Positions 1-64,000 of a DNA stretch of 64,000 bases are shown piece by piece. Position 1 is the stretch's first letter. Each line of letters begins with the position of its first letter. The notes beneath the pieces are model-generated. The model saw nothing but the letters and a program-made list of their open reading frames with translations, did not search any database and was not told the DNA's origin. The stretch covers positions 21,674 to 85,673 of the forward strand of contig JASMDC010000011.1 in the NCBI GenBank assembly GCA_030753015.1. Reading direction: 5' to 3'. Made by a program: the position numbers and the translations under genes. Source of the stretch: Candidatus Undinarchaeales archaeon (GTDB lineage: Archaea > SpSt-1190 > JASMDC01).

Positions 1-102
1 CCTTCCGGGAGAGAAGGGTGGCATCGAGCCTGTTGCCGGGTACGAGCTGGCACCACCGATCGAAGGCGAGTAGTCACTCGGGACTGACGCTTCCCGGAGA
101 GC

Positions 103-834
103 TCACTCCAGCGCGTCGATGAGACGCTTCAGGAGCTTGAGTTCCTTGGGCCAGCCGATGGCCACGACCCAGCTGCCGGGCACGAGCTTCGTGTCCGGTG
201 GCGGATTCTTCAAGAACGTCTTGTCCATGTCGTCCCCCGGTAGCTTGACGGCCACGACCAGTGCGCCGGTCCTGCCCTTGATGTCCAGCTCGTCGAGCTT
301 CTTGCCAGCGACGGTCCCGTCCTCGGGCACCTGTACCTCGTTGATCTCGATGCCGTAGGTGGATGTCAGAGCGTCGTTGAGGAACTCGGCCGAGTAAGGT
401 CTCGTGGCCGCGCGTGCCAGGATATACCCTCCTATGACGTAGGGCGACACCACGCGCTCGGCGCCGGTGCGGATGAACTTGCGCTTGGTGGACTCCGAGT
501 ACTGGTCGGAGCGGGCGATGATGCGGATGTCCGGGTTCAGGTCCCGGGCCGTTAGGGCGATGAAAACGTTGTTGCCCACCTGGGGGAGCGCAGCGATGAT
601 CGTGTCGGCGGAGTCGATGAAGGCACGCTTGAGGCAGGTCTCCTCCGTTGGATCACCCGCCACAACGCCCACCAGATGCTCGGATAGGTACTCCATATCC
701 TCCGCTGTGAGCTCGGGAGCGACCACCATCACCTTCTTCCCGATCATCAGAAGCTCCTCGACCGTGTTCTTGCCTACCCCGTCGTACCCGCATACGATGA
801 CGTGGTCCGATACCTTCATCTCTCGTTTCTCCAT
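103..834 (-). CDS. Soluble RCK/TrkA-type regulatory protein (TrkA-N Rossmann plus TrkA-C)
   Basis: 243-aa ORF. Rossmann-like start VIVCGYDGVGK and a TrkA-C-like C-terminal half. Lies 16 nt downstream of the channel gene on the same strand. Confidence 0.85.
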   Translation of the reverse strand: MEKREMKVSDHVIVCGYDGVGKNTVEELLMIGKKVMVVAPELTAEDMEYLSEHLVGVVAGDPTEETCLKRAFIDSADTIIAALPQVGNNVFIALTARDLNPDIRIIARSDQYSESTKRKFIRTGAERVVSPYVIGGYILARAATRPYSAEFLNDALTSTYGIEINEVQVPEDGTVAGKKLDELDIKGRTGALVVAVKLPGDDMDKTFLKNPPPDTKLVPGSWVVAIGWPKELKLLKRLIDALE

Positions 835-850
835 GATGATACACCTATCC

Positions 851-1837
851 TTACATCGAGCGGAGCGTAGCGAGGTCCTCGCTGCGTCCTATGATGACCA
901 TGATATCGCCCTCGTTGACCGTCGTGTCGGAGGGCGGATTGCGCGTGATCTCCTCGGCGTCCTTCGGGAAGTGGGCCACCAATAGACAACCTGTGCGTTC
1001 CATGATGGCGCGGACCGTGTGGCCGTCCCATTTCGATGGGACCTGGATGTCGTCGATGTCGAGCCCCACCTCCGGGTCCAGGAGCTCCAGGGTGAATGAC
1101 GTCGAGAGAGGATGGGTCCCGCACTGGGCAAGCAGCCGACCTGTGATGGACTCGGGGGAGATGGCGAGGTCAGCTCCGGCCCGCTTGAACCTGCCATGGC
1201 GGGTCTCGTTGGACATCGCAGCACAGATGCGGACCTTCTCGTTCAGGTCCCTGGCCGAGAGGCAGATAAAGGAGTTGGCGCCATCGTCATCGCTCGCGGC
1301 GACAACGGCATGTGCGGTATCCACCCGGGCGGCCAGGAGCACATCCTCGTCGGATGGGTTGCCGCTCACCACATGGAAACCCTCGTCAACGACCTCCCGG
1401 GCCCGGTCGTCCTCCACCTCGTCCACAAGGACCGCGTCGTGGCCCATGGCCTTGACCTCGTGCATGACCATGGAGGCCAGCGCCGTGTCGCCGCAAACCA
1501 CCACGTGGCGTTCGATGGTGGGCGGGACGCCGGTGCGGGCGGACATGAGCTCTTTAAGCCTGCTCTCCAGCACGGCGCTCCCCAGCTGTTCCAGGACGAA
1601 CATCACCACCATGATGCCGAAGGCGATGACGAGCAGGGTGGCGGCGAATCCGGCCGGTGTAGTCGGTGAGAGCACCGACTCTCCGGTGGCCGAGACGATG
1701 ATGCGGAAGAGCACCTCGGGGACCGACTGCCCCTCGATGAGCTGTGGCTCGGCGAAGAGGATGACGACGTAGGAGAGGATTATGAACCCGGCGAAGAAGC
1801 CGATGGCGGTGACGTACGGCCGCATCCCCTCGCGCAT
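851..1837 (-). CDS. 2-TM pore-loop cation channel with cytoplasmic RCK domain (MthK-like architecture, non-canonical filter)
   Basis: 328-aa ORF. Two N-terminal hydrophobic helices flank a pore-helix-like segment, followed by VVVCGDTALA Rossmann and TrkA-C-like parts. The filter position reads ATGESV instead of TVGYGD. Confidence 0.75.
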   Translation of the reverse strand: MREGMRPYVTAIGFFAGFIILSYVVILFAEPQLIEGQSVPEVLFRIIVSATGESVLSPTTPAGFAATLLVIAFGIMVVMFVLEQLGSAVLESRLKELMSARTGVPPTIERHVVVCGDTALASMVMHEVKAMGHDAVLVDEVEDDRAREVVDEGFHVVSGNPSDEDVLLAARVDTAHAVVAASDDDGANSFICLSARDLNEKVRICAAMSNETRHGRFKRAGADLAISPESITGRLLAQCGTHPLSTSFTLELLDPEVGLDIDDIQVPSKWDGHTVRAIMERTGCLLVAHFPKDAEEITRNPPSDTTVNEGDIMVIIGRSEDLATLRSM

Positions 1838-1858
1838 GGTCGGCCGTGGGAGGTGAAG

Positions 1859-1867
1859 TTATAAATG
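1859..1867 (-). promoter_or_regulatory. TATA-like box for the channel operon
   Basis: CATTTATAA on the minus strand, 22-30 nt upstream of the ATG at 1837, inside an AT-rich intergenic region. Confidence 0.45.
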
Positions 1868-1968
1868 GATTTCTGGCGGAGTAACCCTGCCCATTTCTAT
1901 TTTGGGAAAATTATCTATTAACTACTTAACTGATACTAAATATGAGAATATAGTTTTCATATATGAGA

Positions 1969-1980
1969 AAATATATAAAC
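1969..1980 (+). promoter_or_regulatory. TATA-like box for the MNT/HEPN operon
   Basis: AAATATATAAAC lies 29 nt upstream of the ATG at 2009, in a very AT-rich spacer (1838-2008). Confidence 0.45.
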
Positions 1981-2008
1981 TAACGAGGATATATTGTCAA
2001 TATAGAAA

Positions 2009-2971
2009 ATGTTGCTGGATCTCGTCTTCGCGAACAGGAACGTCGTGCGTATCCTGCGGGCGCTCTCTTGCGGGCCTTCCCAGCGGTGGTACACTCAGGA
2101 GGACATAATCTATATCACGAACATATCACGTACCGCCGTCTCTCGCGGGCTCATGCTATTGACCTCGTTGGGGCTTGTGGAAAAGGAGGGACGGGGCTAC
2201 TTTCTATCTCCCTCTAATCCGCATACTGAAGCGATAAGTGCATTGTTCTGGGGGGAGATTGCTGATAATAAGATGGGTATCCACATCCGAACGTTCATCT
2301 CCGAGTTCACGTACAAGGCTCATCTGGAGCTGGGTTCCTCGCTGCTGACCGTGGCGCTCTTTGGCAGCTTCGCTAGGAACGACGACATACCGACGAGCGA
2401 TATCGATCTGCTCGTCATCACCGAAACGAAGAACAAGGCTACCAAGGCCGCCCTTGACAGGATCGCGGAAAAAGCTATCGGGAATCTGGAGAACAGGCCA
2501 TCAATCCACCAGTTCTCCCGCAAGGAGTTCAGCGCTCTGATACGCGGGAACGATCCTCTGGTCCAATCGCTCGACCGTGAGGCCATCACCGTCTACGGCA
2601 GTGAGCTGCGTGCCGCGATCAAGGAAGGTGCTTTCTTCACGAGGTCCACGAGAAGCGAGGACGGGATGATGAAGGATGTGGTCTTCATCCTCATCAAGAA
2701 CGGTTTCGACATCCTGTCGAGCCAGTCTTCGAACATAGACTATCTGGTAGATATCGTTGCACGCAAGAACAACAGGATGCTGCTTGTTGAACTGAAGAGA
2801 AGGATCGATAATCGCACCATCAAGAAACTTGAATCACAGATCAACAGCATGGAGGGCCTTGTCGTCATCTGTGCGGAACAGCTCAAGACGTCCGTGACGG
2901 TCGGTGTTCCGGTCTTCTGCGGAAAGGAGGGCCTCCGCAGCTTTGAGCGGTACGTGCAGAAGGAGTACTGA
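2009..2971 (+). CDS. Three-module protein: winged-helix N-terminus, minimal nucleotidyltransferase (MNT), and a PD-(D/E)xK-like C-terminal module
   Basis: 320-aa ORF. MNT signature GSFARNDDIPTSDIDLLV. The C-terminal DIVARKNNRMLLVELK fits a D-x(n)-ExK nuclease-fold motif. Its stop overlaps the next start (TGATG). Confidence 0.8.
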   Translation: MLLDLVFANRNVVRILRALSCGPSQRWYTQEDIIYITNISRTAVSRGLMLLTSLGLVEKEGRGYFLSPSNPHTEAISALFWGEIADNKMGIHIRTFISEFTYKAHLELGSSLLTVALFGSFARNDDIPTSDIDLLVITETKNKATKAALDRIAEKAIGNLENRPSIHQFSRKEFSALIRGNDPLVQSLDREAITVYGSELRAAIKEGAFFTRSTRSEDGMMKDVVFILIKNGFDILSSQSSNIDYLVDIVARKNNRMLLVELKRRIDNRTIKKLESQINSMEGLVVICAEQLKTSVTVGVPVFCGKEGLRSFERYVQKEY

Positions 2972-3474
2972 TGGTCACGCTGAAGGATGTAAAGGAACGT
3001 TACCCACGGGAATACCGCGATCTGACCGGGAACCGCTCCGATCAGAACAGACGGTACAAGGAATGCGTGAAACAGGCAAAGGCAGACCTCCACTTTGCAG
3101 AGGCTCTTCAGGATACTGGATGTGACGATCTTCTGGATAGGGAGTATCGCCTCTATAGCTGGGTGGGGATCATCAGCTATTATGCTATGTACCATACTGC
3201 AGAAGCACTCCTCGCTCGGAAAGGGGTCGGGATGAGGAGCCATGCGGGTGTCGCAGAGACCTTGTCCGCGATGCAGGACGATGGAAAGCTCGACTGCTCG
3301 AAGGACACCTACGATTATAGCGATGTCCTGAAGCGGGCGCTTGGTTTCCGCAAGAACGCCAACTACGTGGAGCTTAGGTCCATCGGGCGAGAACGGAGCG
3401 GAGCGTTCCTTACGGCCACGGTCCGCCCGTTCATCGCGCGGGTCTTTAGTTTTCTTAGCGAGGACCTAACATGA
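2971..3474 (+). CDS. HEPN domain protein (partner of the MNT gene)
   Basis: 167-aa ORF with a helical HEPN-like core (YYAMYHTAEALLARKGVGMRSHAGV). Overlaps the MNT gene by 1 nt. A canonical Rx4-6H motif is not obvious; RKNANY sits at the equivalent position. Confidence 0.7.
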   Translation: MVTLKDVKERYPREYRDLTGNRSDQNRRYKECVKQAKADLHFAEALQDTGCDDLLDREYRLYSWVGIISYYAMYHTAEALLARKGVGMRSHAGVAETLSAMQDDGKLDCSKDTYDYSDVLKRALGFRKNANYVELRSIGRERSGAFLTATVRPFIARVFSFLSEDLT

Positions 3475-3486
3475 GCCCGGTCACCC

Positions 3487-3681
3487 TCATCCCTCGTACT
3501 TGAACACATCCTCGATGGACACCTCGAAGTGCCGGGCGATCTTGAACGCCAGCTCCAGTGACGGGTCGTACTTCCCCCGCTCGATGGCGATGATGGTCTG
3601 TCGCGTCACTCCCAGCTTGCCGGCCAGGTCCTGCTGGGTGAGGTCGTGTTCGGCCCGGTAGACCTTGAGGCGGTTCTTCAC
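3487..3681 (-). CDS. Small XRE-family helix-turn-helix transcriptional regulator
   Basis: The C-terminal 64 codons of the 156-aa track ORF read VKNRLKVYRAEHDLTQQDLAGKLGVTRQTIIAIERGKYDPSLELAFKIARHF. GTG start at 3681, with an alternative ATG at 3753. The longer N-extension overlaps the Fe-S gene and looks like GC-frame noise. Confidence 0.8.
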   Translation of the reverse strand: MKNRLKVYRAEHDLTQQDLAGKLGVTRQTIIAIERGKYDPSLELAFKIARHFEVSIEDVFKYEG

Positions 3682-3769
3682 GCGCCGTCCACCGTCCCGA
3701 CCGCAACGGGCCCCTCGTCCACGAGCGCTCACGCTCAGAAATAGATCTATCATGAGCGTAAGGGCTCGA

Positions 3770-4264
3770 TCACTGCTTGGCGAACAGCTCCACGGCCAGC
3801 TCTGCACCCTCGACGATCGCCTCGTAGCCGGTGCACCGACACAGATGGCCCTCCAGCACGTCCAAGAGCTCATCCTTCGACGGAGATGGATCGCGCTCCA
3901 GCAGCGCCACCAGCTCCATGATGATGCCTGGTGTGCAGAAGCCGCACTGAACGGCACCGCTACGGACCATTGCTTCCTGCACGGGGTGCAGTGTGCCGTC
4001 CTTGGCTGCCAACCCTTCCACCGTGCGCACGCTCTTCCCGTCGGCCTTGCTGGCCGGAACGATGCAGGCCTTCACGGGCTGGCTGTCCATGATGACGGTG
4101 CACGCTCCGCACTTACCGTACCCGCAGCCGAACTTCGCACCGGTCAGGTCCAGCTGGTCGCGCAGCACGTCCAGGAGACTGGCCTTCTGGTGGACCGTGA
4201 AAGCGTATGGCTCCCCGTTGACGGTGATCGTCACGGTGATGTACTCGTCGGCCATCTCAGGCAC
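3770..4264 (-). CDS. [2Fe-2S]-binding small subunit of a xanthine dehydrogenase/aldehyde oxidoreductase-family molybdoenzyme
   Basis: 164-aa ORF. Plant-type motif CGYGKCGACTV and second-cluster motif CGFCTPG. Overlaps the large-subunit gene by 8 nt. Confidence 0.9.
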   Translation of the reverse strand: MPEMADEYITVTITVNGEPYAFTVHQKASLLDVLRDQLDLTGAKFGCGYGKCGACTVIMDSQPVKACIVPASKADGKSVRTVEGLAAKDGTLHPVQEAMVRSGAVQCGFCTPGIIMELVALLERDPSPSKDELLDVLEGHLCRCTGYEAIVEGAELAVELFAKQ

Positions 4265-6587
4265 CTCCTCCCTTCTCGTCCATCGCTCTCTTCAGCTCAT
4301 CGGGTCGCACGGGGACGCGGAAGAGGTCCACGCCAGTGGCGTCCTGCACGGCATTGAGCACCGCGGGGCACACCGCTACGATGGGATGCTCGCCCATGGC
4401 CCTGGCGCCGAAAGGGCCGTCCTCCTGTGGCGTCTCGAGCAGATCGACGGTCTGCTTCCCCGGCATGTCACTGGCCGATGGGACGTTGTACTTGCCGATG
4501 ATCGGATTAGCGAGGTTCCCGTCCTCCTTGTAGAGGACCTCTTCCTTGAGGGCGTGACCGAGGCCCTGGACCACGCCACCGACGACCTGGCCGCGCGCGG
4601 TCTGGGGATTGATGACCTTGCCCACGTCGAGCGCGGTGGCGAAATGCGTGACCTCGACCTTGCCGGAGGCCTTCTCCACCCTGACCTCGCATGCCTGGGC
4701 GCCGAAGGTCCACTCGGCAGCACAATTACCCTGCCCGCTCTCGGGATCAGGTGTCTGGAGCCCGCGTACGATGTGAGAGCCTACGGCGACAACAGGATCG
4801 CCCACGCAGTGGCCGTCCGGGTAGGTGTAGCCCTTGACAAGATCCTTGAGAGCGACCCTGCGGGACGGGTCCGAGGCGACGAACACGGCCTCCCCGTCGT
4901 ACTCCAGCTCGTCCTCGGGCACACCCAGCACCAGGGCCGCGTTGTCCAGGAGACGGACGACGCACCGGCGGCAGGCGTGGACGATGGCGTTCCCCACCCG
5001 GTAGGTGGTCATGGAGGCCACGGTCATCCATTCGTAGGGCGAGAGGTCGGTGTCCACACGCGGGATGACCCGGACGCGCTCGTAGGGTACTTTGAGCTCC
5101 TCGGCGGCGATCTGGGCGAGCACCGTAGTGCAGCCCTGGCCCATCTCGATCCCGGCCATCGATACCGTGACGGTGGCGTCGTTGTTGAACCTGACGACCG
5201 CGCAGGACGCGGCGTTGGAGGCTGTGACCGGCGATTTCATCAGCGAGGCCACGCCCCTACCGTACACGTACCGGTCGTCCTCGGTCCGTTTGTCACCGGC
5301 AAAGACCGCCCTCTCAACGGAGGAGAGGCATCCGTCCAGATCGCCGTTGGCGGGGGTGATTGTCTGCCCCAGCGCATTGATCCGGCCAGCGCGCAGGAAG
5401 TTCTTGCGTCGCAGCTCGAAGGGCGACATCCCCAGCTCTCGGGCAAGAAGGTCCATGAGACGCTCACACATGAGGTGACCTTCCGGATGGCTGTAGCCGC
5501 GGAAGGCGCCCACAGGCGGTGTGTTGGTGTAGACACCGTATGAGTCCAGATGGCAGTTGGGGAACTCGTAGGGGCCTGTGCAGTTATGGCCCCCGGCGGT
5601 GACGACGTTGCAGGACGTGTCGGCGAAGGCACCGTCGGCGAAGTACAGACCAGCCTCGATGGCCACCAGGGTACCGTCCTTCTTTGCGCCGATGCGCATC
5701 CGGCCCTTCATTCCGCGGCCGACGACCGATGAGGTGAACACCTCCTTCCGGTCGAGCACCAGACGCACGGGGCGGCCCGGGACGGCCTTGGCAACGGCGG
5801 CCACCAGCGGCTCGATGATCACGTCGGACTTGCACCCGAAGCCACCACCCAGGAACGGAACGACGACCCTGATCTTGGTCATGGGGAGGTCGTACATGTG
5901 GGAGAGGACGCCGCGGAGGATGTACGGACCCTGGTTCGACGCCCACACGGTCACTCCGCCATCGGACTCCCAGCGGGCGATCGCGCCATGCGGCTCGATG
6001 GTCATGTGGGCCATGTGGGGGAACTCGAACTTGCCCTCCACGATGTAGTCGGCCTCGTCGAAGCCTTCGGCGGCCCGACCCTTGCGCAGCTTGTAGTGGT
6101 GGAACACGTTGCTCCCCTTCTCCGCATGGAACCCGGGGACGTGCTCGTACTCTCCGTTGCGTTCGTGCACCTGGGGCGCTCCCTCCTTGACGGCCTCCAG
6201 GGGATCGATGACGTGGGGCAGGGGCTCGTACTCTACCTTGATGGCCTTGCAGGCGGCGGCCGCCTGGAGCTCCGTGTCCGCGATGGCCACAGCGACACCC
6301 TCGCCAGCGTGGCGCACCTTGTCCACGGCGAGCGGCGTCTGGTCCTCGATGCAGATGCCGAAGATGATGTTGCAGTCCTTGCCCGTAACCACGGCACGAA
6401 CGCCGGGCATGTCCTCGGCCTCCGACGTGTCGATGGAAAGGATGCGTGCGTGAGCGACACCCGCCCGAAGAACCTTCGCATGGAGCATGCGGGGGAGCTT
6501 GATGTCGGCAACGTAGACTGCCTGGCCGGTGACCTTTTCGACAGCGTCGGCCCGCTTCTTGGAAACACCGATGGACTTGTACCCCAT
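4257..6587 (-). CDS. Molybdopterin-binding large subunit, xanthine dehydrogenase/aldehyde oxidase/CO dehydrogenase family
   Basis: 776-aa ORF. The N-terminal a/b-hammerhead-like region (KVTGQAVYVADI) and the length and composition are typical of the family. TATA-like ATTTATATTT lies about 30 nt upstream at about 6620. Confidence 0.9.
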   Translation of the reverse strand: MGYKSIGVSKKRADAVEKVTGQAVYVADIKLPRMLHAKVLRAGVAHARILSIDTSEAEDMPGVRAVVTGKDCNIIFGICIEDQTPLAVDKVRHAGEGVAVAIADTELQAAAACKAIKVEYEPLPHVIDPLEAVKEGAPQVHERNGEYEHVPGFHAEKGSNVFHHYKLRKGRAAEGFDEADYIVEGKFEFPHMAHMTIEPHGAIARWESDGGVTVWASNQGPYILRGVLSHMYDLPMTKIRVVVPFLGGGFGCKSDVIIEPLVAAVAKAVPGRPVRLVLDRKEVFTSSVVGRGMKGRMRIGAKKDGTLVAIEAGLYFADGAFADTSCNVVTAGGHNCTGPYEFPNCHLDSYGVYTNTPPVGAFRGYSHPEGHLMCERLMDLLARELGMSPFELRRKNFLRAGRINALGQTITPANGDLDGCLSSVERAVFAGDKRTEDDRYVYGRGVASLMKSPVTASNAASCAVVRFNNDATVTVSMAGIEMGQGCTTVLAQIAAEELKVPYERVRVIPRVDTDLSPYEWMTVASMTTYRVGNAIVHACRRCVVRLLDNAALVLGVPEDELEYDGEAVFVASDPSRRVALKDLVKGYTYPDGHCVGDPVVAVGSHIVRGLQTPDPESGQGNCAAEWTFGAQACEVRVEKASGKVEVTHFATALDVGKVINPQTARGQVVGGVVQGLGHALKEEVLYKEDGNLANPIIGKYNVPSASDMPGKQTVDLLETPQEDGPFGARAMGEHPIVAVCPAVLNAVQDATGVDLFRVPVRPDELKRAMDEKGGGA

Positions 6588-7003
6588 ATGAACGACCCGA
6601 GCGGGCTAGCGGCTCGAAATATAAATAGCCTTCGTCGGAGTGGGCACAGGTCTTGGGGAGATGTAGATCAGACCTCCAGGATACTTCCACCCCGCTCCAG
6701 GGGCAGCCTCTTTCCTAGAACGTGTTCGAGAAATAAATCCCGCGTGCTTCACAGGCTGTCCGAGCTGTACTTTGACACTACGTTCTCGCTGGAGATGTGC
6801 TTAGTGCTGTCTCCCGATACCGACGACCTGACCGAATACCTGTTCGGCGAGCGGCTGGTGCCAACGACGGCGAACCTGCGGGACGACATATTCAATCCAG
6901 ATGCCGGCGAGACGCCGCAGAACTCGCCCGAGGACGCGTGCTCGTCGGTCTGGGTGTCGGGGATGACGCGCCACCGCGAGCGCGGCGGCATGCACGATGA
7001 GAA

Positions 7004-7016
7004 ATCTATATATATG
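7004..7016 (+). promoter_or_regulatory. TATA box for the vapBC operon
   Basis: ATCTATATATATG lies about 22 nt upstream of the ATG at 7037. It is followed by the GTGTACAC palindrome. Confidence 0.5.
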
Positions 7017-7036
7017 TACGTGTACACATACATAGT

Positions 7037-7258
7037 ATGGGCACCAAGACCATCTCCATCATGAACGAGGCCTACGAGGCGCTCGCTCGGGAGAAAGGCA
7101 AAGGTGAGAGCTTCACCGATGTCATCCTCAAGCTCGTCGGTAGGACGACGTCACTGTCCGATTGCATCGGCACATGGGATGTAGACGATGAAGAGTGGGC
7201 GCGAATCGAGAAGGATCTGGTCTGCACGTGGCGTTCGTTCGAGGGGCGGCTCCTATGA
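7037..7258 (+). CDS. vapB: VapB-like antitoxin (archaeal DUF217/PF02697-like)
   Basis: 73-aa ORF. KTISIMNEAYEALAREKGKGESFTDVILKL resembles archaeal putative antitoxins. ATGA overlap with the PIN gene. Confidence 0.7.
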   Translation: MGTKTISIMNEAYEALAREKGKGESFTDVILKLVGRTTSLSDCIGTWDVDDEEWARIEKDLVCTWRSFEGRLL

Positions 7259-7653
7259 TCCCTTTATGCCTGGACACGGACCTCTTGGTGGCCATACTTC
7301 GCGGCGACCCATCCGCCAGGCATTTTATCCTGGGCAATGAAAAAGGGACCCAGCTTGCGACGACGACCGTAAACGCGTTCGAGGTCCTCTTCGGCGCGAA
7401 CCGGTCGCGAAAGAGGAAGGAGAACCTCCTTGCCACCAACAGATTGCTCAGCAGGCTTCACATCCTTCCCCTCGACCTCGAAAGCGCGGACGAGGCCGCA
7501 TCCCTGTTCGCCTCGCTCCACGACAAGGGGTGCCCGCTAGATCTTCGGGACACGCTCATCGCCGCTATCGCCCTGACGAAGGGCTATGTTCTTGTCACGA
7601 GGAATACCAAGCACTTTGACAGGGCGAAGGAGCTCGGTACCAAGATCTGGTAG
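7255..7653 (+). CDS. vapC: PIN-domain toxin VapC
   Basis: Internal ATG at 7255 of track ORF 7195-7653. MIPLCLDTDLLV acidic N-terminal motif and TRNTKHF near the C-terminus. About 132 aa, the typical VapC size. Confidence 0.85.
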   Translation: MIPLCLDTDLLVAILRGDPSARHFILGNEKGTQLATTTVNAFEVLFGANRSRKRKENLLATNRLLSRLHILPLDLESADEAASLFASLHDKGCPLDLRDTLIAAIALTKGYVLVTRNTKHFDRAKELGTKIW

Positions 7654-7802
7654 CGGTAGTGGGGTGCAGGACGGCGGCAGGTTCACCGTTGAGCTGCGCG
7701 GCGAGACGGCGCCGTACCTCAAGGTCACCCCCTCCATGGACAGGCTGTCCGATAATTCGTAGATCCTGTCGCTTCAAGGCCTCTGAACCATGTCACAGGA
7801 AG

Positions 7803-7893
7803 TGTGCACCCTAACTTCTATGGGGGTGATATTCAGCACCTGGATGGAAAGAGGCCCTCAAACAAGGTCAATAAAGTTGTGCACCCTAACTTC
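7803..7893 (+). repeat. Two copies of the 16-mer TGTGCACCCTAACTTC (7803-7818, 7878-7893)
   Basis: Exact direct repeat, 75 bp apart. The second copy ends 4 nt before the ATG at 7898. Confidence 0.8.
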
Positions 7894-7897
7894 AGTC

Positions 7898-8107
7898 ATG
7901 GTGTACACGGAGATCAAGACGATCAAAGGACGGCAATACAAGTACCTCCGCAAGTGCGTCCGGATCAACGGCCGTGTAGTTCACAGGACAGTGAAGTACC
8001 TGGGCCCTTTGAAACCAAGATACAGATCCCAGAAAAAGAAGGCGATCCGATCAGACACTTACAACGGGTTTGAGTCAGAAAGCTCACCTCATTCATGGGT
8101 GGGATGA
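7898..8107 (+). CDS. Small basic hypothetical protein (possible DNA-binding beta-hairpin motif)
   Basis: Internal ATG of track ORF 7790-8107. MVYTEIKTIKGRQYKYLRKCVRINGRVVHRTVKYLGP resembles a recurrent archaeal N-terminal motif (KGxxYxYL...GKV...KYLG). Function unknown. Confidence 0.45.
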   Translation: MVYTEIKTIKGRQYKYLRKCVRINGRVVHRTVKYLGPLKPRYRSQKKKAIRSDTYNGFESESSPHSWVG

Positions 8108-8214
8108 ATGACGTGTTTCCCTGAAGGGAACCAAACCCGAAAGGTAAAAGGACCACATGAATACCGGTATGTCGCCCCCCTTTGGTATTTATTGTTGAAC
8201 GACCTCCTATTGTC

Positions 8215-8650
8215 TGGAGGGATGCTCAAGGGCCTTCAAGCGGTATTAAGAGGCGACGCTCATCTGGAGCGATCAGTGGGATGCCTTCATCGGTCTGCTC
8301 CGCAACACGGCTGTAGCGGCCTGGGCGGAGCTGGTCGAGGTGGGCCCGAGGAACACATCACCGATATGCAGCTCGTGCGGGACATAGTTACCAGGGCGCA
8401 GACCCGCGTCCATCGATGCCCGCACTGCGGGTTCGAGGCGTATCCGGATGTGAACGTCGCAGAGAACATACTCGTAGAAACTAGGGCTGGACGAGCCCGA
8501 AGTCACGCCTGTGGAGATCCCGCCTATACTCCCGCCATAGACGGGGGGGGGCAAGCGGAATCGCAGAAGCAGGAACTATACGCGGTGAGCCCATCGGGGC
8601 GATATACGCTGGAAGCCCGTGGATTTTATCCACGGGAGGATGTCACGATC
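8215..8650 (+). mobile_element. 5'-truncated, frameshifted IS200/IS605-family TnpB (OrfB) remnant with its right-end hairpin
   Basis: Frame A reads GMLKGLQ...WDAFIGLLRNTAVAAWAELVEVGPRNTSPICSSCG. Frame B reads RVHRCPHCGFEAYPDVNVAENIL, the RuvC-III/Zn-finger region of TnpB. TPVE and EA..G tail motifs are present. No N-terminal half and no TnpA. Confidence 0.8.
8616..8636 (+). repeat. Perfect 9-bp-stem hairpin CCCGTGGAT-TTT-ATCCACGGG (IS605-type right-end/omega-RNA-like terminal hairpin)
   Basis: Inverted repeat read directly from the sequence, located at the 3' end of the TnpB remnant. Confidence 0.7.
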
Positions 8651-8729
8651 GCTCCACAAGCAAGAATGGCACCTTGCCCCGGACATCGAGGGCATGATAC
8701 AGGATGACCACTTTATCAGTGGGATGATG

Positions 8730-9686
8730 TCACAGCCACTCCTGTTTGATGAAGTACACGACCGCCACTGCGGAGAACAACAGGCAGATGAGCATGATGA
8801 TCCAGAACGCGTGGGGCGTCTGGTCGAGGGGCAGGGTGACGTTCATCCCGTAGATGCTCGACACGAGGGTGGGGAGCGAGAGGATGATGGTGATGGACGT
8901 GAGTATCTTCATCACCGTGTTGAGGTTGTTCGAGACCACCGATGAGTACGTCTCCATCGTCCCCTGGAGGATGTTCGAGAAGATGTTGGCCATCTCGACG
9001 CATTGCTGGTTCTCGACGATGAGGTCGTCGAGAATATCCTCGTCCTCCTCGTAGAGCTTGACGACCTTGCCCTGGGACAGGCGTGCGAGCACGTTCCCGT
9101 TGCCCACGATGCCCGTGCGGAAGTAGATGAGGTCCTTCTGCAGCTCCATGAGCTCGATGATCTCCTCGTTCCGGATGGAGCTGAGAAGACCCGTCTCGAT
9201 GTTCTGCATCTCCCGCTCGATGCTGGCCAGGTGGCGGAGGTAGGCGACGATAGTGCGTGAGATGACCTGGAGGAGGAACAGCGTCGTCTTTGAGGTGGCG
9301 AACGATCGCACCTTGTCCTCCCTGAACGAGTGGAGCACCGTCTCGTCCTCGAGGCAGACTGTGATGACGTGCTCCTCCGCGAGGATGATGCCGAGGGGGA
9401 GGGTGGACAGCTTGAGCCTGCCGCCTTCCTTCTCGCTCTTGATGGGGATGCGGATGATGAACAGGCGGCTTCCCGGTTCGATGTCGAGGCGGGAACGCTC
9501 GTCGTCGTCGAGGGGGAAGAGCATGTGGTCCTCTACAGCGGTGGTGTTCCCGAGCACCTTCCCCATCTCATCAGGGGTCGGTCGGACCAGGTCGACCCAG
9601 TCGCCGGGCTTGACGTCGTCGACGAGCTGGAGGGTCTCGTCCGCAGCGTGCTTGCGGTAGATACGCATCATGGTAAACGACCCCAC
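8730..9686 (-). CDS. corA: CorA-family magnesium/cobalt transporter
   Basis: 318-aa ORF. YGMN signature between two C-terminal transmembrane helices, plus a large soluble N-domain. Confidence 0.9.
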   Translation of the reverse strand: MGSFTMMRIYRKHAADETLQLVDDVKPGDWVDLVRPTPDEMGKVLGNTTAVEDHMLFPLDDDERSRLDIEPGSRLFIIRIPIKSEKEGGRLKLSTLPLGIILAEEHVITVCLEDETVLHSFREDKVRSFATSKTTLFLLQVISRTIVAYLRHLASIEREMQNIETGLLSSIRNEEIIELMELQKDLIYFRTGIVGNGNVLARLSQGKVVKLYEEDEDILDDLIVENQQCVEMANIFSNILQGTMETYSSVVSNNLNTVMKILTSITIILSLPTLVSSIYGMNVTLPLDQTPHAFWIIMLICLLFSAVAVVYFIKQEWL

Positions 9687-9762
9687 CTAGGGCTCGGCGC
9701 CCTTTCTGGCGCGGAACATAAGAAAAGCATTTAACCTTGTCCTTGGCCGGGCAGCAGCGCCT

Positions 9763-10293
9763 TCAGGCCGTCTCCCAGGGCAGTTCTGGGCCTAGGGCGT
9801 CGAGGAACCACGCGTTGAGCCGACGCACGCGGTCGGTGGCCGTGTGGTCGGAGCCGAGCTCACGGATGAACCGTGCTTCCGCCTCCTCGGGGGTACCGAC
9901 ACGAACGCCGAACACCAGGTTGTCGGCGAAGGCGACCACCCGCTCCTCCAGGCTCTCGGGCAGATAGTCGCGTACCGGCAGGCCCACCGTGGACGCCTCC
10001 TTCCGGTCGATACCGGCGCCGATATGAACTAGGGCGATCCGCGCGATGGTCTCGTCCTCGTCGCGGAGAATGCGGTAGCCCTCGAGACAATGATCGATCC
10101 CGTGGGAGCGAGACCGGCCGATGTCGTGGAGCAGGGCGCCCGTCTCCACCAGCGCCACGTCAACAGGATGCCCGCGACCTCTCAGTGTCTCGGCGACCCG
10201 GCAGGCCAGCCGTGCCACCGTCCGGGAATGGTCGATGACGTGGGCCTCGAGACCTGACGAGGTCAGGAGCTCCTCAGCCCGTTCCCTGGTCAC
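9763..10293 (-). CDS. HD-domain metal-dependent phosphohydrolase
   Basis: C-terminal 176 codons of track ORF 9763-10581. LLHDIGR HD motif. GTG at 10293 (TTG at 10299) gives a 20-nt overlap with the HIT gene. The longer N-extension would lie inside the HIT CDS. Confidence 0.8.
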   Translation of the reverse strand: MTRERAEELLTSSGLEAHVIDHSRTVARLACRVAETLRGRGHPVDVALVETGALLHDIGRSRSHGIDHCLEGYRILRDEDETIARIALVHIGAGIDRKEASTVGLPVRDYLPESLEERVVAFADNLVFGVRVGTPEEAEARFIRELGSDHTATDRVRRLNAWFLDALGPELPWETA

Positions 10294-10768
10294 CGGCAAG
10301 GATGTCCCTCCGCGCCCGGAGCTTCTCGACCACCGTGTCCAGGGGCTCGAGCTGGATGCGGGTTCCTGCCGCGATGTCCATGAAGCCCATCTCGTTCGGG
10401 TACCGGGGGACCACGTGAGCATGGAGGTGGGGGATGCTCGCTCCCGAGAACACTCCTTGGTTGATACCGATGTTGAAGCCCTTGGGCGTGAACACCTCCT
10501 CGAGCAGCTGAACGCTCCGTTCCATGAGGGTGTAGAACGACCCGCGCTCGTCGGACCGGAGGTCGGCCAGGGTCTCGACATGCCGCAAGGGGATGATGAG
10601 GAGGTGACCGGGATTGTACGGGTAGATGTTCAGCACGACCATCGTGTGATCGTTGCGGTACACCTCGTAGTCGGGATCGGCCCCTTCGCGAACAGCACAG
10701 AGGATGCATCCCTCTGGCCGCTCCCCGCGGACGTACTCTCCCTTCCATGGAACGGTGAGATACGTCAT
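10274..10768 (-). CDS. HIT-family (histidine triad) nucleotide hydrolase/transferase
   Basis: 164-aa ORF. HLHAHVVP histidine triad and N-terminal CILCA motif. 4-nt overlap with the upstream NFACT gene. Confidence 0.9.
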   Translation of the reverse strand: MTYLTVPWKGEYVRGERPEGCILCAVREGADPDYEVYRNDHTMVVLNIYPYNPGHLLIIPLRHVETLADLRSDERGSFYTLMERSVQLLEEVFTPKGFNIGINQGVFSGASIPHLHAHVVPRYPNEMGFMDIAAGTRIQLEPLDTVVEKLRARRDILAGDQGTG

Positions 10769-11889
10769 GATGCGTCCTCCAGCTTCAGGACGATCCGTCC
10801 CTCGTCCTCCTTGATCTCCACGACCGCCTTGGCCTCGGGGAGACCGGCCTTGCTCCCCTCCTCCAGTCGCTCCTTGATCTCGTCCCAGCCCAGGCGCCGC
10901 CGGGCCGCGAGCAGGTTCGCAAGGATGTTCTCCACGAGCTGGAGGTTGGCGAAGATGAGGTCGCCGCGTTTGCGGTCCTCCACGGACGAGGCCTTGAACC
11001 CATCGAGGAAGCGCTCCTGTTTCGCAAGCGTCTCTTCCAGCGAGCGAACCTTCGATTGGCGCTTATCCTCGGCCGCCTTCTCGGCCCTGCCACCGGCGTG
11101 CTCCGTGTAGTGGTCGTCCAGGGCCTGGTTGAATGTGTCGAACGTCTCGCGTTCGGTCTCCCCGTCGATCAATAGCTTGAGCGGTGCAGGTCTCCCCCCG
11201 GTAGGCGTGTTCGGCGAGAGCTCGCCCTCGATCGCCTCGAGGAAGGCGGTCAGGAACGGGAACACCTTCCGCGCTACTTCTTCTGTGGTTGGCGCGTCCT
11301 TCTCAACGCTCGCGCGCAGGCACACCTCTTCTGCATACCTCCCACCGAGCCCGACCTCAACGGCCAGAGCGCGGACGAGGTCCCGTTCGGACGCGGCGAG
11401 CAGCTGGACGAAACCCTCCTCGTCAAGATCGTAGGGATCACTGGAGATGCTTGGCGGATACTCGTAGGACCTCCCGTGGAGCACGTCCCTGTCCCGCCAT
11501 CGCTGACGGGAGAGGAGACCGATGATGAGGCCCTCAGGGCCTAGAAGGGCCAGGTTGCCCTTGCTGAAGAGCTCGAGCAGGAGCACGCGTTCTCCAAGGT
11601 CGACCTCGACGATGCGATCGAAGCCGTACTGACGCACCTCCTTGATAACCTGGCCGCTAAGGTGCTTACGCAGCTGCATGGCGAGGGCCGTCGCCTGGAT
11701 GGGGGCGCTCCTGCGCGTGACGCTGAGGTGGACGCTCCTGCCGGGGACCACGACCAGTTCGGCCTGGCCCGTCAGACGGGAGTAGAGGCGGATGCGGACC
11801 TCGTCCTCGAACTGGAACACCTTGTCCACACGAGCCCCCTCGAGGACCGCCAGCTCCTTGACGACAGCACGCACGTCAGGGCTGCTCAT
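10765..11889 (-). CDS. NFACT-N domain protein (Rqc2/Tae2/FbpA family) lacking the NFACT-R module
   Basis: 374-aa ORF. The N-terminus (VKELAVLEGARVDKVFQFEDEVRIRLY...LLLELFSKGNLAL) is typical of NFACT-N, followed by HhH-like and coiled-coil regions. The ORF ends before any DUF814-like segment. Confidence 0.75.
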   Translation of the reverse strand: MSSPDVRAVVKELAVLEGARVDKVFQFEDEVRIRLYSRLTGQAELVVVPGRSVHLSVTRRSAPIQATALAMQLRKHLSGQVIKEVRQYGFDRIVEVDLGERVLLLELFSKGNLALLGPEGLIIGLLSRQRWRDRDVLHGRSYEYPPSISSDPYDLDEEGFVQLLAASERDLVRALAVEVGLGGRYAEEVCLRASVEKDAPTTEEVARKVFPFLTAFLEAIEGELSPNTPTGGRPAPLKLLIDGETERETFDTFNQALDDHYTEHAGGRAEKAAEDKRQSKVRSLEETLAKQERFLDGFKASSVEDRKRGDLIFANLQLVENILANLLAARRRLGWDEIKERLEEGSKAGLPEAKAVVEIKEDEGRIVLKLEDAS

Positions 11890-12356
11890 CGGCTCTGCCG
11901 TGATCTACCACCCCCGATCTTTAGCATCCATCCCAGTTCGCGCTCGCCGTACCGTCCCCATGCGTCACCGACGCCCTCCCGCTCATCCTTATGGATGATG
12001 AGGGCCATGAGATTTACTGAGACCGCAGCGAGGACGGTCAGGTCACGGACATCCTTCATGTCAGCGTCCCGGCCAAGGATGCGGAGAGCGCTCACGGCAC
12101 AAGAGTTCACCTTGCGAAGGATCCCGTGGTCCTCATCCTGCGGGGACGGCCATGGATTGTGGTCCACCTCGATCCCGAACCGCTCACGGAGATATGAGGG
12201 CTCGAACACGCGCTCCACCCGTTCATCGTCGACGAAGAGCTTGTAGTTCGCGATGGCATCCGATCGTGAGTCGAGCACAGCGATCTCCTCCATCGTGGGA
12301 ACGCGTCCCTGCTCGAACACGGCACGGAGGACGTCGTTCGGGCGGATCCGGGGCAT
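11886..12356 (-). CDS. Hypothetical protein, first gene of the NFACT-HIT-HD operon
   Basis: 156-aa ORF with ATGA overlap to the NFACT gene. No motif recognised. Confidence 0.55.
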   Translation of the reverse strand: MPRIRPNDVLRAVFEQGRVPTMEEIAVLDSRSDAIANYKLFVDDERVERVFEPSYLRERFGIEVDHNPWPSPQDEDHGILRKVNSCAVSALRILGRDADMKDVRDLTVLAAVSVNLMALIIHKDEREGVGDAWGRYGERELGWMLKIGGGRSRQSR

Positions 12357-12377
12357 GGTCGGGAGGAGGGCACACCA

Positions 12378-12387
12378 CTTAAAAAAT
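12378..12387 (+). promoter_or_regulatory. TATA-like box
   Basis: CTTAAAAAAT lies 25 nt upstream of the ATG at 12412, consistent with a leaderless or short-leader mRNA. Confidence 0.45.
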
Positions 12388-12411
12388 GTTACCTACGGCA
12401 ATTGGACTGAA

Positions 12412-13278
12412 ATGCGCGTCGGTGTCGCCGTCTTCACGACCGCCGAGTTCTCAATGGACGATGTTGTCCAGAGGCTGGACGACATCGAGCGCTTGGGCGT
12501 GGGCCATGCCGAGCTGCGGTTCGGTGACGTGCCATTGGCGCGTGAGGGCTCACGCTTCAATCCTCGGGCCCTGACAGAGTTCCAGGACATCCTCTCCTCT
12601 TACAGCCTAACCCTCTCGGCCCACGCCGCCATCTACCAGGACGGGTTCCGGCTCAATCCTGCGCACCCGTCTGCGAGCGTACGCCGCAGGAGCCTTGAGC
12701 TTCTCCGCCTCTACCTCGACACCTGCGAACGGCTCGACGCGTCCCCGCTCATCACGCACCTCGGGAAGGTGTTCCCGGACGGAAAGGACGACGAGTGGCT
12801 CAAGGGGGGCGAGGCCGTAGCGGAGGCGAAGCGCACGGTGCCAGCACTGGCACACGATTCATCGGTCCCGCTGGTGATAGAGAACTCGAACGTCGATCCA
12901 GTCCGAGTGGCCGTGTTCGAGCGCCCCGAGGAGGTCGCCGACCTCGAGTTCCCGGTATGTCTGGACATCGGTCACGGATGGGTGTCCTCATCATACCATG
13001 GGTTCGAGCCCGAGGAGTTCGTACGGCTCCTAAAGAAGCGCATCGTCCACCTCCACGTCCACGACAATCTGGGGCGAGTCCATCCCGAAGGGGAGAGCAA
13101 TCCCGAGGAGGGATGGGGCGACATACACCTGCCCATCGGGAAGGGGACATGCCCTGTGGAGCGCTTCCTCAAGGGACTCCGCGGATTCCGTGGCACGGTC
13201 GTGCTCGAGCAAGATCCGTTCAATCCAGAAGACGTACCGCCGGTAGTGCGACGGGTACGACAGCTCCTCGATGGGTGA
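12412..13278 (+). CDS. Sugar phosphate isomerase/epimerase (xylose isomerase-like TIM barrel, AP endonuclease 2 superfamily)
   Basis: Internal ATG of track ORF 12253-13278, whose N-extension overlaps the divergent gene. Motifs HLHVHDN and VLEQDP are typical of the fold. Confidence 0.75.
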   Translation: MRVGVAVFTTAEFSMDDVVQRLDDIERLGVGHAELRFGDVPLAREGSRFNPRALTEFQDILSSYSLTLSAHAAIYQDGFRLNPAHPSASVRRRSLELLRLYLDTCERLDASPLITHLGKVFPDGKDDEWLKGGEAVAEAKRTVPALAHDSSVPLVIENSNVDPVRVAVFERPEEVADLEFPVCLDIGHGWVSSSYHGFEPEEFVRLLKKRIVHLHVHDNLGRVHPEGESNPEEGWGDIHLPIGKGTCPVERFLKGLRGFRGTVVLEQDPFNPEDVPPVVRRVRQLLDG

Positions 13279-13326
13279 CCGCCGCCCCAGAAACCTTTAT
13301 CAATCCCACACGTCCCTGCATGCGCT

Positions 13327-13749
13327 ATGACCGACCCCAATGCCGCCGAAATGCAGCAGCGGCTCTACGAGATCGAGATCCTCAAGGAGAGGGCCCAGCA
13401 GATCCAGCTCCAGCTCATGAAGGTCGCCGAGACGCGTGAGAGCCTCGCGTTGACCAATGATGCGCTCGAGCGGCTCAAGGACCTGAAGAAGGGTAGCGAG
13501 GCGCTCATCCCCATCGGCTCGGGCGTGTACGTCTACACCAAGCTCGAGGATACCAAGAAGGTCATGGTCAACATCGGGGGCGTCGTGGGGAGCAGGAGCA
13601 TCCCCGACAGCATCACGTTCATCGATAAACAGCTCGAGAACCTCGAGAAGGGACAGGAAGGCCTGGAGAAGACCTTCAACGAGCTCAACGAGAACCTCCA
13701 GCAGCTCAAGCTGAGCATGCAGATGGAGCAGATCCCGCAGATGATGTGA
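13327..13749 (+). CDS. pfdA: Prefoldin subunit alpha
   Basis: 140-aa ORF. Coiled-coil ends flank the central beta-hairpin region LIPIGSGVYVYTKLEDTKKVMVNIG. Confidence 0.85.
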   Translation: MTDPNAAEMQQRLYEIEILKERAQQIQLQLMKVAETRESLALTNDALERLKDLKKGSEALIPIGSGVYVYTKLEDTKKVMVNIGGVVGSRSIPDSITFIDKQLENLEKGQEGLEKTFNELNENLQQLKLSMQMEQIPQMM

Positions 13750-13835
13750 TACGACCGCCCCGGTCGTGCGAAGGTTGAACGCGGGATAGCCGGAGAGCGA
13801 AAGGTAGTTATTCCAGCACGGCCTCATCTTCTAGT

Positions 13836-16800
13836 ATGAGGGGGGGAAGACTAGTTCGTAGGGTATTGGTCGTTCTCCTAATCAATGTACTCATTGCCAT
13901 CCTGGCCCATGGAGCCGTGGACGACGGCCTCATAGCGCACTGGACGTTCGACGAAGGCCGCGGCTCGACCGTCAATGATCATAGCGAGTACGGAAACCAC
14001 GGGACCGTGGACAGAGCGACATGGACTGCAGGCGTTTCCGGCGACGCCCTGTCCTTCAATGGGGAGAGCAGCAGTGTGCGGGTCTTGGATTCAGACAGCC
14101 TGGATGTCACTGTCGGGCTCACCATCGCTGCGTGGATCAACGCCGTGGCGTTCTTCGGCGAGGGCGACCACAATGGGAATCCCATCGTCACCAAATGGGA
14201 AACTACGAGGAACGGCGTCCCCATCGGACAGTACCACCTCTCGCTCTACGAAGGGGGAAATATCATCTTCCGGGTGGCCGGGGACACCGAACTCGACGAG
14301 CTCGTCGCCGAGCAAGTGGTGGATGTCGGCGGATGGTCCCATATCGCGGCCTCATGGGATGGGCGCATAATGAGGTTGTACGTGAACGGAAGCGTGGTGG
14401 CCGAGAAATCGTCCAAGGTCGCAACCATCCAGAACCGTGAGTACGGAGGGGACGACCTCAAGATCGGTCAAGACACGGGAGGGTGGGATCCGCCGGGCTG
14501 GTATTTCCATGGGGCCATCGACGACGTGCGTATCTACGGGAGAGCGCTGACGGCGGATGAGGTGACAGACCTGCACACGATAGTGGAGAGAGATGCGGGG
14601 ATGGGACCAACTATGCCTAGTTCCTTGTACGATGGCCTCCCACCCAATGGCCCCCTCGACCTCTCGACTTTTGTAGTCCATTTCGGCGATGATCCAACCC
14701 ACCCCTGCACGTCCTGGGACAATGAGGTTTCTCCGTCGCGGATCACGCTCAAATGCGATCACGCTTCAGCCTGGTGGTCGGCAGTGGCCCTGCGGGAGGT
14801 GGACGTCAGCGATTACAGTCGGATGCGGCTGACGGGTACGATCACGTCATCGCCAGCCATCGAGCGGGATTACCATTCGGTGCTAGTGGTCCTCCCGGGA
14901 CGGGTGACCTGCGAGGACGGGGATAGGTACTCGCTATGCTCTCTTGACGGCGAGCCCCTGCAAGGCGTCACCGACGGCGTTGGGTGGGGCCGATGGGACG
15001 AGGCCGCGATCGCCTACTGCAATGTCCGCACGAACGAGGCTGACAGGGAGTGCGAGCTCGACGCGGATGTATCTGGACTTGATACGGTCACGATCGTCTA
15101 TCTGTTCTCCGACGGTTGGATTATCTGGAGTGATCTGCACGGAACGCTCTCGGACGCGACTATCGAGCTGGTGCCTGAGGCTTTGGACGATAAGGGTAGC
15201 GACTGGCCCATGATCCAGCGGAATCCGGCGCGCACGGGATACACGGATGATGAGGTCCGGCCCCCCCTCAAGCTCGCATGGAGGTACAAGACAAACGAGG
15301 TCGTACGCTCCTCCCCTGCCGTCGTTAATGGAACCGTGTACGTAGGATCGTTTGACAATCACGTGCATGCGATCGACGCGACCACCGGTGAGTCGATATG
15401 GAAGTACCGTACAAAGGACACGATATACTCCTCTCCAGCGCTGTCCGACGGCAGTCTCTACATCGGCTCACACGACGGTTATCTCTATTCTTTGGACGCG
15501 GCCACAGGAGAGCTCAATTGGAAGTACCAGATGGGTTATTTCTTCAACTGGGACAAGGTCCCCGGTGACGATGAGGGCCGGTTCCGTGATTATTTTTCAG
15601 GGAACAGGGTAGTCGATTGGGCGGACCGGGCCAAGATAACGAAAGCCGATGACAAGATGTCCATCACGGTCACATCGGACGGCGACAGCATCACCATATA
15701 CCTCAATAAAGAACGGTCCGAGGCGACCATTACAAGAAAGCAGCCCACGGGGCTTAGCATGTGGAACTTCCCCGTGTCAGTGGTGAACAACGAAACGATC
15801 GTGTACTATCCCAATGTCGCTGTCACTTCATCGCCCGTGGTATATGACGATACGGTGTACATCAACTCGGTCGACTACCTCTATGCCTTGGACGCGGGCA
15901 CTGGAGGGCTCAGATGGAGGTATGACTCCGACCATGTGCTCGATGAGTATCCCGCGATCCACGACGGCCTTGTCTTTATTCCCACCACCGATGGACATGT
16001 TCACGCGATCGATGCGGATACAGGCGTTGGGATGTGGAAGAAAAGGCTAGGTAACAGCAGCATCACCTCGGTCTCCGTGATCCGCGGGATCGTGTACGCG
16101 GGCTCAAAGGACCATTTCATCTATGCACTTGATGCCGCCAATGGGAACCAATTATGGAAATTTGAGACCGGAGGTAAGATCCACTCCGCTCCCGCCATTG
16201 ATGATGAACGCGTGTTCATCGGATCGGACGACGGTTTTGTGCATGCACTGGACGCGTCTACAGGCGAGGAAAGAGCGAGGTACTGGATCGGTATCTGGGT
16301 GTATTCGGCCCCTGCAGTATCTGGTGGGACCGTGTACATATCCTCACTCGATAATTCGATCTATGCCGTGGACATCGAGACAGAGGAGCAAACTTGGAGA
16401 TACGAAACGGGTGGGAGGATATCATCGTCCCCTGCCGTCTCCAACGGTATGATCTACGTGGGCTCCGACGATGAGTACTTGTACGCTTTCAGGGGCTGTC
16501 GACCGTCCGAAGGCTGCTGTTCCGACGCCGATTGTGAGCAGGATATGACCTGCACCTCGCGCGAATGCCTTCCCCGCGACTGTGGTGAGCTAGAAACCTG
16601 TGGTAACGAGTGCGTCAATCCGACGGCAGGCCGATGCTGCAAAGACGCGTGGTACCCCGGTGCCGAGTGCTGCGCAAACGATGACTGCGACGCAGGGACG
16701 ATATGCGTGTCCGGCACGTGCTCACGGATGAGCACCTTCACCCCTTCGACCGACAGCCCCTGGCTCCTGGATGTTCTGGACCTCGGTCCGTTCGAGATCA

Positions 16801-18035
16801 TCGATGGTGCGGCAGAGTGGACCGACGGCTACCTCCTCGTCCGCGGTCCCGGCCTGCTCCACTCAGGTTCCGACGAGGGGCTATTCCTCATGCACATCGA
16901 TCTGGTCGGTGACCGGCTCTCGGCCAGGACCATCGGTCCGGCCGACGGCGCTACGGCCATGGCCCTCCAGCACCACCGGCTCCTCGTGCACTATGATTCA
17001 GGCGAGAGCGCACCCTTCCAGCGCATCCATCTCGTGAACGGATCCTACCTCCTGGAGCATACCGACCACCACTTCGGTAACCTCACATCGGTGACGGCTG
17101 ACGGCGACCGTTTCGTGCTGTGCGGCCCGGACGCTCTCACCATCATGCGGACCGGTGCCTCGGAGGGCGTGGGACATCTCCTGCTCGACAACGGGACCGC
17201 TGCATGTTCGGGATACGACTGGATGGTCTCCGTCGTACATGTCGGAGGAAGGCAGGTCCACGTCCACAACGATACCTATCACCTGCCTCTGTGGTCCTCA
17301 CCAGAGCTTGATGACGAGCCCACATCGGTGCTCCTCCATGACGGCCGTGTATACGCCGGTACGCCCCGAGGACGTCTGATGGCCTGGAACCTCACACGAG
17401 ATCTGGGGGAGCGGACGCTGCCGGGGCACACTGGCCCCCTCCAGGTGCTCGCGGCCGATGACAGGTACATCTACTCTGGCGGTGCGGACGGTGTGATAAA
17501 GGTCCGGGAGGCGGAGATCCTGTTCGGTCGCTTCACGCTCCGCGGCCACACTTCGCCGGTGCTGGGGATCGTCCCCCTCGACGACCGTGTCCTGTCCTTC
17601 GACAACGGTACTGTGCGCCTGTGGAAGCGTCCCTATCGTCCAGAACCGGTGGTCGTGACACCGACGATCCGGCCTAACGTGACAGTGGCCCCGAACGTCA
17701 CACTCGTTCCGAACGTGACGCTCCAACCCTCCCCCACCAAACCCTCTGGCAACCTGTTCAAGATGGTGTACGGCTCGTGCGGGGACGACGTGTGCGATAC
17801 CGACGAGGACTCCGGGAACTGCTGTCGTGACTGCGGGTGCCCGCCGGGCCAGACGTGTACCGACGATGGATGCATCATCGAGGACCGTTCGATATCGGTG
17901 GTCCCGAGCGAAGAGCCGAAGGTCGTGCTCGAGGAGCCGGACGACCCCATGGACTACGATGCGACCGATGTTGTGAAGATAGTCCTCGTGCTGGGTATCG
18001 GAGCTTCCGCCCTTGCGGCCTCGAAGCGGCCCTAA
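13836..18035 (+). CDS. Giant secreted/membrane-anchored mosaic protein: LamG-like, PQQ-type beta-propeller, Cys-rich module, WD40-like propeller, second Cys-rich module, C-terminal TM anchor
   Basis: 1399-aa ORF with an N-terminal signal/anchor. LamG_3-like LIAHWTFDEGRGSTVNDHS...IDDVRIYGRALTADEV. Repeated SSPAV.NG.VYVGS.D..vYA.D blades. GHTGPLQVL/GHTSPVLGI WD-like repeats. C-terminal hydrophobic helix followed by KRP. Confidence 0.85.
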   Translation: MRGGRLVRRVLVVLLINVLIAILAHGAVDDGLIAHWTFDEGRGSTVNDHSEYGNHGTVDRATWTAGVSGDALSFNGESSSVRVLDSDSLDVTVGLTIAAWINAVAFFGEGDHNGNPIVTKWETTRNGVPIGQYHLSLYEGGNIIFRVAGDTELDELVAEQVVDVGGWSHIAASWDGRIMRLYVNGSVVAEKSSKVATIQNREYGGDDLKIGQDTGGWDPPGWYFHGAIDDVRIYGRALTADEVTDLHTIVERDAGMGPTMPSSLYDGLPPNGPLDLSTFVVHFGDDPTHPCTSWDNEVSPSRITLKCDHASAWWSAVALREVDVSDYSRMRLTGTITSSPAIERDYHSVLVVLPGRVTCEDGDRYSLCSLDGEPLQGVTDGVGWGRWDEAAIAYCNVRTNEADRECELDADVSGLDTVTIVYLFSDGWIIWSDLHGTLSDATIELVPEALDDKGSDWPMIQRNPARTGYTDDEVRPPLKLAWRYKTNEVVRSSPAVVNGTVYVGSFDNHVHAIDATTGESIWKYRTKDTIYSSPALSDGSLYIGSHDGYLYSLDAATGELNWKYQMGYFFNWDKVPGDDEGRFRDYFSGNRVVDWADRAKITKADDKMSITVTSDGDSITIYLNKERSEATITRKQPTGLSMWNFPVSVVNNETIVYYPNVAVTSSPVVYDDTVYINSVDYLYALDAGTGGLRWRYDSDHVLDEYPAIHDGLVFIPTTDGHVHAIDADTGVGMWKKRLGNSSITSVSVIRGIVYAGSKDHFIYALDAANGNQLWKFETGGKIHSAPAIDDERVFIGSDDGFVHALDASTGEERARYWIGIWVYSAPAVSGGTVYISSLDNSIYAVDIETEEQTWRYETGGRISSSPAVSNGMIYVGSDDEYLYAFRGCRPSEGCCSDADCEQDMTCTSRECLPRDCGELETCGNECVNPTAGRCCKDAWYPGAECCANDDCDAGTICVSGTCSRMSTFTPSTDSPWLLDVLDLGPFEIIDGAAEWTDGYLLVRGPGLLHSGSDEGLFLMHIDLVGDRLSARTIGPADGATAMALQHHRLLVHYDSGESAPFQRIHLVNGSYLLEHTDHHFGNLTSVTADGDRFVLCGPDALTIMRTGASEGVGHLLLDNGTAACSGYDWMVSVVHVGGRQVHVHNDTYHLPLWSSPELDDEPTSVLLHDGRVYAGTPRGRLMAWNLTRDLGERTLPGHTGPLQVLAADDRYIYSGGADGVIKVREAEILFGRFTLRGHTSPVLGIVPLDDRVLSFDNGTVRLWKRPYRPEPVVVTPTIRPNVTVAPNVTLVPNVTLQPSPTKPSGNLFKMVYGSCGDDVCDTDEDSGNCCRDCGCPPGQTCTDDGCIIEDRSISVVPSEEPKVVLEEPDDPMDYDATDVVKIVLVLGIGASALAASKRP

Positions 18036-18038
18036 CCA

Positions 18039-18497
18039 CTACACGAAGTCCAGATCGACCCATACACCGTGCTTTCGCAGGAGCTGGGCTGCCACGTCGG
18101 AGGCCAGGTCCGACACCTTGTCGAGGCCCTCTCGCACGTCCACCGGGAGGTCCTTGTCCTTGGACATGATCGGATCGAACACGGCATTGATCATCTCGAA
18201 CACGCCAGAGGCCCGGATGAGATAGTCCTTCTCCTTATCGGTTCCGGCCGACTCTCCCGCCTGGGCGAGGTAGAGGAAGCCCGTGGCGTTGAGCGCCAGC
18301 ACGGTGCTGAACAGCGTGTAGGAGCCGTCCAGATCGAGCGTATCGTACACCTGCATCCGCGCCCGCTTGATGAGAGAGAGCAGGTGCTCTTTCGCCGTCG
18401 CGTAGTCCTCATCCTCGGAGAGGATGACGACCGCCTTCTCCAGCTCCCCCATCATCCGGTGGAGCTTCTCAGCGTCAAGTGAGTCAAGTTCGCTCAT
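18039..18497 (-). CDS. Hypothetical helical protein
   Basis: Internal ATG (MSELDSLDAEKL...) of track ORF 18039-18578, 14 nt after the upstream gene's stop. No motif recognised. Confidence 0.55.
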   Translation of the reverse strand: MSELDSLDAEKLHRMMGELEKAVVILSEDEDYATAKEHLLSLIKRARMQVYDTLDLDGSYTLFSTVLALNATGFLYLAQAGESAGTDKEKDYLIRASGVFEMINAVFDPIMSKDKDLPVDVREGLDKVSDLASDVAAQLLRKHGVWVDLDFV

Positions 18498-18511
18498 TAT
18501 GATCACCTTGC

Positions 18512-19099
18512 TCAGAAGTCGGACGATGTCAGCATGGCCATGAGTGACTGGGACAGCCCCTGCCGCTCCTCCTTGCACATGTCACCCGAGCTCGTGAGCC
18601 TGCCCTGGTAGAGCTTGAACTGATCGATCCGGTCCTTGGCCTGGAGGAAGAACATGAGGCTGATGGACGTCTGGGAGAGGTCCTGGAGGGACGCGCCCAG
18701 CTCGTGGAGCATCTTGATGTCATTGGGATTGGCCTGGAACCGCTGGGTGAGCGTCCGCACGACACCGTGGAGGCGCTTGAGCTCGGTCTTCCACTCCTCC
18801 ACGTTGTTCTCCGCTTTCATGTAGGCCTCGGCGTCGCCAACGAAGAAGTCCTCGACGACAGCTGCCTCGTCGGTGGTGAGGGCCTGGTCCTGGTTGAGCT
18901 TGGTGATAACGGTCTGCATTTGCTGCTGCTGAGCGGCCTGAACGAACTCGCGGACATCACCGAGGGCCTCGTCCGCGGCCACCCGTACGTTGCCGAGCTT
19001 GACGCTGTCGCCCGCCATGACGGCGTTGGGAAGTTCTTTGATGATGCTGGCAAGCTTGGGTTCGAGGTTCATGTCGGACATGCCCTCTTTATCACCCAT
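18512..19099 (-). CDS. Hypothetical helical protein
   Basis: 195-aa ORF. The start may be a downstream Met (19081 or 19072), given the TTAAT element at about 19103 shared with hutI. No motif recognised. Confidence 0.55.
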   Translation of the reverse strand: MGDKEGMSDMNLEPKLASIIKELPNAVMAGDSVKLGNVRVAADEALGDVREFVQAAQQQQMQTVITKLNQDQALTTDEAAVVEDFFVGDAEAYMKAENNVEEWKTELKRLHGVVRTLTQRFQANPNDIKMLHELGASLQDLSQTSISLMFFLQAKDRIDQFKLYQGRLTSSGDMCKEERQGLSQSLMAMLTSSDF

Positions 19100-19136
19100 C
19101 AGATTAATGAAGATTTACCCGCCCGTGGCCCACGCC

Positions 19137-20390
19137 ATGGCACGGATCGCCGCCGACCTCATCATCACCAACGCAGCGGAGCTGCTGATCGTCCCTGATG
19201 GGGGATGCCCCCGCACGGGTCCCGCGCAGGGGCACCTGGGCATCGTGCGCGACGGCGCCGTTGCGGTAGCGGACGGTCGCATCATCGGTATCGGAAGGAC
19301 CCGGGACGTGCTCGGTGCCTTTTCAGGGGAGAAGCTCGATGCCAGCGGACGCGTGGTGATGCCCGGGTTCGTGGACCCGCACACGCACCTGGTGTTCGGT
19401 GGATCGCGCGAGCACGAGTACGTGATGAAGCTCGAGGGCAAGAGCTACATGGAGATCATGGAGGCCGGAGGCGGCATCTTCTCCACCGTGCGCGCGACCC
19501 GTGCTGCTTCCGAGGACGAGCTGGTCGCGCAGGCGCGCAGACGGCTCGACCGCATGCTCACCTGGGGGACGACCACCGTCGAGGCCAAGAGCGGGTACGG
19601 GCTCACCGTGGAGGACGAGCTCAAGTGCCTTCGTGCTGCCCTCAGGCTCGGGAGGGAGCATCCCGCGGACGTGGTGTCCACCTTCCTGGGGGCCCATGCG
19701 GTGCCCGAGGGGATGGATCCCGATGCCTACATCGACCTTCTTGTGCACGAGGCGGTCCCGAAGGTCGCCACCGAGGGCCTGGCCGAGTTCTGCGACGTGT
19801 TCTGTGAGAAGGGCGTGTTCTCCGTGGACCAGTCCCGGCGACTGCTGAGCGCAGCGGCCGAAGCGGGTCTCGCGCCAAAGCTCCACGCCGACGAGCTCTC
19901 ACAGCGGGGCGGTTCGGAGCTCGCAGCAGAGGTGGGTGCCGTGTCGGCCGACCACCTCCTCATGGCCTCGGACGCAGGGATACAGGCCATGGCGCGCGAA
20001 GATGTCATGGGCGTGCTCCTTCCGGGGACGCCGTTCGTGCTGAGGAGCGACTACCCGCGGGCCAGGTACATGGTCGAGCAGGGACTTCCGCTGGCGCTCG
20101 CGACGGACCTCAATCCCAACTGCCTGACCGAGGGCATGCCGCTCATGGTGGCACTGGCGTGCGTCCAGATGCGCATGCTGCCTGCCGAGGCCATCGTCGC
20201 CGCCACCCTCAACGCCGCGTACGCCATCAACCGGGCCGACGAGGTCGGGAGCCTCGACATCGGGAAGAAGGCTGACATTATTATCCTCGATGCCCCGAAC
20301 CACATCCATCTCCCCTACCACTTCGGGGTCAACCTTGTGGACACGGTCATCAAGGAGGGTGTGGTCGTCCGCGAGGGGCAGACCGGGTAA
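19137..20390 (+). CDS. hutI: Imidazolonepropionase-like amidohydrolase
   Basis: Internal ATG of track ORF 18990-20390. Motifs PGFVDPHTHLVFGGSR, KSGYGL and ATDLNP are typical of HutI. No hutH or hutU nearby. Confidence 0.85.
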   Translation: MARIAADLIITNAAELLIVPDGGCPRTGPAQGHLGIVRDGAVAVADGRIIGIGRTRDVLGAFSGEKLDASGRVVMPGFVDPHTHLVFGGSREHEYVMKLEGKSYMEIMEAGGGIFSTVRATRAASEDELVAQARRRLDRMLTWGTTTVEAKSGYGLTVEDELKCLRAALRLGREHPADVVSTFLGAHAVPEGMDPDAYIDLLVHEAVPKVATEGLAEFCDVFCEKGVFSVDQSRRLLSAAAEAGLAPKLHADELSQRGGSELAAEVGAVSADHLLMASDAGIQAMAREDVMGVLLPGTPFVLRSDYPRARYMVEQGLPLALATDLNPNCLTEGMPLMVALACVQMRMLPAEAIVAATLNAAYAINRADEVGSLDIGKKADIIILDAPNHIHLPYHFGVNLVDTVIKEGVVVREGQTG

Positions 20391-20424
20391 CCTAACCGTG
20401 GTCCTGTAGCGAAGTGATATGATT

Positions 20425-20442
20425 TTGTATCAATTGATACAA
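20425..20442. promoter_or_regulatory. Perfect 18-bp palindrome TTGTATCAATTGATACAA
   Basis: Read directly from the sequence. Lies between the hutI stop and the TATA-like CCTTTATATGG (20483-20493) of the next gene. Confidence 0.6.
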
Positions 20443-20531
20443 TTATGTGACGGTTGTGGGATTAAACGTGACCCTTGGGAACCTTTATATGGGAGCTCAT
20501 CGGCCCGTTGCCTCCATCGGGAGGACATGAC

Positions 20532-21359
20532 GTGCCGTACCTGGAGGTCGCATTGAATCCGGGAGATATCATATCGGACCTCTACACGGACCCCCGGATC
20601 ACAAATGCGGGTGATACCTTCCCAGAGACCACTCAGTACTCACTTAAGGCCGCCATCTCCCCTGAACCGTACCAGAGCGGTGAGAGGCCCATCTCCTACG
20701 GTCTGACGGACGTGTACAGGATCGACGAGTACGGGACGTGCGATGTTCCGGACATGGACAGGTCCGTTTTCCAGGTAGAGGTCTGCCGACGGGTGACACG
20801 AGGTGACGACGGGCAGCCCGTGGTGCATGAGGAAGACGCGTACGCGGTCCTCTATCTCAACAGCCCGGACGGGACGAAGGCGTCCGCCGTGCGGTCGGTC
20901 GTCGTTGGATCTCCTGGCTACCGCGATTACAAGGTCTCGCATCTCGACGGTGAGCTACCTAAAGGGTATACGGAAGGGAACATGAAGGATGTCCTGACCG
21001 AGATGGATGTCGTCATCGACGACCGGGTCGACGGGTTCCTCAGCGATGTGCTGCCAGGGTACGCTTCCGCCGGGCTCGCGTGTGCGTGGGGCCGCCAAGC
21101 GACGACCGTCCTCGAATCCATCGCCTACCAGGTGGGCCCAGAAAGCGATCCTGACGCGCCGATCATCATCGAGAACTACCATGCCAAGCTCGATGTTGAC
21201 GGTACCGATGATCCGTACTTCAACGTCGCCTTTAGAGTGCGGGAGGACGCGATCACCTCGGACTTCGGATCGGGTGAATGGTATGCCCGACGACACGAGA
21301 AGATGAAGCCGGTCATCGGATGTGGGCCTGGCGACGCAACGCTCCTCCTCGAAGGGTAG
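20532..21359 (+). CDS. Hypothetical acidic protein
   Basis: Frame of track ORF 20475-21359 (TTG start). GTG at 20532 is preceded by GGGAGG and lies downstream of a TATA-like box. No signal peptide and no motif recognised. Start uncertain. Confidence 0.55.
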   Translation: MPYLEVALNPGDIISDLYTDPRITNAGDTFPETTQYSLKAAISPEPYQSGERPISYGLTDVYRIDEYGTCDVPDMDRSVFQVEVCRRVTRGDDGQPVVHEEDAYAVLYLNSPDGTKASAVRSVVVGSPGYRDYKVSHLDGELPKGYTEGNMKDVLTEMDVVIDDRVDGFLSDVLPGYASAGLACAWGRQATTVLESIAYQVGPESDPDAPIIIENYHAKLDVDGTDDPYFNVAFRVREDAITSDFGSGEWYARRHEKMKPVIGCGPGDATLLLEG

Positions 21360-21447
21360 ATGCTGAACATTCCAAACAATACCGTATAAATGATCCGGGT
21401 CACGTGAGGACAATCCGGATTCCGATTCCGCTCGTCGTAGGAACAAC

Positions 21448-21457
21448 CTTTATTAAC
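21448..21457 (+). promoter_or_regulatory. TATA box CTTTATTAAC
   Basis: Ends 23 nt before the ATG at 21481. An identical 10-mer with identical spacing precedes the paralogue at 22282. Confidence 0.6.
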
Positions 21458-21480
21458 CCTGCCACGGTCTGACACGTTTC

Positions 21481-22212
21481 ATGGACGCTCTTGACCTCGA
21501 ATCGGAAGGATATGCTGCTACCGAGTCGGCCGATGGTTACCGACAGACCAACGACCTCTCATCCTACAGTGTCGCTAGCGGTGTCGCCATGGCGGGCCTC
21601 ATCATCGGGCTCGGCGTGCTCGCAGAAGAAGCGGAAGCGCGCGACTGGCGCAATTACGACGTTGGCCAGGACGACAACGGGAACCTCCCCAACCAGCCTC
21701 AAGAGCCGCATTACCAGCCTCAGCCCGAGACCAATCATGTTCAAGAGCACGTCCACCAGCAGCCGAACATCAACTACACTCAGGACTCTGACGGCGACGG
21801 TCTATCCGACTACAGGGAGGTCCACACTTATGGTACCAATCCCCGCATGTTCGACACCGATCGTGACGGTATCAACGACGGGAGCGAGGTCAACTTCTAC
21901 AGGAGCAATCCGCTCTCGAACGACACGGACGGCGACGGCCTCTGGGACGGGAAGGAGGTCTACCATGGGACGAACCTCACGGACTGGGACACGGACAACG
22001 ATGGATGGTCCGATGGTGACGAGGTGCGCTACGGCACCAATCCACGCAACTCCCGATCGCAACCCCGTGGAAACAACAGACCCCACTGGCGGGACCGCAA
22101 TCGCGGCTGGCGCGATCACAACGGACGATACCGCCAACCGCACTATCCGCATCACAACGGCGGGGGACGGCTCATAATCAGGCTACCGCGGCTGAACTTC
22201 ACCATCAGATGA
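21481..22212 (+). CDS. Membrane-anchored protein with thrombospondin type 3-like Ca-binding repeats (paralogue 1)
   Basis: 243-aa ORF with an acidic N-tail and one TM helix. Four DxDxDGxxDxxE-type repeats (DSDGDGLSDYRE, DTDRDGINDGSE, DTDGDGLWDGKE, DTDNDGWSDGDE). His/Arg-rich tail ending RLPRLNFTIR. Confidence 0.8.
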   Translation: MDALDLESEGYAATESADGYRQTNDLSSYSVASGVAMAGLIIGLGVLAEEAEARDWRNYDVGQDDNGNLPNQPQEPHYQPQPETNHVQEHVHQQPNINYTQDSDGDGLSDYREVHTYGTNPRMFDTDRDGINDGSEVNFYRSNPLSNDTDGDGLWDGKEVYHGTNLTDWDTDNDGWSDGDEVRYGTNPRNSRSQPRGNNRPHWRDRNRGWRDHNGRYRQPHYPHHNGGGRLIIRLPRLNFTIR

Positions 22213-22248
22213 GCTGATTTTCACTCAGCGGTGACAACAAAAGGAAAA

Positions 22249-22258
22249 CTTTATTAAC
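22249..22258 (+). promoter_or_regulatory. TATA box CTTTATTAAC
   Basis: Ends 23 nt before the ATG at 22282. Same sequence and spacing as at 21448. Confidence 0.6.
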
Positions 22259-22281
22259 AGACCGGGGGCCGGAAATCCCTC

Positions 22282-22944
22282 ATGTATGGTCTTGACCTAG
22301 AAACCGATGGTATCGCGACCGCCGAGAAAACGGACGCCTACCATAAGACTGACGATCTCTCATCCTACGGTATGGCCGGCACGGCTATCGCTGCCGGTGC
22401 CATCGTGGGCGTGTTCGCTCTTGCAGAGACGGCCGAGGCCCAGGAGGGCTGGCGTGACAAGAGCGGCTCGTCCAACGGCAGCTGGCGTAACTACGATGTC
22501 AACGGTGGCGGTAACAACTACCAGGGCGGTAGTGATGTAGGCAGTAATGTCGGCAGTGGTATCGACACCGACGGTGACGGTCTGAGCGACCATGCTGAGC
22601 TCAACACCTACGGTACTAATCCGCGCCTCATCGACACCGACCGTGACGGGATCAATGACGGGACAGAAGTGAAATTCTACGGTAGCAACCCACGGGACAT
22701 CGATACCGATTGGGACGGTCTCGCAGATGGTAAGGAGGTCTACCACGGTACGAACCTCAAACACTGGGACTCGGACGGTGATGGCTGGTCCGATGGCGAC
22801 GAGGTGCACCGCGGCACCAACCCACGCAATTTCAGGTCGCACCCCGGCCCGCGATACCACCACCGCTGGAACGGCCACCGTGGTCATCACAGTGGTGTGC
22901 GGATCCGTATCGGCCTGCCCCAGCTCAACATTTCCATCAGGTAG
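22282..22944 (+). CDS. Membrane-anchored protein with thrombospondin type 3-like Ca-binding repeats (paralogue 2)
   Basis: 220-aa ORF, collinear with 21481-22212. Shares the N-terminus M..LDLE..G.A..E..D.Y..T.DLSSY, one TM helix and four TSP3-like repeats. Tail ends GLPQLNISIR. Confidence 0.8.
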   Translation: MYGLDLETDGIATAEKTDAYHKTDDLSSYGMAGTAIAAGAIVGVFALAETAEAQEGWRDKSGSSNGSWRNYDVNGGGNNYQGGSDVGSNVGSGIDTDGDGLSDHAELNTYGTNPRLIDTDRDGINDGTEVKFYGSNPRDIDTDWDGLADGKEVYHGTNLKHWDSDGDGWSDGDEVHRGTNPRNFRSHPGPRYHHRWNGHRGHHSGVRIRIGLPQLNISIR

Positions 22945-22977
22945 TGTAGCGCTCCCGAGTTCGACGGGAACTCTTTG

Positions 22978-23265
22978 CTAGAGCGTCAGCGCCACGTCGA
23001 ACCGTGAATAATCGCCAGTGGCCTCTTCCCAGGTGGTATGCACATCGTCCACCTTGGAGAGGCGCGGCCCCTGGTGTGCCCAGGAGATGAGGCGTTCGAT
23101 CGCTCCACGGGGGCCTTCTACGATGATCTCAACGTCGCCGGTGCGTAGGTTGCGGACCAGGCCCGTGAGGCCGAGGTCGTCGGCGACATCGCATGCTGTG
23201 ACCCGGAAGAAGACTCCCTGGACGAGGCCTGATACGATCACGTGGGCGCGCACGCATTCATCCAT
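22978..23265 (-). CDS. acyP: Acylphosphatase
   Basis: Internal ATG (MDECVRAHVIVSGLVQGVFFR...) of track ORF 22978-23352. Contains the V.G.VQGV.FR signature. About 95 aa. Confidence 0.85.
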   Translation of the reverse strand: MDECVRAHVIVSGLVQGVFFRVTACDVADDLGLTGLVRNLRTGDVEIIVEGPRGAIERLISWAHQGPRLSKVDDVHTTWEEATGDYSRFDVALTL

Positions 23266-23276
23266 GCGTTCACCTC

Positions 23277-23819
23277 CTAGACGGGGTGTGAGGGGTATAT
23301 CGAGAACTCGCAGGCAGATTCTCCTCGCGCAGCACAGCGTCGCTCCAGGCACAGGAAGCGCTCGTGGTAGTGCCCTTCGAACACTCCTGCGAAGAGCCCG
23401 CGCAGGTAGTCGCAGACGGGTCGTTGTGACTCTCCTGCGTGCTCCAGGAACGATACGGCGAAGAACGAGTCCTCGACCCTGAGGATGCCCCCCTTGTGGC
23501 CTGTGTCCAGTGATACCACTGTCAGGGTACCGACGTTCGTCTCTGAGAGAAAGGAGCCTGCCTCGTCGAGGGACGCCTCGAGACCTTCGGTCACCAGTCT
23601 CAGGCCCATCTCCCTACCGGCGTCGAAGGCGATGGGGGACGAACCGCGACCCGCCATGCGCTGGAACATCCGCTCGATGCGAGCGATGAAGTCACCGGTA
23701 AGGACGGCGGAACGGATGCCCCGCACCCGGATGTTCCCGGGGGCGATGACTGTGTCGTTGTCGTCGGCCATGATGTGTCCCATATCGGCGGCAGTTCCGT
23801 CCGTCCGATAGTGCGACAT
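23277..23819 (-). CDS. V4R-domain (4-vinyl reductase-like small-molecule-binding) protein
   Basis: 180-aa ORF. C-terminal PVCDYLRGLFAGVFE...CLERRCAARGESACEFSI is the V4R Cys pattern. A TATA-like TTAATAAAAG sits only 4 nt upstream, so the true start may be Met13 or Met17 (23783 or 23771). Confidence 0.75.
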   Translation of the reverse strand: MSHYRTDGTAADMGHIMADDNDTVIAPGNIRVRGIRSAVLTGDFIARIERMFQRMAGRGSSPIAFDAGREMGLRLVTEGLEASLDEAGSFLSETNVGTLTVVSLDTGHKGGILRVEDSFFAVSFLEHAGESQRPVCDYLRGLFAGVFEGHYHERFLCLERRCAARGESACEFSIYPSHPV

Positions 23820-23856
23820 CCTCTTTTATTAACGTTTTGTCGCGGCAACGACGAGC

Positions 23857-24786
23857 CTACGGACGCAGTCCGCAGCAGAGAGCAAGGAACAGCCCGGCGG
23901 CGGTTATGTCGGCGGTCGTGCCGGGATTGCGGCGGTTCCCGTCCCTGCGGAGTTCGTCATCGAGCGACCGGACCGCATGCCACCAGTCAACGGAGAGCGG
24001 TTCGAGCCCGGTCACGATCGACCTGGCGGCGAGCATGACCTCCCGGGCCACCTCGTCACCGCCCTTGCGCCGGATCAGCGAGTCGGGGCGCTCGGCGAGC
24101 AGCTCCATGTAGGCGAGCACCACAGCCTCAGGCTCCAACCTCTCGCGCTCGAGGAGGAGAGAGCAGCAACGGCGGGACCGGGGAAAGCCCTCAACGAGCT
24201 CACGGGCCACGTCGTCCCGCGACACGGCCTCGCCGAAGGCGATGAGCGGAGTTACACCCTGGGATACCACCTGCTCGGCAGCGTCTGATGCCGTGGCGTC
24301 CCAACGCTCCGTCCGGCCGAGCCCACCGGGACTGGCCGCAGCGATGGCGCGGTAGATCGCGCCAGTGTCCTCCGATGTCGCCTCGCGCATGAGCTCACCG
24401 GTGGCGCTGATGAGCCCCTCGAGGGTACGGTCGTCAAGTGCGAGCGTGCGCACTGCGCCCGCTGCCAGGGGGACGATGAGGAATATGGTGCCAAGGAGGG
24501 TGTTCCCCCCATGGTGCCACCGCCCGCCCTGGAGCACGGCCTCCTCCATCGCGAGCCCGAGACCGGCAGCGGAGGGCTCTCCGGTGGCACGGGACGCCAG
24601 CCTGTGGAGCGGTCCATGGAGCGCTGATGCAGAGGCCAGGAAGTGTGCGTGCGTGATGTCGGGGAAAGAGGCGACCGGCGACACGTTCCCCGGCTTGGGA
24701 TGGGCACTGACCTCGATGGCAGGCGCCAGCAGGGCCGCAGTGATTGCATCGTCCGGTCCCTCGAGGATGAGGTCGGTCATCGTCAC
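23857..24786 (-). CDS. Triphosphoribosyl-dephospho-CoA synthase (CitG/MdcB)-family protein
   Basis: 309-aa ORF. HPKPGNVS motif near the N-terminus and a helical composition typical of COG1767. Confidence 0.7.
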   Translation of the reverse strand: MTMTDLILEGPDDAITAALLAPAIEVSAHPKPGNVSPVASFPDITHAHFLASASALHGPLHRLASRATGEPSAAGLGLAMEEAVLQGGRWHHGGNTLLGTIFLIVPLAAGAVRTLALDDRTLEGLISATGELMREATSEDTGAIYRAIAAASPGGLGRTERWDATASDAAEQVVSQGVTPLIAFGEAVSRDDVARELVEGFPRSRRCCSLLLERERLEPEAVVLAYMELLAERPDSLIRRKGGDEVAREVMLAARSIVTGLEPLSVDWWHAVRSLDDELRRDGNRRNPGTTADITAAGLFLALCCGLRP

Positions 24787-24895
24787 GGCCAGGGTAGGTG
24801 GGCCGGGGCTTAAAAAGATTGCGAGGACGGAGTAGAGGCAACAGGAAAGTATAAAAACAGACGAACGGGCCGTCGACCACTAGAAGGCTCACGCT

Positions 24896-25768
24896 ATGCT
24901 TCGAGACTATCCAGTCGAATCTGTGAGCAGCGCTCCGGGGACCGGGCGCCTGCTCTACGACCACCTCATGAAGCATATCCACGTCCCTGCCACCGCCAAC
25001 CACGACATCTGGTATGCTGGTGAGGAGGCGAAACTGGCGGACCCTGATACATACTCCTTCCGCGGAGGGACACCCTATGGTGAAACCCTTGAGCTCAGGA
25101 CCCTGGCGGGACAGGACCTCGAGGAGGGCGATAACGTCGTCGCCACCGACCATGGTACCTTCCTCTATACATTCCCGACCAAAGAGGACTACACAGCCTC
25201 CGACGAGAATGAGGTACCCGTGTACGCCAGTGACCTCTCGACCGCTGCCCGCAAGGGGCTGAGCATCCCCGACACGGCCCGCGAGGAGGACAAGGTCTTC
25301 AATCCCAACTTCCGACCGTACGAGGAGCTTGACCCGTTCACCAAGTACAGCAACGAACTGGCGTCCCTCTCGCTCCCCAAGTCCCTCTCCAGCTGGTGGG
25401 CCGGCCTTCAGGGCAAGGTCAACTACTCCGAGGCCGATGTGCTCTCGTACCTCGACGCGTGCTTCGACAACCTGAGCGGCCCGGAGATGACCCACCTCAT
25501 GCATGGGAACAACATGGCATGGTCGGCCCTGGCCTACATCCGCGAGCGCGGTGCCATCGAGGGCGACCTGATGAAGGAGTTCCACGCCCAGAACCCGACG
25601 GACTTCTACATCAAGGACCTGGGCACCCTTCTCCCTGCCATGTTCTACTCCCTGGCCATGCTAGGCAAGGATCCGGTGGAGTACTACGAGCGACTGGACA
25701 TCGAGATATGGGGCGCCAAGGAAGCGGCCGAGCACATGCAGGGGCTCATTCGGAAGCCAGTGGAGTAG
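24896..25768 (+). CDS. Hypothetical protein, possibly with a RyR-like domain
   Basis: 290-aa ORF. The segment FNPNFRPYEELDPFTKYSNELASLSLPKSL resembles the P.LvPYeeL...K..nr core of bacterial RyR domains. Tentative. Confidence 0.6.
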   Translation: MLRDYPVESVSSAPGTGRLLYDHLMKHIHVPATANHDIWYAGEEAKLADPDTYSFRGGTPYGETLELRTLAGQDLEEGDNVVATDHGTFLYTFPTKEDYTASDENEVPVYASDLSTAARKGLSIPDTAREEDKVFNPNFRPYEELDPFTKYSNELASLSLPKSLSSWWAGLQGKVNYSEADVLSYLDACFDNLSGPEMTHLMHGNNMAWSALAYIRERGAIEGDLMKEFHAQNPTDFYIKDLGTLLPAMFYSLAMLGKDPVEYYERLDIEIWGAKEAAEHMQGLIRKPVE

Positions 25769-25773
25769 GACGG

Positions 25774-26079
25774 TCAGTCCGCTTCGGCCGGTCCCTTGAC
25801 ATCAACGACCCGCACGATCTGTACCTTGACCTTGGTGAGCAGTGCGGCCAGGGCGCCCAGGATTATTATATGGGGCGCGAAGATCGTCAATGCGCCGCCC
25901 ATCGCCACCCCGCCGGTAAGTGGTACTTCGAGAAGCACGTCGTCAGAGGATCGTCGCACGATGAGCCGGCGCACGTTCCCCTTGTGCACGATGTCCTTGA
26001 CACGGTCCACCAGCTCCCCGGCATCGAGCTCATACTCCTCGATGCGCTCCTTCTTCCGAGCATCAACTTTCTTCGTCAT
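25774..26079 (-). CDS. DUF4342-like protein
   Basis: 101-aa ORF. ELVDRVKDIVHKGNVRRLIVRRSSDDVLLEVPLTGGV...APHIIILGALAALLTKVKVQIVR matches the DUF4342 pattern. Last gene of the PadR operon. Confidence 0.7.
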   Translation of the reverse strand: MTKKVDARKKERIEEYELDAGELVDRVKDIVHKGNVRRLIVRRSSDDVLLEVPLTGGVAMGGALTIFAPHIIILGALAALLTKVKVQIVRVVDVKGPAEAD

Positions 26080-26101
26080 TTCGGCACACCTGTCCTGTAC
26101 G

Positions 26102-26395
26102 TTAAACGGCCGCTAAACAACTGGCAGTGGGATGCGTTCCATGAGCGAGGGCCACGGGGATCAGTGCATCCTCGCCCGTACCGGTGATGGGGGCAGCGTG
26201 TACCCTCCCCGGTCCTATCTCACCGAGGCACACGGGACACACTCTTCGTCCCTCCACGCGCTGGATGCAGGCGCTGCACACGACCGCTCTGCATCCACCG
26301 CATTCGAGGTACTCCCATTCTTCTTCAACAGCACTCCCGCAGACAGTGCATGTCCGTTCACCGTCACGTTCGGTCAGTAGGTCCATGTATCTCAC
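26102..26395 (-). CDS. Small cysteine-rich zinc-binding protein (four CxxC pairs)
   Basis: 97-aa ORF with CTVC, CGGC, CSAC and CPVC within about 45 residues. Starts 1 nt after the upstream stop. Confidence 0.6.
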   Translation of the reverse strand: MRYMDLLTERDGERTCTVCGSAVEEEWEYLECGGCRAVVCSACIQRVEGRRVCPVCLGEIGPGRVHAAPITGTGEDALIPVALAHGTHPTASCLAAV

Positions 26396-26396
26396 C

Positions 26397-27845
26397 TCAG
26401 TCCTCGATGGCCTTCTTCAGGTCTCCTCCGCACTTGGGGCACCTGACGCACCTGTGGAGGATCGAGCTCTCGCAGTAGGGGCACACCTTCGTGCGCTCAT
26501 CGTCCTTATCTTCGGTCTTGTCTTTGATCGCTTTCTTCTTTACGGTCTTCTTCTTCACGTCCTCGGTCCGGAGGCTCACGACCTCGATGTCCTCATCTTC
26601 CTCCTCGGAAGGCGCCTTCCGGACGGTCCTTCTCCGCCTGCGGTCAACGATCTCCTCGTCGCTAGAACCGTTCCCCTGGTCCCAGGAGAGTGCCACGGTG
26701 ACCATCGCCCCGAGCCCGACTATCATGCCCAGGAGACTGATCCATTCACCCAGTATCGGCAGCCAGCGGAGGACTGTGAAGATCACCCATCCACCAAGGA
26801 ACTGGACGTACCGGTTCTTCTCGGGCAGTGCCTGCTCACCGATGAGCACCGAGATGACCACCGTCGTCAGGAACAGCGCTGCGACGAACAGGAATCCCCC
26901 CATGATGGAGAAGGGGATGCCCACGATGGTGATCAGGAGGAGGATGAGGCCTATCGGTACGCCGATGAGCACCCCGAATCCTATTGCACCGGTGTACAGC
27001 GGCTCGTCCATGATGGCCTCCGAGGTACGGTCGAGAAAGGGACCTCCCCAGTGCACCACGGCCAGGCCGAAGGCGAGCGAGGCCACTACGAACATGATGG
27101 TGAGCACGAACAGGACCATAGCTCCGATGGCGAGGATGCCCCCGACGAAGGGGAGGTTGTGGGCGAGGTCCGAATCGTCGAAATCGAAGGGCAGGTTCTC
27201 GTCCATGTGCTCGACGCGCTCCACGCTCCCCCGGACGCGGTCCAGGTTCCCCGGTGCGTCCTCAGCGCTGTAGACGAGGTTGCCGCCGATGATGGCGTCG
27301 GGTGAGATGTCGAAGTCCCCGGCACCGATCTTGGCGTTCGCCAGTACCTTCCCGCCGAGCCTCACGGCCCCAGCGTTCGCAGTAAGGTCGCCCCGCACGA
27401 TACCGTCCATGTCCAGTTCACCGCAGAAGGCGACGAGCTCCCCGTCGATCACGGCAGTAGGACCAACACTGACCTCCCCGCCAAGGGCCACGACCTCGCC
27501 GGAGACATTTCCGCGGATGTCGACCTTACCGCCACCGGTACGTACATCGCCGCCGACGGCGTCGAGGATTGTCACATGACCGCCGCCGATGAGTATGTCG
27601 CCACGGACCGGGGCCCGGACCTCGACATCCCCTCCGAAGACTATTAGGTCGCCATTGACGGGAGCAGTGACACGGACATTGCCCCCAGCGCTATAGACAT
27701 TGTCGTCGATAGCCAGGCCATCACCTCCGATGGTGACCGTCTCGTGCTCTCCCATTGCCAGTGTGTATGCAGCGGCCGAGCCGATCATCACGAACAAGCA
27801 GATGATCGCAACCAGCATCCGGTTCATCGTTCGTTCCATCCTCAT
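26397..27845 (-). CDS. Membrane protein: secreted bactofilin/DUF4097-like beta-helix repeats, multi-TM region, cytoplasmic charged linker and C-terminal zinc ribbon
   Basis: Frame of track ORF 26397-27875. The ATG at 27845 overlaps the upstream stop (ATGA). Signal peptide MNRMLVAIICLFVMIGSAAA. Repeated G.V.V.APV.GD.. units. About 5 TM helices. Ends CPYC...CPKC. Confidence 0.75.
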   Translation of the reverse strand: MRMERTMNRMLVAIICLFVMIGSAAAYTLAMGEHETVTIGGDGLAIDDNVYSAGGNVRVTAPVNGDLIVFGGDVEVRAPVRGDILIGGGHVTILDAVGGDVRTGGGKVDIRGNVSGEVVALGGEVSVGPTAVIDGELVAFCGELDMDGIVRGDLTANAGAVRLGGKVLANAKIGAGDFDISPDAIIGGNLVYSAEDAPGNLDRVRGSVERVEHMDENLPFDFDDSDLAHNLPFVGGILAIGAMVLFVLTIMFVVASLAFGLAVVHWGGPFLDRTSEAIMDEPLYTGAIGFGVLIGVPIGLILLLITIVGIPFSIMGGFLFVAALFLTTVVISVLIGEQALPEKNRYVQFLGGWVIFTVLRWLPILGEWISLLGMIVGLGAMVTVALSWDQGNGSSDEEIVDRRRRRTVRKAPSEEEDEDIEVVSLRTEDVKKKTVKKKAIKDKTEDKDDERTKVCPYCESSILHRCVRCPKCGGDLKKAIED

Positions 27846-28426
27846 CCCTCCTGTTTGATGATACTCGCGTTCCATTTCAGGTACCGGACCGTCAGGCCGG
27901 CGAAGGCCCTGGCCAGGTACATATCGACCATGACGAAAAGCAGCCCACCGAGAGAGAGCCCGATCATGAAGATGAGGCCGATGAAGGGATGGCCCCCGAT
28001 GGTGTAGCCATACCCGCCGATCGATGACAGGATGATTGCGACGATCCCGGTGAGGCCACCGAAGGTAAAGCCCACAGCTACCGCGAAGAGCGCGAAGAGC
28101 ACTCCGACCAGGGCAAGGAACGGTCCGAGGACGAACACGAGATTGAAGAAGCCGAGCCCTGCCGCAGCGAGCACCGCCCGCAGGATGTTCTCTATCGAAG
28201 CGGAGTCCTCGGCCCGCTGGACCATGAAGTCCGCCTTGAGCTGGCGGGCCAACGCCTTCGGGCTTCCGAGGGCGCGAGCTATACCATCCTCGCTCCGTCC
28301 CTCCTCGAGCCCTGCCTCGAAGTGCTCCCGGTAATCGTCGAGAACGTCCTCGAGATCGTCCTTGGGAACCCCACGTAGATGCCTCCTCAATGTCCCGATG
28401 TACTCCTTCCTATTCATTATTGGCAC
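27842..28426 (-). CDS. DUF1700/HAAS-type membrane protein (PadR-associated sensor/anchor)
   Basis: 194-aa ORF. The N-terminus [57 protein letters not shown] is the DUF1700 pattern, followed by TM helices. Overlaps the PadR stop. Confidence 0.8.
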
Positions 28427-28730
28427 CCTCCAGGAAATGATTCACACGCTCGACGAAGGTCAGCCACTCGTCGGTAAGCTCGTCCTTCATCGTCTTCCCT
28501 TCCGATGTCAGCTTGTAGTACTTCCGGGGGGGCCCCTCCTGGGACTCCTGTAGGTAGGTGGTGACGTAACCGTCATTCTTCAATCGGCGGAGAAGGGGGT
28601 AGATCGTGCCCTCGGAGATTGAGATGTTCTTGGAGATCTCGGCCACGAGTTCGTAGCCGTAGCAGTCCTTACGTCTCAGCTGGGCGAGCACACAGAGCTC
28701 CAGTACGCCTTTCTTGAATTGGATGTTCAT
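28410..28730 (-). CDS. padR: PadR-family transcriptional regulator
   Basis: 106-aa [24 protein letters not shown]...[17 protein letters not shown]...PPRKYYKLT is the canonical PadR winged helix. Confidence 0.9.
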
Positions 28731-28766
28731 GAAGTCATCACCTCACTAGGGTTTGTTGAATGCACA

Positions 28767-28787
28767 GTACCTTGTAGTACAAGGTAC
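28767..28787. promoter_or_regulatory. Perfect 10-1-10 palindrome GTACCTTGTA-G-TACAAGGTAC, candidate PadR operator
   Basis: Read directly from the sequence. Lies 37-57 nt upstream of the padR ATG, between the minus-strand TATA (GTATATATAGTACC, 28783-28796) and the expected transcription start. Confidence 0.6.
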
Positions 28788-28828
28788 TATATATACCTTT
28801 GCATTGGAACGCAAGGTACTATATATAC
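28780..28828 (+). repeat. Direct repeat of the 17-mer CAAGGTACTATATATAC (28780-28796 and 28812-28828), each carrying a TATA box
   Basis: Exact copies 32 bp apart in the padR/rnp3 divergent intergenic region. The second copy could be the superoperon promoter. Confidence 0.65.
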
Positions 28829-28886
28829 GGAGGTAATATGGCCCCTCGTGCAAAGGCATTTAAGGAGTGTTCCCCAACTCCGCCCG

Positions 28887-29603
28887 ATGCGCCGCTTCCA
28901 CGACATCGGCCTCCGGTACCCCGGAACACCCGAGGACGCCAGGGAGCTCGTCACCGAGGCGAAGCGCATGGGCTTCCATCGCGTGTGCATCAACGTCCCG
29001 GTCCGGGGCAAGGAAGGGATCAAGCTCCTCAAGTCGCTCAGGGACCAGGACCTCGGAGAAGGGACGCTCATCGGCGCCGATATCGACGTGATCGGCGGCT
29101 CCAAGAACGGTCTCCATAACCTTCTCGGCCGGGCGAGGAAGCTCGCTGACATTGTCGCGGTACTGGGCGGTGACCTGGCGATCAACAAGTACGCTGTCGA
29201 GTCGCGCGAGACCGATGTGCTCCGCGCCCCCTATCGCGGCAGACGTGATTCGGGCGTGGACAAGGTCGTAGCGGAGGCCGCTGCCAGGAACGGTGTAGCG
29301 CTGGAGCTCTCGTTCGCTGATGTGCTCGCTCCCAACAGCGGTCGGATCGGTCTCCTCCGACGGCTCGGAGAGCTCGTTGAATTTGCAGGAGCGTTCGATA
29401 CCTGCTTGGTGCTTTCCAGCGGTGCCATCGATATGCTCGGGCTTCGGGTGCCACAGGACCTTGCCGCGTTCGTCACCTGTCTCGGGATGGACAATGAGGA
29501 CGCCCTTGAGGCCGTAAGCACGGTACCGGGCGAGGTCGTGGACAGGGCATTAGAGCGAAAGGACGAGCGCATCATCGCGCCAGGAGTGCGGGTGATCGGA
29601 TGA
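28887..29603 (+). CDS. rnp3: RNase P protein component 3 (Rpp30 homologue)
   Basis: Internal ATG (MRRFHDIGLRYP...) of track ORF 28719-29603. PHP/TIM-like Rpp30 pattern and position upstream of Pop5 and psmA, as in the archaeal exosome superoperon. Confidence 0.75.
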   Translation: MRRFHDIGLRYPGTPEDARELVTEAKRMGFHRVCINVPVRGKEGIKLLKSLRDQDLGEGTLIGADIDVIGGSKNGLHNLLGRARKLADIVAVLGGDLAINKYAVESRETDVLRAPYRGRRDSGVDKVVAEAAARNGVALELSFADVLAPNSGRIGLLRRLGELVEFAGAFDTCLVLSSGAIDMLGLRVPQDLAAFVTCLGMDNEDALEAVSTVPGEVVDRALERKDERIIAPGVRVIG

Positions 29604-29986
29604 ACGAGAAGAAGAAGCGGCGAGTGCCGGCTTACTTGCGAAAACGAAAGAGATATATAGTGTACCAAGTTTGGCCAGCCGGGAACCCTACCCCAGGGTT
29701 CAACGATGTGGACAGGGCCATCCGGTCGTCCGTCCGGTCATTTCTCGGCGACCATGGGGCGGCTCAGGCCGGCGTGTGGGTCATGAAGGACCGGTACGAC
29801 CCCGCGACCGGGCAGGGCCTCGTCCGCTGCGTGCATGAACGGGTCGATCAGGTCAGGGCCTCTCTGGCCCTCGTGACCGGGATCGGCGATGCACGGGTCC
29901 GCATCGACACCCTGGGCGTCTCCGGTTCGATTAGAACAGCAAAGCGAAAGTTCACGGGTGATGAGAATGGAACTAATGACACCTGA
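29600..29986 (+). CDS. rnp2: RNase P protein component 2 (Pop5 homologue)
   Basis: 128-aa ORF. RKRKRYIVYQV...LVRCVHERVDQVRASLALV...LGVSGSIRTAKRKF is typical of archaeal Pop5. 4-nt overlap with rnp3. Confidence 0.8.
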   Translation: MNEKKKRRVPAYLRKRKRYIVYQVWPAGNPTPGFNDVDRAIRSSVRSFLGDHGAAQAGVWVMKDRYDPATGQGLVRCVHERVDQVRASLALVTGIGDARVRIDTLGVSGSIRTAKRKFTGDENGTNDT

Positions 29987-30710
29987 AATGATGGGATATG
30001 ATCGTGCGAGTACCGTCTTCTCTCCGGACGGCCGCCTCTTCCAGGTCCAGTACGCCATGGAAGCGGTACGGAGGGGCGCCACAGCCATTGGCATCGTCTG
30101 CAAGGACGGTGTCGTGCTTGCGGCGGACAAGCGCATCTCCAATGTGCTCATGGTCCACAGCTTTGTCGAGAAGATCTTCGAAGTGGACGATCACGTGGGG
30201 GTCGCAACCTCCGGACTTGTGGCCGACGGGCGCAAGCTCGTGGACGACGCGCGCATCGAATCCCAACGTAACCATATAGTGTTCGACGAGGCCATCGAGA
30301 TCGCCTCTCTGGTCAAGCGCATCTGCGACATCAAGCAGCTTTTCACACAGTACGGAGGGCTAAGGCCCTTCGGTGTCTCCCTCCTCATCGTAGGTGTGGA
30401 CGAGACCGGGCCCCGCCTCTTCGAGACCGATCCCAGCGGTACACCTACCGAGTGGAAGGCCACCGCCGTGGGAGAGGGACGCAAAGAGGTCCTCGAGTAC
30501 CTAAAGGAGAACTACAAGGACGATATCTCCCTTGAAAAAGGCCTCGGTCTGGTGTTCAAGGCGCTCCAGCGCATCATGAAGGAGCCGATCGAGCCCGAGA
30601 AGATTGAGGCCGCGATAATCACCACCAAGGAGCGGAAGTTCACCAAGCTAGGGAAGGACCGGCTCGTCAAGTACCTCAAGAAGCTCGAGCCTGAGAAGGA
30701 CAAGGACTAG
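29967..30710 (+). CDS. psmA: Proteasome subunit alpha
   Basis: Frame of track ORF 29889-30710. GYDRASTVFSPDGRLFQVQYAMEAV signature. Start uncertain among ATGs at 29961, 29967, 29976 and 29991; GGTGAT precedes 29967. Confidence 0.9.
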   Translation: MELMTPEMMGYDRASTVFSPDGRLFQVQYAMEAVRRGATAIGIVCKDGVVLAADKRISNVLMVHSFVEKIFEVDDHVGVATSGLVADGRKLVDDARIESQRNHIVFDEAIEIASLVKRICDIKQLFTQYGGLRPFGVSLLIVGVDETGPRLFETDPSGTPTEWKATAVGEGRKEVLEYLKENYKDDISLEKGLGLVFKALQRIMKEPIEPEKIEAAIITTKERKFTKLGKDRLVKYLKKLEPEKDKD

Positions 30711-30723
30711 GGGGTCGGCCAGC

Positions 30724-31428
30724 GTGGTCGACATCGACCGGGCAGTGATCGCCCGGCTCCAGAAGTTCGGATCGACCTTCGAGATCCTCGTGGACCCCGA
30801 CGTGGCTCGGGAGTACAAGGAGGGCAAGAAGGTCGATATCGACAAGCTCATGGCGGCCCAGGACGTGTTCAAGGACGCTCACAGTGGAGACCGGTGCGGC
30901 GAAGAATCGCTGTTGAAGGTGTTCGAGACCACCAATCCATTCGAGGTCGCCAAGCAGATACTCGACAAGGGCCAGATCCAGCTCACAACCGAGCAGAAGC
31001 GCCATATGGCGGAGGAGAAGTACAAGCAGGTCGCAGCCCTCATCGCCCGCAATGCGATCAATCCGCAGACAGGCACTCCGCACCCCGTTGTCCGTATCGA
31101 GCGTGCCATGGAAGAGGCAAAGGTGCACTGCGATATCTTCAAGGACGCCGAGCAGCAGATGGCCGACGTCGTCAAGCTGCTCAGGCCGCTCCTGCCGCTC
31201 AAGTTCGAGACGCGAATAATCGCGCTGAAGGTTCCTCCGAGCTTTGCGAGCAACGCTCAGCGGGAGGTCCGCACGTTCGGTGAGATGAAGCAGGACCAGT
31301 GGCTCAAGGACGGATCATGGGTCGCCGTGGTGGAGATACCTGCGGGGATGCAGGACGAGTTCTTCGGTAAGCTCGCCGGCCTCACCCATGGCGAGGCCGA
31401 GACGCGCGTGCTGGAACATTTCCCCTGA
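30724..31428 (+). CDS. SBDS-family ribosome maturation protein
   Basis: 234-aa ORF (GTG start). The N-terminal FEILVDPDVAREYKEGKKVDIDKLMAAQDVFKDA pattern and the position between psmA and rrp4 both fit. Confidence 0.85.
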   Translation: MVDIDRAVIARLQKFGSTFEILVDPDVAREYKEGKKVDIDKLMAAQDVFKDAHSGDRCGEESLLKVFETTNPFEVAKQILDKGQIQLTTEQKRHMAEEKYKQVAALIARNAINPQTGTPHPVVRIERAMEEAKVHCDIFKDAEQQMADVVKLLRPLLPLKFETRIIALKVPPSFASNAQREVRTFGEMKQDQWLKDGSWVAVVEIPAGMQDEFFGKLAGLTHGEAETRVLEHFP

Positions 31429-31434
31429 GCACTG

Positions 31435-32115
31435 GTGACATCGATGGCCCGCATCCTTGTGAAACCTCGGCAGCTCGTCGTTCCCGGTACACCGCTAGCA
31501 TCGGGTGTGGTGGGGGGCGCCGCCCCCGGCACCCGGCTCGATGGTGATACGCTCTATGCCACCGTCGTGGGCCTGGCGTCGGTGCGTAGTGGCGATGTGG
31601 GCATCATCCCCCTGGGAGGCCCCTACCTGCCGTCCAAGGGCGATATTGTCATCGGCATCGTCACGGCCGTACGCGGAACGTGGATAGAGATCGACATCAA
31701 GGCACCCTGGTCCGCGGACCTGGGGCTGGAGGGGGGTGACGACCGGAGACCGGAGCGTGGCTGGCGGAAAGGTGACGCAGTGCTCGCGACCGTGACCGGG
31801 ATGGACGAGGAGAAGCACGCTATGCTCGACATCAGCGGAATGGACCATGGTCCGATCTCCGAGGGGCTCCTCATCGATGTACCGGCCCCCAAGGTGGCCC
31901 GGCTAATCGGGCGTAGTGGGAGCATGGTGGGCATGATCCGTGAGCTTACCGGCTGCACCATAATCGTCGGCCTCAACGGACGTGTCATGATACAAGGGAC
32001 GCCCGGGGGCCAGCTCCTGGCCGCACGGGCCGTCGGGCTCGTCGAGGCCAATGCTCACACTCACGGATTGACCGATGCCGTTCGTGTGTTCCTGGAAGGT
32101 GAGCGCCGTGATTAA
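31435..32115 (+). CDS. rrp4: Exosome complex RNA-binding subunit Rrp4 (S1 plus KH)
   Basis: 226-aa ORF. S1-like GDIVIGIVTAVRGTWIEIDI and KH-like VARLIGRSGSMVGMIRELTGC. Confidence 0.85.
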   Translation: MTSMARILVKPRQLVVPGTPLASGVVGGAAPGTRLDGDTLYATVVGLASVRSGDVGIIPLGGPYLPSKGDIVIGIVTAVRGTWIEIDIKAPWSADLGLEGGDDRRPERGWRKGDAVLATVTGMDEEKHAMLDISGMDHGPISEGLLIDVPAPKVARLIGRSGSMVGMIRELTGCTIIVGLNGRVMIQGTPGGQLLAARAVGLVEANAHTHGLTDAVRVFLEGERRD

Positions 32116-32821
32116 TAGGCGACCCGAGAGCCTGTTCGTCGATGGAAGACGGCTTGATGGCCGAGCTCTCGACGCGTTGGGCACCGCTGTGGCCGAGACC
32201 GGGATAATCCCCCAGGCCGACGGGTCCGCAAAGGTGGAACGGAGCGGCACAAAGGTGCTCGCCACGGTCCGCGGTCCACATGAGCCCCAAAAGCATGAAG
32301 ATGATCTCACGCACGTTCGCTGCACTATAGATGTCCCCTCGTTCAGTGGTCCTGTACAGCATGACGACCTCACCGAACGGATGGAGGGGGCCTTGTGCTC
32401 TCTGGTGCTCTTCGACGACCTCCCCGGGTGTGTAGTCGATGTGCGTATCCAACTCGTGGCCTCGGGCGCAAGCGTTCTCGCCACGGCCCTCGCCGCCGCT
32501 ACTCTCGCACTGGCCGACGCCGGTGTGCCCATGCGCGATCTGGTGGCCGCTGTGGACGTGGTCATCGTCCATGATGCACAGGGGAAACGGTTCATCGCCC
32601 TGGATCCGTCAGAGATCGAGGGTACATGGGCCTCGTCCACGATCACTGTATGCTTCACCTGCCATAGGGGGGACCTCGTCCTTCTCTGTGCTAACGGCAG
32701 GCAATCACAGGACGAGCTTGAGAGCGCCCTCACGCTCGCAGCGCGTGGCATGGGCGCCGTCAGCGACCTCATGACCGACTCGTTCCTCCGCCGGTATGCG
32801 ACAAGAGGTGAGGACAAATGA
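32075..32821 (+). CDS. rrp41: Exosome complex exonuclease Rrp41 (RNase PH-like)
   Basis: 248-aa ORF. RLDGRALDALG...ADGSAKVERSGTKVLATVRGP is RNase PH domain 1. The start may be GTG at 32099 or 32108, overlapping the rrp4 stop. Confidence 0.85.
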   Translation: MPFVCSWKVSAVINRRPESLFVDGRRLDGRALDALGTAVAETGIIPQADGSAKVERSGTKVLATVRGPHEPQKHEDDLTHVRCTIDVPSFSGPVQHDDLTERMEGALCSLVLFDDLPGCVVDVRIQLVASGASVLATALAAATLALADAGVPMRDLVAAVDVVIVHDAQGKRFIALDPSEIEGTWASSTITVCFTCHRGDLVLLCANGRQSQDELESALTLAARGMGAVSDLMTDSFLRRYATRGEDK

Positions 32822-33591
32822 TACCTGCCCGACTGGTGGATTGCACCGTGGTCCGTCGAACGGTACGACGTTCTCTAGCGAACGGTCAGCGGTTCGATGG
32901 CAGGGGTCTGGGCGATGTCCGGCCCGTGAAGGTCATGTGCGACGTGGCTCCCGTGGCCGAGGGCTCCGCTCAGGCGTTCATTGGGATGACGCATGTCATC
33001 GCCGGTGTCCGGCTCGAGGCTGCTCCGCCCGTGGCGGACCATCCTGTGGAGGGAGTGCTCCATGTCCATGCCGGCAAGGATGGTGCTCGTCTTGCCTGGG
33101 CCGTTGAGCGTACCCTTCGTGATACCGAGGCCGTTGACCTCATGCGTCTGTGCATCGAGCCAGGACGGACCGTGTGGCACGTGTGGCTCGACGTGCGCTG
33201 CATCAACGATGACGGTTCCCTGGTCGATGCCTGTGTATTGGCATCGGTCGCAGCTCTCGCCACGGCGCAGATGCCACGCTTCGACGGCGGGAGAGTGGTC
33301 CGGGACGAGCGGATAGGTCCACTGATGGTGGACGGCCTACCTGTCACCTGCACTCTTGGCCTGGTGGACGGAAAGCTCGTGGCCGACCTCACCCGGGAGG
33401 AGGGGACGGTGGCCGACGCCAAGGTGCGCGTAACCTTCCAACCGGACGGCGCTCTCGCACAGGTCATGGCTAGTGGTCGGGGCACGCTCTCGTCAGACAA
33501 GATATCGCAGGCCGTCGCACTCGCGAAGAGGGCAGCACCGACGCTCCGTGAGGGTGTCCTGGCCGCCGTCGCAAGGTTTAAAAAAGCCTAG
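32818..33591 (+). CDS. rrp42: Exosome complex subunit Rrp42 (RNase PH-like, inactive)
   Basis: 257-aa ORF. RFDGRGLGDVRPV...AEGSAQAFIGMTHVIAGV. 4-nt overlap with rrp41. Confidence 0.85.
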   Translation: MIPARLVDCTVVRRTVRRSLANGQRFDGRGLGDVRPVKVMCDVAPVAEGSAQAFIGMTHVIAGVRLEAAPPVADHPVEGVLHVHAGKDGARLAWAVERTLRDTEAVDLMRLCIEPGRTVWHVWLDVRCINDDGSLVDACVLASVAALATAQMPRFDGGRVVRDERIGPLMVDGLPVTCTLGLVDGKLVADLTREEGTVADAKVRVTFQPDGALAQVMASGRGTLSSDKISQAVALAKRAAPTLREGVLAAVARFKKA

Positions 33592-34203
33592 GTGGTGGGC
33601 TTGGCGATGAGCAGGCAAAGGAAACTCGTGCCGTTGGAGAAGTACCTTGTCAGTGGCGTACATATCGGCACCCGCCAGAAGATGAAGGATATGAGCGAGT
33701 TCATTTACAAGCTCCGTCCTGACGGTCTGGCCGTGATGAACATCCAGAAGATCGACGAGCGCCTGCGGGTAGTCTCCCGATTCCTATCCCGGTACGAACC
33801 TGGCGAGGTTCTGGTCGTGGCAGCCCGTGAGACCGCCAAGAAACCGATCCGCAAGTTCGCCGAGGCCACGGGGTGCAAGCCCTGCATTGGACGGTTCATG
33901 CCCGGGACCCTTACAAATCCTGCTTACGAGAAGTACACTGAGCCGAGGGTCGTGTTCGTCAATGATCCGATCGCCGACAAGCAGTGTATCACCGAGGCCA
34001 TGGAGGTGGGTATCCCCATCGTGTCCCTCTGTGATACCAACCACATTAAAGAGAACATCGACCTGATCATCCCCGCCAACAACAAGGGGAAGAAGTCGCT
34101 CGGGCTGGTCTACTGGATCATCGCTAAGGAGATGCTCATCGAGCGCGGGGTCCTTCCTCCGGATGTCGAGTACGAAGTACCAGTGGAAGAGTTCGGAGGC
34201 TAA
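33592..34203 (+). CDS. rps2: 30S ribosomal protein uS2
   Basis: 203-aa ORF. LVSGVHIGTRQKMKDMSEFIYKLRPDGLAVMNIQK...SLCDTN...IPANNKG are uS2 signatures. GTG directly after the rrp42 stop; alternative ATG at 33607. Confidence 0.9.
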   Translation: MVGLAMSRQRKLVPLEKYLVSGVHIGTRQKMKDMSEFIYKLRPDGLAVMNIQKIDERLRVVSRFLSRYEPGEVLVVAARETAKKPIRKFAEATGCKPCIGRFMPGTLTNPAYEKYTEPRVVFVNDPIADKQCITEAMEVGIPIVSLCDTNHIKENIDLIIPANNKGKKSLGLVYWIIAKEMLIERGVLPPDVEYEVPVEEFGG

Positions 34204-34206
34204 GAT

Positions 34207-35046
34207 ATGCTACGGCTCCCGGCAGTGGCGGGCCAGCATTACTTTGCAGATACTGATAAGCTCGAGCTCCAGATCAAGCACTGTTTCACCCATGAGCTCG
34301 GTCCCGGAGCGCTCCCTGGAGAGCGCTCGGACAAGCGTATACACGGCATCATCGTCCCCCACGGTGCGTTCATGTTCTCCGGTGCCTGCGCGGCCCATGC
34401 CTACAAGTTGATCGGTGAGTCCGCGAAGCCGGACGTTGTCATCATCGTCGGACCCAACCACACGGGCACTGGTGCAGGCCTTGCCGTCTACCCGGCCGGC
34501 GCGTGGAAGACGCCGTTGGGGGAAGTGAAGGTGGACGAGGCGTTCGCCAAGACCATCGTGAAACACGGTGAGATGCTCGACCTGGACGAGATGGCGCACC
34601 AGTACGAGCCATCCATCGAGACACAGCTTCCGTTCCTCCAGTTCGTGCTCCCCGACGTCCCTATCGTCCCCATCCTAATGATGATCCACGACATGGACGC
34701 CTGCGACGACGTCGCCTTCTCGATCGTCGACGCTGCTGAGGAGATGAAGAAGAAGGTGCTCATCATCGCTTCCTCGGACTTCTCGCACTTCGTCCCCGCC
34801 CGCGTGGCATCGGAGCTGGACGATCTGGTGCTCCAGAACATCGAGAAGCTCGACGAGGAGCGTCTGATGAAGACCATCGAGCGTAAGAAGGTCTCCATGT
34901 GCGGATTCGCGCCCGTGAGCGCGATGATGGTCGCCTGTAAGGAGATGGGCGCCAAGAGTGCCCGTGTGCTCAAGTACTACACTTCGGGTGAGATCCTAAA
35001 CGACAACACCCAGGTCAATGGCTACGCATCGTGTGTCGTGGAGTAA
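34207..35046 (+). CDS. MEMO1-family protein (AmmeMemoRadiSam system protein B-like)
   Basis: 279-aa ORF. PAVAGQHYFAD..., IIVPHGAFMFSG, GPNHTG and HQYEPSIETQLPFLQ are characteristic motifs. Confidence 0.85.
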   Translation: MLRLPAVAGQHYFADTDKLELQIKHCFTHELGPGALPGERSDKRIHGIIVPHGAFMFSGACAAHAYKLIGESAKPDVVIIVGPNHTGTGAGLAVYPAGAWKTPLGEVKVDEAFAKTIVKHGEMLDLDEMAHQYEPSIETQLPFLQFVLPDVPIVPILMMIHDMDACDDVAFSIVDAAEEMKKKVLIIASSDFSHFVPARVASELDDLVLQNIEKLDEERLMKTIERKKVSMCGFAPVSAMMVACKEMGAKSARVLKYYTSGEILNDNTQVNGYASCVVE

Positions 35047-35145
35047 CGCTCGCATCATCTCCGAGACGTTCGGACGAGGCACCTCCTATACAAGCCTTAT
35101 AAATATCAACGGGTATCAATACAGTACGCTCGGAGGGCGAGAACC

Positions 35146-35406
35146 ATGGAGGAAACAGCGACCTGGCTCAAGGACGTTCTCGGGGGTGAGAAGCGGCTCC
35201 ATGAGGTCCTCGAAAAGCTCGAGGGGAATGAGAAGCTCTCTCTCCATTGGTTCGAGAAGCTCGGCGCGATCATCGACGAGCATGGCGCGGAGATCGATGA
35301 TACCATGGTGATCCGCCTCTCCACCCTTCTGGACGAGTTCGGACGGCTCGCGTCCACCAGTTCCTGTCTCCGTTCGGAGATAGAGTTCATCCTCAAGAAG
35401 AGCTGA
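35146..35406 (+). CDS. Small hypothetical helical protein
   Basis: 86-aa ORF. GGAGGG lies upstream of the ATG and the TATA-like CTTATAAATAT lies about 40 nt upstream. Confidence 0.5.
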   Translation: MEETATWLKDVLGGEKRLHEVLEKLEGNEKLSLHWFEKLGAIIDEHGAEIDDTMVIRLSTLLDEFGRLASTSSCLRSEIEFILKKS

Positions 35407-35433
35407 GGCTGCTGGCCTCCAGAGGCGTTCCAC

Positions 35434-36573
35434 GTGGAGAGGATTAGCAACATAATCATTGTAGGAACGGCGCACGTCTCTGCCGACTCAATCGATGAGG
35501 TGCGTTCCGTGATCTCAAAGGAACGTCCTGGTGCTGTCGCCGTGGAACTGGACGAGAAGCGCTACAAGTCACTCGTTGAGGGAAAGGACTGGCGGAAGGA
35601 GCCCATCGCCGATCTTCTTCGCTCCGACCGGCTCTACATCGCCCTGGCCAACGCGTTGATGCTCGCTTTCCAGCGAATGGTCGGACAACGTGTCGGCAGC
35701 CGCCCGGGGGAGGAGATGCTGGCCGCGATCGAAGCGGCGAAAGAGGTGGACGCCGAGGTAGTGCTCGTGGACAGGGACATCACCAAGACCCTTCGCCGGG
35801 CTTTGGACGAGATGAGCGTTAGGGAGAAGTACGGTATACTCAAGGAGCTGCTGTCCCCTGACGACGAGGTTCTCCAGACGGAGGTGGACGAGCTCCTGGA
35901 GACCTACAAGGACGCCAATGTCATCTCGGAACTTGTCGACCAGCTGCGTGAATTGTCGCCTGGCGCCCACCGCGTGCTCCTGGCAGAACGGGACGCCTAC
36001 ATGGCACGTCGCATCCAGGCCGCGGCGAAGGACCGTTCAGTCGTCGCCGTGGTAGGCGCAGCTCACGCCAACGGCATAGCCACTCACTTGCGCACCGAGG
36101 AGGAGATCCCGGAGGTCGAGATCGTGGAGCGCCGGCACTGGGGCCGCATGTTCCTGTACGCACTCCCCTTCATGTTCGTTGCCGTGTTCCTGCTGGCCAT
36201 GCTCAAGGGAGTGGCCATCGGTCCAGAGCTCGGCCGGTGGGTGCTCATCAACGGTGCGCTTTCGGCACTGTGCACGCTGCTCGTGCGCGGGAGCATCCCT
36301 GCCATCGTCATAGCGTTCCTGGCCGCCCCAATCACGAGCCTCTCACCGTTCCTGGCCGCGGGATGGTTCGCCGGACTGACGGAGGCATGGTGGCGGCGGT
36401 TGACGGTGGAGGACCTGGAGGACCTGACGAAGATCGAGGATATGGACGATCTCATGGCCAATAGCGCCTTTCGCGTGCTCCTCGTGGGAGCTGCGGCGAA
36501 CATAGGGAGCACCATAGGGACCTTCGTGAGCATCCCTGCAGTGCTCACTCCCATCCTCACAAAGCTAGGATGA
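35434..36573 (+). CDS. TraB/GumN-family protein
   Basis: 379-aa ORF (GTG start). IVGTAHVSADSIDEVRSVI...PGAVAVELDEKRY signature and C-terminal TM helices. Confidence 0.85.
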   Translation: MERISNIIIVGTAHVSADSIDEVRSVISKERPGAVAVELDEKRYKSLVEGKDWRKEPIADLLRSDRLYIALANALMLAFQRMVGQRVGSRPGEEMLAAIEAAKEVDAEVVLVDRDITKTLRRALDEMSVREKYGILKELLSPDDEVLQTEVDELLETYKDANVISELVDQLRELSPGAHRVLLAERDAYMARRIQAAAKDRSVVAVVGAAHANGIATHLRTEEEIPEVEIVERRHWGRMFLYALPFMFVAVFLLAMLKGVAIGPELGRWVLINGALSALCTLLVRGSIPAIVIAFLAAPITSLSPFLAAGWFAGLTEAWWRRLTVEDLEDLTKIEDMDDLMANSAFRVLLVGAAANIGSTIGTFVSIPAVLTPILTKLG

Positions 36574-36612
36574 GAGGCGTGCAACCCATCTGGGAAGTTT
36601 AATAAAGCCTTA

Positions 36613-38031
36613 GTGGTTATCGGCATCGTGGCACTGCCACTTACGCTGCCAGTCATCCTTCTCTTTATCGAGTTCGTCGTAGCCATCATCCTTGTGTACT
36701 TCGGCAGCGAGTGGGTGGTCGACTCGGCGTCGGCCATGGCGCTCTATCTCGGAGTGTCCTCCGCCTTCATCGGCCTCACCCTCATCTCGGTGGGGACATC
36801 GATCCCGGAGATCGCCGTTTCGACGACTGCGGCGTTCAAGGGGTATGGCGGAGTGTCCGGTGGCAACATCATCGGCTCGGACCTTGTCCAGATCACCCTC
36901 ATCCTGGGCATCTGTGCCTTCATCCGCCCCATCTTCATGGAGCGGTCCGAGGTACGCCAGGACGGTATCATCATGCTCGCGGCCGCGACCCTTGGTATCC
37001 TCGCGATGCTCACGGGGACCTGTGCGCACACGCTCCAGTGCGAACCTGGCCCGGATACGTTCAGCTGCATCGACCGTAGCGGCGAGTTCACATCCCACCT
37101 TGAGTACATCGAGGCCTCCGGAAAGGCAAGATTGATCATGGGACTCGATATGCACGACGCGGAGCTCACCGTCGTGTGCGAGGGCGACGATCCGCCGGGA
37201 CAGGACATCCCGTTCAACAAAGATACCCTGTGCATCCCCGAGAAGATCTCGCTCATCGAGGACGAAGTGGATTCGGACTCGTGCATGTGCAAGAAAGTGT
37301 TCGGGAACGACGGTGACATTACCATCACCTGCAAGAACGTGTTGGTCCGGTACGATACTGAGCTCGACCAAACGACCGGGACGGTCGAGGTGACCTATCT
37401 CGATCCGAGCACCCAACAGCTGTCAAAGGTGAACGCCACCTGTACCTCGAACGCCGCCTCGGCGACCTTCGACACCGGGTGTGTCACGCGGTTCGAGGGG
37501 CTGGGACTTGCCCTGCTCTATATCTGTTACGTGATCTATCTCTACAAGCACTCCACTCCGCCCGAGGAGATCCAGCAGTCCAAGATCACCCGGGAGAAGG
37601 CCGTGGTGCTCCTGATAGCGGGATTCATCTTTGTGGTGGTGGGGAGCAACATGCTCGTTCGCACGTCCGTGAACCTAGCCATCATGTTCGGCGTCCCTGC
37701 CTTCATCATCGGCATGACGATGGTCGGCTTCGGCACATCGCTGCCCGAGCTGATCATCTCGGCCATGGCCGCCTATAAAGGGGAGGAGGAGATGAGCCTG
37801 GGCAACCTCGTGGGCAGCAATATCACCGATCCGCTCTTTTCCATAGGCTTCGGCGCCTTCATGGGCGGGAACATCATCGTCAACTCGGGTCTGGTGCGCA
37901 GCAACGGCCTCTACATGCTGATCTGCTCTGCAGTGGCAGTCGCCATAATGTGGCGCACAGGTCGCGTAGGGCGCAAGGCCGCTTTCCTCCTGTCCGGCCT
38001 CTATTTTGTGTACCTGTACTTCCTGTTCTGA
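36613..38031 (+). CDS. CaCA-family sodium/calcium exchanger with a large Cys-rich central insertion
   Basis: 472-aa ORF. Alpha-repeat motifs GTSIPEIAVS and GTSLPELIIS are separated by about 190 non-hydrophobic residues containing many Cys. Start uncertain (GTG at 36613 or 36628). Confidence 0.85.
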   Translation: MVIGIVALPLTLPVILLFIEFVVAIILVYFGSEWVVDSASAMALYLGVSSAFIGLTLISVGTSIPEIAVSTTAAFKGYGGVSGGNIIGSDLVQITLILGICAFIRPIFMERSEVRQDGIIMLAAATLGILAMLTGTCAHTLQCEPGPDTFSCIDRSGEFTSHLEYIEASGKARLIMGLDMHDAELTVVCEGDDPPGQDIPFNKDTLCIPEKISLIEDEVDSDSCMCKKVFGNDGDITITCKNVLVRYDTELDQTTGTVEVTYLDPSTQQLSKVNATCTSNAASATFDTGCVTRFEGLGLALLYICYVIYLYKHSTPPEEIQQSKITREKAVVLLIAGFIFVVVGSNMLVRTSVNLAIMFGVPAFIIGMTMVGFGTSLPELIISAMAAYKGEEEMSLGNLVGSNITDPLFSIGFGAFMGGNIIVNSGLVRSNGLYMLICSAVAVAIMWRTGRVGRKAAFLLSGLYFVYLYFLF

Positions 38032-38071
38032 ACGAGCGGTAGGCGATCCCGTCGTATATATGCTCGTGTCC

Positions 38072-39283
38072 CTACTCGTCGCCGACCTCGTACCCGCCGA
38101 CGCGGCGCATCCCGGAGGCCGCGAAAGCCGCGTATCCGGTAGCTGCTCGGATGACCTCGCTAACGGGGACATGCTCGTCAGGGCGATGGGCCAGCGACTC
38201 GTCGCCCGGCCCGAATCCCACGGTCGGGATGTTGCGGACACCGGCCGTGTACGCCCCGTCGGTGCTGAAGTTCCATACGGTCGCTTCCGGTGAGAGCCCG
38301 ACGGCCTCCAGCGTCCGGAGGCACCCTTGGCCCAGGGCCGAGCCGTCGGGGAGCAGCCAGGCCGGGTAGAACGCCTCACCTTCCACCTGGAGCCCTGTGT
38401 GGCATCTGAGCTGGTGGTGCCTGAGCTTGGCCAGAGCACCCTCCAGGCCGATGGATTCGATGAGCTCGCTGTACTGGTCCACAACGTCCTCTGCGGTCTC
38501 ACCCATCACGGTCCGACGGTCGACCTGTACGGTGCATCGCTCGGGGACCACGGGGCCGTCACCGGGCGAGCAACCGATACCTACAGCGCACTGAGTGCCT
38601 CTGCCAAGGAGGTCGTGAGCGGGCAGCTGGATAGTGTCCAGCCGGTCCAGAACACGTGTCATCCCCATGAGCGCGTTCTCACCCAGATGCGGCATGCTCG
38701 CGTGGGCCGATACGCCAGCTGTCGTTAACGTGACCTCGGCACGGCCCCGGTGACCGATGGCCAGGTCGAGGCCCGTGGCCTCGCCGAGGATCACGAGGGC
38801 GGGCTCGTGGACACGCCCCTCTTCGAGCAGGTGGCGCATGGCAAGGCCCTCGCACGTCTCCTCGTGAACAACGAAGCACACGATACGCTCACCAGGTGGC
38901 TCGATACCGGCCTTTGCCAGGACGTCGCCCATGAACGCCATGGCTGCCAGCGCGCCCTTCATGTCGACGGCGCCGCGGCCAAAGACCTGGCCGTCAACGA
39001 CCGTCCCGCAGAATGGCTCGCACGACCATGCCTCCCTATCTCCAGGAGGGACAGTGTCCATGTGACCATTGAAGAGGATCGAAGGGCCGTCGCCACCGTC
39101 GATCCGGCCCACCACGGAGCCCAGAGGATCGATGAACACCTCATCGAAGGTACGGTCCAAGCGGTCCAGTAGGAGCTCGGCCACCGCTCCTTCGTCACCT
39201 GAGAGGGAGGGGGTCCTCACCAGTCGCTGGCAGAACCTGACGATGTCGTCCTCGACAAGATGGGCGGCCCTGGCGATGTCCAT
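38072..39283 (-). CDS. M20-family metallopeptidase/deacylase (ArgE/DapE/YgeY-like)
   Basis: 403-aa ORF. Motifs ILFNGHMDTVPPG and GRGAVDMKGALAAM. Confidence 0.85.
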   Translation of the reverse strand: MDIARAAHLVEDDIVRFCQRLVRTPSLSGDEGAVAELLLDRLDRTFDEVFIDPLGSVVGRIDGGDGPSILFNGHMDTVPPGDREAWSCEPFCGTVVDGQVFGRGAVDMKGALAAMAFMGDVLAKAGIEPPGERIVCFVVHEETCEGLAMRHLLEEGRVHEPALVILGEATGLDLAIGHRGRAEVTLTTAGVSAHASMPHLGENALMGMTRVLDRLDTIQLPAHDLLGRGTQCAVGIGCSPGDGPVVPERCTVQVDRRTVMGETAEDVVDQYSELIESIGLEGALAKLRHHQLRCHTGLQVEGEAFYPAWLLPDGSALGQGCLRTLEAVGLSPEATVWNFSTDGAYTAGVRNIPTVGFGPGDESLAHRPDEHVPVSEVIRAATGYAAFAASGMRRVGGYEVGDE

Positions 39284-39367
39284 GTAGCTCCAGAAGGAGT
39301 AAAGGATTATATTGACATCGTACGAGGATAGTCGCCCGGTGCAGAAGATTAATAATCATTGTAACAT

Positions 39368-40441
39368 ATGGAACAGGGGATTAGGTTGGAACGTCCTTCT
39401 ACGACAAGCCTCATAGGGATTCTTGTCCTGCTACTATCGATTGGATACTTCTGGAGTACAGATGACGTGACGGAAGCCGAACTCGTAGTCCCATCAGATG
39501 CTACTCCCGATGTCGACGCTCTTATCATCGACTTGCGCACAGGTGATACAGAGACTCGGTCTCGGGCTGCACAAGTGCTCATCAAGCATGGTCCTTTTGC
39601 AGTGGACTCTCTCTCAGAAATCATACAGGATGATGATCCTGCAGTCCGACAGTGGATCGCCATCGTCATGGGAAACATTAACCATCCACGGGCCGTGAAG
39701 CTTCTCCTCACCCTCCTCAAGGATGAAAACGCGACCGTTAGGTTCCACACGGTGCTAGCTCTGTCCAGCTTGAACGATACTCGTGCTATTGCCCCGCTCA
39801 TAGAGATGCAGATGGACCCTGATCATGAAGTAAGGGTGGTCGTCGCCGAGGCACTCAAGGAGCTGGGCTATACCGAGCCCACACCCACGGAGCGCCCCCT
39901 AGACGAGCTGTTTGATGATATTAAGGACAAGGAGATCAAGAATAGGGACCTCGCAGCTGCGGAACTTGCCGCGCAAGGGGAGCGTGCCATTGAACCGCTA
40001 CTGGTCGAACTGAACGGGACGGACGCGAACGGAAGGGAGATGGCGGCGCGTGTGCTCGGGGAAATCGGCAATCCCCGTTCCGTGGACCCGCTCGTTGTAG
40101 CCCTTAACGATGAGAGCGACCTGGTCAGGGAGAGCGCAGCGCTCGCACTTGGCGCGGTGAACGATACAAGGGCCATCCCAGGTCTCATCGCAGCGCTCAA
40201 TGACACCTCATCATATGTGAGGGAGAACGCGGCCCAATCCCTCGGCCAGATCCATGATTCCAGGGCCGTCGAACCACTAATAGGATTGCTGAGTGACAGT
40301 GATGCTGACGTTCGAGCAGCTGCCGCAAGGAGTCTCGGTGAACTGGGTGACCCGCGCGCTGCAGATCAGCTTAAGACACTCCTCGAGGACGAGATGGACT
40401 ATGTGCGCGAGGCTGCCAGGATGGCCCTTGAGACGCTCTAG
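39368..40441 (+). CDS. Membrane-anchored HEAT (PBS-lyase type) repeat protein
   Basis: 357-aa ORF with an N-terminal TM helix. At least 8 repeats of the D..VR..AA.ALG.i.d.RAv.pLi..L type. Confidence 0.8.
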   Translation: MEQGIRLERPSTTSLIGILVLLLSIGYFWSTDDVTEAELVVPSDATPDVDALIIDLRTGDTETRSRAAQVLIKHGPFAVDSLSEIIQDDDPAVRQWIAIVMGNINHPRAVKLLLTLLKDENATVRFHTVLALSSLNDTRAIAPLIEMQMDPDHEVRVVVAEALKELGYTEPTPTERPLDELFDDIKDKEIKNRDLAAAELAAQGERAIEPLLVELNGTDANGREMAARVLGEIGNPRSVDPLVVALNDESDLVRESAALALGAVNDTRAIPGLIAALNDTSSYVRENAAQSLGQIHDSRAVEPLIGLLSDSDADVRAAAARSLGELGDPRAADQLKTLLEDEMDYVREAARMALETL

Positions 40442-40478
40442 TCAAATATAGTACTGTTTATATTTTGTACACTCAATA

Positions 40479-40526
40479 AATACGTACTATACGCAATTTT
40501 TAATACGTACTAATACATACGTATTA
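40479..40526 (+). promoter_or_regulatory. Repeated AATACGTACTA boxes upstream of the adhesin gene
   Basis: Identical 11-mers at 40479-40489 and 40502-40512, plus a degenerate CATACGTATTA at 40516-40526. The TACGTA core is palindromic. The ATG is at 40542. Confidence 0.45.
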
Positions 40527-40541
40527 TCAGGGAACAGCCCA

Positions 40542-43109
40542 ATGTCAGCTTCTACGAGGCGCAAGGATGATTCCGCTCCCGTGAGAGGACAGGCAGGCCT
40601 TGAGTTCTTAGCTACCTACGGGACCATGATCCTCGTAGTGGCAATGGCCGGAGGTGCCATGCACTCCATTGGATTGTTCAACAGTGAATTATATGAAAGG
40701 GGTTCCTGCGTCGGCGGCCATGTCATTCAGTACCGTGACCACGTGTTCGGCGCGAACGGGGAGTTCCGGCTCCATCTCTTCAACGGAGCTGGGAAGCACA
40801 TCAACATCACCTCGATCGATGTGGCCTATCCGGAGAAGGATGAGTATCACCAGGGTAACACCGCACTGGAGCTCGTGGAAGCAGGTCATGGGATAGTAGT
40901 CATGCGAAGCTCCTTCAGAGAACTAGAGGAAGGTCGTAGGTACTCGGCTCAAGTGCGTATCAACTTCGACGAAGTGCACGGCATGTCGGACCACACAGAG
41001 GTCATGGTATGTACAGGACACCTGGTCAAATTTGACAACACGACGACGTTATCACCCTCAGTTTCTCCGACCGCCACTCCAACTCCCACACCCACGCCCA
41101 CTCCCACGCCCACACCCACGCCCACACCCACCCCGGGTCCATCCCCGGGCCCGCTGTGTTGTGGTGACAAGGACACTCCTGTGCTCTACAACGACATGGG
41201 GAACAAACCGGACTGCTCTAACCTCCCCGCGGCGAACAAGACCATCAAGCTCGTGGATAGCGAATGCAATCCGTTACCGAACGTTCGGGTGAACCTCCGT
41301 CGGTCTAACGGGGGCTATATCACCAACGCACGGACGGACGCGAACGGTGTGGCGGATTTCAGTGGGTACAGCGGCCGTGCCACCCCTGACTTCTTCGAGA
41401 TCGATTATAACGGTGCGACCTATCCCACAGCACCGGGCACCTTCGACACAGGTATAGCACTCCAGACGAGAGAGTATCAGATACAATTCAAGAACCATGA
41501 ATGCAACCCCATTCCCAACGCTCGAGTGAACTTGCGTCGCTCGAACGGTAGATACGTTACTCGGGCCAATACGGACGCCAACGGTTATGCTGTCTTCGAA
41601 GTGGTACCCGAATCCTCTATGCGGTTTGAGGTGAACTACAACGGTGGCACACTGATGACCGATCCGATGCCTCCGAACATCGACGTCATAGTCAGTGCCA
41701 GGGCCTACAGGCTCTACTTACTCAACAGCACTGGTGATCCCATCGAGAATGTCCGTGTGAATCTGCGCCGGTCCGACAACAGACACCTTCTGTACACACG
41801 GACGGATACTGAGGGCATAGCATCCGTGGATGTGCTTCCTGACCTACCTCTGCTCTTCGAGGTGGATTACAATGGGGCCACCCACAGGACGAACGTTACA
41901 ACGACCCACGAGCTCGAGACCGTGCGTACACATGCGTTTGACCTTGAGTTGACGGACAGCGATGACCAGCCCATTGAGAGCGTACGCGTGAGACTCCGCC
42001 GGTCCAACAACAGGAATGTGATGAGCGCGTACACGAACGCCACAGGTATCGCACGATTCCAGGTCCTCCCTGAGGCACAAATGAAGATGGAGCTTACGTA
42101 CCACGGTGTGACCCATCAAACAGAACCCACTACGGTCAGCGAGGATACCCAGCTCTCCGTCCAGACCTTGGCCTTCGCCTTGAACGTAACTAACAGCACT
42201 GGTTATCCCATCGAGAACGTCAGAGTGAACCTCCGCCGATCAAATAACAGGAATGTAATGAACGTACGTACCAACGCCTCGGGCATCGCGAAATTCGAGG
42301 TGTTACCGGGCGCTCAGATGCGGTTCCAGCTGGACTACAACGGTGGGACGTACACTACGAACGTCACGACAGTGACCGAGAACACGATGCTTGCTCTCCA
42401 GACATTGGCCTTTGCCTTAAGCATTTCTGACAGTACTGGTGCTCCCATCGAGAACGTCAGAGTGTACCTCCGCCGATTAAATAACAGGAATGTGAAGAAC
42501 TCACGCACCAATGCATCGGGCATCGTATCATTTGAGGTTTTACCGGGCACTCAGATGCGATTTATGGTGGACTACAACCGTGAGAGGTACACCACGAACG
42601 TCACGACAGTGAGCGCGAACACGCTACTTACTCTCCAGACCTTGGCTTTTGCCTTGAGCGTTACTGACAGTACTGGTGCTCCCATCGAGAATGCCAGAGT
42701 GAACCTCCGCCAATCAAATAACAGGTATGTAAGGTATTCACGCACCAACGTCTCGGGCATCGCATCATTCGAGGTCTTACCGGATGTTCAAATGAGACTT
42801 GAGTTGGACTACAACCGAGGTAAATACACTACGAACGTCACGACAGTGAGTGAGAACACGTTGTTAAACATCCAGACCCAGCCTCTAACAGCACACCTCA
42901 CGTCCTCTGGTGTCGACCTCATAAATCATCGGGTAGATCTGCTCCGTTCGAATGGGGGCTATGTGAAGAACCTGAGAACGAGCACTGATGGACGGGCCAC
43001 CTTCGAGGTCGTACCGGGTGCGATGCACCGACTACGCTCAACATACAACCGTGTTACCTGGAGGACCGACCCGATGGAGGGGCCGGCAGAGGTGGAACAC
43101 GACTTCTAA
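40542..43109 (+). CDS. Large surface protein with archaeal class III (type IV prepilin-like) signal peptide, Pro-Thr linker and 8 tandem Ig/CarboxypepD_reg-like repeats
   Basis: 855-aa ORF. VRG/QAGLEFLATYGTMILVVAMAGG matches the K/R-G|Q..LE.L prepilin signal. (TP)n linker at 41055-41153. Eight units of about 79 aa, each with a VRVNLRRSN.....RT(D/N)A.G.A.FEV core. Confidence 0.85.
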   Translation: MSASTRRKDDSAPVRGQAGLEFLATYGTMILVVAMAGGAMHSIGLFNSELYERGSCVGGHVIQYRDHVFGANGEFRLHLFNGAGKHINITSIDVAYPEKDEYHQGNTALELVEAGHGIVVMRSSFRELEEGRRYSAQVRINFDEVHGMSDHTEVMVCTGHLVKFDNTTTLSPSVSPTATPTPTPTPTPTPTPTPTPTPGPSPGPLCCGDKDTPVLYNDMGNKPDCSNLPAANKTIKLVDSECNPLPNVRVNLRRSNGGYITNARTDANGVADFSGYSGRATPDFFEIDYNGATYPTAPGTFDTGIALQTREYQIQFKNHECNPIPNARVNLRRSNGRYVTRANTDANGYAVFEVVPESSMRFEVNYNGGTLMTDPMPPNIDVIVSARAYRLYLLNSTGDPIENVRVNLRRSDNRHLLYTRTDTEGIASVDVLPDLPLLFEVDYNGATHRTNVTTTHELETVRTHAFDLELTDSDDQPIESVRVRLRRSNNRNVMSAYTNATGIARFQVLPEAQMKMELTYHGVTHQTEPTTVSEDTQLSVQTLAFALNVTNSTGYPIENVRVNLRRSNNRNVMNVRTNASGIAKFEVLPGAQMRFQLDYNGGTYTTNVTTVTENTMLALQTLAFALSISDSTGAPIENVRVYLRRLNNRNVKNSRTNASGIVSFEVLPGTQMRFMVDYNRERYTTNVTTVSANTLLTLQTLAFALSVTDSTGAPIENARVNLRQSNNRYVRYSRTNVSGIASFEVLPDVQMRLELDYNRGKYTTNVTTVSENTLLNIQTQPLTAHLTSSGVDLINHRVDLLRSNGGYVKNLRTSTDGRATFEVVPGAMHRLRSTYNRVTWRTDPMEGPAEVEHDF
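41241..43106 (+). repeat. Eight tandem ~237-bp coding repeats inside the adhesin gene
   Basis: Period 77-79 codons, anchored on the RVNLRRS motif at residues about 249, 328, 405, 482, 561, 640, 719 and 797. Units 5-7 are nearly identical at the protein level. Confidence 0.85.
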
Positions 43110-43200
43110 TCAGTGGTCACCGTTGGTCAAGGCGATCCGAAGTCAGCGCTCACGCTATCCCGAGTGGAAAATAGAAAAGAAAAGGCAGGGGGCTGGAGGA

Positions 43201-43797
43201 TTACTCCAGGTCCCCATACCGCTCGTTCAGCTTGTCGATCAGGTTCGTGAGCTTCTCGAGCTCGCCGCTGAACTTGTCGGCGCTCTGTTCGATGCTCTTG
43301 GCTATGTTGCCCGCCTGATCGCTGATGTGCAGCAGTCCCTCGGCAAATAGGTAGCCGGAGGGCTGATGCTCGTAGACCTTTGCCAGCCCGTCTCCGATGC
43401 CCGTGAAGGTCTCGGCGAAACTCTCCATCCCGGCGTCGCGCACCTTTCCGCTGAGCTTGTCGAAGGCGTCGCGGGTCTGATTGGCGTACTCATCCATCAA
43501 TGCGTCGACTCCCTCGCTGCCGTACTTCTGCTTCAGCCCGAAGCTCATGAAGGTGGTGACATCGCCAGTGTTCTTCAAGGCATTGTACACAGTGGACGCG
43601 TCGTTACCATGAAGCTCCTTGAGATAGTCCTTGGCACCTGTATGCCATTCCATCTCCTCCAACTTGTCCCATGGTGGGCGTCCCTGGAGGATCGGCTGGT
43701 TGTACTTGTCCAGCACGCCCATGTAGGCATCGATCTCTTCCTTCATTCCGCCTATATCATAACTGGGGGCATCGCCCTCGTTTGGGAGCTCGATCAT
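43201..43797 (-). CDS. Hypothetical helical protein
   Basis: Internal ATG (MIELPNEGDAPSYD...) of track ORF 43201-43977. The N-extension would overlap the flippase 3' end. TATA-like GATATATATAC lies about 55 nt upstream. Confidence 0.55.
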   Translation of the reverse strand: MIELPNEGDAPSYDIGGMKEEIDAYMGVLDKYNQPILQGRPPWDKLEEMEWHTGAKDYLKELHGNDASTVYNALKNTGDVTTFMSFGLKQKYGSEGVDALMDEYANQTRDAFDKLSGKVRDAGMESFAETFTGIGDGLAKVYEHQPSGYLFAEGLLHISDQAGNIAKSIEQSADKFSGELEKLTNLIDKLNERYGDLE

Positions 43798-43897
43798 GTT
43801 TATCACCTGTGTACCATTAGTCCTTGAATGAAGAAAACGGCAGGACAGGGGGTATATATATCTTTTGGATTGGGTGTCACTTATAAGGGGTGACGTG

Positions 43898-45418
43898 TCA
43901 ATCCTCGGCGTCCTCATCAGCTGAAACACCCTTCCCGGATAAGGGATCGATGAACTCCCTGACGACTGTCCGGTCATCGTCTGTCACGCACAGGTACATG
44001 AAGGCCGGAATGTAGACGAGGAAGCCCACGGCAGCGCGGGCCGCTATGGCGGGGACGGGCGATGTCACCGGTACCGACCGCATGGCAGCGAACGCGACCA
44101 GTGCAAGTATGCAGCTTGTTGGGATCCCCGCGAAAGAAGGTCGTCCGACCTCTTTCCCGAGTAGGCGGATGTAGAGGGCGACTGCACCCCCTGCGGCCAC
44201 GAGTCGTGCGATGGCAGCACCGGTGGCGCTCAGCTCGGGGACCAGCACGAGGTCCAGGCCGACGAGGAGCGAGAGGTAGGCAAGGTTGATGCGCAGCACA
44301 TCCCGGGACCTCCCGAGGCCGCCGGCCATCTGGAAGAAGAGGAGGGTGAGCATCTGGAAGAGCACGGCGAAGGCGAGGACCGCTGTCAAGCGGGCCATCT
44401 CCGGGAGGTAGGGCCCGTATCGCTGGGCGTAGAGATATGTCACCAGAGGATCCGCGATCCCTGCGACCAGCAGGGCGACGGGGAGGAAGGCGAACCATGG
44501 GTAGCGGACCAGGGCGCCGAACAGCCGCTTGAGCCGACGTTCGTCTCCCCCGGACGAGAGACCGGCGGCCAGTGGCATGATGAGAGGCGCGACAAAGAAG
44601 GAGAGGTTCGCCAGGCTGATGGTGAAGGGGAAGCATGCCTGGTAGGCACCGACAACCGCCTTGCCAGCGATGCGTGTGATGATGGCTGTGTCCACCAGCT
44701 CAGAGACCGTGACGAACATGTTGGAGATCCCCAGGGGGATGGCGAAGGTGCTGAGCCGTTTGATCGAATCCGATGAAGGCATCACGGGGCGGATCCCGCC
44801 AGCGTTCCTCGAGACAAGGAAAAGGCCTGCCACGGTGCTGACGACGAAGCTGGCGATGACCGCGGCGATGACACCGCGTAGACCCATGCCCATGGAGAGG
44901 AGGGCCACGGCGATCACGAGCTGGACGAGCGTGCTCAATGCCCGTACCATCCCTTCCTGATCCTGGCGCTGGAATCCGCGCAGGGCGTAGAACGTGGCGT
45001 CGAACAGAGCGAATAGAGGGATGGCGAGCGCGAACAGGGCGATGGTGGACGCGAGCTCGGGATCGCTGTACACAGCGGTCGCCACATAGTCGGAGGCTAG
45101 GAAGAGGCCTACACCGGCGATACCGCCGGTGACGATGACGAGGGCAAGACACCCCGAGAGCGTTTCGGACACCGCCTCGCTGTCCTCCTGCTCCTTGTGC
45201 TCCGCGATGAACCGGGTGAGGGCGAAGGGGTAGCCAAGCTGGGAGACGAAGGCGATGAACGAGCACAGTCCGAGCCCGATGGCGAACGCTCCGTTGTGCG
45301 CCGGCCCGAGCCATCCTGCCACCGTGACCTTGAAGATGAAGGAGAAGACGAAGCTGGCGACAAGGAACGCCCAATACCGTAGGGCGAGCGCGGACAGCCT
45401 GTCGAGCACTTTGCCCAT
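43898..45418 (-). CDS. MOP-superfamily polysaccharide/oligosaccharide flippase (Wzx/RfbX-like)
   Basis: 506-aa ORF with about 12-14 hydrophobic helices. N-terminal pattern LALRYWAFLVASFVFSFIFKVTVAGWLGP...G.F. Confidence 0.8.
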   Translation of the reverse strand: MGKVLDRLSALALRYWAFLVASFVFSFIFKVTVAGWLGPAHNGAFAIGLGLCSFIAFVSQLGYPFALTRFIAEHKEQEDSEAVSETLSGCLALVIVTGGIAGVGLFLASDYVATAVYSDPELASTIALFALAIPLFALFDATFYALRGFQRQDQEGMVRALSTLVQLVIAVALLSMGMGLRGVIAAVIASFVVSTVAGLFLVSRNAGGIRPVMPSSDSIKRLSTFAIPLGISNMFVTVSELVDTAIITRIAGKAVVGAYQACFPFTISLANLSFFVAPLIMPLAAGLSSGGDERRLKRLFGALVRYPWFAFLPVALLVAGIADPLVTYLYAQRYGPYLPEMARLTAVLAFAVLFQMLTLLFFQMAGGLGRSRDVLRINLAYLSLLVGLDLVLVPELSATGAAIARLVAAGGAVALYIRLLGKEVGRPSFAGIPTSCILALVAFAAMRSVPVTSPVPAIAARAAVGFLVYIPAFMYLCVTDDDRTVVREFIDPLSGKGVSADEDAED

Positions 45419-45440
45419 CGCGGACGCGTCCGTCCGTAGC

Positions 45441-45447
45441 TTTATAT
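45441..45447. promoter_or_regulatory. Single central TATA element (TTTATAT) in a 53-bp divergent intergenic region
   Basis: About 26 nt from the flippase ATG (45418) and about 28 nt from the ATG at 45472. Confidence 0.5.
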
Positions 45448-45471
45448 GTGTTCAGCACCTTCCCGCATTCG

Positions 45472-45930
45472 ATGAAGGACGGGGGCTGGGAGGCCATCGA
45501 GGAGGAACTCATCTCCCTCGAGCTGAAGCTCCAGCATACGAGGCCCTTCGAAGTCACAGTCGATGAGGACGAGGATGTCCATATCAATGAGGTCCTTGAC
45601 GCCAGCGTGTGGATCCAGCGCCTCTTCGTGGACGAGGTCCGTCTCATGCTCTTCATCTACCTCCACCCGCGAGCGACCCTCAACGACCTGTACCGAGGCG
45701 TGGAGCTCGACAACCAGCGCCTTCGCCTCATATTACGAAGGGTGAAACCGCTACTCAAGGATGATGACGGGCACTACTCCGTGGACGTCGAGGTGCTCCA
45801 AGGCACGGAACTGTGGGACCTGCTCCAGCTCCTCGAGGGCTACTACTTCAACGTCAAGCGGCGTTTCCACCACCGGGAGCTGGTGGAGCGAAGGAACAAA
45901 GCGCGCCGGTCCTGGCGGGACCGCGGTTAA
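45472..45930 (+). CDS. Hypothetical protein (possible winged-helix)
   Basis: Frame of track ORF 45448-45930. The ATG at 45472 is the first start downstream of the TATA. No motif recognised. Confidence 0.5.
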   Translation: MKDGGWEAIEEELISLELKLQHTRPFEVTVDEDEDVHINEVLDASVWIQRLFVDEVRLMLFIYLHPRATLNDLYRGVELDNQRLRLILRRVKPLLKDDDGHYSVDVEVLQGTELWDLLQLLEGYYFNVKRRFHHRELVERRNKARRSWRDRG

Positions 45931-46484
45931 TTGCCCGCTATACGCAAGCATCGCTCCCTGGTGCTCGGGCCGTTAACGTTCCTGCATGCAACCTCAGCGA
46001 GCCCGATGGGGAGCTTGCGTGTGCTCACGATGTGGAGGATGCACGAGTCCCGGAGTCCAGAGTTCTGAATGGCGCGGCACACGAACATGGCCCCCTGAGG
46101 ATCCGTCTGCGAGGAACGACGTGCGAGGTCCAGCAGGCATCCTTCTCGGCGGTCGCCCACGCAAAGGACGGCCCCCGCCTCCACTCCTGCGCTCCCTTCG
46201 CTACGGGATACGGCGGCCTGGGCGAGACAGGGCTCCACTTGTCCGGGATCGCCGATCTGGGCGAGACAGAGCTGCTTTGCGCCCTCTGCGTCCGTTCGCG
46301 CCAGTTCCGATGCCTGCTCGATGTAGCACTGGTCTCTTCGTGTCCCGGACGGTTCGATCGTACAGTCCCGTAAGGCCTCCTCCATTATGGGGGATGACGA
46401 GAGATAGCTGGTGATAAAGAAGAGCGCGAGGACAGCTGCGAGGACAGCTGCGATGAACACGACGCCACTCCTACCTCTAGCCAT
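45927..46484 (-). CDS. Membrane-anchored cysteine-repeat protein
   Basis: 185-aa ORF with an N-terminal TM helix. Roughly 6-7 repeats of an ..R(D/E).C....A-type helical hairpin unit (RRDQCYIEQA, AKQLCLAQI, VEPCLAQAA, REGCLLDLA, AMFVCRAIQ, LRDSCILHI, RERCLRIA). Confidence 0.6.
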   Translation of the reverse strand: MARGRSGVVFIAAVLAAVLALFFITSYLSSSPIMEEALRDCTIEPSGTRRDQCYIEQASELARTDAEGAKQLCLAQIGDPGQVEPCLAQAAVSRSEGSAGVEAGAVLCVGDRREGCLLDLARRSSQTDPQGAMFVCRAIQNSGLRDSCILHIVSTRKLPIGLAEVACRNVNGPSTRERCLRIAGN

Positions 46485-46601
46485 TGCTCACGGTGTACCG
46501 GCTAGGAGTTAAATTGGTATCCCCCATTCGCCTCGATGCGAACACCTAAAGGGAACGTTTAAAACCGATCTCGTACAGTCGAATGGGCTTAGTGAGGCGT
46601 T

Positions 46602-46823
46602 ATGTACCGAGCAAGAGAGATCGAGAACGAAGTGATGCACAAGATGGCCTGGATGCAGGCGAACGGTGACACCCGGATCGTCGGGCTCACGGCTCTCGCC
46701 CGCGTCACCGGTATGGGGCACAAGGATGTTGGTCGCGCCCTCCAGCGCCTTCTCGTCCGTGGTGACGTTGGCAAGGTGCTCCGGGGACGCCGCTCCGGCT
46801 ACTTCCTGAGCTCTATGTCCTAG
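46602..46823 (+). CDS. Small putative winged-helix DNA-binding protein
   Basis: 73-aa ORF. LTALARVTGMGHKDVGRALQRLLVRGDVGKV is HTH-like. Confidence 0.5.
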   Translation: MYRAREIENEVMHKMAWMQANGDTRIVGLTALARVTGMGHKDVGRALQRLLVRGDVGKVLRGRRSGYFLSSMS

Positions 46824-46920
46824 GGATCACTCCGCCTTACGGGCACTCCTGCCGAAAAGTTTATTGCCCTGTAACGACAGAGAATATATTGGACAGGGTT
46901 TACCGGTCGGAGGATGTCGT

Positions 46921-48030
46921 ATGGGCTCGTTTCAGAGGCTTATTTTCCTAGTATATGTTCTGCTGTTGGTCCCCGGACTCGCCTTTGAGGTGAGGCCCGC
47001 GGGCGAGATCGTGCACACGAGCGAGGTGTTCGGTATCATTCTGGGCGACGGCGAGGTGTACACGGTCGGTGGGAACGGCCGTCTACGCGTGCTCGATACG
47101 AGCGACCATGCTCAGCTGAGCTCCGTCCCGATTACCGACGGCTGGTCATCAGCCCTTGCCGAATCGGGTGGCGACATCTTCATCGGGAACGATGACGGCA
47201 CGATCGCGGTCGTGGGCCGGCGAGATCTCGTCGAGCGCTCCCGGCTCTTCCTGGGCGCCCCTGTGCACTCAGTGTTCGCCGACGCGCGAGTGGTGGTCGG
47301 TGCCACCGAGGGCGGGCCCGTGGTCGTGTTCGACGCGGTGACGCTCGCAGAGCGCGGACGACTGTTCGGCGAGCCGTTCTTCCACGGGGCCGTGGTTGAC
47401 GGTCGTTATATCTACGCCGGTGGCGGCGGGAATCCCTGTGGGGCCGATGATGGCCCAGGGAGTGTGACTATTTGGGCGCGGGATGACCTTGCCCGGGTGA
47501 CCAGGATCCCGACCTCTTCCTTTATCTGGACGGTCGCTGTGGATGGATCCCGGATCCTGACCGGCGCCCAGGACGGGTGGCTGCGCGTGTTCGACAGGAC
47601 AACCTTCGGGCGACGGGACCTCATCGACATGGGGAGCGCGGTATACTCTCTCCTAGTAGGTCCCCGCCACGTCTACGTGGGCCTGAAGGACGGACGGGTC
47701 CGCGTGCTAGACAGCGCCACCCTCGAGGAACGCGCAACTGTACGGGCGGGCTCCGCTATCTGGGCGCTCGCGACCGACGGGGCACGCCTCTACACCGGTG
47801 GTGAGGACGGCGTTATGCGTGCGTGGGACCTTGGATCGGCCGTACGGACCTCGGACCTGCCCGGGTCGTCAGCGCTCTACACGCCCGCATCGGCCCAGAC
47901 GCTCGAGCCCGGTGTCGTCACTCTGGCAGGGATGGCGGGCAGGGAACCGGTCCGCGTGTCACAGGTGTCCTGGCTCTGGCGCATGACGTCCACCGAGAGC
48001 TCGGGCGTCACCCTCATGACGTTGGGATGA
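46921..48030 (+). CDS. Secreted WD40/PQQ-like beta-propeller protein
   Basis: Internal ATG with GGAGG 6 nt upstream. Signal peptide MGSFQRLIFLVYVLLLVPGLA. Repeated G..DG.(I/L/V)(R/A)V.D blades (GNDDGTIAVV, GAQDGWLRVFD, GLKDGRVRVLD, GGEDGVMRAWD). Confidence 0.8.
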   Translation: MGSFQRLIFLVYVLLLVPGLAFEVRPAGEIVHTSEVFGIILGDGEVYTVGGNGRLRVLDTSDHAQLSSVPITDGWSSALAESGGDIFIGNDDGTIAVVGRRDLVERSRLFLGAPVHSVFADARVVVGATEGGPVVVFDAVTLAERGRLFGEPFFHGAVVDGRYIYAGGGGNPCGADDGPGSVTIWARDDLARVTRIPTSSFIWTVAVDGSRILTGAQDGWLRVFDRTTFGRRDLIDMGSAVYSLLVGPRHVYVGLKDGRVRVLDSATLEERATVRAGSAIWALATDGARLYTGGEDGVMRAWDLGSAVRTSDLPGSSALYTPASAQTLEPGVVTLAGMAGREPVRVSQVSWLWRMTSTESSGVTLMTLG

Positions 48031-48729
48031 TCACTGCTCGGGAGGCCAGGTCCCCTGGTAGGGCTGCTGTTGCTGCTGTTGAGGGTACGCCTGCTGGTAA
48101 CCGTAAGCGGTCTGGTATCCCATCGTTTGTTCGGGCCGGGGCTGCATGGCCACACCCCGCTCCCGGTGGGGCATGAGGACGAGACCGAGGGTGACGACCA
48201 GGATCAGGATGATGACCGGGCCTGGTGTGATCATGTCGTTCAGACCCGGCTTGCGTGCGGGCTTTGGAGGCGGTCTGATCTCCACTGTCGTGTCCGGCGA
48301 GGATGTTGCGTTGGGCGTCACTGTCGGGAGCTCGGTGGGACGCTCGGGTGGCGGCAGCACCTCGCCGAGGACGTCGATGATCACGTCCCTTCGCACCAGC
48401 TCCCGTTTGGCCCTGCGCACGGATAGTCCGAGGACGATGGTCCCCGGCGCCTGGGCGGTGTAGTTGTAGGTGAACTCGTACGAGCTTTTCGGTGCGATAT
48501 CGGGCAGCCGGCGCGCGAGCGTTCCGGATGCATAGAGCTTGAGGCTCCGCGCGGGGTCATCGCCCGAATTGGTGATGTTGACATGGAGCGCAGCGGCCTG
48601 GCCGGACTCCAAAGAGAGCTGGTCGGGGGACACTTGAAGACGAATGATAGATTCTGATGCTCCGAGCGCCATGGCTGCTACCAGGACGGTGAGGAGGAGC
48701 CTTAGTCGCAACATCCGTTCATCCCTCAT
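48031..48729 (-). CDS. Type I membrane protein with a CARDB/Ig-like ectodomain and a Gln/Tyr-rich cytoplasmic tail
   Basis: 232-aa ORF. Signal peptide, LHVNITNSGDDPARSLKL (CARDB-like), Pro-rich stalk, TM helix, and the tail GYQTAYGYQQAYPQQQQQQPYQGTWPPEQ. Its stop abuts the convergent gene's stop (TGATCA). Confidence 0.7.
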   Translation of the reverse strand: MRDERMLRLRLLLTVLVAAMALGASESIIRLQVSPDQLSLESGQAAALHVNITNSGDDPARSLKLYASGTLARRLPDIAPKSSYEFTYNYTAQAPGTIVLGLSVRRAKRELVRRDVIIDVLGEVLPPPERPTELPTVTPNATSSPDTTVEIRPPPKPARKPGLNDMITPGPVIILILVVTLGLVLMPHRERGVAMQPRPEQTMGYQTAYGYQQAYPQQQQQQPYQGTWPPEQ

Positions 48730-48830
48730 ACTGTTACACGCGACGGACCTTCTATCGCTCTCTACCTGGATTCGGCAGGACGGGGCCCAGTTCTATCTAA
48801 CGGCCCGCCCGCCGGGGAAAGACCTCGCCC

Positions 48831-49073
48831 TCACTTCATGATGTTGACGAGGACGTAGGCCATACCCAGGATAAGGGCGGAGAAGATCATGGCCACGGAT
48901 GTATTGTTCTCCTTCAGCTCCTTGATCTCGTCTATGCCATGGGTGGCCTTGTCCCACAGTTTGATGGCCACAAGACATCCCATCGCGTAGAGAAGGATAC
49001 CAATGAGCCCCCAGAACACCGCGAACCCTGCATTGACGATCTGCTGGTTCATCTCAGCTGCTAGTACTGCCAT
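48831..49073 (-). CDS. DUF350-like small membrane protein
   Basis: 80-aa ORF. Two TM helices flank KLWDKATHGIDEIKELKENNTSVA, the DUF350 pattern. Confidence 0.7.
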   Translation of the reverse strand: MAVLAAEMNQQIVNAGFAVFWGLIGILLYAMGCLVAIKLWDKATHGIDEIKELKENNTSVAMIFSALILGMAYVLVNIMK

Positions 49074-49082
49074 AGTTCACCT

Positions 49083-50642
49083 TCACCTCTTGAAGACTAC
49101 GATAAGCATGATGAGAATAAAGCCCCCCACGGCCCCGCCCGCGACTGCGGCCTCTGTCGAGGAGAGGGAGAGTCCCTCTGACTTGAGGGTGACGCCCGCG
49201 TCCTTGCCGAAGTCGTACGCCGCCTCGACGTTCTGCTTCGCGAAGGACTTGCCCACGGCCTTGCCCGGCTCGATGCGCTGGGCTGTGTGGGCTTCCTCCA
49301 CGGCAGGTGTGGGGACCTCCTCTTTGAGGGAGGGTGTGTCCGTAATCTCGATGGGCGTGTCGACGGGAACGACGCGCTCGGCACCACTGGAGGCAGGTTC
49401 CCCTCGCTCGAGGTCGGCAAGAGGGAGGGCGTCGATGCCCGTGGTGAGGACCGTCCCCTTGTTGTACATGAGCGTGTAGTCGTGAACGATCTCGGGACGG
49501 TCGCCGTAGAACGACAGCTTGATGTTGGATACAGCGCTCTCAGTACTGTATGAGAGAATGACGTGAGATGCGGGTGTGTAGCCGAAGATGTCCCATGTGG
49601 CATCGATGCCTCGCCACTTGCCGTTCAGATAGCTTGCTGCCCAGGCGTGGCCCGTGTCGCCGGTGATGCCTGACATGGACAGGCCGGGAACGCCCTGTGC
49701 CCGTGTGAATGCGAGATAAAGGTCGGTGAATTCGTTGCAGTCCCCCTTGCGGTTCGTGTAGGCCCAGTCGGATCCCATCCGTTCTTCCATCTTAATGTAC
49801 TCGATGCTACCGGCCACCCAGTCGAACACCTTCTTGGGATCGGAGATCTCCTTGAGACGGAGGTCCATGGCAGGGGTCACTGACCAGAACGTACTGTCGG
49901 GTTTGGTACCGTTATCCCGGGGGTAATCCACCAGGTCGTCCGACGTGTGCACGAGCACGTCCTGTACGATCGTGTGGACCTTCGTGCCCGTCACCTCCTT
50001 CATCTCGATCTTCGCGTACTCAAGGCCCTCGATGTCCGTCGTTATGCCCTCCGGTTCCGTGGAGAGCACCTCCTGGTTTCGCGTCTGCTGGGCCACGAGC
50101 ACATGGAGCGTGAGGTCGGTGGTGCTGTCACCCTTGATGGTAATTGTCTGGGAGAGCGTGTAGCGCGCTTCCTTGAGCATGGCGGTGAAGCTCACATCCG
50201 AGGAAGCCATGAACCCGGTCCACCCATCTTTCGTTACCGGCTGCTCCTCGGTGTTGATGGTGACGATGGAGATGTCCTCGGGGACCCACACGGTGACGTT
50301 GTCGGTGGGGAAGGCGCCGCCATATGAGATATAGGGCTTCTCCTCGTACCCCATGGAGTAGAGGATGAGGATCTGTGGGTGCTCGCCGATGGTGATCTTG
50401 AAGCTCGCCCCGTCCTGCTCGTACTTCACGTCCCCTCCTGCGTCCTTGATCCCCTTCACGGTGGCCGTGTCCGGGAGGGTGATGGTGAGCACGGCATGCG
50501 GGGGCACGTCCAGTGTCCATCCGATGATTATCTCCCATGGTGCGATGACGTAGATATCCGTCGAATCAGCGCATCCATTGATTGGAAGGAGCGCGAGGGC
50601 GAGGAGGATGACAGCGAGCTTCCCGGGGAGACGTCCTTCCAT
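49083..50642 (-). CDS. Transglutaminase-like cysteine protease-fold surface protein with a lipobox-like signal and C-terminal TM anchor
   Basis: Internal ATG (MEGRLPGKLAVILLALALLPINGC...) of track ORF 49083-50981. Cys-His-Asp core RKGDCNEFT...GHAWAASY...GIDATWD. C-terminal hydrophobic helix followed by KR. Confidence 0.8.
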   Translation of the reverse strand: MEGRLPGKLAVILLALALLPINGCADSTDIYVIAPWEIIIGWTLDVPPHAVLTITLPDTATVKGIKDAGGDVKYEQDGASFKITIGEHPQILILYSMGYEEKPYISYGGAFPTDNVTVWVPEDISIVTINTEEQPVTKDGWTGFMASSDVSFTAMLKEARYTLSQTITIKGDSTTDLTLHVLVAQQTRNQEVLSTEPEGITTDIEGLEYAKIEMKEVTGTKVHTIVQDVLVHTSDDLVDYPRDNGTKPDSTFWSVTPAMDLRLKEISDPKKVFDWVAGSIEYIKMEERMGSDWAYTNRKGDCNEFTDLYLAFTRAQGVPGLSMSGITGDTGHAWAASYLNGKWRGIDATWDIFGYTPASHVILSYSTESAVSNIKLSFYGDRPEIVHDYTLMYNKGTVLTTGIDALPLADLERGEPASSGAERVVPVDTPIEITDTPSLKEEVPTPAVEEAHTAQRIEPGKAVGKSFAKQNVEAAYDFGKDAGVTLKSEGLSLSSTEAAVAGGAVGGFILIMLIVVFKR

Positions 50643-50664
50643 TATTAGCGACAAGCGGCGAAGG

Positions 50665-50709
50665 CTTTTATTGTTATGCCCAGCGCGCATCTCGCAAAAC
50701 TTTTTATCG
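50665..50709. promoter_or_regulatory. Divergent promoter pair (minus-strand AACAATAAAAG at 50665-50675; plus-strand CTTTTTATCG at 50700-50709)
   Basis: Each TATA-like box is 22-23 nt from its start codon (50642 and 50731). Confidence 0.5.
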
Positions 50710-50730
50710 TGTACGGTCCCGCAACAGTAC

Positions 50731-51711
50731 ATGGAGCGTAGCGATGCGGCGTTGGTGGTCGTACTGGCCATCATGTTCCTCACGCTCGCTCTGCGAGGGG
50801 ACGGGCCCGAAGCGATCGCGCGCCATCCCTCGGCTCCTGATTCGATCGCTCTGGGCGCTCTGTTCGCAGACCTCGCGAACATGCGCGTGGGCGATAACTT
50901 CACGTTTGTCAAGGGTGAGGACGTCGTGTCCCTCTGGTGCACCGGGGAGGGCAAGCAGGGTGATATCGAGCTGCGTGTCATCGAGACACTGGACCGTCGT
51001 TTCGTTATCGATGATGTCGGCCGGATACACGCGGTGTACGAGCTCCTTCAGGACAACACTGCTGTGCCCCTCCTGGAACGGCGACCGGAAGAGGGCGCGC
51101 TCGAGGCCACCGATCTCGAGGAGGTCGAGGTCGCCCTTGCCGTCCTTTCCAGCATGAGCCCTCCTCATATCATGGGCCTGAGGAACGGCACCTGCCTCAA
51201 CGGTGTGGTGCTCGTGCCCGGGACATACGCCACGGACTACCCGGAGCCAGGTTCGACGGTGACCGTCGAGAAGGGTGAGGGCGGGATTCTCGCCCGGTTC
51301 GGCCCCCTGCACGTGTTCGATTGGGAGAGCGTACCGGGCACAGGAGAGGCGGGGCTGCGGCGGTACCTGAACGATAGTCTGGGCGTGTCATGGGCCCTTG
51401 GGGCCGAGATCAGCCGGGATCCGGCCGGCGACCATATTAACCTCACCGCGCCGGGCCACTGGGCGTCTTTCATCCTTGATCCGAGCACGGGGGGCGTGGT
51501 GCTGCAGACCGATGAAGGGGGTGTCAGGGGCCTGACAATACGCCGCGAGAACGGCCGCGTGATTGTGTACGACCACGATCTCAGCCTGCTACTCGATCCG
51601 GAACTCCCCGTGGCCAGAATGGGGTTCGACCACACGACGGGCGAGATCTGGGTGTGGGACTGGCACCTAGAGGATCCTGGCCGGCTGCTCAACTGCACCT
51701 GGCTGACGTGA
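50731..51711 (+). CDS. Hypothetical membrane-anchored/secreted protein
   Basis: Internal ATG (MERSDAALVVVLAIMFLTLAL...) of track ORF 50578-51711, with an N-terminal hydrophobic helix. No motif recognised. Confidence 0.6.
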   Translation: MERSDAALVVVLAIMFLTLALRGDGPEAIARHPSAPDSIALGALFADLANMRVGDNFTFVKGEDVVSLWCTGEGKQGDIELRVIETLDRRFVIDDVGRIHAVYELLQDNTAVPLLERRPEEGALEATDLEEVEVALAVLSSMSPPHIMGLRNGTCLNGVVLVPGTYATDYPEPGSTVTVEKGEGGILARFGPLHVFDWESVPGTGEAGLRRYLNDSLGVSWALGAEISRDPAGDHINLTAPGHWASFILDPSTGGVVLQTDEGGVRGLTIRRENGRVIVYDHDLSLLLDPELPVARMGFDHTTGEIWVWDWHLEDPGRLLNCTWLT

Positions 51712-51726
51712 GCGCGTGAGGAGCGG

Positions 51727-52293
51727 CTATACCAGGAGCTTCGAAACGTAGTTGATGAGCTCGATGGATGAACGCAGGTTCTCGCCCTTGAGCGGCTCGG
51801 GCCGGAACTCCACCTCGACGAGCGTGGAACCACTGGACCGGGGATCGTCCTTGCAGATGATCTCGAGACGCTCGAACCGGGAGACGTCGTCCGTTGCGAC
51901 GACCAAGCGGCGCACCTCGGGGTCCGCCACGATGGACTGTGCGAACTGCTCGTTATCGGCGGTGATGTTGTACCGCTTGTCAAAAGCGTTGTCACCCGAT
52001 TCGATGTCCCGCTGGAGCGCGGACAGGTAACCTTCATGGGTGAGGAGCATGTTCAACCGCTTCCCGCGGTTGCAGACCGCCCGGACGTTGAGCGTGAGGA
52101 CCGGCCGCGTCAGGATCGGGAGCGCGCTCTCCGCCCGCGTGCTCCATACGCTCACCTCGAAGCCTCGGATGGGGGCTCCCGGGCCGAAGAACCGGATGAA
52201 CTCGAGCTTGTTCATATCGACCATGACGTTGGCGCCTAAAAGTTCCCGGAAGGCGGTTGCCGCCTCCTCCTTGAAGGTGTCCTCTTTCCCCAT
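51727..52293 (-). CDS. Hypothetical protein
   Basis: 188-aa ORF with plausible coding composition. No motif recognised. Confidence 0.55.
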   Translation of the reverse strand: MGKEDTFKEEAATAFRELLGANVMVDMNKLEFIRFFGPGAPIRGFEVSVWSTRAESALPILTRPVLTLNVRAVCNRGKRLNMLLTHEGYLSALQRDIESGDNAFDKRYNITADNEQFAQSIVADPEVRRLVVATDDVSRFERLEIICKDDPRSSGSTLVEVEFRPEPLKGENLRSSIELINYVSKLLV

Positions 52294-52480
52294 GAGACCT
52301 TAAGGACCGCTCAGTTATTAATGCTTTATCGAACGGCTGGCCGTAGATATCTATCAGGTCGTCGGCACGTGTATATCAGTCTTTTTCATCTATTTTCGAC
52401 TGGATGAAAGCGCTTACAGGCGTGTTCAGAGAATCCATATAACCCATTTCAGTGCTCAAGTGTGATGAAGATGATGCCCC

Positions 52481-53773
52481 ATGGAACGATCTATCGAGAA
52501 CAAATGGCGGCGAACAGCGCTCCTTGCATCAGGTCTAGTGGTCATCGTCATCCTGGCCATGGTCATCCGGGAACCTCCGCCGCCGAAGGCTCTGAACGAG
52601 GCGGAGCGTGCCTCGGGCCATATGGGGACGGTTAGTACCATAGGAATCATAGACACAGGCCAGGACCGCTGCTATGACACCTCACAGGAGATACCCTGTC
52701 CGCGACCGGGCGAGGCGTTCTATGGACAGGACTCACAATACGAAGGCGACCAGTTCTCTTATATCGATAACGGCGACGGCACCGTGACCGATCTGAACAC
52801 GGGCCTGATGTGGCAGAAGGATCCGGGGGACAAGGTCACCTTTGACGATGCGCTCACAATAGCGGATACACTTGAGCTCGCCGGTCATGACGACTGGAGG
52901 GTACCGACGATCAAAGAGCTGTACACCCTGATGGACTTCCGAGGGGGGTCCGGAAGGACGGAGGCCGAGAGCACTCCGTACCTCGACACCACCATCTTCG
53001 AGTTCCGGTTCGGGGACACGAGCGCAGGTGAGCGGCTCATCGATGCCCAGTTCCTCAGCTCGAACGAGTACGTCTCGACAACGATGAACAACGATGCAAC
53101 GGTCTTCGGTGTGAACTTCGCGGACGGGCGTATCAAGGGATACCCGAAATTGGATCCTCGGAGCCGGACAGGGAAGCCGATGTTCGTGCGATACGTTCGT
53201 GGGAACGCCTATGGTGAGAACGCATTCGTCGACAACGGTGACGGGACGGTCACTGACAACAGCACGGGGCTGACATGGCTGCAGCAGGATAGCGGTGGCC
53301 ACAAGGCGGGAGCGAACGGAGGCCTGGACTGGGAGCAGGCGCTGTCCTGGTGCGAAGGACTGTCCTATGCCGGGCACGATGACTGGCGACTCCCGAACGC
53401 GAAGGAGCTGCAGGGGATCGTCGATTACACCCGGTCGCCGGACACCACAAGCTCACCTGCCATCGATCCCGTATTCGCGACGTCCTCGATAACTGACGAG
53501 GGTGGGAGCACCAACTATCCGTTCTTCTGGACGGGCACGACACATCTCGAGGGCGGCAGGGCCGAGGCAGCGGTCTACGTTGCCTTCGGCGAGGCTCTCG
53601 GGTTCATGCGGATGCCTCCTTACTCCCTGGACACCACGTTGATGGACGTGCACGGCGCAGGTGCCCAGCGGAGCGATCCGAAGACGGGCGACCCGTCCGC
53701 GTACCCCACCGGCCGCGGGCCCCAGGGCGACGTAATCCGTATCTACAACTACGCACGGTGCGTCCGGGGATAA
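52481..53773 (+). CDS. Membrane-anchored protein with two DUF1566 (Lcl C-terminal-like) domains
   Basis: 430-aa ORF with an N-terminal TM helix. Two copies of DNGDGTVTD..TGL(M/T)W(Q/L)Q(K)D...AGHDDWR(V/L)P..KEL. Confidence 0.8.
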   Translation: MERSIENKWRRTALLASGLVVIVILAMVIREPPPPKALNEAERASGHMGTVSTIGIIDTGQDRCYDTSQEIPCPRPGEAFYGQDSQYEGDQFSYIDNGDGTVTDLNTGLMWQKDPGDKVTFDDALTIADTLELAGHDDWRVPTIKELYTLMDFRGGSGRTEAESTPYLDTTIFEFRFGDTSAGERLIDAQFLSSNEYVSTTMNNDATVFGVNFADGRIKGYPKLDPRSRTGKPMFVRYVRGNAYGENAFVDNGDGTVTDNSTGLTWLQQDSGGHKAGANGGLDWEQALSWCEGLSYAGHDDWRLPNAKELQGIVDYTRSPDTTSSPAIDPVFATSSITDEGGSTNYPFFWTGTTHLEGGRAEAAVYVAFGEALGFMRMPPYSLDTTLMDVHGAGAQRSDPKTGDPSAYPTGRGPQGDVIRIYNYARCVRG

Positions 53774-53800
53774 GGATAGCTTAGAAGAAAAGAATGGGAC

Positions 53801-53825
53801 GTCCCCCCGGACCTACCGGGGGGAC
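53801..53825. terminator. GC hairpin GTCCCCCCGG-ACCTA-CCGGGGGGAC between convergent genes
   Basis: Perfect 10-bp stem read from the sequence, sitting between the stops at 53773 and 53846. Confidence 0.55.
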
Positions 53826-53845
53826 CGTCCGATCGTTCCGAGGTC

Positions 53846-54664
53846 CTACTTGAGGAAGTCGGAGAGCGTCTCAGGACCGTTTTCCAGGAGCTCGTCCATG
53901 GTGGTGCCGTTGCGCTCGACCACGTCCTCGATGTAGCCGACACCCAGCACGTACTGGGCCATCTTTATCTGGCCCAGGATGAACATGTCCATGAACCCGA
54001 CCTCACCGCGCTTGGCACGCTCCTCGACCTCGATGAGCGCCTCGATGTTCTCGCGGTAGAATTCCTTGGCGCCGACGTAGCCTTCCTGGTACTTCTCGGA
54101 CGCGGCCTCCCAGGCGGCAGCGTTGCGCTCGTTGTCCGCAGCGTGCTCCTTGAGCATGTTGATCGACATGTACTCGGCCTGGCCCTCTGCGATGGCCATG
54201 ACCGGGAAGCTCCAAGTCGCTGCCAGAAGCTGGGTCTGCAGGTCCTCTGTGGTACCGAACCGATCGTTGATCTCCTTGGACAGCTCCACGGTGCTCATGG
54301 TGTTGCCCTGGTTGTGCTGGTAGGCGTGCACCAGCTCGTGTGCTAGCACGTAGTCCACCACGCTTTGGTCGACATCGTCACCGTTGCCCATCACGTAGTC
54401 CGAGATGAGCACCTGGTGGTTGATGTCGTCGTACATGCCCATGGCCTGATAGTACATGCTCTGGGCCATCATATCGAGCTCTTCGGAGCTTCCGAGCTCC
54501 AGACCAGTCTCTCGGCCAAGGTCCTCGAGGTAGGAGCGGTAGTCCTTTTCGTTCGCGACGGTTATGTTGGGTCGTTCACCGAACGTGACACCAAAGTCGT
54601 TCTCGTAGTTGGTCGCGAATTCCTCAAGGCGGTCTTCGTAGGCCGCTACTTCTATCTCGTACAT
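53846..54664 (-). CDS. Putative zinc metalloprotease (HExxH)
   Basis: Frame of track ORF 53846-54694 (GTG). The ATG at 54664 is the first start downstream of the TATA-like TTTTTATATTTAAGG (about 54701-54719). LAHELVHAYQH motif. Confidence 0.7.
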   Translation of the reverse strand: MYEIEVAAYEDRLEEFATNYENDFGVTFGERPNITVANEKDYRSYLEDLGRETGLELGSSEELDMMAQSMYYQAMGMYDDINHQVLISDYVMGNGDDVDQSVVDYVLAHELVHAYQHNQGNTMSTVELSKEINDRFGTTEDLQTQLLAATWSFPVMAIAEGQAEYMSINMLKEHAADNERNAAAWEAASEKYQEGYVGAKEFYRENIEALIEVEERAKRGEVGFMDMFILGQIKMAQYVLGVGYIEDVVERNGTTMDELLENGPETLSDFLK

Positions 54665-54861
54665 GTTCCGTCCCTTCCGTTCTGAGCGGCCCACCGAACA
54701 GCCTTAAATATAAAAAGGCATCTGTTCCTCGCGACCAGTGAAATGGCCCGTATACTCCCGTTCAGTACTGGGCTGATAAACATGATTCATGTGCCCTTCT
54801 GTCATGCGATTGCATGTCACGGAACATCTCTTTTTAGCGTTTTCCGGCCCCTCCACACTCC

Positions 54862-55662
54862 ATGAAGCTCCATGTCGCCACCTCACAAGGAGAGCTCACC
54901 CTTGTCGTGTCGGACAGCCTCTATTCACAGTGCGTGTTCGTCCGGCAGTGGGGGCTGCTGGTGGACCTGGGGGACTTCATGCTCCCCGACATGGCGGGAG
55001 TCCGCACCGTCCTCCTCACCCACTCTCATCTCGACCATGTCCTGCATGGTTGTGCAAAGCTCGCACTCTACGCAAAGAAGAGGGACCGGACGGTACCAGT
55101 GTGGACCTCCCCGGAGGACGCAGAGCGTCTCCCGGAGCTCTTCGGCCAGCTGGCGGCCTTCGACCGCATCCCGGCACTGTTCGCGGCACTGGACGTGCGT
55201 CCGAGCGACGAGGTCGAGGTCCGGAGCGACCTGGTGGCACGTCCCTTCACGACCCGACATGCCATCCCATCCAGGGGGTGGACCGTGTGGCGTCGGACAT
55301 CGCACCTCTTACCGTCGTTCGAGGGTCTCTCCCAGGACGAGATAGCGGAACGGGCCCGGGCCGGGGAGCAGGTGGAGGGTGCGAGCGAGAAGCCACTGTT
55401 CACCTTCACGGGGGACACGACCCTGGCAGGAATCCCCGAGCACGCGCTGGAGAGCGAGGTGCTGGTAACCGAGTGCGCCATGCCCTCCAGAGGACCCGCC
55501 CTGGAACGGTTCGGCCATCTCTGCCCAGTGGACATCGAGGAGCTTCTTACCAGATTCACCGGGAGGGCCATGGTCGTCACGCACACATCCCACAGGACCC
55601 GGGAAGAGCTCACTGGGATCGACGATTCACGGATGACGGTCGTCGGTGCCGAGGCGCCCTGA
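54862..55662 (+). CDS. MBL-fold metallo-hydrolase
   Basis: 266-aa ORF. LLTHSHLDHV (HxHxDH) motif and later conserved His/Asp positions. Confidence 0.8.
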   Translation: MKLHVATSQGELTLVVSDSLYSQCVFVRQWGLLVDLGDFMLPDMAGVRTVLLTHSHLDHVLHGCAKLALYAKKRDRTVPVWTSPEDAERLPELFGQLAAFDRIPALFAALDVRPSDEVEVRSDLVARPFTTRHAIPSRGWTVWRRTSHLLPSFEGLSQDEIAERARAGEQVEGASEKPLFTFTGDTTLAGIPEHALESEVLVTECAMPSRGPALERFGHLCPVDIEELLTRFTGRAMVVTHTSHRTREELTGIDDSRMTVVGAEAP

Positions 55663-55700
55663 AGCAAACAAATTAAAGCCCTGCTGCGTGGTTGGATGCC

Positions 55701-56162
55701 ATGGGAGAACCCACCCCCGCCGACACACGGCTGGCCATCATGATCTACGGTTATGGCGATGACCAGGCGGAGGTAATCAAGGAGGGGCTCAGCAAGGCGA
55801 TGGGAGGGCCCGTGGATGTCATCGGCGCCGATGGGCGTACCGGGGACACGGTCTTCGCTGTGGTCGACGATGGCCCCGCTGGGATCTTCGAGGCCAGGGA
55901 CGACCGGCTCTGCATGTTTCTGGGATTCGACCGGGACCAGATCCACGAGGCGATCATCCGGTTCCCCGTGAGCGAGGATCTGCCGCGGCCCATCTTCTGC
56001 GTGCTCACCGAGTCGAACGCCGAATGGACCGTCGAGCGACTTATCGCCCACCTAATCGAGGAGCGTGAGAACTTCGTGCGGATGCAGCACGAGCACAAGC
56101 ATGGCAATGGCTGCGACTGCGGCCATGACCACGGCCCTGGGCATCAACACAAGCACGAGTGA
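55701..56162 (+). CDS. DUF3783-like protein with a His-rich C-terminal tail
   Basis: Frame of track ORF 55692-56162 (TTG); ATG at 55701. RPIFCVLTESNAEWTVERLIAHLIEE matches the DUF3783 core. Tail [24 protein letters not shown]. Confidence 0.65.
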   Translation: MGEPTPADTRLAIMIYGYGDDQAEVIKEGLSKAMGGPVDVIGADGRTGDTVFAVVDDGPAGIFEARDDRLCMFLGFDRDQIHEAIIRFPVSEDLPRPIFCVLTESNAEWTVERLIAHLIEERENFVRMQHEHKHGNGCDCGHDHGPGHQHKHE

Positions 56163-56980
56163 TCGGGTACCGGCCCGCCACCGCCGAGGACTTTATATTC
56201 GTAGGCCTCCCCATCCGTCGTGATATGCTCGACACCGCTATCAAGCACGTCCAAGGTCTGGGCCGTGGGTCGCGGGCCAAGCTCCTCGATGCCGGTGTCC
56301 GTACCTGGGACGACATCCTCTCCTGGAAGGGCGAACCACCCATAGGCCTGGCCACGTGGCAACACCTCCTCGAATGGACTGACGAGGCCGTGCGGCGGTA
56401 CGATGCACGCGATTGGGTGTGGCTGGGGCGCGAGCTCCCGATGAGCGAGCACTGGCGTGTCTGGCCCGAGCTCGCTGACGAGGCCCTGTTCCTCGATATC
56501 GAGACAACGGGTCTCTCTCGGTCAGCGGAGGTGTCGGTCGTCGGCACCTGGGATGGGAAGGGAGAACCCCATGTCTTCGTGGCAGGGCAGGACCTTGATG
56601 ACTTCGTCGATGTCGTCGGTTCCAAGACCCTCCTCGTGACGTTCTACGGTTCCGGGTTCGATGTCCCGTTCCTTCGTGACCGCTATCCTGATGCGAGGTT
56701 CCCTCCGTTCCATATCGACCTGTGTTTCCTCCTGCGACGTCTGGGGCTCGGAGGGGGTCTGAAGTCCATCGAGCACCAGCTCGGGGTCCAGCGGAGCGAT
56801 GAGACCGACGGCCTGTCCGGCCGGGATGCCGTACGGCTCTGGTACGCACACAAGAAAGGTGATCCTCATGCTCTCGACACGCTCGTGAAGTACAACATCG
56901 AGGACCTGCGCAATCTCCTTCCGCTCCTTGAGCATGGTGTTCGCGAGCTGGGAGCTCAGGAGCGTCGTCTCACTTCTTGA
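56159..56980 (+). CDS. RNase H-fold 3'-5' exonuclease-like protein (YprB/PF13482-like) with N-terminal HhH
   Basis: 273-aa [14 protein letters not shown] exo motif [12 protein letters not shown] motif II and YNIEDLRNL motif III-like. The start may be the internal Met at 56225. Confidence 0.75.
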
Positions 56981-57659
56981 GGTAGCTCGGCCGCTCGTGG
57001 TAGGGGATGGGGTCCTTCTCCCCGAGCTCCTCGAAAGCCCGGAGGCGCAGGGCGCACGAATCGCATGTGCCGCAGGCCTTGTCCTCCGCGCGGTAGCACG
57101 ACCATGTGAGGTGGAGCGGTGCATCGAGACGCAATCCCTCCCGGATGATCTGGGTCTTGGACATCTTGATGATGGGCGTCCTGATGACGATATTCGTCTC
57201 GGGGCGCGTGCCCAGCTCGATGACGCGGTTGAAGGCATCGTAGAACGCGGGACGGCAGTCGGGGTAGCCGGATGAATCCTCCTCGACGGCACCGATGAAC
57301 ACCGCCTCGGCACCCAGCACCTCTGCCCAGCTCACCGCCATTGAAAGGATGTTCGCGTTGCGGAAGGGCACGTAGGAGCTGGGAATACCGTCAGCCTCCA
57401 GGTCGGCGTCGGTCACCGTCAAGGATGAATCCGTGAGCGAGGACCCGCCGATGCGGGACAGATGGTCGGTGGCCACGACGAACCGCTCGCGGACACCCCA
57501 GTGGTCGGTGATGGCATCGAACGCCCGACGCTCGCGCTCGCTGGTGAGCTGACCGTAGGTGAGGTGGAGGAAGCACAGCTCGTAGCCCTGGTCACGGGCT
57601 ATGGCCGCCGTCACGCACGAGTCCATACCCCCGGAGAGGAGAATGACCGCCTTCGTCAT
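56970..57659 (-). CDS. queC: 7-cyano-7-deazaguanine synthase
   Basis: Internal ATG ([16 protein letters not shown]...) of track ORF 56970-58076. SGGMDS PP-loop and C-terminal Zn motif [18 protein letters not shown]. 229 aa. Confidence 0.9.
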
Positions 57660-57682
57660 GCCGGGACCTTTGCCCTGGGCCT

Positions 57683-57690
57683 TTATATAA
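57683..57690. promoter_or_regulatory. Palindromic TATA box TTATATAA centred in a 51-bp divergent intergenic region
   Basis: About 24-28 nt from both the queC ATG (57659) and the TPR gene GTG (57711). Confidence 0.55.
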
Positions 57691-57710
57691 TTGGCCGTCC
57701 GAACCGTGAC

Positions 57711-59063
57711 GTGGGCACCAAGAGCGTGTTCCTCCGTGATGGCAAGGAGCACTACCGCAAAGGGGAGTACGAGGAGGCCGCCCGGTTGCTGCGGACCGCC
57801 CTCCGCATCGAGCCTGATGCACCTGAGGCGCTCATCTACCTCGGTTTCGCCCTTGGGGAACTCGGGGACGAGAAGGGAGCGAAGCGGTGCTTCAAGCGCC
57901 TTCTCGAGTCCAATCCGGAGAACGAGGCGTACGATTACCTCGCCCTCTACTTCGCAGGCGAGGGGAAGTACACCCGCGCAGAGATGGCCTGTCGTAAGGC
58001 CATCGAGAAGAACCCCCGGGATTGCGTGGCCTGGAACAATCTCGCCATCTGGCTCGTGGAGGAGAACAAGCACCAAGAGGCAGTGATGTGCTCCCGGATG
58101 GCCCTCTCCATCGACGACGCGCGAGCCGAGTTCTGGCTCAACCTCGGTGTCGGCCTGGCATCCCTCGGGAAATGGCAGGATGCACGTGAGGCATTCGAGC
58201 GGTCGGTCGGGATGCAGCCCGCTCTCATCGAGGGATGGCTCGACCTTGGCCTCTGCCTGCTACGGTCGGGGGACGTAGACGGGGCGAGGGCCGCCTACCA
58301 CAAGGCCATTGAGGCCGATCCGAAGAGCGCCGATGCGCACTTCCACCTTGGCGCCCTCCACATGGAACGGCGGGAGCTCAAGGGTGCAGTCCAGCATTTC
58401 GAACGGGCCGTGGCCCTGGACGTGTCGTTCCGCGAGGCATGGCTGAACCTGGCCGTGTGCAGCGACGAGCTCGGGAAGCTCGACCGTGCCGTGGAGTGTG
58501 CCCAGATGGCCCTTGGGCTCGACGAGGAGGACCAACGCATGAAGAACCTCCTGGAGAGCCTGAAGGAAGCCGTTGACTTCCGACGGCGGCACGACCTGGT
58601 CGCGCCGGACGTGCTCGAGCTCATCAGGACCCATCTGGGCGAACGAGCACTGGCCGCGTTCCCGGTGCCGGACGATCCCGTTCCCATGGGCCGGTGGTTC
58701 TTCGTCATACCCCAGAAGGGGATGGGGGGAGATATAATCATCCCCCAGAGCAAGGGCGAGCTCTCGGCCGTGCTCGATGGCACGGTGGAAGTGGAGTTCC
58801 TCTGGTGCTGTGGCCTGCGCAGCACGCTGACCCGGGAGTACCTCCATCTCTACGACCTCCGCACTCGGGGGCGAGCGGTCTTCATCTGTCTTGTCTGGCA
58901 GGACATCTACGATCCTGCGGCAGGGCCCATTGCCGTCCGCGCCGAGATCGAGCGCACGCTCGATCTGCTAGAGAAAGATGCCGAGGGTGACATAGTCCTC
59001 GTCAACCACCTGGGCGATGTGTGGACGCGTATCGGAGACGGGTCCCCGAAGAAGCAGGGGTGA
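57711..59063 (+). CDS. TPR-repeat protein with an uncharacterised C-terminal domain
   Basis: Frame of track ORF 57462-59063. GTG at 57711 is the first in-frame start after the TATA. About 8 TPR units ([25 protein letters not shown]...), then about 150 aa with no recognised motif. Confidence 0.75.
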
Positions 59064-59604
59064 GCCGGTCCTGATGTGTCCGGGGATTATCTAGAATGTG
59101 GTCAGATCTTCATCAGTAAAATGAGTGGAAGGTTCGACCTCCGGGTGTTCGTTCTCGTCGCTCGTGTAGTGTCGTAGGGTTGTGGAATCAATTGGCCGTT
59201 GGATGTTCATTGGGCCTGGTACTAGTGAGAGCATTTCGCATCCCTCCATAGATCCATTTGTTTCGTTTTTCTTCTATGCGCGCCCTTTCGGGCGAGCGGT
59301 GGCCACGAGTCATGGTCGCCTTAAAAGGGTTGTCTTTCCGTCTGTCTTTTGACCGCACACCTTATGTAGTATCGTAGGCGGTGTGCCGGGGATTACGAAA
59401 TCCGTAACCGAGATACAGATGCTCTACGAGTAGTGCTGATGATCGTGATTTATTAATGTATAATACGGACCGAACAGCATCTATGCTGACGGTCCTGCTG
59501 GGAAGAAAGCTCTCTCCGGGCGGGATAAGTTAGGAAAAAGGGGGGAACGGCCCCGCCACGATGACGGAGCCGTTGGGGGACGGGGTACGGATAAAAAAGT
59601 AGGA

Positions 59605-59799
59605 TCAGTGATACGTTTCCTCCTGATTGTACGGGGTGTCCTTGTGGTCCTGCTCCCCGTACGTCGGATGCTCAAGCTGCTCGTTCCTGAATATATCGAG
59701 GTCCCCAAAACCCGGATCGAGTTCCGGCCGGGGCTCGGTGCCCAGCTCACCATGGGTGCGCTGGTACGCCTCGAACATTTCAGGATCGATGATGAGCAT
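59605..59799 (-). CDS. Small acidic protein, unrecognised family (paralogue A)
   Basis: 64 codons from the ATG at 59799 (track ORF 59605-59808 starts at an upstream GTG). GGTGA lies 5 nt upstream. MLIIDPEMFEAYQRTHGELGTEPRPELDPGFG is shared with paralogue B. Confidence 0.65.
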   Translation of the reverse strand: MLIIDPEMFEAYQRTHGELGTEPRPELDPGFGDLDIFRNEQLEHPTYGEQDHKDTPYNQEETYH

Positions 59800-59876
59800 C
59801 GCGTTCACCTTTTTTTTCGGACGGTTCTCACTCCATTGTTGGCCGGTTTATAAGGTTTTCCTTTGCCTGTGAGGCT

Positions 59877-59912
59877 AAATCGCACGAATATAGCTTAATT
59901 CGTCAAATTAAG
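59877..59912. promoter_or_regulatory. Conserved 24-mer AAATCGCACGAATATAGCTTAATT running into inverted repeat CTTAATT-N5-AATTAAG (copy A)
   Basis: The 24-mer is identical at 60384-60407. Located about 80-110 nt upstream of the small ORF. Confidence 0.55.
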
Positions 59913-60055
59913 TAATAATAAGGGTTATTAGCCGTGCGTTCAGACCGCACATTTATGTGATACGACCTGCCATTGGAACGGTCCCTCCTAACGCCGCTTT
60001 AACACATCGCCGTGAGATACAGCTCACACATGGGGATGATAGGGAAAAAGGGGGT

Positions 60056-60084
60056 ATCGATCCCGCCGGAGAGGCGGGATCGAT
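60056..60084 (-). terminator. Hairpin ATCGATCCCGCC-loop-GGCGGGATCGAT followed (minus strand) by T5
   Basis: Perfect 12-bp stem downstream of the small ORF at 60117-60308. An oligo-T also directly follows the stop codon. Confidence 0.6.
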
Positions 60085-60116
60085 GGGGGGACGGGGTACG
60101 GAAAAAAGAATGATAT

Positions 60117-60308
60117 CTAATATTTGTCGAGGTCCTCTTCGGGCTGGTAGACAGGCTCCCAGTAACCCTTGACGACGTAGTCGTTCTCGGACCGGTCGAA
60201 GGGATTGTAGTTACCGAAGCCCATGTCCAGGATGGTGTTAGGCTCGGCGCCTACTACCCCATGGCTTGCCTGATAGGCATCGTACATTTCCGGATCGATG
60301 ATGATCAT
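60117..60308 (-). CDS. Small acidic protein, unrecognised family (paralogue B)
   Basis: 63 codons from the ATG at 60308 (inside track ORF 60117-60392). AGGTGA lies 5 nt upstream. Sequence begins MIIIDPEMYDAYQASHGVVGAEPNTILDMGFG. Confidence 0.65.
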   Translation of the reverse strand: MIIIDPEMYDAYQASHGVVGAEPNTILDMGFGNYNPFDRSENDYVVKGYWEPVYQPEEDLDKY

Positions 60309-60383
60309 GATTGTCACCTGCTTTATTACCAAGAGCGCCCCATCGAATACCTGTTTATAAACTTTACTATCGCCTGTGCGCCC

Positions 60384-60419
60384 AAATCGCACGAATATAG
60401 CTTAATTAACTAAATTAAG
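60384..60419. promoter_or_regulatory. Conserved 24-mer plus CTTAATT-N5-AATTAAG inverted repeat (copy B)
   Basis: Identical 24-mer to 59877-59900. Same position relative to its small ORF. Confidence 0.55.
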
Positions 60420-60655
60420 CCTTATTAAGCCTTATTAAGATTCTTGGCTTTCTAATTCCCTCTGCAGGGCTGGTTCAGTACATTTCTCCCCCCTATAGGA
60501 CCTCGTTCGGACCGCATACTTCGATGTACTACATAATGTGCTCGACTATAGGGCATGTCTTCAGTACAGCGATTATTACGTGCTTGATGGGGTTCCCAAC
60601 CGCTCTGACTACGTGAAAATAGCGACGAGTCCTGCGACTGTTAAATAGGTGTTAA

Positions 60656-60677
60656 CCGGGGGGGAGGTCCCCCCCGG
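60656..60677. terminator. GC homopolymer hairpin CCGGGGGGG-AGGT-CCCCCCCGG immediately 3' of tRNA-Arg
   Basis: Perfect 9-bp stem that starts 2 nt after the tRNA discriminator base on the minus strand. Confidence 0.5.
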
Positions 60678-60678
60678 A

Positions 60679-60753
60679 TGGGCCCGGCAGGATTCGAACC
60701 CGCGATCTGAGGCTCCGCAAGCCCCCATGCTATCCAGACTACACCACGAGCCC
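60679..60753 (-). tRNA. tRNA-Arg (anticodon GCG)
   Basis: Hand-folded 75-nt cloverleaf: 7-bp acceptor stem, GG in the D-loop, anticodon loop TTGCGGA, 5-nt variable loop, T-loop TTCGAAT, discriminator A. No intron and no encoded CCA. Confidence 0.9.
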
Positions 60754-60867
60754 ATAAAGGCTTGACTCCCGAGTGGGCAAATCTTTATTTATCTTCCCTC
60801 GCTGCCCGTCCAAGCCGAAACCCTTAAAAGAGCTATCCACTCCACAGTCGCCTACGAGTGATATAAC

Positions 60868-60975
60868 TTGTCGAAAACATCCCATCCTTGGAAGAAGCGG
60901 GTCGGCAAGAAGAGCCGCTGGAAGTGGCGCAAGAAGCGGCGCCGAAAGATGCAGCGCAAGGCGCGCCGCATCTAG
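60868..60975 (+). CDS. rpl41e: 50S ribosomal protein eL41 (35 codons, below the ORF-track length cutoff)
   Basis: A TTG-start ORF translates to MSKTSHPWKKRVGKKSRWKWRKKRRRKMQRKARRI. The W-K-K...R-W-K-W-x-K-K-R-x-R-R core matches my recollection of archaeal L41e. GAGTGAT SD-like sequence upstream and a hairpin plus TTTGTT downstream. Confidence 0.7.
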   Translation: MSKTSHPWKKRVGKKSRWKWRKKRRRKMQRKARRI

Positions 60976-60987
60976 AAGCACCGATGC

Positions 60988-61029
60988 TACCTCGTTCTAG
61001 CCATACGACGAACGAGCGAGGTATTTGTT
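60988..61029 (+). terminator. Hairpin (TACCTCG...CGAGGTA, with alternative CTCGTTC/GAACGAG pairing) followed by TTTGTT
   Basis: Read directly from the sequence. Lies 13 nt downstream of the eL41 stop. Confidence 0.45.
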
Positions 61030-61258
61030 GGCGCCAGTGGCTCACTACAATATACACACATCTGTACTTCTAGGTAGGATGTAGTTGTCTGCTCACATGT
61101 TGGCGTAGATTAGACCTCTGAATCCAGTTGACCCAAACTGAGATCTATAGATTAGACAATCAGTCAAGTCCCCAGGTCCGCAACGGGAGCGCACGTCGAA
61201 AGGAAAACTATAAAAGACAGCATTCGGGCCTCCGCGCTCCATACGCAGAGTGATTATC

Positions 61259-62002
61259 ATGGAAGACATCATCGAAACGGAATCTATCGAGATCTACGAT
61301 GTACCTGGCCTGAACACCTATGTGGTGGCGGAGCCGCGGATGGAGCCCCCCGGATACTTCAGCAAGGGGCCGACCTACAAGGACGTCCTTCACTCACTCA
61401 ACGACGCGCTCGAACAGGATGACGCCTCCTATACCCTCTACACCGACTCAGGATCCACCTACGATATCAACGAACTACGCACTTTGTCCAAGAACACACA
61501 GGATTCCGCTGTAGCTAAGATAAAGAGCGATGCTTTCGGAGCTGCCATCTGGGGCTACTTCCTTTACCCGTATGGTCTGGTCGTCTCCGCCATGGACGCC
61601 ATCGACGCGTTCAAGTCCTACAAGCTCATGAAGGAGGGTCAGCGCCTTGAGAAGAACATCGTCAAGGGCCATGTCGAGAAGTCCGAGGGCCTCTCCGAGC
61701 TCCACGAGCTGTACAACGAGCTCGACATACCCAGTATCGATGCTGAAATCCAGCGGGAGATCGGCCAGCTCAGCTTCTTCCGAAAGATCGTCCCACCCAA
61801 GGATGTCAGGGAGCGGATCATGGACAAGGTGGCCGAGAAGTCCCTTGCCTACCAAACGCTCAACATCCGCGCTCGCGAAATTGCTGAGGAGCTGGATGAC
61901 GAGAACTTCCTTTACGTAGCGCAGGCCTACGAAAAGGCCGCTCATGGCCACCACTTCCCCATGATCGGCGTGCAACGGGAGCCCGAACAGGAAGAGCAGT
62001 AA
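61259..62002 (+). CDS. Hypothetical protein
   Basis: Frame of track ORF 61250-62002 (GTG). The ATG at 61259 is preceded by GTGAT. TATA-like CTATAAAAG lies about 45 nt upstream. One central hydrophobic segment. No motif recognised. Confidence 0.55.
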   Translation: MEDIIETESIEIYDVPGLNTYVVAEPRMEPPGYFSKGPTYKDVLHSLNDALEQDDASYTLYTDSGSTYDINELRTLSKNTQDSAVAKIKSDAFGAAIWGYFLYPYGLVVSAMDAIDAFKSYKLMKEGQRLEKNIVKGHVEKSEGLSELHELYNELDIPSIDAEIQREIGQLSFFRKIVPPKDVRERIMDKVAEKSLAYQTLNIRAREIAEELDDENFLYVAQAYEKAAHGHHFPMIGVQREPEQEEQ

Positions 62003-62104
62003 ACACCGAGAACGTATGACTGGGGCGCTGTTCCCTCCGGACGCGTAGGTCAATTCAAAGCTTGAAGTCCCATCGCGCTGTCATGGACATCACCGCTACA
62101 GTGC

Positions 62105-63841
62105 TCAGTCATGTGCATAGATGATGTGGACCACGCCGTCGACTATGCGATCGATCCTACCGAATCCCATGCGCTCCATTTGGACGAGATCGCCCGGGTG
62201 CGCGACCTTTAACGGGGGCTCACCAAGAGCTCGCTTGGCGGGCATGGAGTCAGGGACACGCTCACCGTTCTCATCCTCGAGTATTCCTGGATAGTATATG
62301 TGCACCTTGACAGCTGTCCGCTTGGGCACCCAGTGGAGCTTGGGCATACCTCTGACGACATCATCGCCATCGTACACGGCGAGCACGCGTCCGGTATGCT
62401 CGTCACGCCCCTCGATGCGCACGTTGTAGAGGTCCTTGAGGCGGACCACGGCCCCGACCTGTAGCTTGTCTGCGTCCTCTCGTGTGATGCAGAACAGCGA
62501 GCCCGTCTCGAACGTCCGCTCTCCCATCTCGGGATTGCTCGGGTGCCGCTTCAGCCGTGCCGTCCGCTCGGGGGCCTCTTCTACGATCAGCTCGACGGCG
62601 TCCACGACGACGAAGGCCCGGTATGCGAGAGGGTCGATGTTCTTGCGGTTCAGGCCCGCCAGCAGCTTCCAGCTGATCACGGGCTCTGCGGTGGACGGCC
62701 CGATCTCGACGGACAGGTCCTTCAGCGTCTTGGGGATAATGCCACGCCTGCGGAGCCCGGCGAGCGTGGAGAGCCGCGGATCGTCCCACCCCTCCACGAC
62801 ACTCTCGTCGATGAGGGCCTTGATGAGGCGCTTGGAGGTCGGTGTGCCCTCCAGAGAGAAACGTGAGTACTGCATGATCCGGGGATTGGGAAGTCCCAAC
62901 AGACCGCGGATGTGCTCCTGCAGCTCGATGCGTGGCTGGAACTCGTTGGACCGGAGCACGTGGGTGATGCCCCGCCGGGAGTCCTGGATGGCCACGGCGA
63001 AGTCGTAGGTGGGGTAGACGTAGTACTTGTCGCCGTGTAAAGGATGCGGATGGTCGATGACGCGTAGCATCATGGGATCGCGCATCACCATGTTCCCGGC
63101 CTCCATGTCGCCCTTCAGACGGACGCCGAACTCACCTTCACCGACCTTGCGAGCGTTCATGCTCTCCCACAGGGCTACGTTCTCCTCGATGGACCGGTCA
63201 CGGTGACTGCAGGGGCGTCCAGCACGGCGGTTCGCGCTGATGGTTTCTGCGGGGCAGTCGCACACGTAGAGACGACCGTCGTGCAGGAGCCGGTCGGCGT
63301 GCTCAATGATAAGAGGTATCTCGTCCGACACTCGCAGCTCTTCGTCCCACTCGATGCCCAGCCAGGTGAGGCCGTCCTTGATGGCGTCGTAGTACTGCAC
63401 CTCTTCCTTCCGGGGATTGGTGTCCTCGAACCGAAGTACGAGCCTGCCGTTGTACATCTTGGCATAGAGGAAGTTGATGAGGGCCGAGTAGGCGTGGCCG
63501 ATGTGGGGGAAGCCGTTCGGCTCGGGGGGGAACCGCGTGACCACCTTCCCATCCTCGGCGCCTTCGAGGGGGGGCAGTCCGGTCCGTTTGCCCTGCTTCT
63601 TGCCCGTGGGCTCGGGGACGAGCTCGACGTACTTGGCCTCCCGGGTAGCCTCGTCCATAGCGTTGACCTCGGCGATGACCTCGAGCGCGAGCGATTTGAC
63701 CTCCTTGGCTCGGGGCCGGAGTTCCGTGGAAGTCCCTATGACCGATCCCATGACCGCACCAATCTGGGCTGCGCCATCGTGACGCTGGGCGTTCTCAAGG
63801 GCATGGGCAAGGATGAGCCGTCGCAGCTGGTCATCGTCCAT
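62105..63841 (-). CDS. gltX: Glutamate--tRNA ligase (archaeal-type GluRS)
   Basis: 578-aa ORF. Class I HIGH motif PNGFPHIGHAYSA, a KMSKS-equivalent (GTPTSKR), and C-terminal beta-barrel anticodon-binding domains typical of the archaeal/eukaryal Glx-RS type. Confidence 0.9.
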   Translation of the reverse strand: MDDDQLRRLILAHALENAQRHDGAAQIGAVMGSVIGTSTELRPRAKEVKSLALEVIAEVNAMDEATREAKYVELVPEPTGKKQGKRTGLPPLEGAEDGKVVTRFPPEPNGFPHIGHAYSALINFLYAKMYNGRLVLRFEDTNPRKEEVQYYDAIKDGLTWLGIEWDEELRVSDEIPLIIEHADRLLHDGRLYVCDCPAETISANRRAGRPCSHRDRSIEENVALWESMNARKVGEGEFGVRLKGDMEAGNMVMRDPMMLRVIDHPHPLHGDKYYVYPTYDFAVAIQDSRRGITHVLRSNEFQPRIELQEHIRGLLGLPNPRIMQYSRFSLEGTPTSKRLIKALIDESVVEGWDDPRLSTLAGLRRRGIIPKTLKDLSVEIGPSTAEPVISWKLLAGLNRKNIDPLAYRAFVVVDAVELIVEEAPERTARLKRHPSNPEMGERTFETGSLFCITREDADKLQVGAVVRLKDLYNVRIEGRDEHTGRVLAVYDGDDVVRGMPKLHWVPKRTAVKVHIYYPGILEDENGERVPDSMPAKRALGEPPLKVAHPGDLVQMERMGFGRIDRIVDGVVHIIYAHD

Positions 63842-63862
63842 GGCCGCGGGGAGCCGGGCACC

Positions 63863-63870
63863 ATTTTTAA
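63863..63870. promoter_or_regulatory. Single central TATA element (ATTTTTAA) in a 52-bp divergent intergenic region
   Basis: About 25 nt from the gltX ATG (63841) and about 27 nt from the ATG at 63894. Confidence 0.5.
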
Positions 63871-63893
63871 CTCTTGCTCACATCCCCGGATAT

Positions 63894-64000
63894 ATGGGTA
63901 CCGCGCCCGATATCGAGGAGGGGGACGACGGGTGTCTCGTAGCTATTCACGCCGTTCCCGGAGCGGACACGCCCTCGGCCGCGTGGGACCCGTGGACGGG
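63894..64000 (+). CDS. 5' end of a possible DUF167 (YggU-like) gene, truncated by the window edge
   Basis: MGTAPDIEEGDDGCLVAIHAVPGADTPSAAWDPW resembles the l.v.V.PgA...i N-terminal strand pattern of DUF167. Only 35 codons are visible. Confidence 0.4.
   Translation, partial: MGTAPDIEEGDDGCLVAIHAVPGADTPSAAWDPWT

Follow-up and report, generated by a model that had tools for sequence, protein, structure and literature searches.

Gene content of the locus

Between a TPR protein gene (57462-59063) and tRNA-Arg(GCG) (60676-60754) of an uncultivated archaeon lie three small minus-strand genes, which we call A, B and C. All positions are given in the window, by which we mean the whole 64-kb stretch of DNA that was analysed. 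ORF A (59605-59799; 64 aa, pI 4.31) and ORF B (60117-60308; 63 aa, pI 4.05) are paralogues, and their proteins share 46% identity across 48 aa (E=2e-15). ORF C (59091-59234) encodes an acidic protein of 47 aa that is unrelated in sequence to A and B, and it has GGAGG 9 nt before its ATG. The gap that holds the three genes has a GC content of 0.44-0.58, against 0.62-0.68 in the flanks. The A and B units lie in tandem with a repeat spacing of 507-511 nt (~510 nt), and they have a promoter side, an SD site and a 3' element in common.

Most of this layout had been described in a first-pass annotation of the DNA. It placed the two paralogues at these positions in an AT-richer gap between the TPR gene and tRNA-Arg, put the period at about 510 bp, and read the repeat as the tandem duplication of a self-contained unit with promoter, SD, small ORF and terminator. 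We found the same on every one of these points. It also held that the gap has no long ORF; its coordinates and motifs there are right, but it missed the third small gene, C.

Orthologues of A and B in the same order are found in at least seven other environmental contigs. The gene order GluRS, 250-aa ORF, L41e-like ORF, tRNA-Arg, B, A, (C), TPR, QueC is identical in the related loci L025, L090-L096 and L001. The distant loci L003 and L004 have tandem B-type and A-type copies as well, and in L004 the unit again adjoins a TPR gene, whose product is 52% identical. The number of tandem copies per locus is 2-3. By Pfam content, the conserved neighbours are GluRS, the 250-aa ORF, QueC, an RNase-H-like protein and the TPR protein. 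The TPR gene is convergent with the cassette, with no co-transcription, and its adjacency may be plain synteny. In public data, 35 blocks of one collection list the exact A protein sequence, C is annotated as a gene in L094-L097, and B is miscalled as a protein of 91 aa.

One of the origins proposed in the first-pass annotation was a mobile-element relic, and it also suggested a toxin/antitoxin-like or anti-defence gene. An integrated remnant at tRNA-Arg carrying such a gene would be consistent with a cassette that adjoins a tRNA gene, has a lower GC content than its flanks and encodes small acidic products; many anti-restriction proteins are small and acidic. However, all relatives recovered have the cassette in the same place and gene order, even the L004 lineage, whose TPR protein is 52% identical, and the TPR gene next to tRNA-Arg without the insert, an arrangement that the first-pass annotation had raised, occurs in none of them. 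The neighbours include no integrase, the 3' segment of the tRNA is not duplicated (the best repeat has 15 nt and 80% identity), and no relative was found among IMG/VR viral contigs, GenBank phages or plasmids (tblastn for phages and plasmids). A and B have separate promoters and terminators and are paralogous to each other, unlike the toxin and antidote of a two-component pair, and searches of Pfam, PADLOC and PHROGs gave no significant match. We regard the mobile-element explanation as largely refuted already and give it hardly any credence. An integron attC cassette was also considered and rejected: the hairpin described below is flanked by C-runs on both sides without complementary RYYYAAC / GTTRRRY core sites, no integrase is nearby, and the units have their own promoters.

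Evidence for coding

Over the first 37 codons, the paralogues A and B differ at 16.2 of 23.5 synonymous sites, compared with 22.8 of 87.5 non-synonymous sites (dN/dS ~0.17). The first-pass annotation had raised the possibility of decaying repeats; in this conserved half the differences between the copies are instead mostly synonymous. Among orthologues, dN/dS is 0.11-0.24 for A, 0.02-0.31 for B (four lineages) and 0.19-0.43 for C (orthologues in L025 and L094), so homologues elsewhere are under purifying selection too. The neighbouring TPR gene, which serves as a control, has a value of 0.12. Between B and its L025 orthologue we counted 13 synonymous changes against 2 non-synonymous ones.

In every lineage the ORFs keep their frame, start codon position, length and distance from the SD site, with nucleotide identity between A- and B-type copies down to ~40-50%, and we found no frameshift or stop in more than 20 variants. 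A ribosome-binding motif, (A/G)GGTGA or AAGGTG, stands ahead of the ATG in 8/8 aligned copies. Because dN/dS is well below 1 and the frame is kept in orthologues, we conclude from these comparisons that A and B are real genes; the same kind of evidence establishes C as a small-protein gene under purifying selection.

The opposite possibility is a non-coding tandem repeat in which the ORFs are spurious and the conservation comes from a function at the DNA or RNA level. This would account for the cis elements being better conserved than the ORF tails, and the closest pair, the window and L001, differs by 5 non-synonymous and 2 synonymous changes, which are too few to inform. It does not account for the synonymous excess in all larger comparisons, or for the kept frames and the lack of disrupted variants, and we consider it extremely improbable.

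The two types evolve differently along their length. In A-type proteins the N-terminal 24-37 aa are conserved and the acidic tail is fast-evolving, to the point that A-type tails are hypervariable and the part common to the whole family is only the N-terminal 24 residues. B-type proteins, which have orthologues in L003 and L004, are conserved over their whole length with a LDMGFGNYNPFD core. This suggests that B-type proteins, constrained from end to end, may fold or bind along their entire length.

Promoter side and operator-like palindromes

Judging by its upstream sequence, each of A and B would be its own transcription unit, with an archaeal BRE/TATA promoter preceded by three operator-like palindromes. 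In unit B (all on the minus strand), the outermost element is a distal upstream box TATGCGGTC at 60510-60518, inside an invariant 17-mer at 60510-60526. The box is invariant in five related genomes, and similar boxes lie upstream of A and C. Palindrome P1 follows at 60414-60437 (TAATAAGGCTTAATAAGGCTTAAT); sites of the TAATAA-N3-TTATTA type in the window are essentially restricted to P1 regions. P2, CTTAATT-N5-AATTAAG, is at 60401-60419 and is conserved in L025, L004 and others. P3, GTGCG-N7-CGCAC, is at 60376-60392, 6-7 nt upstream of the BRE. It is the best conserved of the operator-like sites, and in the distant locus L003 it is the perfect palindrome GTGCGATTTAATCGCAC. Next come a purine-rich BRE-like stretch and TATA box TAGTAAAGTTTATAAAC (60353-60369), in which TTATAAAC is invariant, and the SD site GGTGA (60314-60318) within an invariant block at 60306-60322.

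Unit A repeats this arrangement on the same strand. Its distal upstream palindrome GTGCGGTCTGAACGCAC (59934-59950) is GTGCG-N7-CGCAC and includes the GCGGTC box; it is one of only two exact sites of this form in 64 kb. P1 is TAATAACCCTTATTA (59916-59930), P2 is again CTTAATT-N5-AATTAAG (59894-59912), and P3 is GTGCGATTTAGCCTCAC (59869-59885), which has one mismatch to a palindrome and overlaps an invariant block at 59870-59891. The BRE-like stretch and TATA box are AGGAAAACCTTATAAAC (59846-59862; invariant block 59839-59868), and the SD site GGTGA is at 59805-59809 (invariant block 59795-59831). In front of gene C there is a minus-strand promoter block at 59319-59358 with a GTGCGGTC box, an invariant AAGACAGACGGAAAGACAA and a TATA-like CCTTTTAAGG.

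The first-pass annotation had singled out several of these motifs, and they are where it saw them: in both units GGTGA precedes the ATG by exactly 5 nt, TTTATAA/TTATAAAC is at 59846-59853 for A and 60353-60360 for B, the GCGGTC box occurs three times, and both units have the identical 24-mer that goes with CTTAATT-N5-AATTAAG. That inverted repeat has two matches in 64 kb and none in shuffled sequences. Invariance across five genomes is 93-100% in the promoter, leader and 3' module and 23-60% in the spacers, and the cis elements are better conserved than synonymous sites. They can be recognised in L003 and L004 as well. Comparison of the sequences establishes the paralogy of the units and the conservation and uniqueness of their cis elements; going by the archaeal promoter consensus, the BRE/TATA elements would act as promoters. 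A sigma-70 promoter/terminator scanner is unsuited to archaeal DNA and did not pick up the real hairpins.

We believe that one dedicated DNA-binding regulator would switch A and B together through the shared palindromes. Each transcript would then have a short leader with the GGTGA ribosome-binding site, followed by an ORF of 63-64 codons.

The 3' module

Downstream of each ORF is a module with the order U6, invariant CCGUACCCCGUCCCCC box, covarying hairpin, U5. In unit B the proximal T6/U6 tract (60102-60107, minus strand) begins 9 nt past the stop codon. It is followed by the invariant C-rich box CCGTACCCCGTCCCCC (60086-60101), a hairpin at 60056-60084 with a 12-bp perfect stem and a 5-nt loop (z = -6.7), and a distal T5/U5 tract at 60045-60049; in relatives this hairpin has only loop changes or compensatory ones. 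In unit A, also on the minus strand, the U6 tract is at 59593-59598, the invariant box at 59575-59590, the hairpin at 59546-59574 (a 13-bp stem including a G-U pair, with a 3-nt loop), and the U5 tract at 59535-59539. The box in both units and the perfect 12-bp stem had already been reported in the first-pass annotation. The distance from stem to U5 is 6 nt, a C-run. The features of the two units go far beyond what chance would give. In the whole window, T5 follows a hairpin of 8 bp or more at only two sites, both in the cassette; shuffled sequences have 0-2.

The comparisons show a covarying hairpin in the sense-strand RNA. Four of its 12 pairs have compensatory double changes, pairing holds in 95% of cells compared with 30-50% when the partners are slid, and the observed covariation score was reached by 0/500 shuffles. 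We rejected plus-strand RNA as the carrier: the U-G wobble of unit A pairs on minus-strand RNA only, and on the plus strand such pairs become C-A mismatches and copy A has z = -0.7.

No other element is as well conserved as the 16-nt box. All of 11/11 copies are identical from five loci, as is every further copy that we extracted, and the box is unchanged across lineages whose ORF tails and hairpin sequence differ. It is also specific to these cassettes. Among 185,579 species genomes, the 17-mer form of the box is present in two copies per genome in L025 alone; the other 37 genome matches are all single and have neither the ORF family nor the hairpin context. A further 47 exact matches in metagenome contigs, again all single, were dismissed as chance by their context. 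The complete 3' module was found nowhere else in the window or in the 185,579 species genomes, except for the same cassette in one related genome. Two other explanations of the box were rejected. Opposite-strand coding fails since the frames differ between lineages, and because whole-mRNA folds give the box a different partner in each copy, conserved long-range intramolecular pairing fails too.

We read the 3' module as a two-step terminator. A stop at U6 would yield a short mRNA, and read-through to U5 would yield a long form with a protective hairpin at its end and the C-rich box exposed. The exposed, single-stranded CCGUACCCCGUCCCCC box may then be read by a trans factor, a protein or an RNA, that recognises its sequence. 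The archaeal terminators that have been mapped normally consist of U-tracts with no hairpin, and efficient binding of the termination factor aCPSF1 needs two U-tracts (PMC8716108). A bacterial-style hairpin terminator, such as that of the cassette would be, is atypical for archaea. As in bacterial-type intrinsic terminators, the hairpin is G+C-rich, has 12-14 bp and comes before U5, and its stem is preserved by compensatory changes. Unlike them, the module has the 6-nt C-run between stem and U-tract, and an invariant 16-nt box and a second U-tract before the stem.

A different emphasis is possible, in which the transcript is a dual-function RNA. The 3' module would be selected mainly as a small regulatory RNA derived from the 3' UTR, with the C-rich box as a seed for G-rich ribosome-binding regions of other mRNAs and the ORF as a second function. 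Some bacterial small RNAs are derived from 3' UTRs or have C-rich seeds, such as RsaE/RoxS and CpxQ, and the C-rich motifs of RsaE/RoxS pair with the G-rich ribosome-binding regions of mRNAs. The cassette resembles these in its conserved, unpaired C-rich stretch immediately upstream of a terminator-like hairpin and U-tract at the mRNA end, and the constancy of the box, its restriction to these cassettes, its flanking U-tracts and its want of a conserved partner in its own mRNA all fit. However, a duplex scan of the 64-kb window found no complementary target better than for shuffled boxes, and Rfam covariance models matched only the tRNA-Arg (all others E>2). RsaE/RoxS are bacterial and this host is archaeal, and a protein-binding site is an equally possible role for the box. 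We think that this explanation is rather unlikely.

An orphan family of small acidic proteins

The proteins of the A/B family have pI values of 4.0-4.3. We found no family match at E<=0.01 in Pfam, NCBIfam, PHROGs, PADLOC or PDB sequences, and the first-pass annotation had not recognised the family either; the best PADLOC/PHROG E-values of 0.03-0.07 are to single members only and are not significant. An exhaustive HMMER search of 1.84 billion representative proteins returned four clusters only, all of the same small family. Word-indexed protein searches with A and B yielded, if anything, only self or near-self clusters. No relatives turned up in protein-pattern scans of JGI metagenome contigs and IMG/VR, and a full-text literature search for the motifs gave no matching paper. 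On the evidence of these searches, the small-protein family of A and B is a new orphan one, confined to a narrow clade of uncultivated archaea.

In two AlphaFold runs the confidence was low (pLDDT ~52), with a single short helix at residues 6-15 and low confidence elsewhere; the model comes from a shallow alignment, and low confidence is no proof of disorder. The proteins are very acidic and, going by this model, would be mostly unstructured. Their conserved N-terminal strand-plus-helix (M-I-I-I-D-P-E-M-Y-x-A-Y-Q..G..G-E-P) resembles a docking motif. Taken together, these features lead us to suggest that the proteins bind a partner protein, rather than being enzymes or DNA binders. The always-adjacent TPR protein would be one candidate partner. 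It has an uncharacterised C-terminal domain of 170 aa for which we obtained zero profile matches, and the word-indexed protein search returned self or near-self clusters or nothing. The regulatory peptide proposed in the first-pass annotation is a possible reading of A and B. A self-regulating ribbon-helix-helix DNA binder acting through the palindromes was considered and rejected: the N-terminal strand-helix is similar, but a second helix is missing and the proteins have a pI of ~4.

The pattern of a constant N-terminus and a variable tail could also be that of RiPP-like precursor peptides, with an N-terminal leader for an enzyme and a variable C-terminal core. RiPP precursors are typically tandemly multiplied. 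The family resembles such arrays in its conserved first 24 residues, in its 2-3 tandem copies and, for the A-types only, in hypervariable tails, and the neighbouring TPR protein has the C-terminal domain of 170 aa mentioned above. Unlike in RiPP arrays, the conserved neighbours (GluRS, QueC, RNase-H-like and TPR proteins) include no recognisable modifying enzyme, protease or transporter, and the tails have no Cys and are not Ser/Thr-rich. The would-be core of the B-type is subject to strong purifying selection from end to end (dN/dS down to 0.02), and each copy has an elaborate promoter of its own. We consider RiPP precursors very unlikely.

Small proteins of less than 70 aa from independent small ORFs have been catalogued in Methanosarcina mazei and Haloferax volcanii. 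The A/B proteins are like them in size, in coming from a stand-alone unit with its own promoter and SD, in being lineage-restricted and in likely binding a larger protein. They differ in having no sequence relation to the described families, in forming tandem paralogues, and in their unusually elaborate conserved promoter and 3' UTR.

Interpretation of the cassette

Our preferred reading is that A and B encode small acidic binding proteins that are lineage-specific and co-regulated, and that the genes have a dedicated terminator and a regulatory 3' UTR, and we think that this is probably, though by no means certainly, correct. Few areas of archaeal biology are as poorly charted as small proteins and 3'-UTR regulation, and to our knowledge almost nothing is known about either in uncultivated archaeal lineages. 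The locus is a compact and repeatedly sampled case, in which comparative sequence alone delimits a complete small-gene unit of three operator-like palindromes, promoter, leader, ORF and structured 3' module. If the box is a trans-acting seed or the site of a dedicated RNA-binding protein, post-transcriptional control in this group could be approached through it. Otherwise, the gain is still a clean account of a new orphan family of small proteins, along with corrected public miscalls.

More speculatively, the cassette may be a dual-output module of a genome-reduced (DPANN-labelled) archaeon. One dedicated transcription factor would drive 2-3 small acidic proteins, and the 3' end of each transcript would at the same time release a box-hairpin RNA. 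Its invariant 16-nt C-rich seed would target, in trans, either G-rich ribosome-binding regions or a dedicated RNA-binding protein. We regard this as distinctly unlikely. If true, the box-hairpin would be an archaeal counterpart of the bacterial small RNAs derived from 3' UTRs, tied to an orphan protein family.

An even more tentative addition concerns the B-type segment DMGFG..F.D, which might mimic the ribosomal-stalk tail and titrate translation GTPases. The C-terminal tail of the eukaryotic ribosomal stalk P protein is SDDDMGFGLFD, and according to a review archaeal P1 lacks the GFGL motif (PMC4379515). The B-type sequence L-D-M-G-F-G-N-Y/F-x-P-F-D is similar in having DMGFG followed by an aromatic residue and Asp, in an acidic and flexible context. 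Unlike the stalk tail, the B motif lies inside the protein (residues 28-38); the A-types of the distant lineages lack it, and it is missing in P0003 and P0004. A PDB-sequence profile search gave no match, and the resemblance, which extends over five residues, may be due to chance.

The predicted tryptic peptides of the small proteins include SENDYVVK and, for B, GYWEPVYQPEEDLDK.

Tandem units and a third small gene

The gap at 59091-60677 lies between the TPR protein gene (57462-59063) and tRNA-Arg(GCG) (60676-60754) and is AT-rich, with a GC content of 0.44–0.58 against 0.62–0.68 in the flanks. As the first-pass annotation had proposed, it holds two minus-strand ORFs, A (59605-59799, 64 aa) and B (60117-60308, 63 aa). 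The two ORFs are paralogous (46% identity across the first 48 residues, E=2e-15) and belong to a tandem duplication with a period of 507–511 nt, which repeat analysis and pairwise DNA alignment showed to span each ORF together with the sequence on either side of it. The non-coding features described for the two units are also there: GGTGA 5 nt 5' of each ATG, the TATA-like TTATAAAC 46–54 nt upstream, an identical 24-mer (59877-59900 and 60384-60407) leading into CTTAATT-N5-AATTAAG, a C-rich 16-mer (59575-59590 and 60086-60101), the 12-bp stem at 60056-60084, T-runs, and a GCGGTC box in three places (about 59351, 59943 and 60510). A 20-mer and the palindrome each occur twice in the 64 kb and never in shuffles, and a custom scan of the window for hairpin-plus-T5 sites returned only those of units A and B. 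Chance origin of the repeated motifs is excluded.

There is a third minus-strand ORF, C (59091-59234), encoding an acidic 47-aa protein, MLSLVPGPMNIQRPID...DEDLTTF, unrelated in sequence to A and B. GGAGG precedes its ATG, and a separate promoter block at 59319-59358, invariant at 59319-59348, includes a TATA-like sequence. C has orthologues in the related contigs L025 and L094 (dN/dS 0.19–0.43); the distant locus L004 lacks it, and there A directly adjoins the TPR gene. The gap holds three independent small genes, and in kind A and B are ordinary lineage-specific small-protein genes from tandem duplication.

Coding status and selection

Relatives were taken from public assemblies: Tara Oceans contig L001, L025 (CAZFHY010000012.1, a GTDB species representative) and further contigs L090–L099. 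The comparison of dN/dS between the two copies, suggested in the first-pass annotation, gave an excess of synonymous change: over the first 37 codons, 69% of synonymous and 26% of non-synonymous sites differ (dN/dS ~0.17). Across four lineages with DNA identity of 83–88%, dN/dS was 0.11–0.24 for A and 0.02–0.31 for B (13 synonymous and 2 non-synonymous changes between the window and L025), with the TPR gene as a control at 0.12. No frameshifts or stops were seen among more than 20 recorded protein variants. This substitution pattern contradicts the view that the units are non-coding repeats and the ORFs spurious, and we give that explanation very little credence. On this sequence evidence A and B are genes.

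Public gene calls (P0002, P0012, P0016, P0018) often give B as 91 aa, with a GTG start at 60392 and an extension covering 60309-60392 (minus strand). This start falls inside an operator-like palindrome, P3, and 5' of the TATA box, so the longer version is a mis-call.

Most copies have a conserved ATG ~15 nt 3' of the TATA box (59815-59820 and 60323-60340, minus strand). It starts a mini-ORF of 2–5 codons in the window; in L003 it extends the B-type ORF N-terminally in frame, and in L004 it starts an out-of-frame ORF beginning MLIDRP. This ATG is probably at or before the transcription start.

A narrow protein family

When 1.84 billion representative proteins were searched exhaustively with HMMER, four clusters came up. 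Two are the orthologues of A and B; the other two (P0003 and P0004) match in residues 1–25 only. The distribution of the family is extremely narrow. It is also new: the first reading had not recognised it, and every library searched (Pfam, NCBIfam, PHROGs, PADLOC and PDB sequences) was negative for a match to a described family.

P0003 and P0004 come from contigs L003 and L004, which are richer in GC and likewise contain tandem units. In L004, a B-type gene and then an A-type gene are convergent to the orthologous TPR gene (product 52% identical). L003 has three units at 1-1204 (partial B-type, B-type and A-type), the first two with identical 3' hairpins, so copy number varies between lineages.

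Complete or near-complete invariance across the whole family is limited to M-x-I-(I/V)-D-P-E-(M/L)-(Y/F)-x-x-Y-Q-x-x-x-G-x-x-G-x-E-P. B-types are conserved over their full length, including L-D-M-G-F-G-x-(Y/F)-x-P-F, and the acidic tails of A-types evolve fast. A conserved head with a variable tail is what RiPP-like precursors would show, but only A-types have it and there are no enzymes nearby; we consider such a role improbable. The proteins have a pI of 4.0–4.3, and AlphaFold, with shallow alignments, gave a pLDDT of ~52 and a helix at residues 6–15 only.

The first-pass annotation had also raised a mobile-element relic, a toxin-antitoxin or an anti-defence gene. The synteny is stable, there is no integrase or att repeat, defence searches were negative, and we found no relatives of A and B in viral contigs, phages or plasmids. 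We therefore dropped these proposals as very improbable.

The B-type L-D-M-G-F-G-N-Y-N-P-F-D resembles the eukaryotic stalk tail SDDDMGFGLFD, and archaeal P1 is without GFGL (PMC4379515). In contrast to the stalk tail, the B-type motif is internal, and it is missing from distant A-types. We record the resemblance and do not yet believe that it is meaningful.

Upstream elements

Footprinting across five genomes gave sharply bounded invariant blocks: promoter, leader and 3' module are 93–100% invariant and spacers 23–60%, so the cis elements have changed less than synonymous sites have (dS 0.16–0.58). Read 5' to 3' on the minus strand, each ORF is preceded by the distal GCGGTC box (in unit A a perfect GTGCG-N7-CGCAC palindrome), then by P1 (TAATAA-N3-TTATTA), P2 (CTTAATT-N5-AATTAAG) and P3 (GTGCG-N7-CGCAC). 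Of these three, P3 shows the strongest conservation, and in L003 its 17 bp form a perfect palindrome. Then, 6–7 nt past P3, come a purine-rich BRE-like stretch and TTATAAAC, and ~45 nt further the ATG with GGTGA before it. No palindromes of the P1–P3 type occur elsewhere in the 64-kb window. From position and conservation, the palindromes are putative operators and the BRE-like stretch with the TATA box a putative promoter. A and B are paralogues with common dedicated control elements.

The 3' module

Past each stop codon come U6 (6–9 nt away), the C-rich box CCGUACCCCGUCCCCC, a hairpin of 12–14 bp, a short C-run and U5. The box has the same sequence in each of the 11 copies compared, from five loci, and in all further relatives extracted. 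The hairpin sequence varies between A, B and distant lineages with pairing retained: double compensatory changes occur in 4 of the 12 pairs, pairing holds in 95% of cells (30–50% with the partners slid), and none of 500 shuffles reached the covariation score. Several G-U pairs and the fold energies assign the hairpin to the sense (minus-strand) RNA. The module is owned by the ORF 5' of it and not by a downstream promoter, since the last copy in L004 directly precedes the convergent TPR gene end.

Among 185,579 species genomes, one has the exact 17-mer of the box twice, 511 nt apart, and this is the same cassette in L025. Other matches (37 genome, 47 metagenome) are isolated in unrelated, mostly bacterial contexts, without the ORF family, U-tract or hairpin. 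Rfam has no counterpart. This combination of an invariant box and a covarying hairpin between two U-tracts is new, and it is specific to A/B family genes.

The most interesting alternative is a dual-function RNA, derived from the 3' UTR and with the C-rich box as seed. It is in keeping with all the observations, although it lacks a target. Within its own mRNA the box has no conserved pairing partner, and no site in the 64-kb window was better than random. We think it unlikely, while giving it more weight than the other alternatives.

A motif, C(C)CGCCCGGAG(A/G)AGC(TTTCTTCC), is conserved at 59501-59524 (minus strand) in the window, ~463-490 in L004 and ~127-150 in L003. In the window it comes 3' of unit A's distal U-tract, in L004 and L003 3' of unit B, and it repeats CCCGCC of the hairpin 5' arm.

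Possible regulation and function

In the reading we favor, a single palindrome-binding regulator would co-regulate A and B, and transcription would stop at U6 or read through to U5. In the long form the hairpin would shield the 3' end, and the unpaired C-rich box might be recognised by a sequence-specific factor, protein or RNA. In four archaeal species, the terminators mapped by Term-seq were U-rich and had no hairpin in front of them, which makes a conserved hairpin terminator atypical, and efficient binding of aCPSF1 needs two U-tracts (PMC8716108).

Binding to another protein is the most plausible role for the acidic A and B products: their N-terminal strand-helix is conserved, and the rest of the structure is predicted with low confidence. 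One candidate partner is the TPR protein, whose gene is a constant neighbor, though this convergent arrangement may be mere synteny. Its C-terminal domain (58554-59060, plus strand, ~170 aa) is kept in the 52%-identical L004 orthologue (motifs EHLHLYDLR and DP.AGP) and had no Pfam or PDB match (best E-values 0.07–0.2). Since the 533-aa ORF runs over QueC on the opposite strand, it is uncertain where the TPR gene truly starts. As a regulatory unit the cassette is well defined and open to experiment, in an archaeal group about which little is known; its function is putative, and it does not bear on any major open question.

Neighboring sequences

A perfect G/C palindrome, CCGGGGGGGACCTCCCCCCCGG (60656-60677), adjoins the 3' end of tRNA-Arg(GCG), is invariant in five related genomes and may form a structure of the tRNA 3' end or a terminator. 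A 250-aa acidic ORF without a Pfam match (61250-62002, plus strand) lies in a lower-GC stretch (~0.55); all relatives have it in synteny, with called lengths of 245–272 aa. A 35-aa, extremely basic ORF (60868-60975, plus strand), MSKTSHPWKKRVGKKSRWKWRKKRRRKMQRKARRI, is identical in L001; it had no Pfam match at E<=1, and we take it to resemble ribosomal protein L41e.
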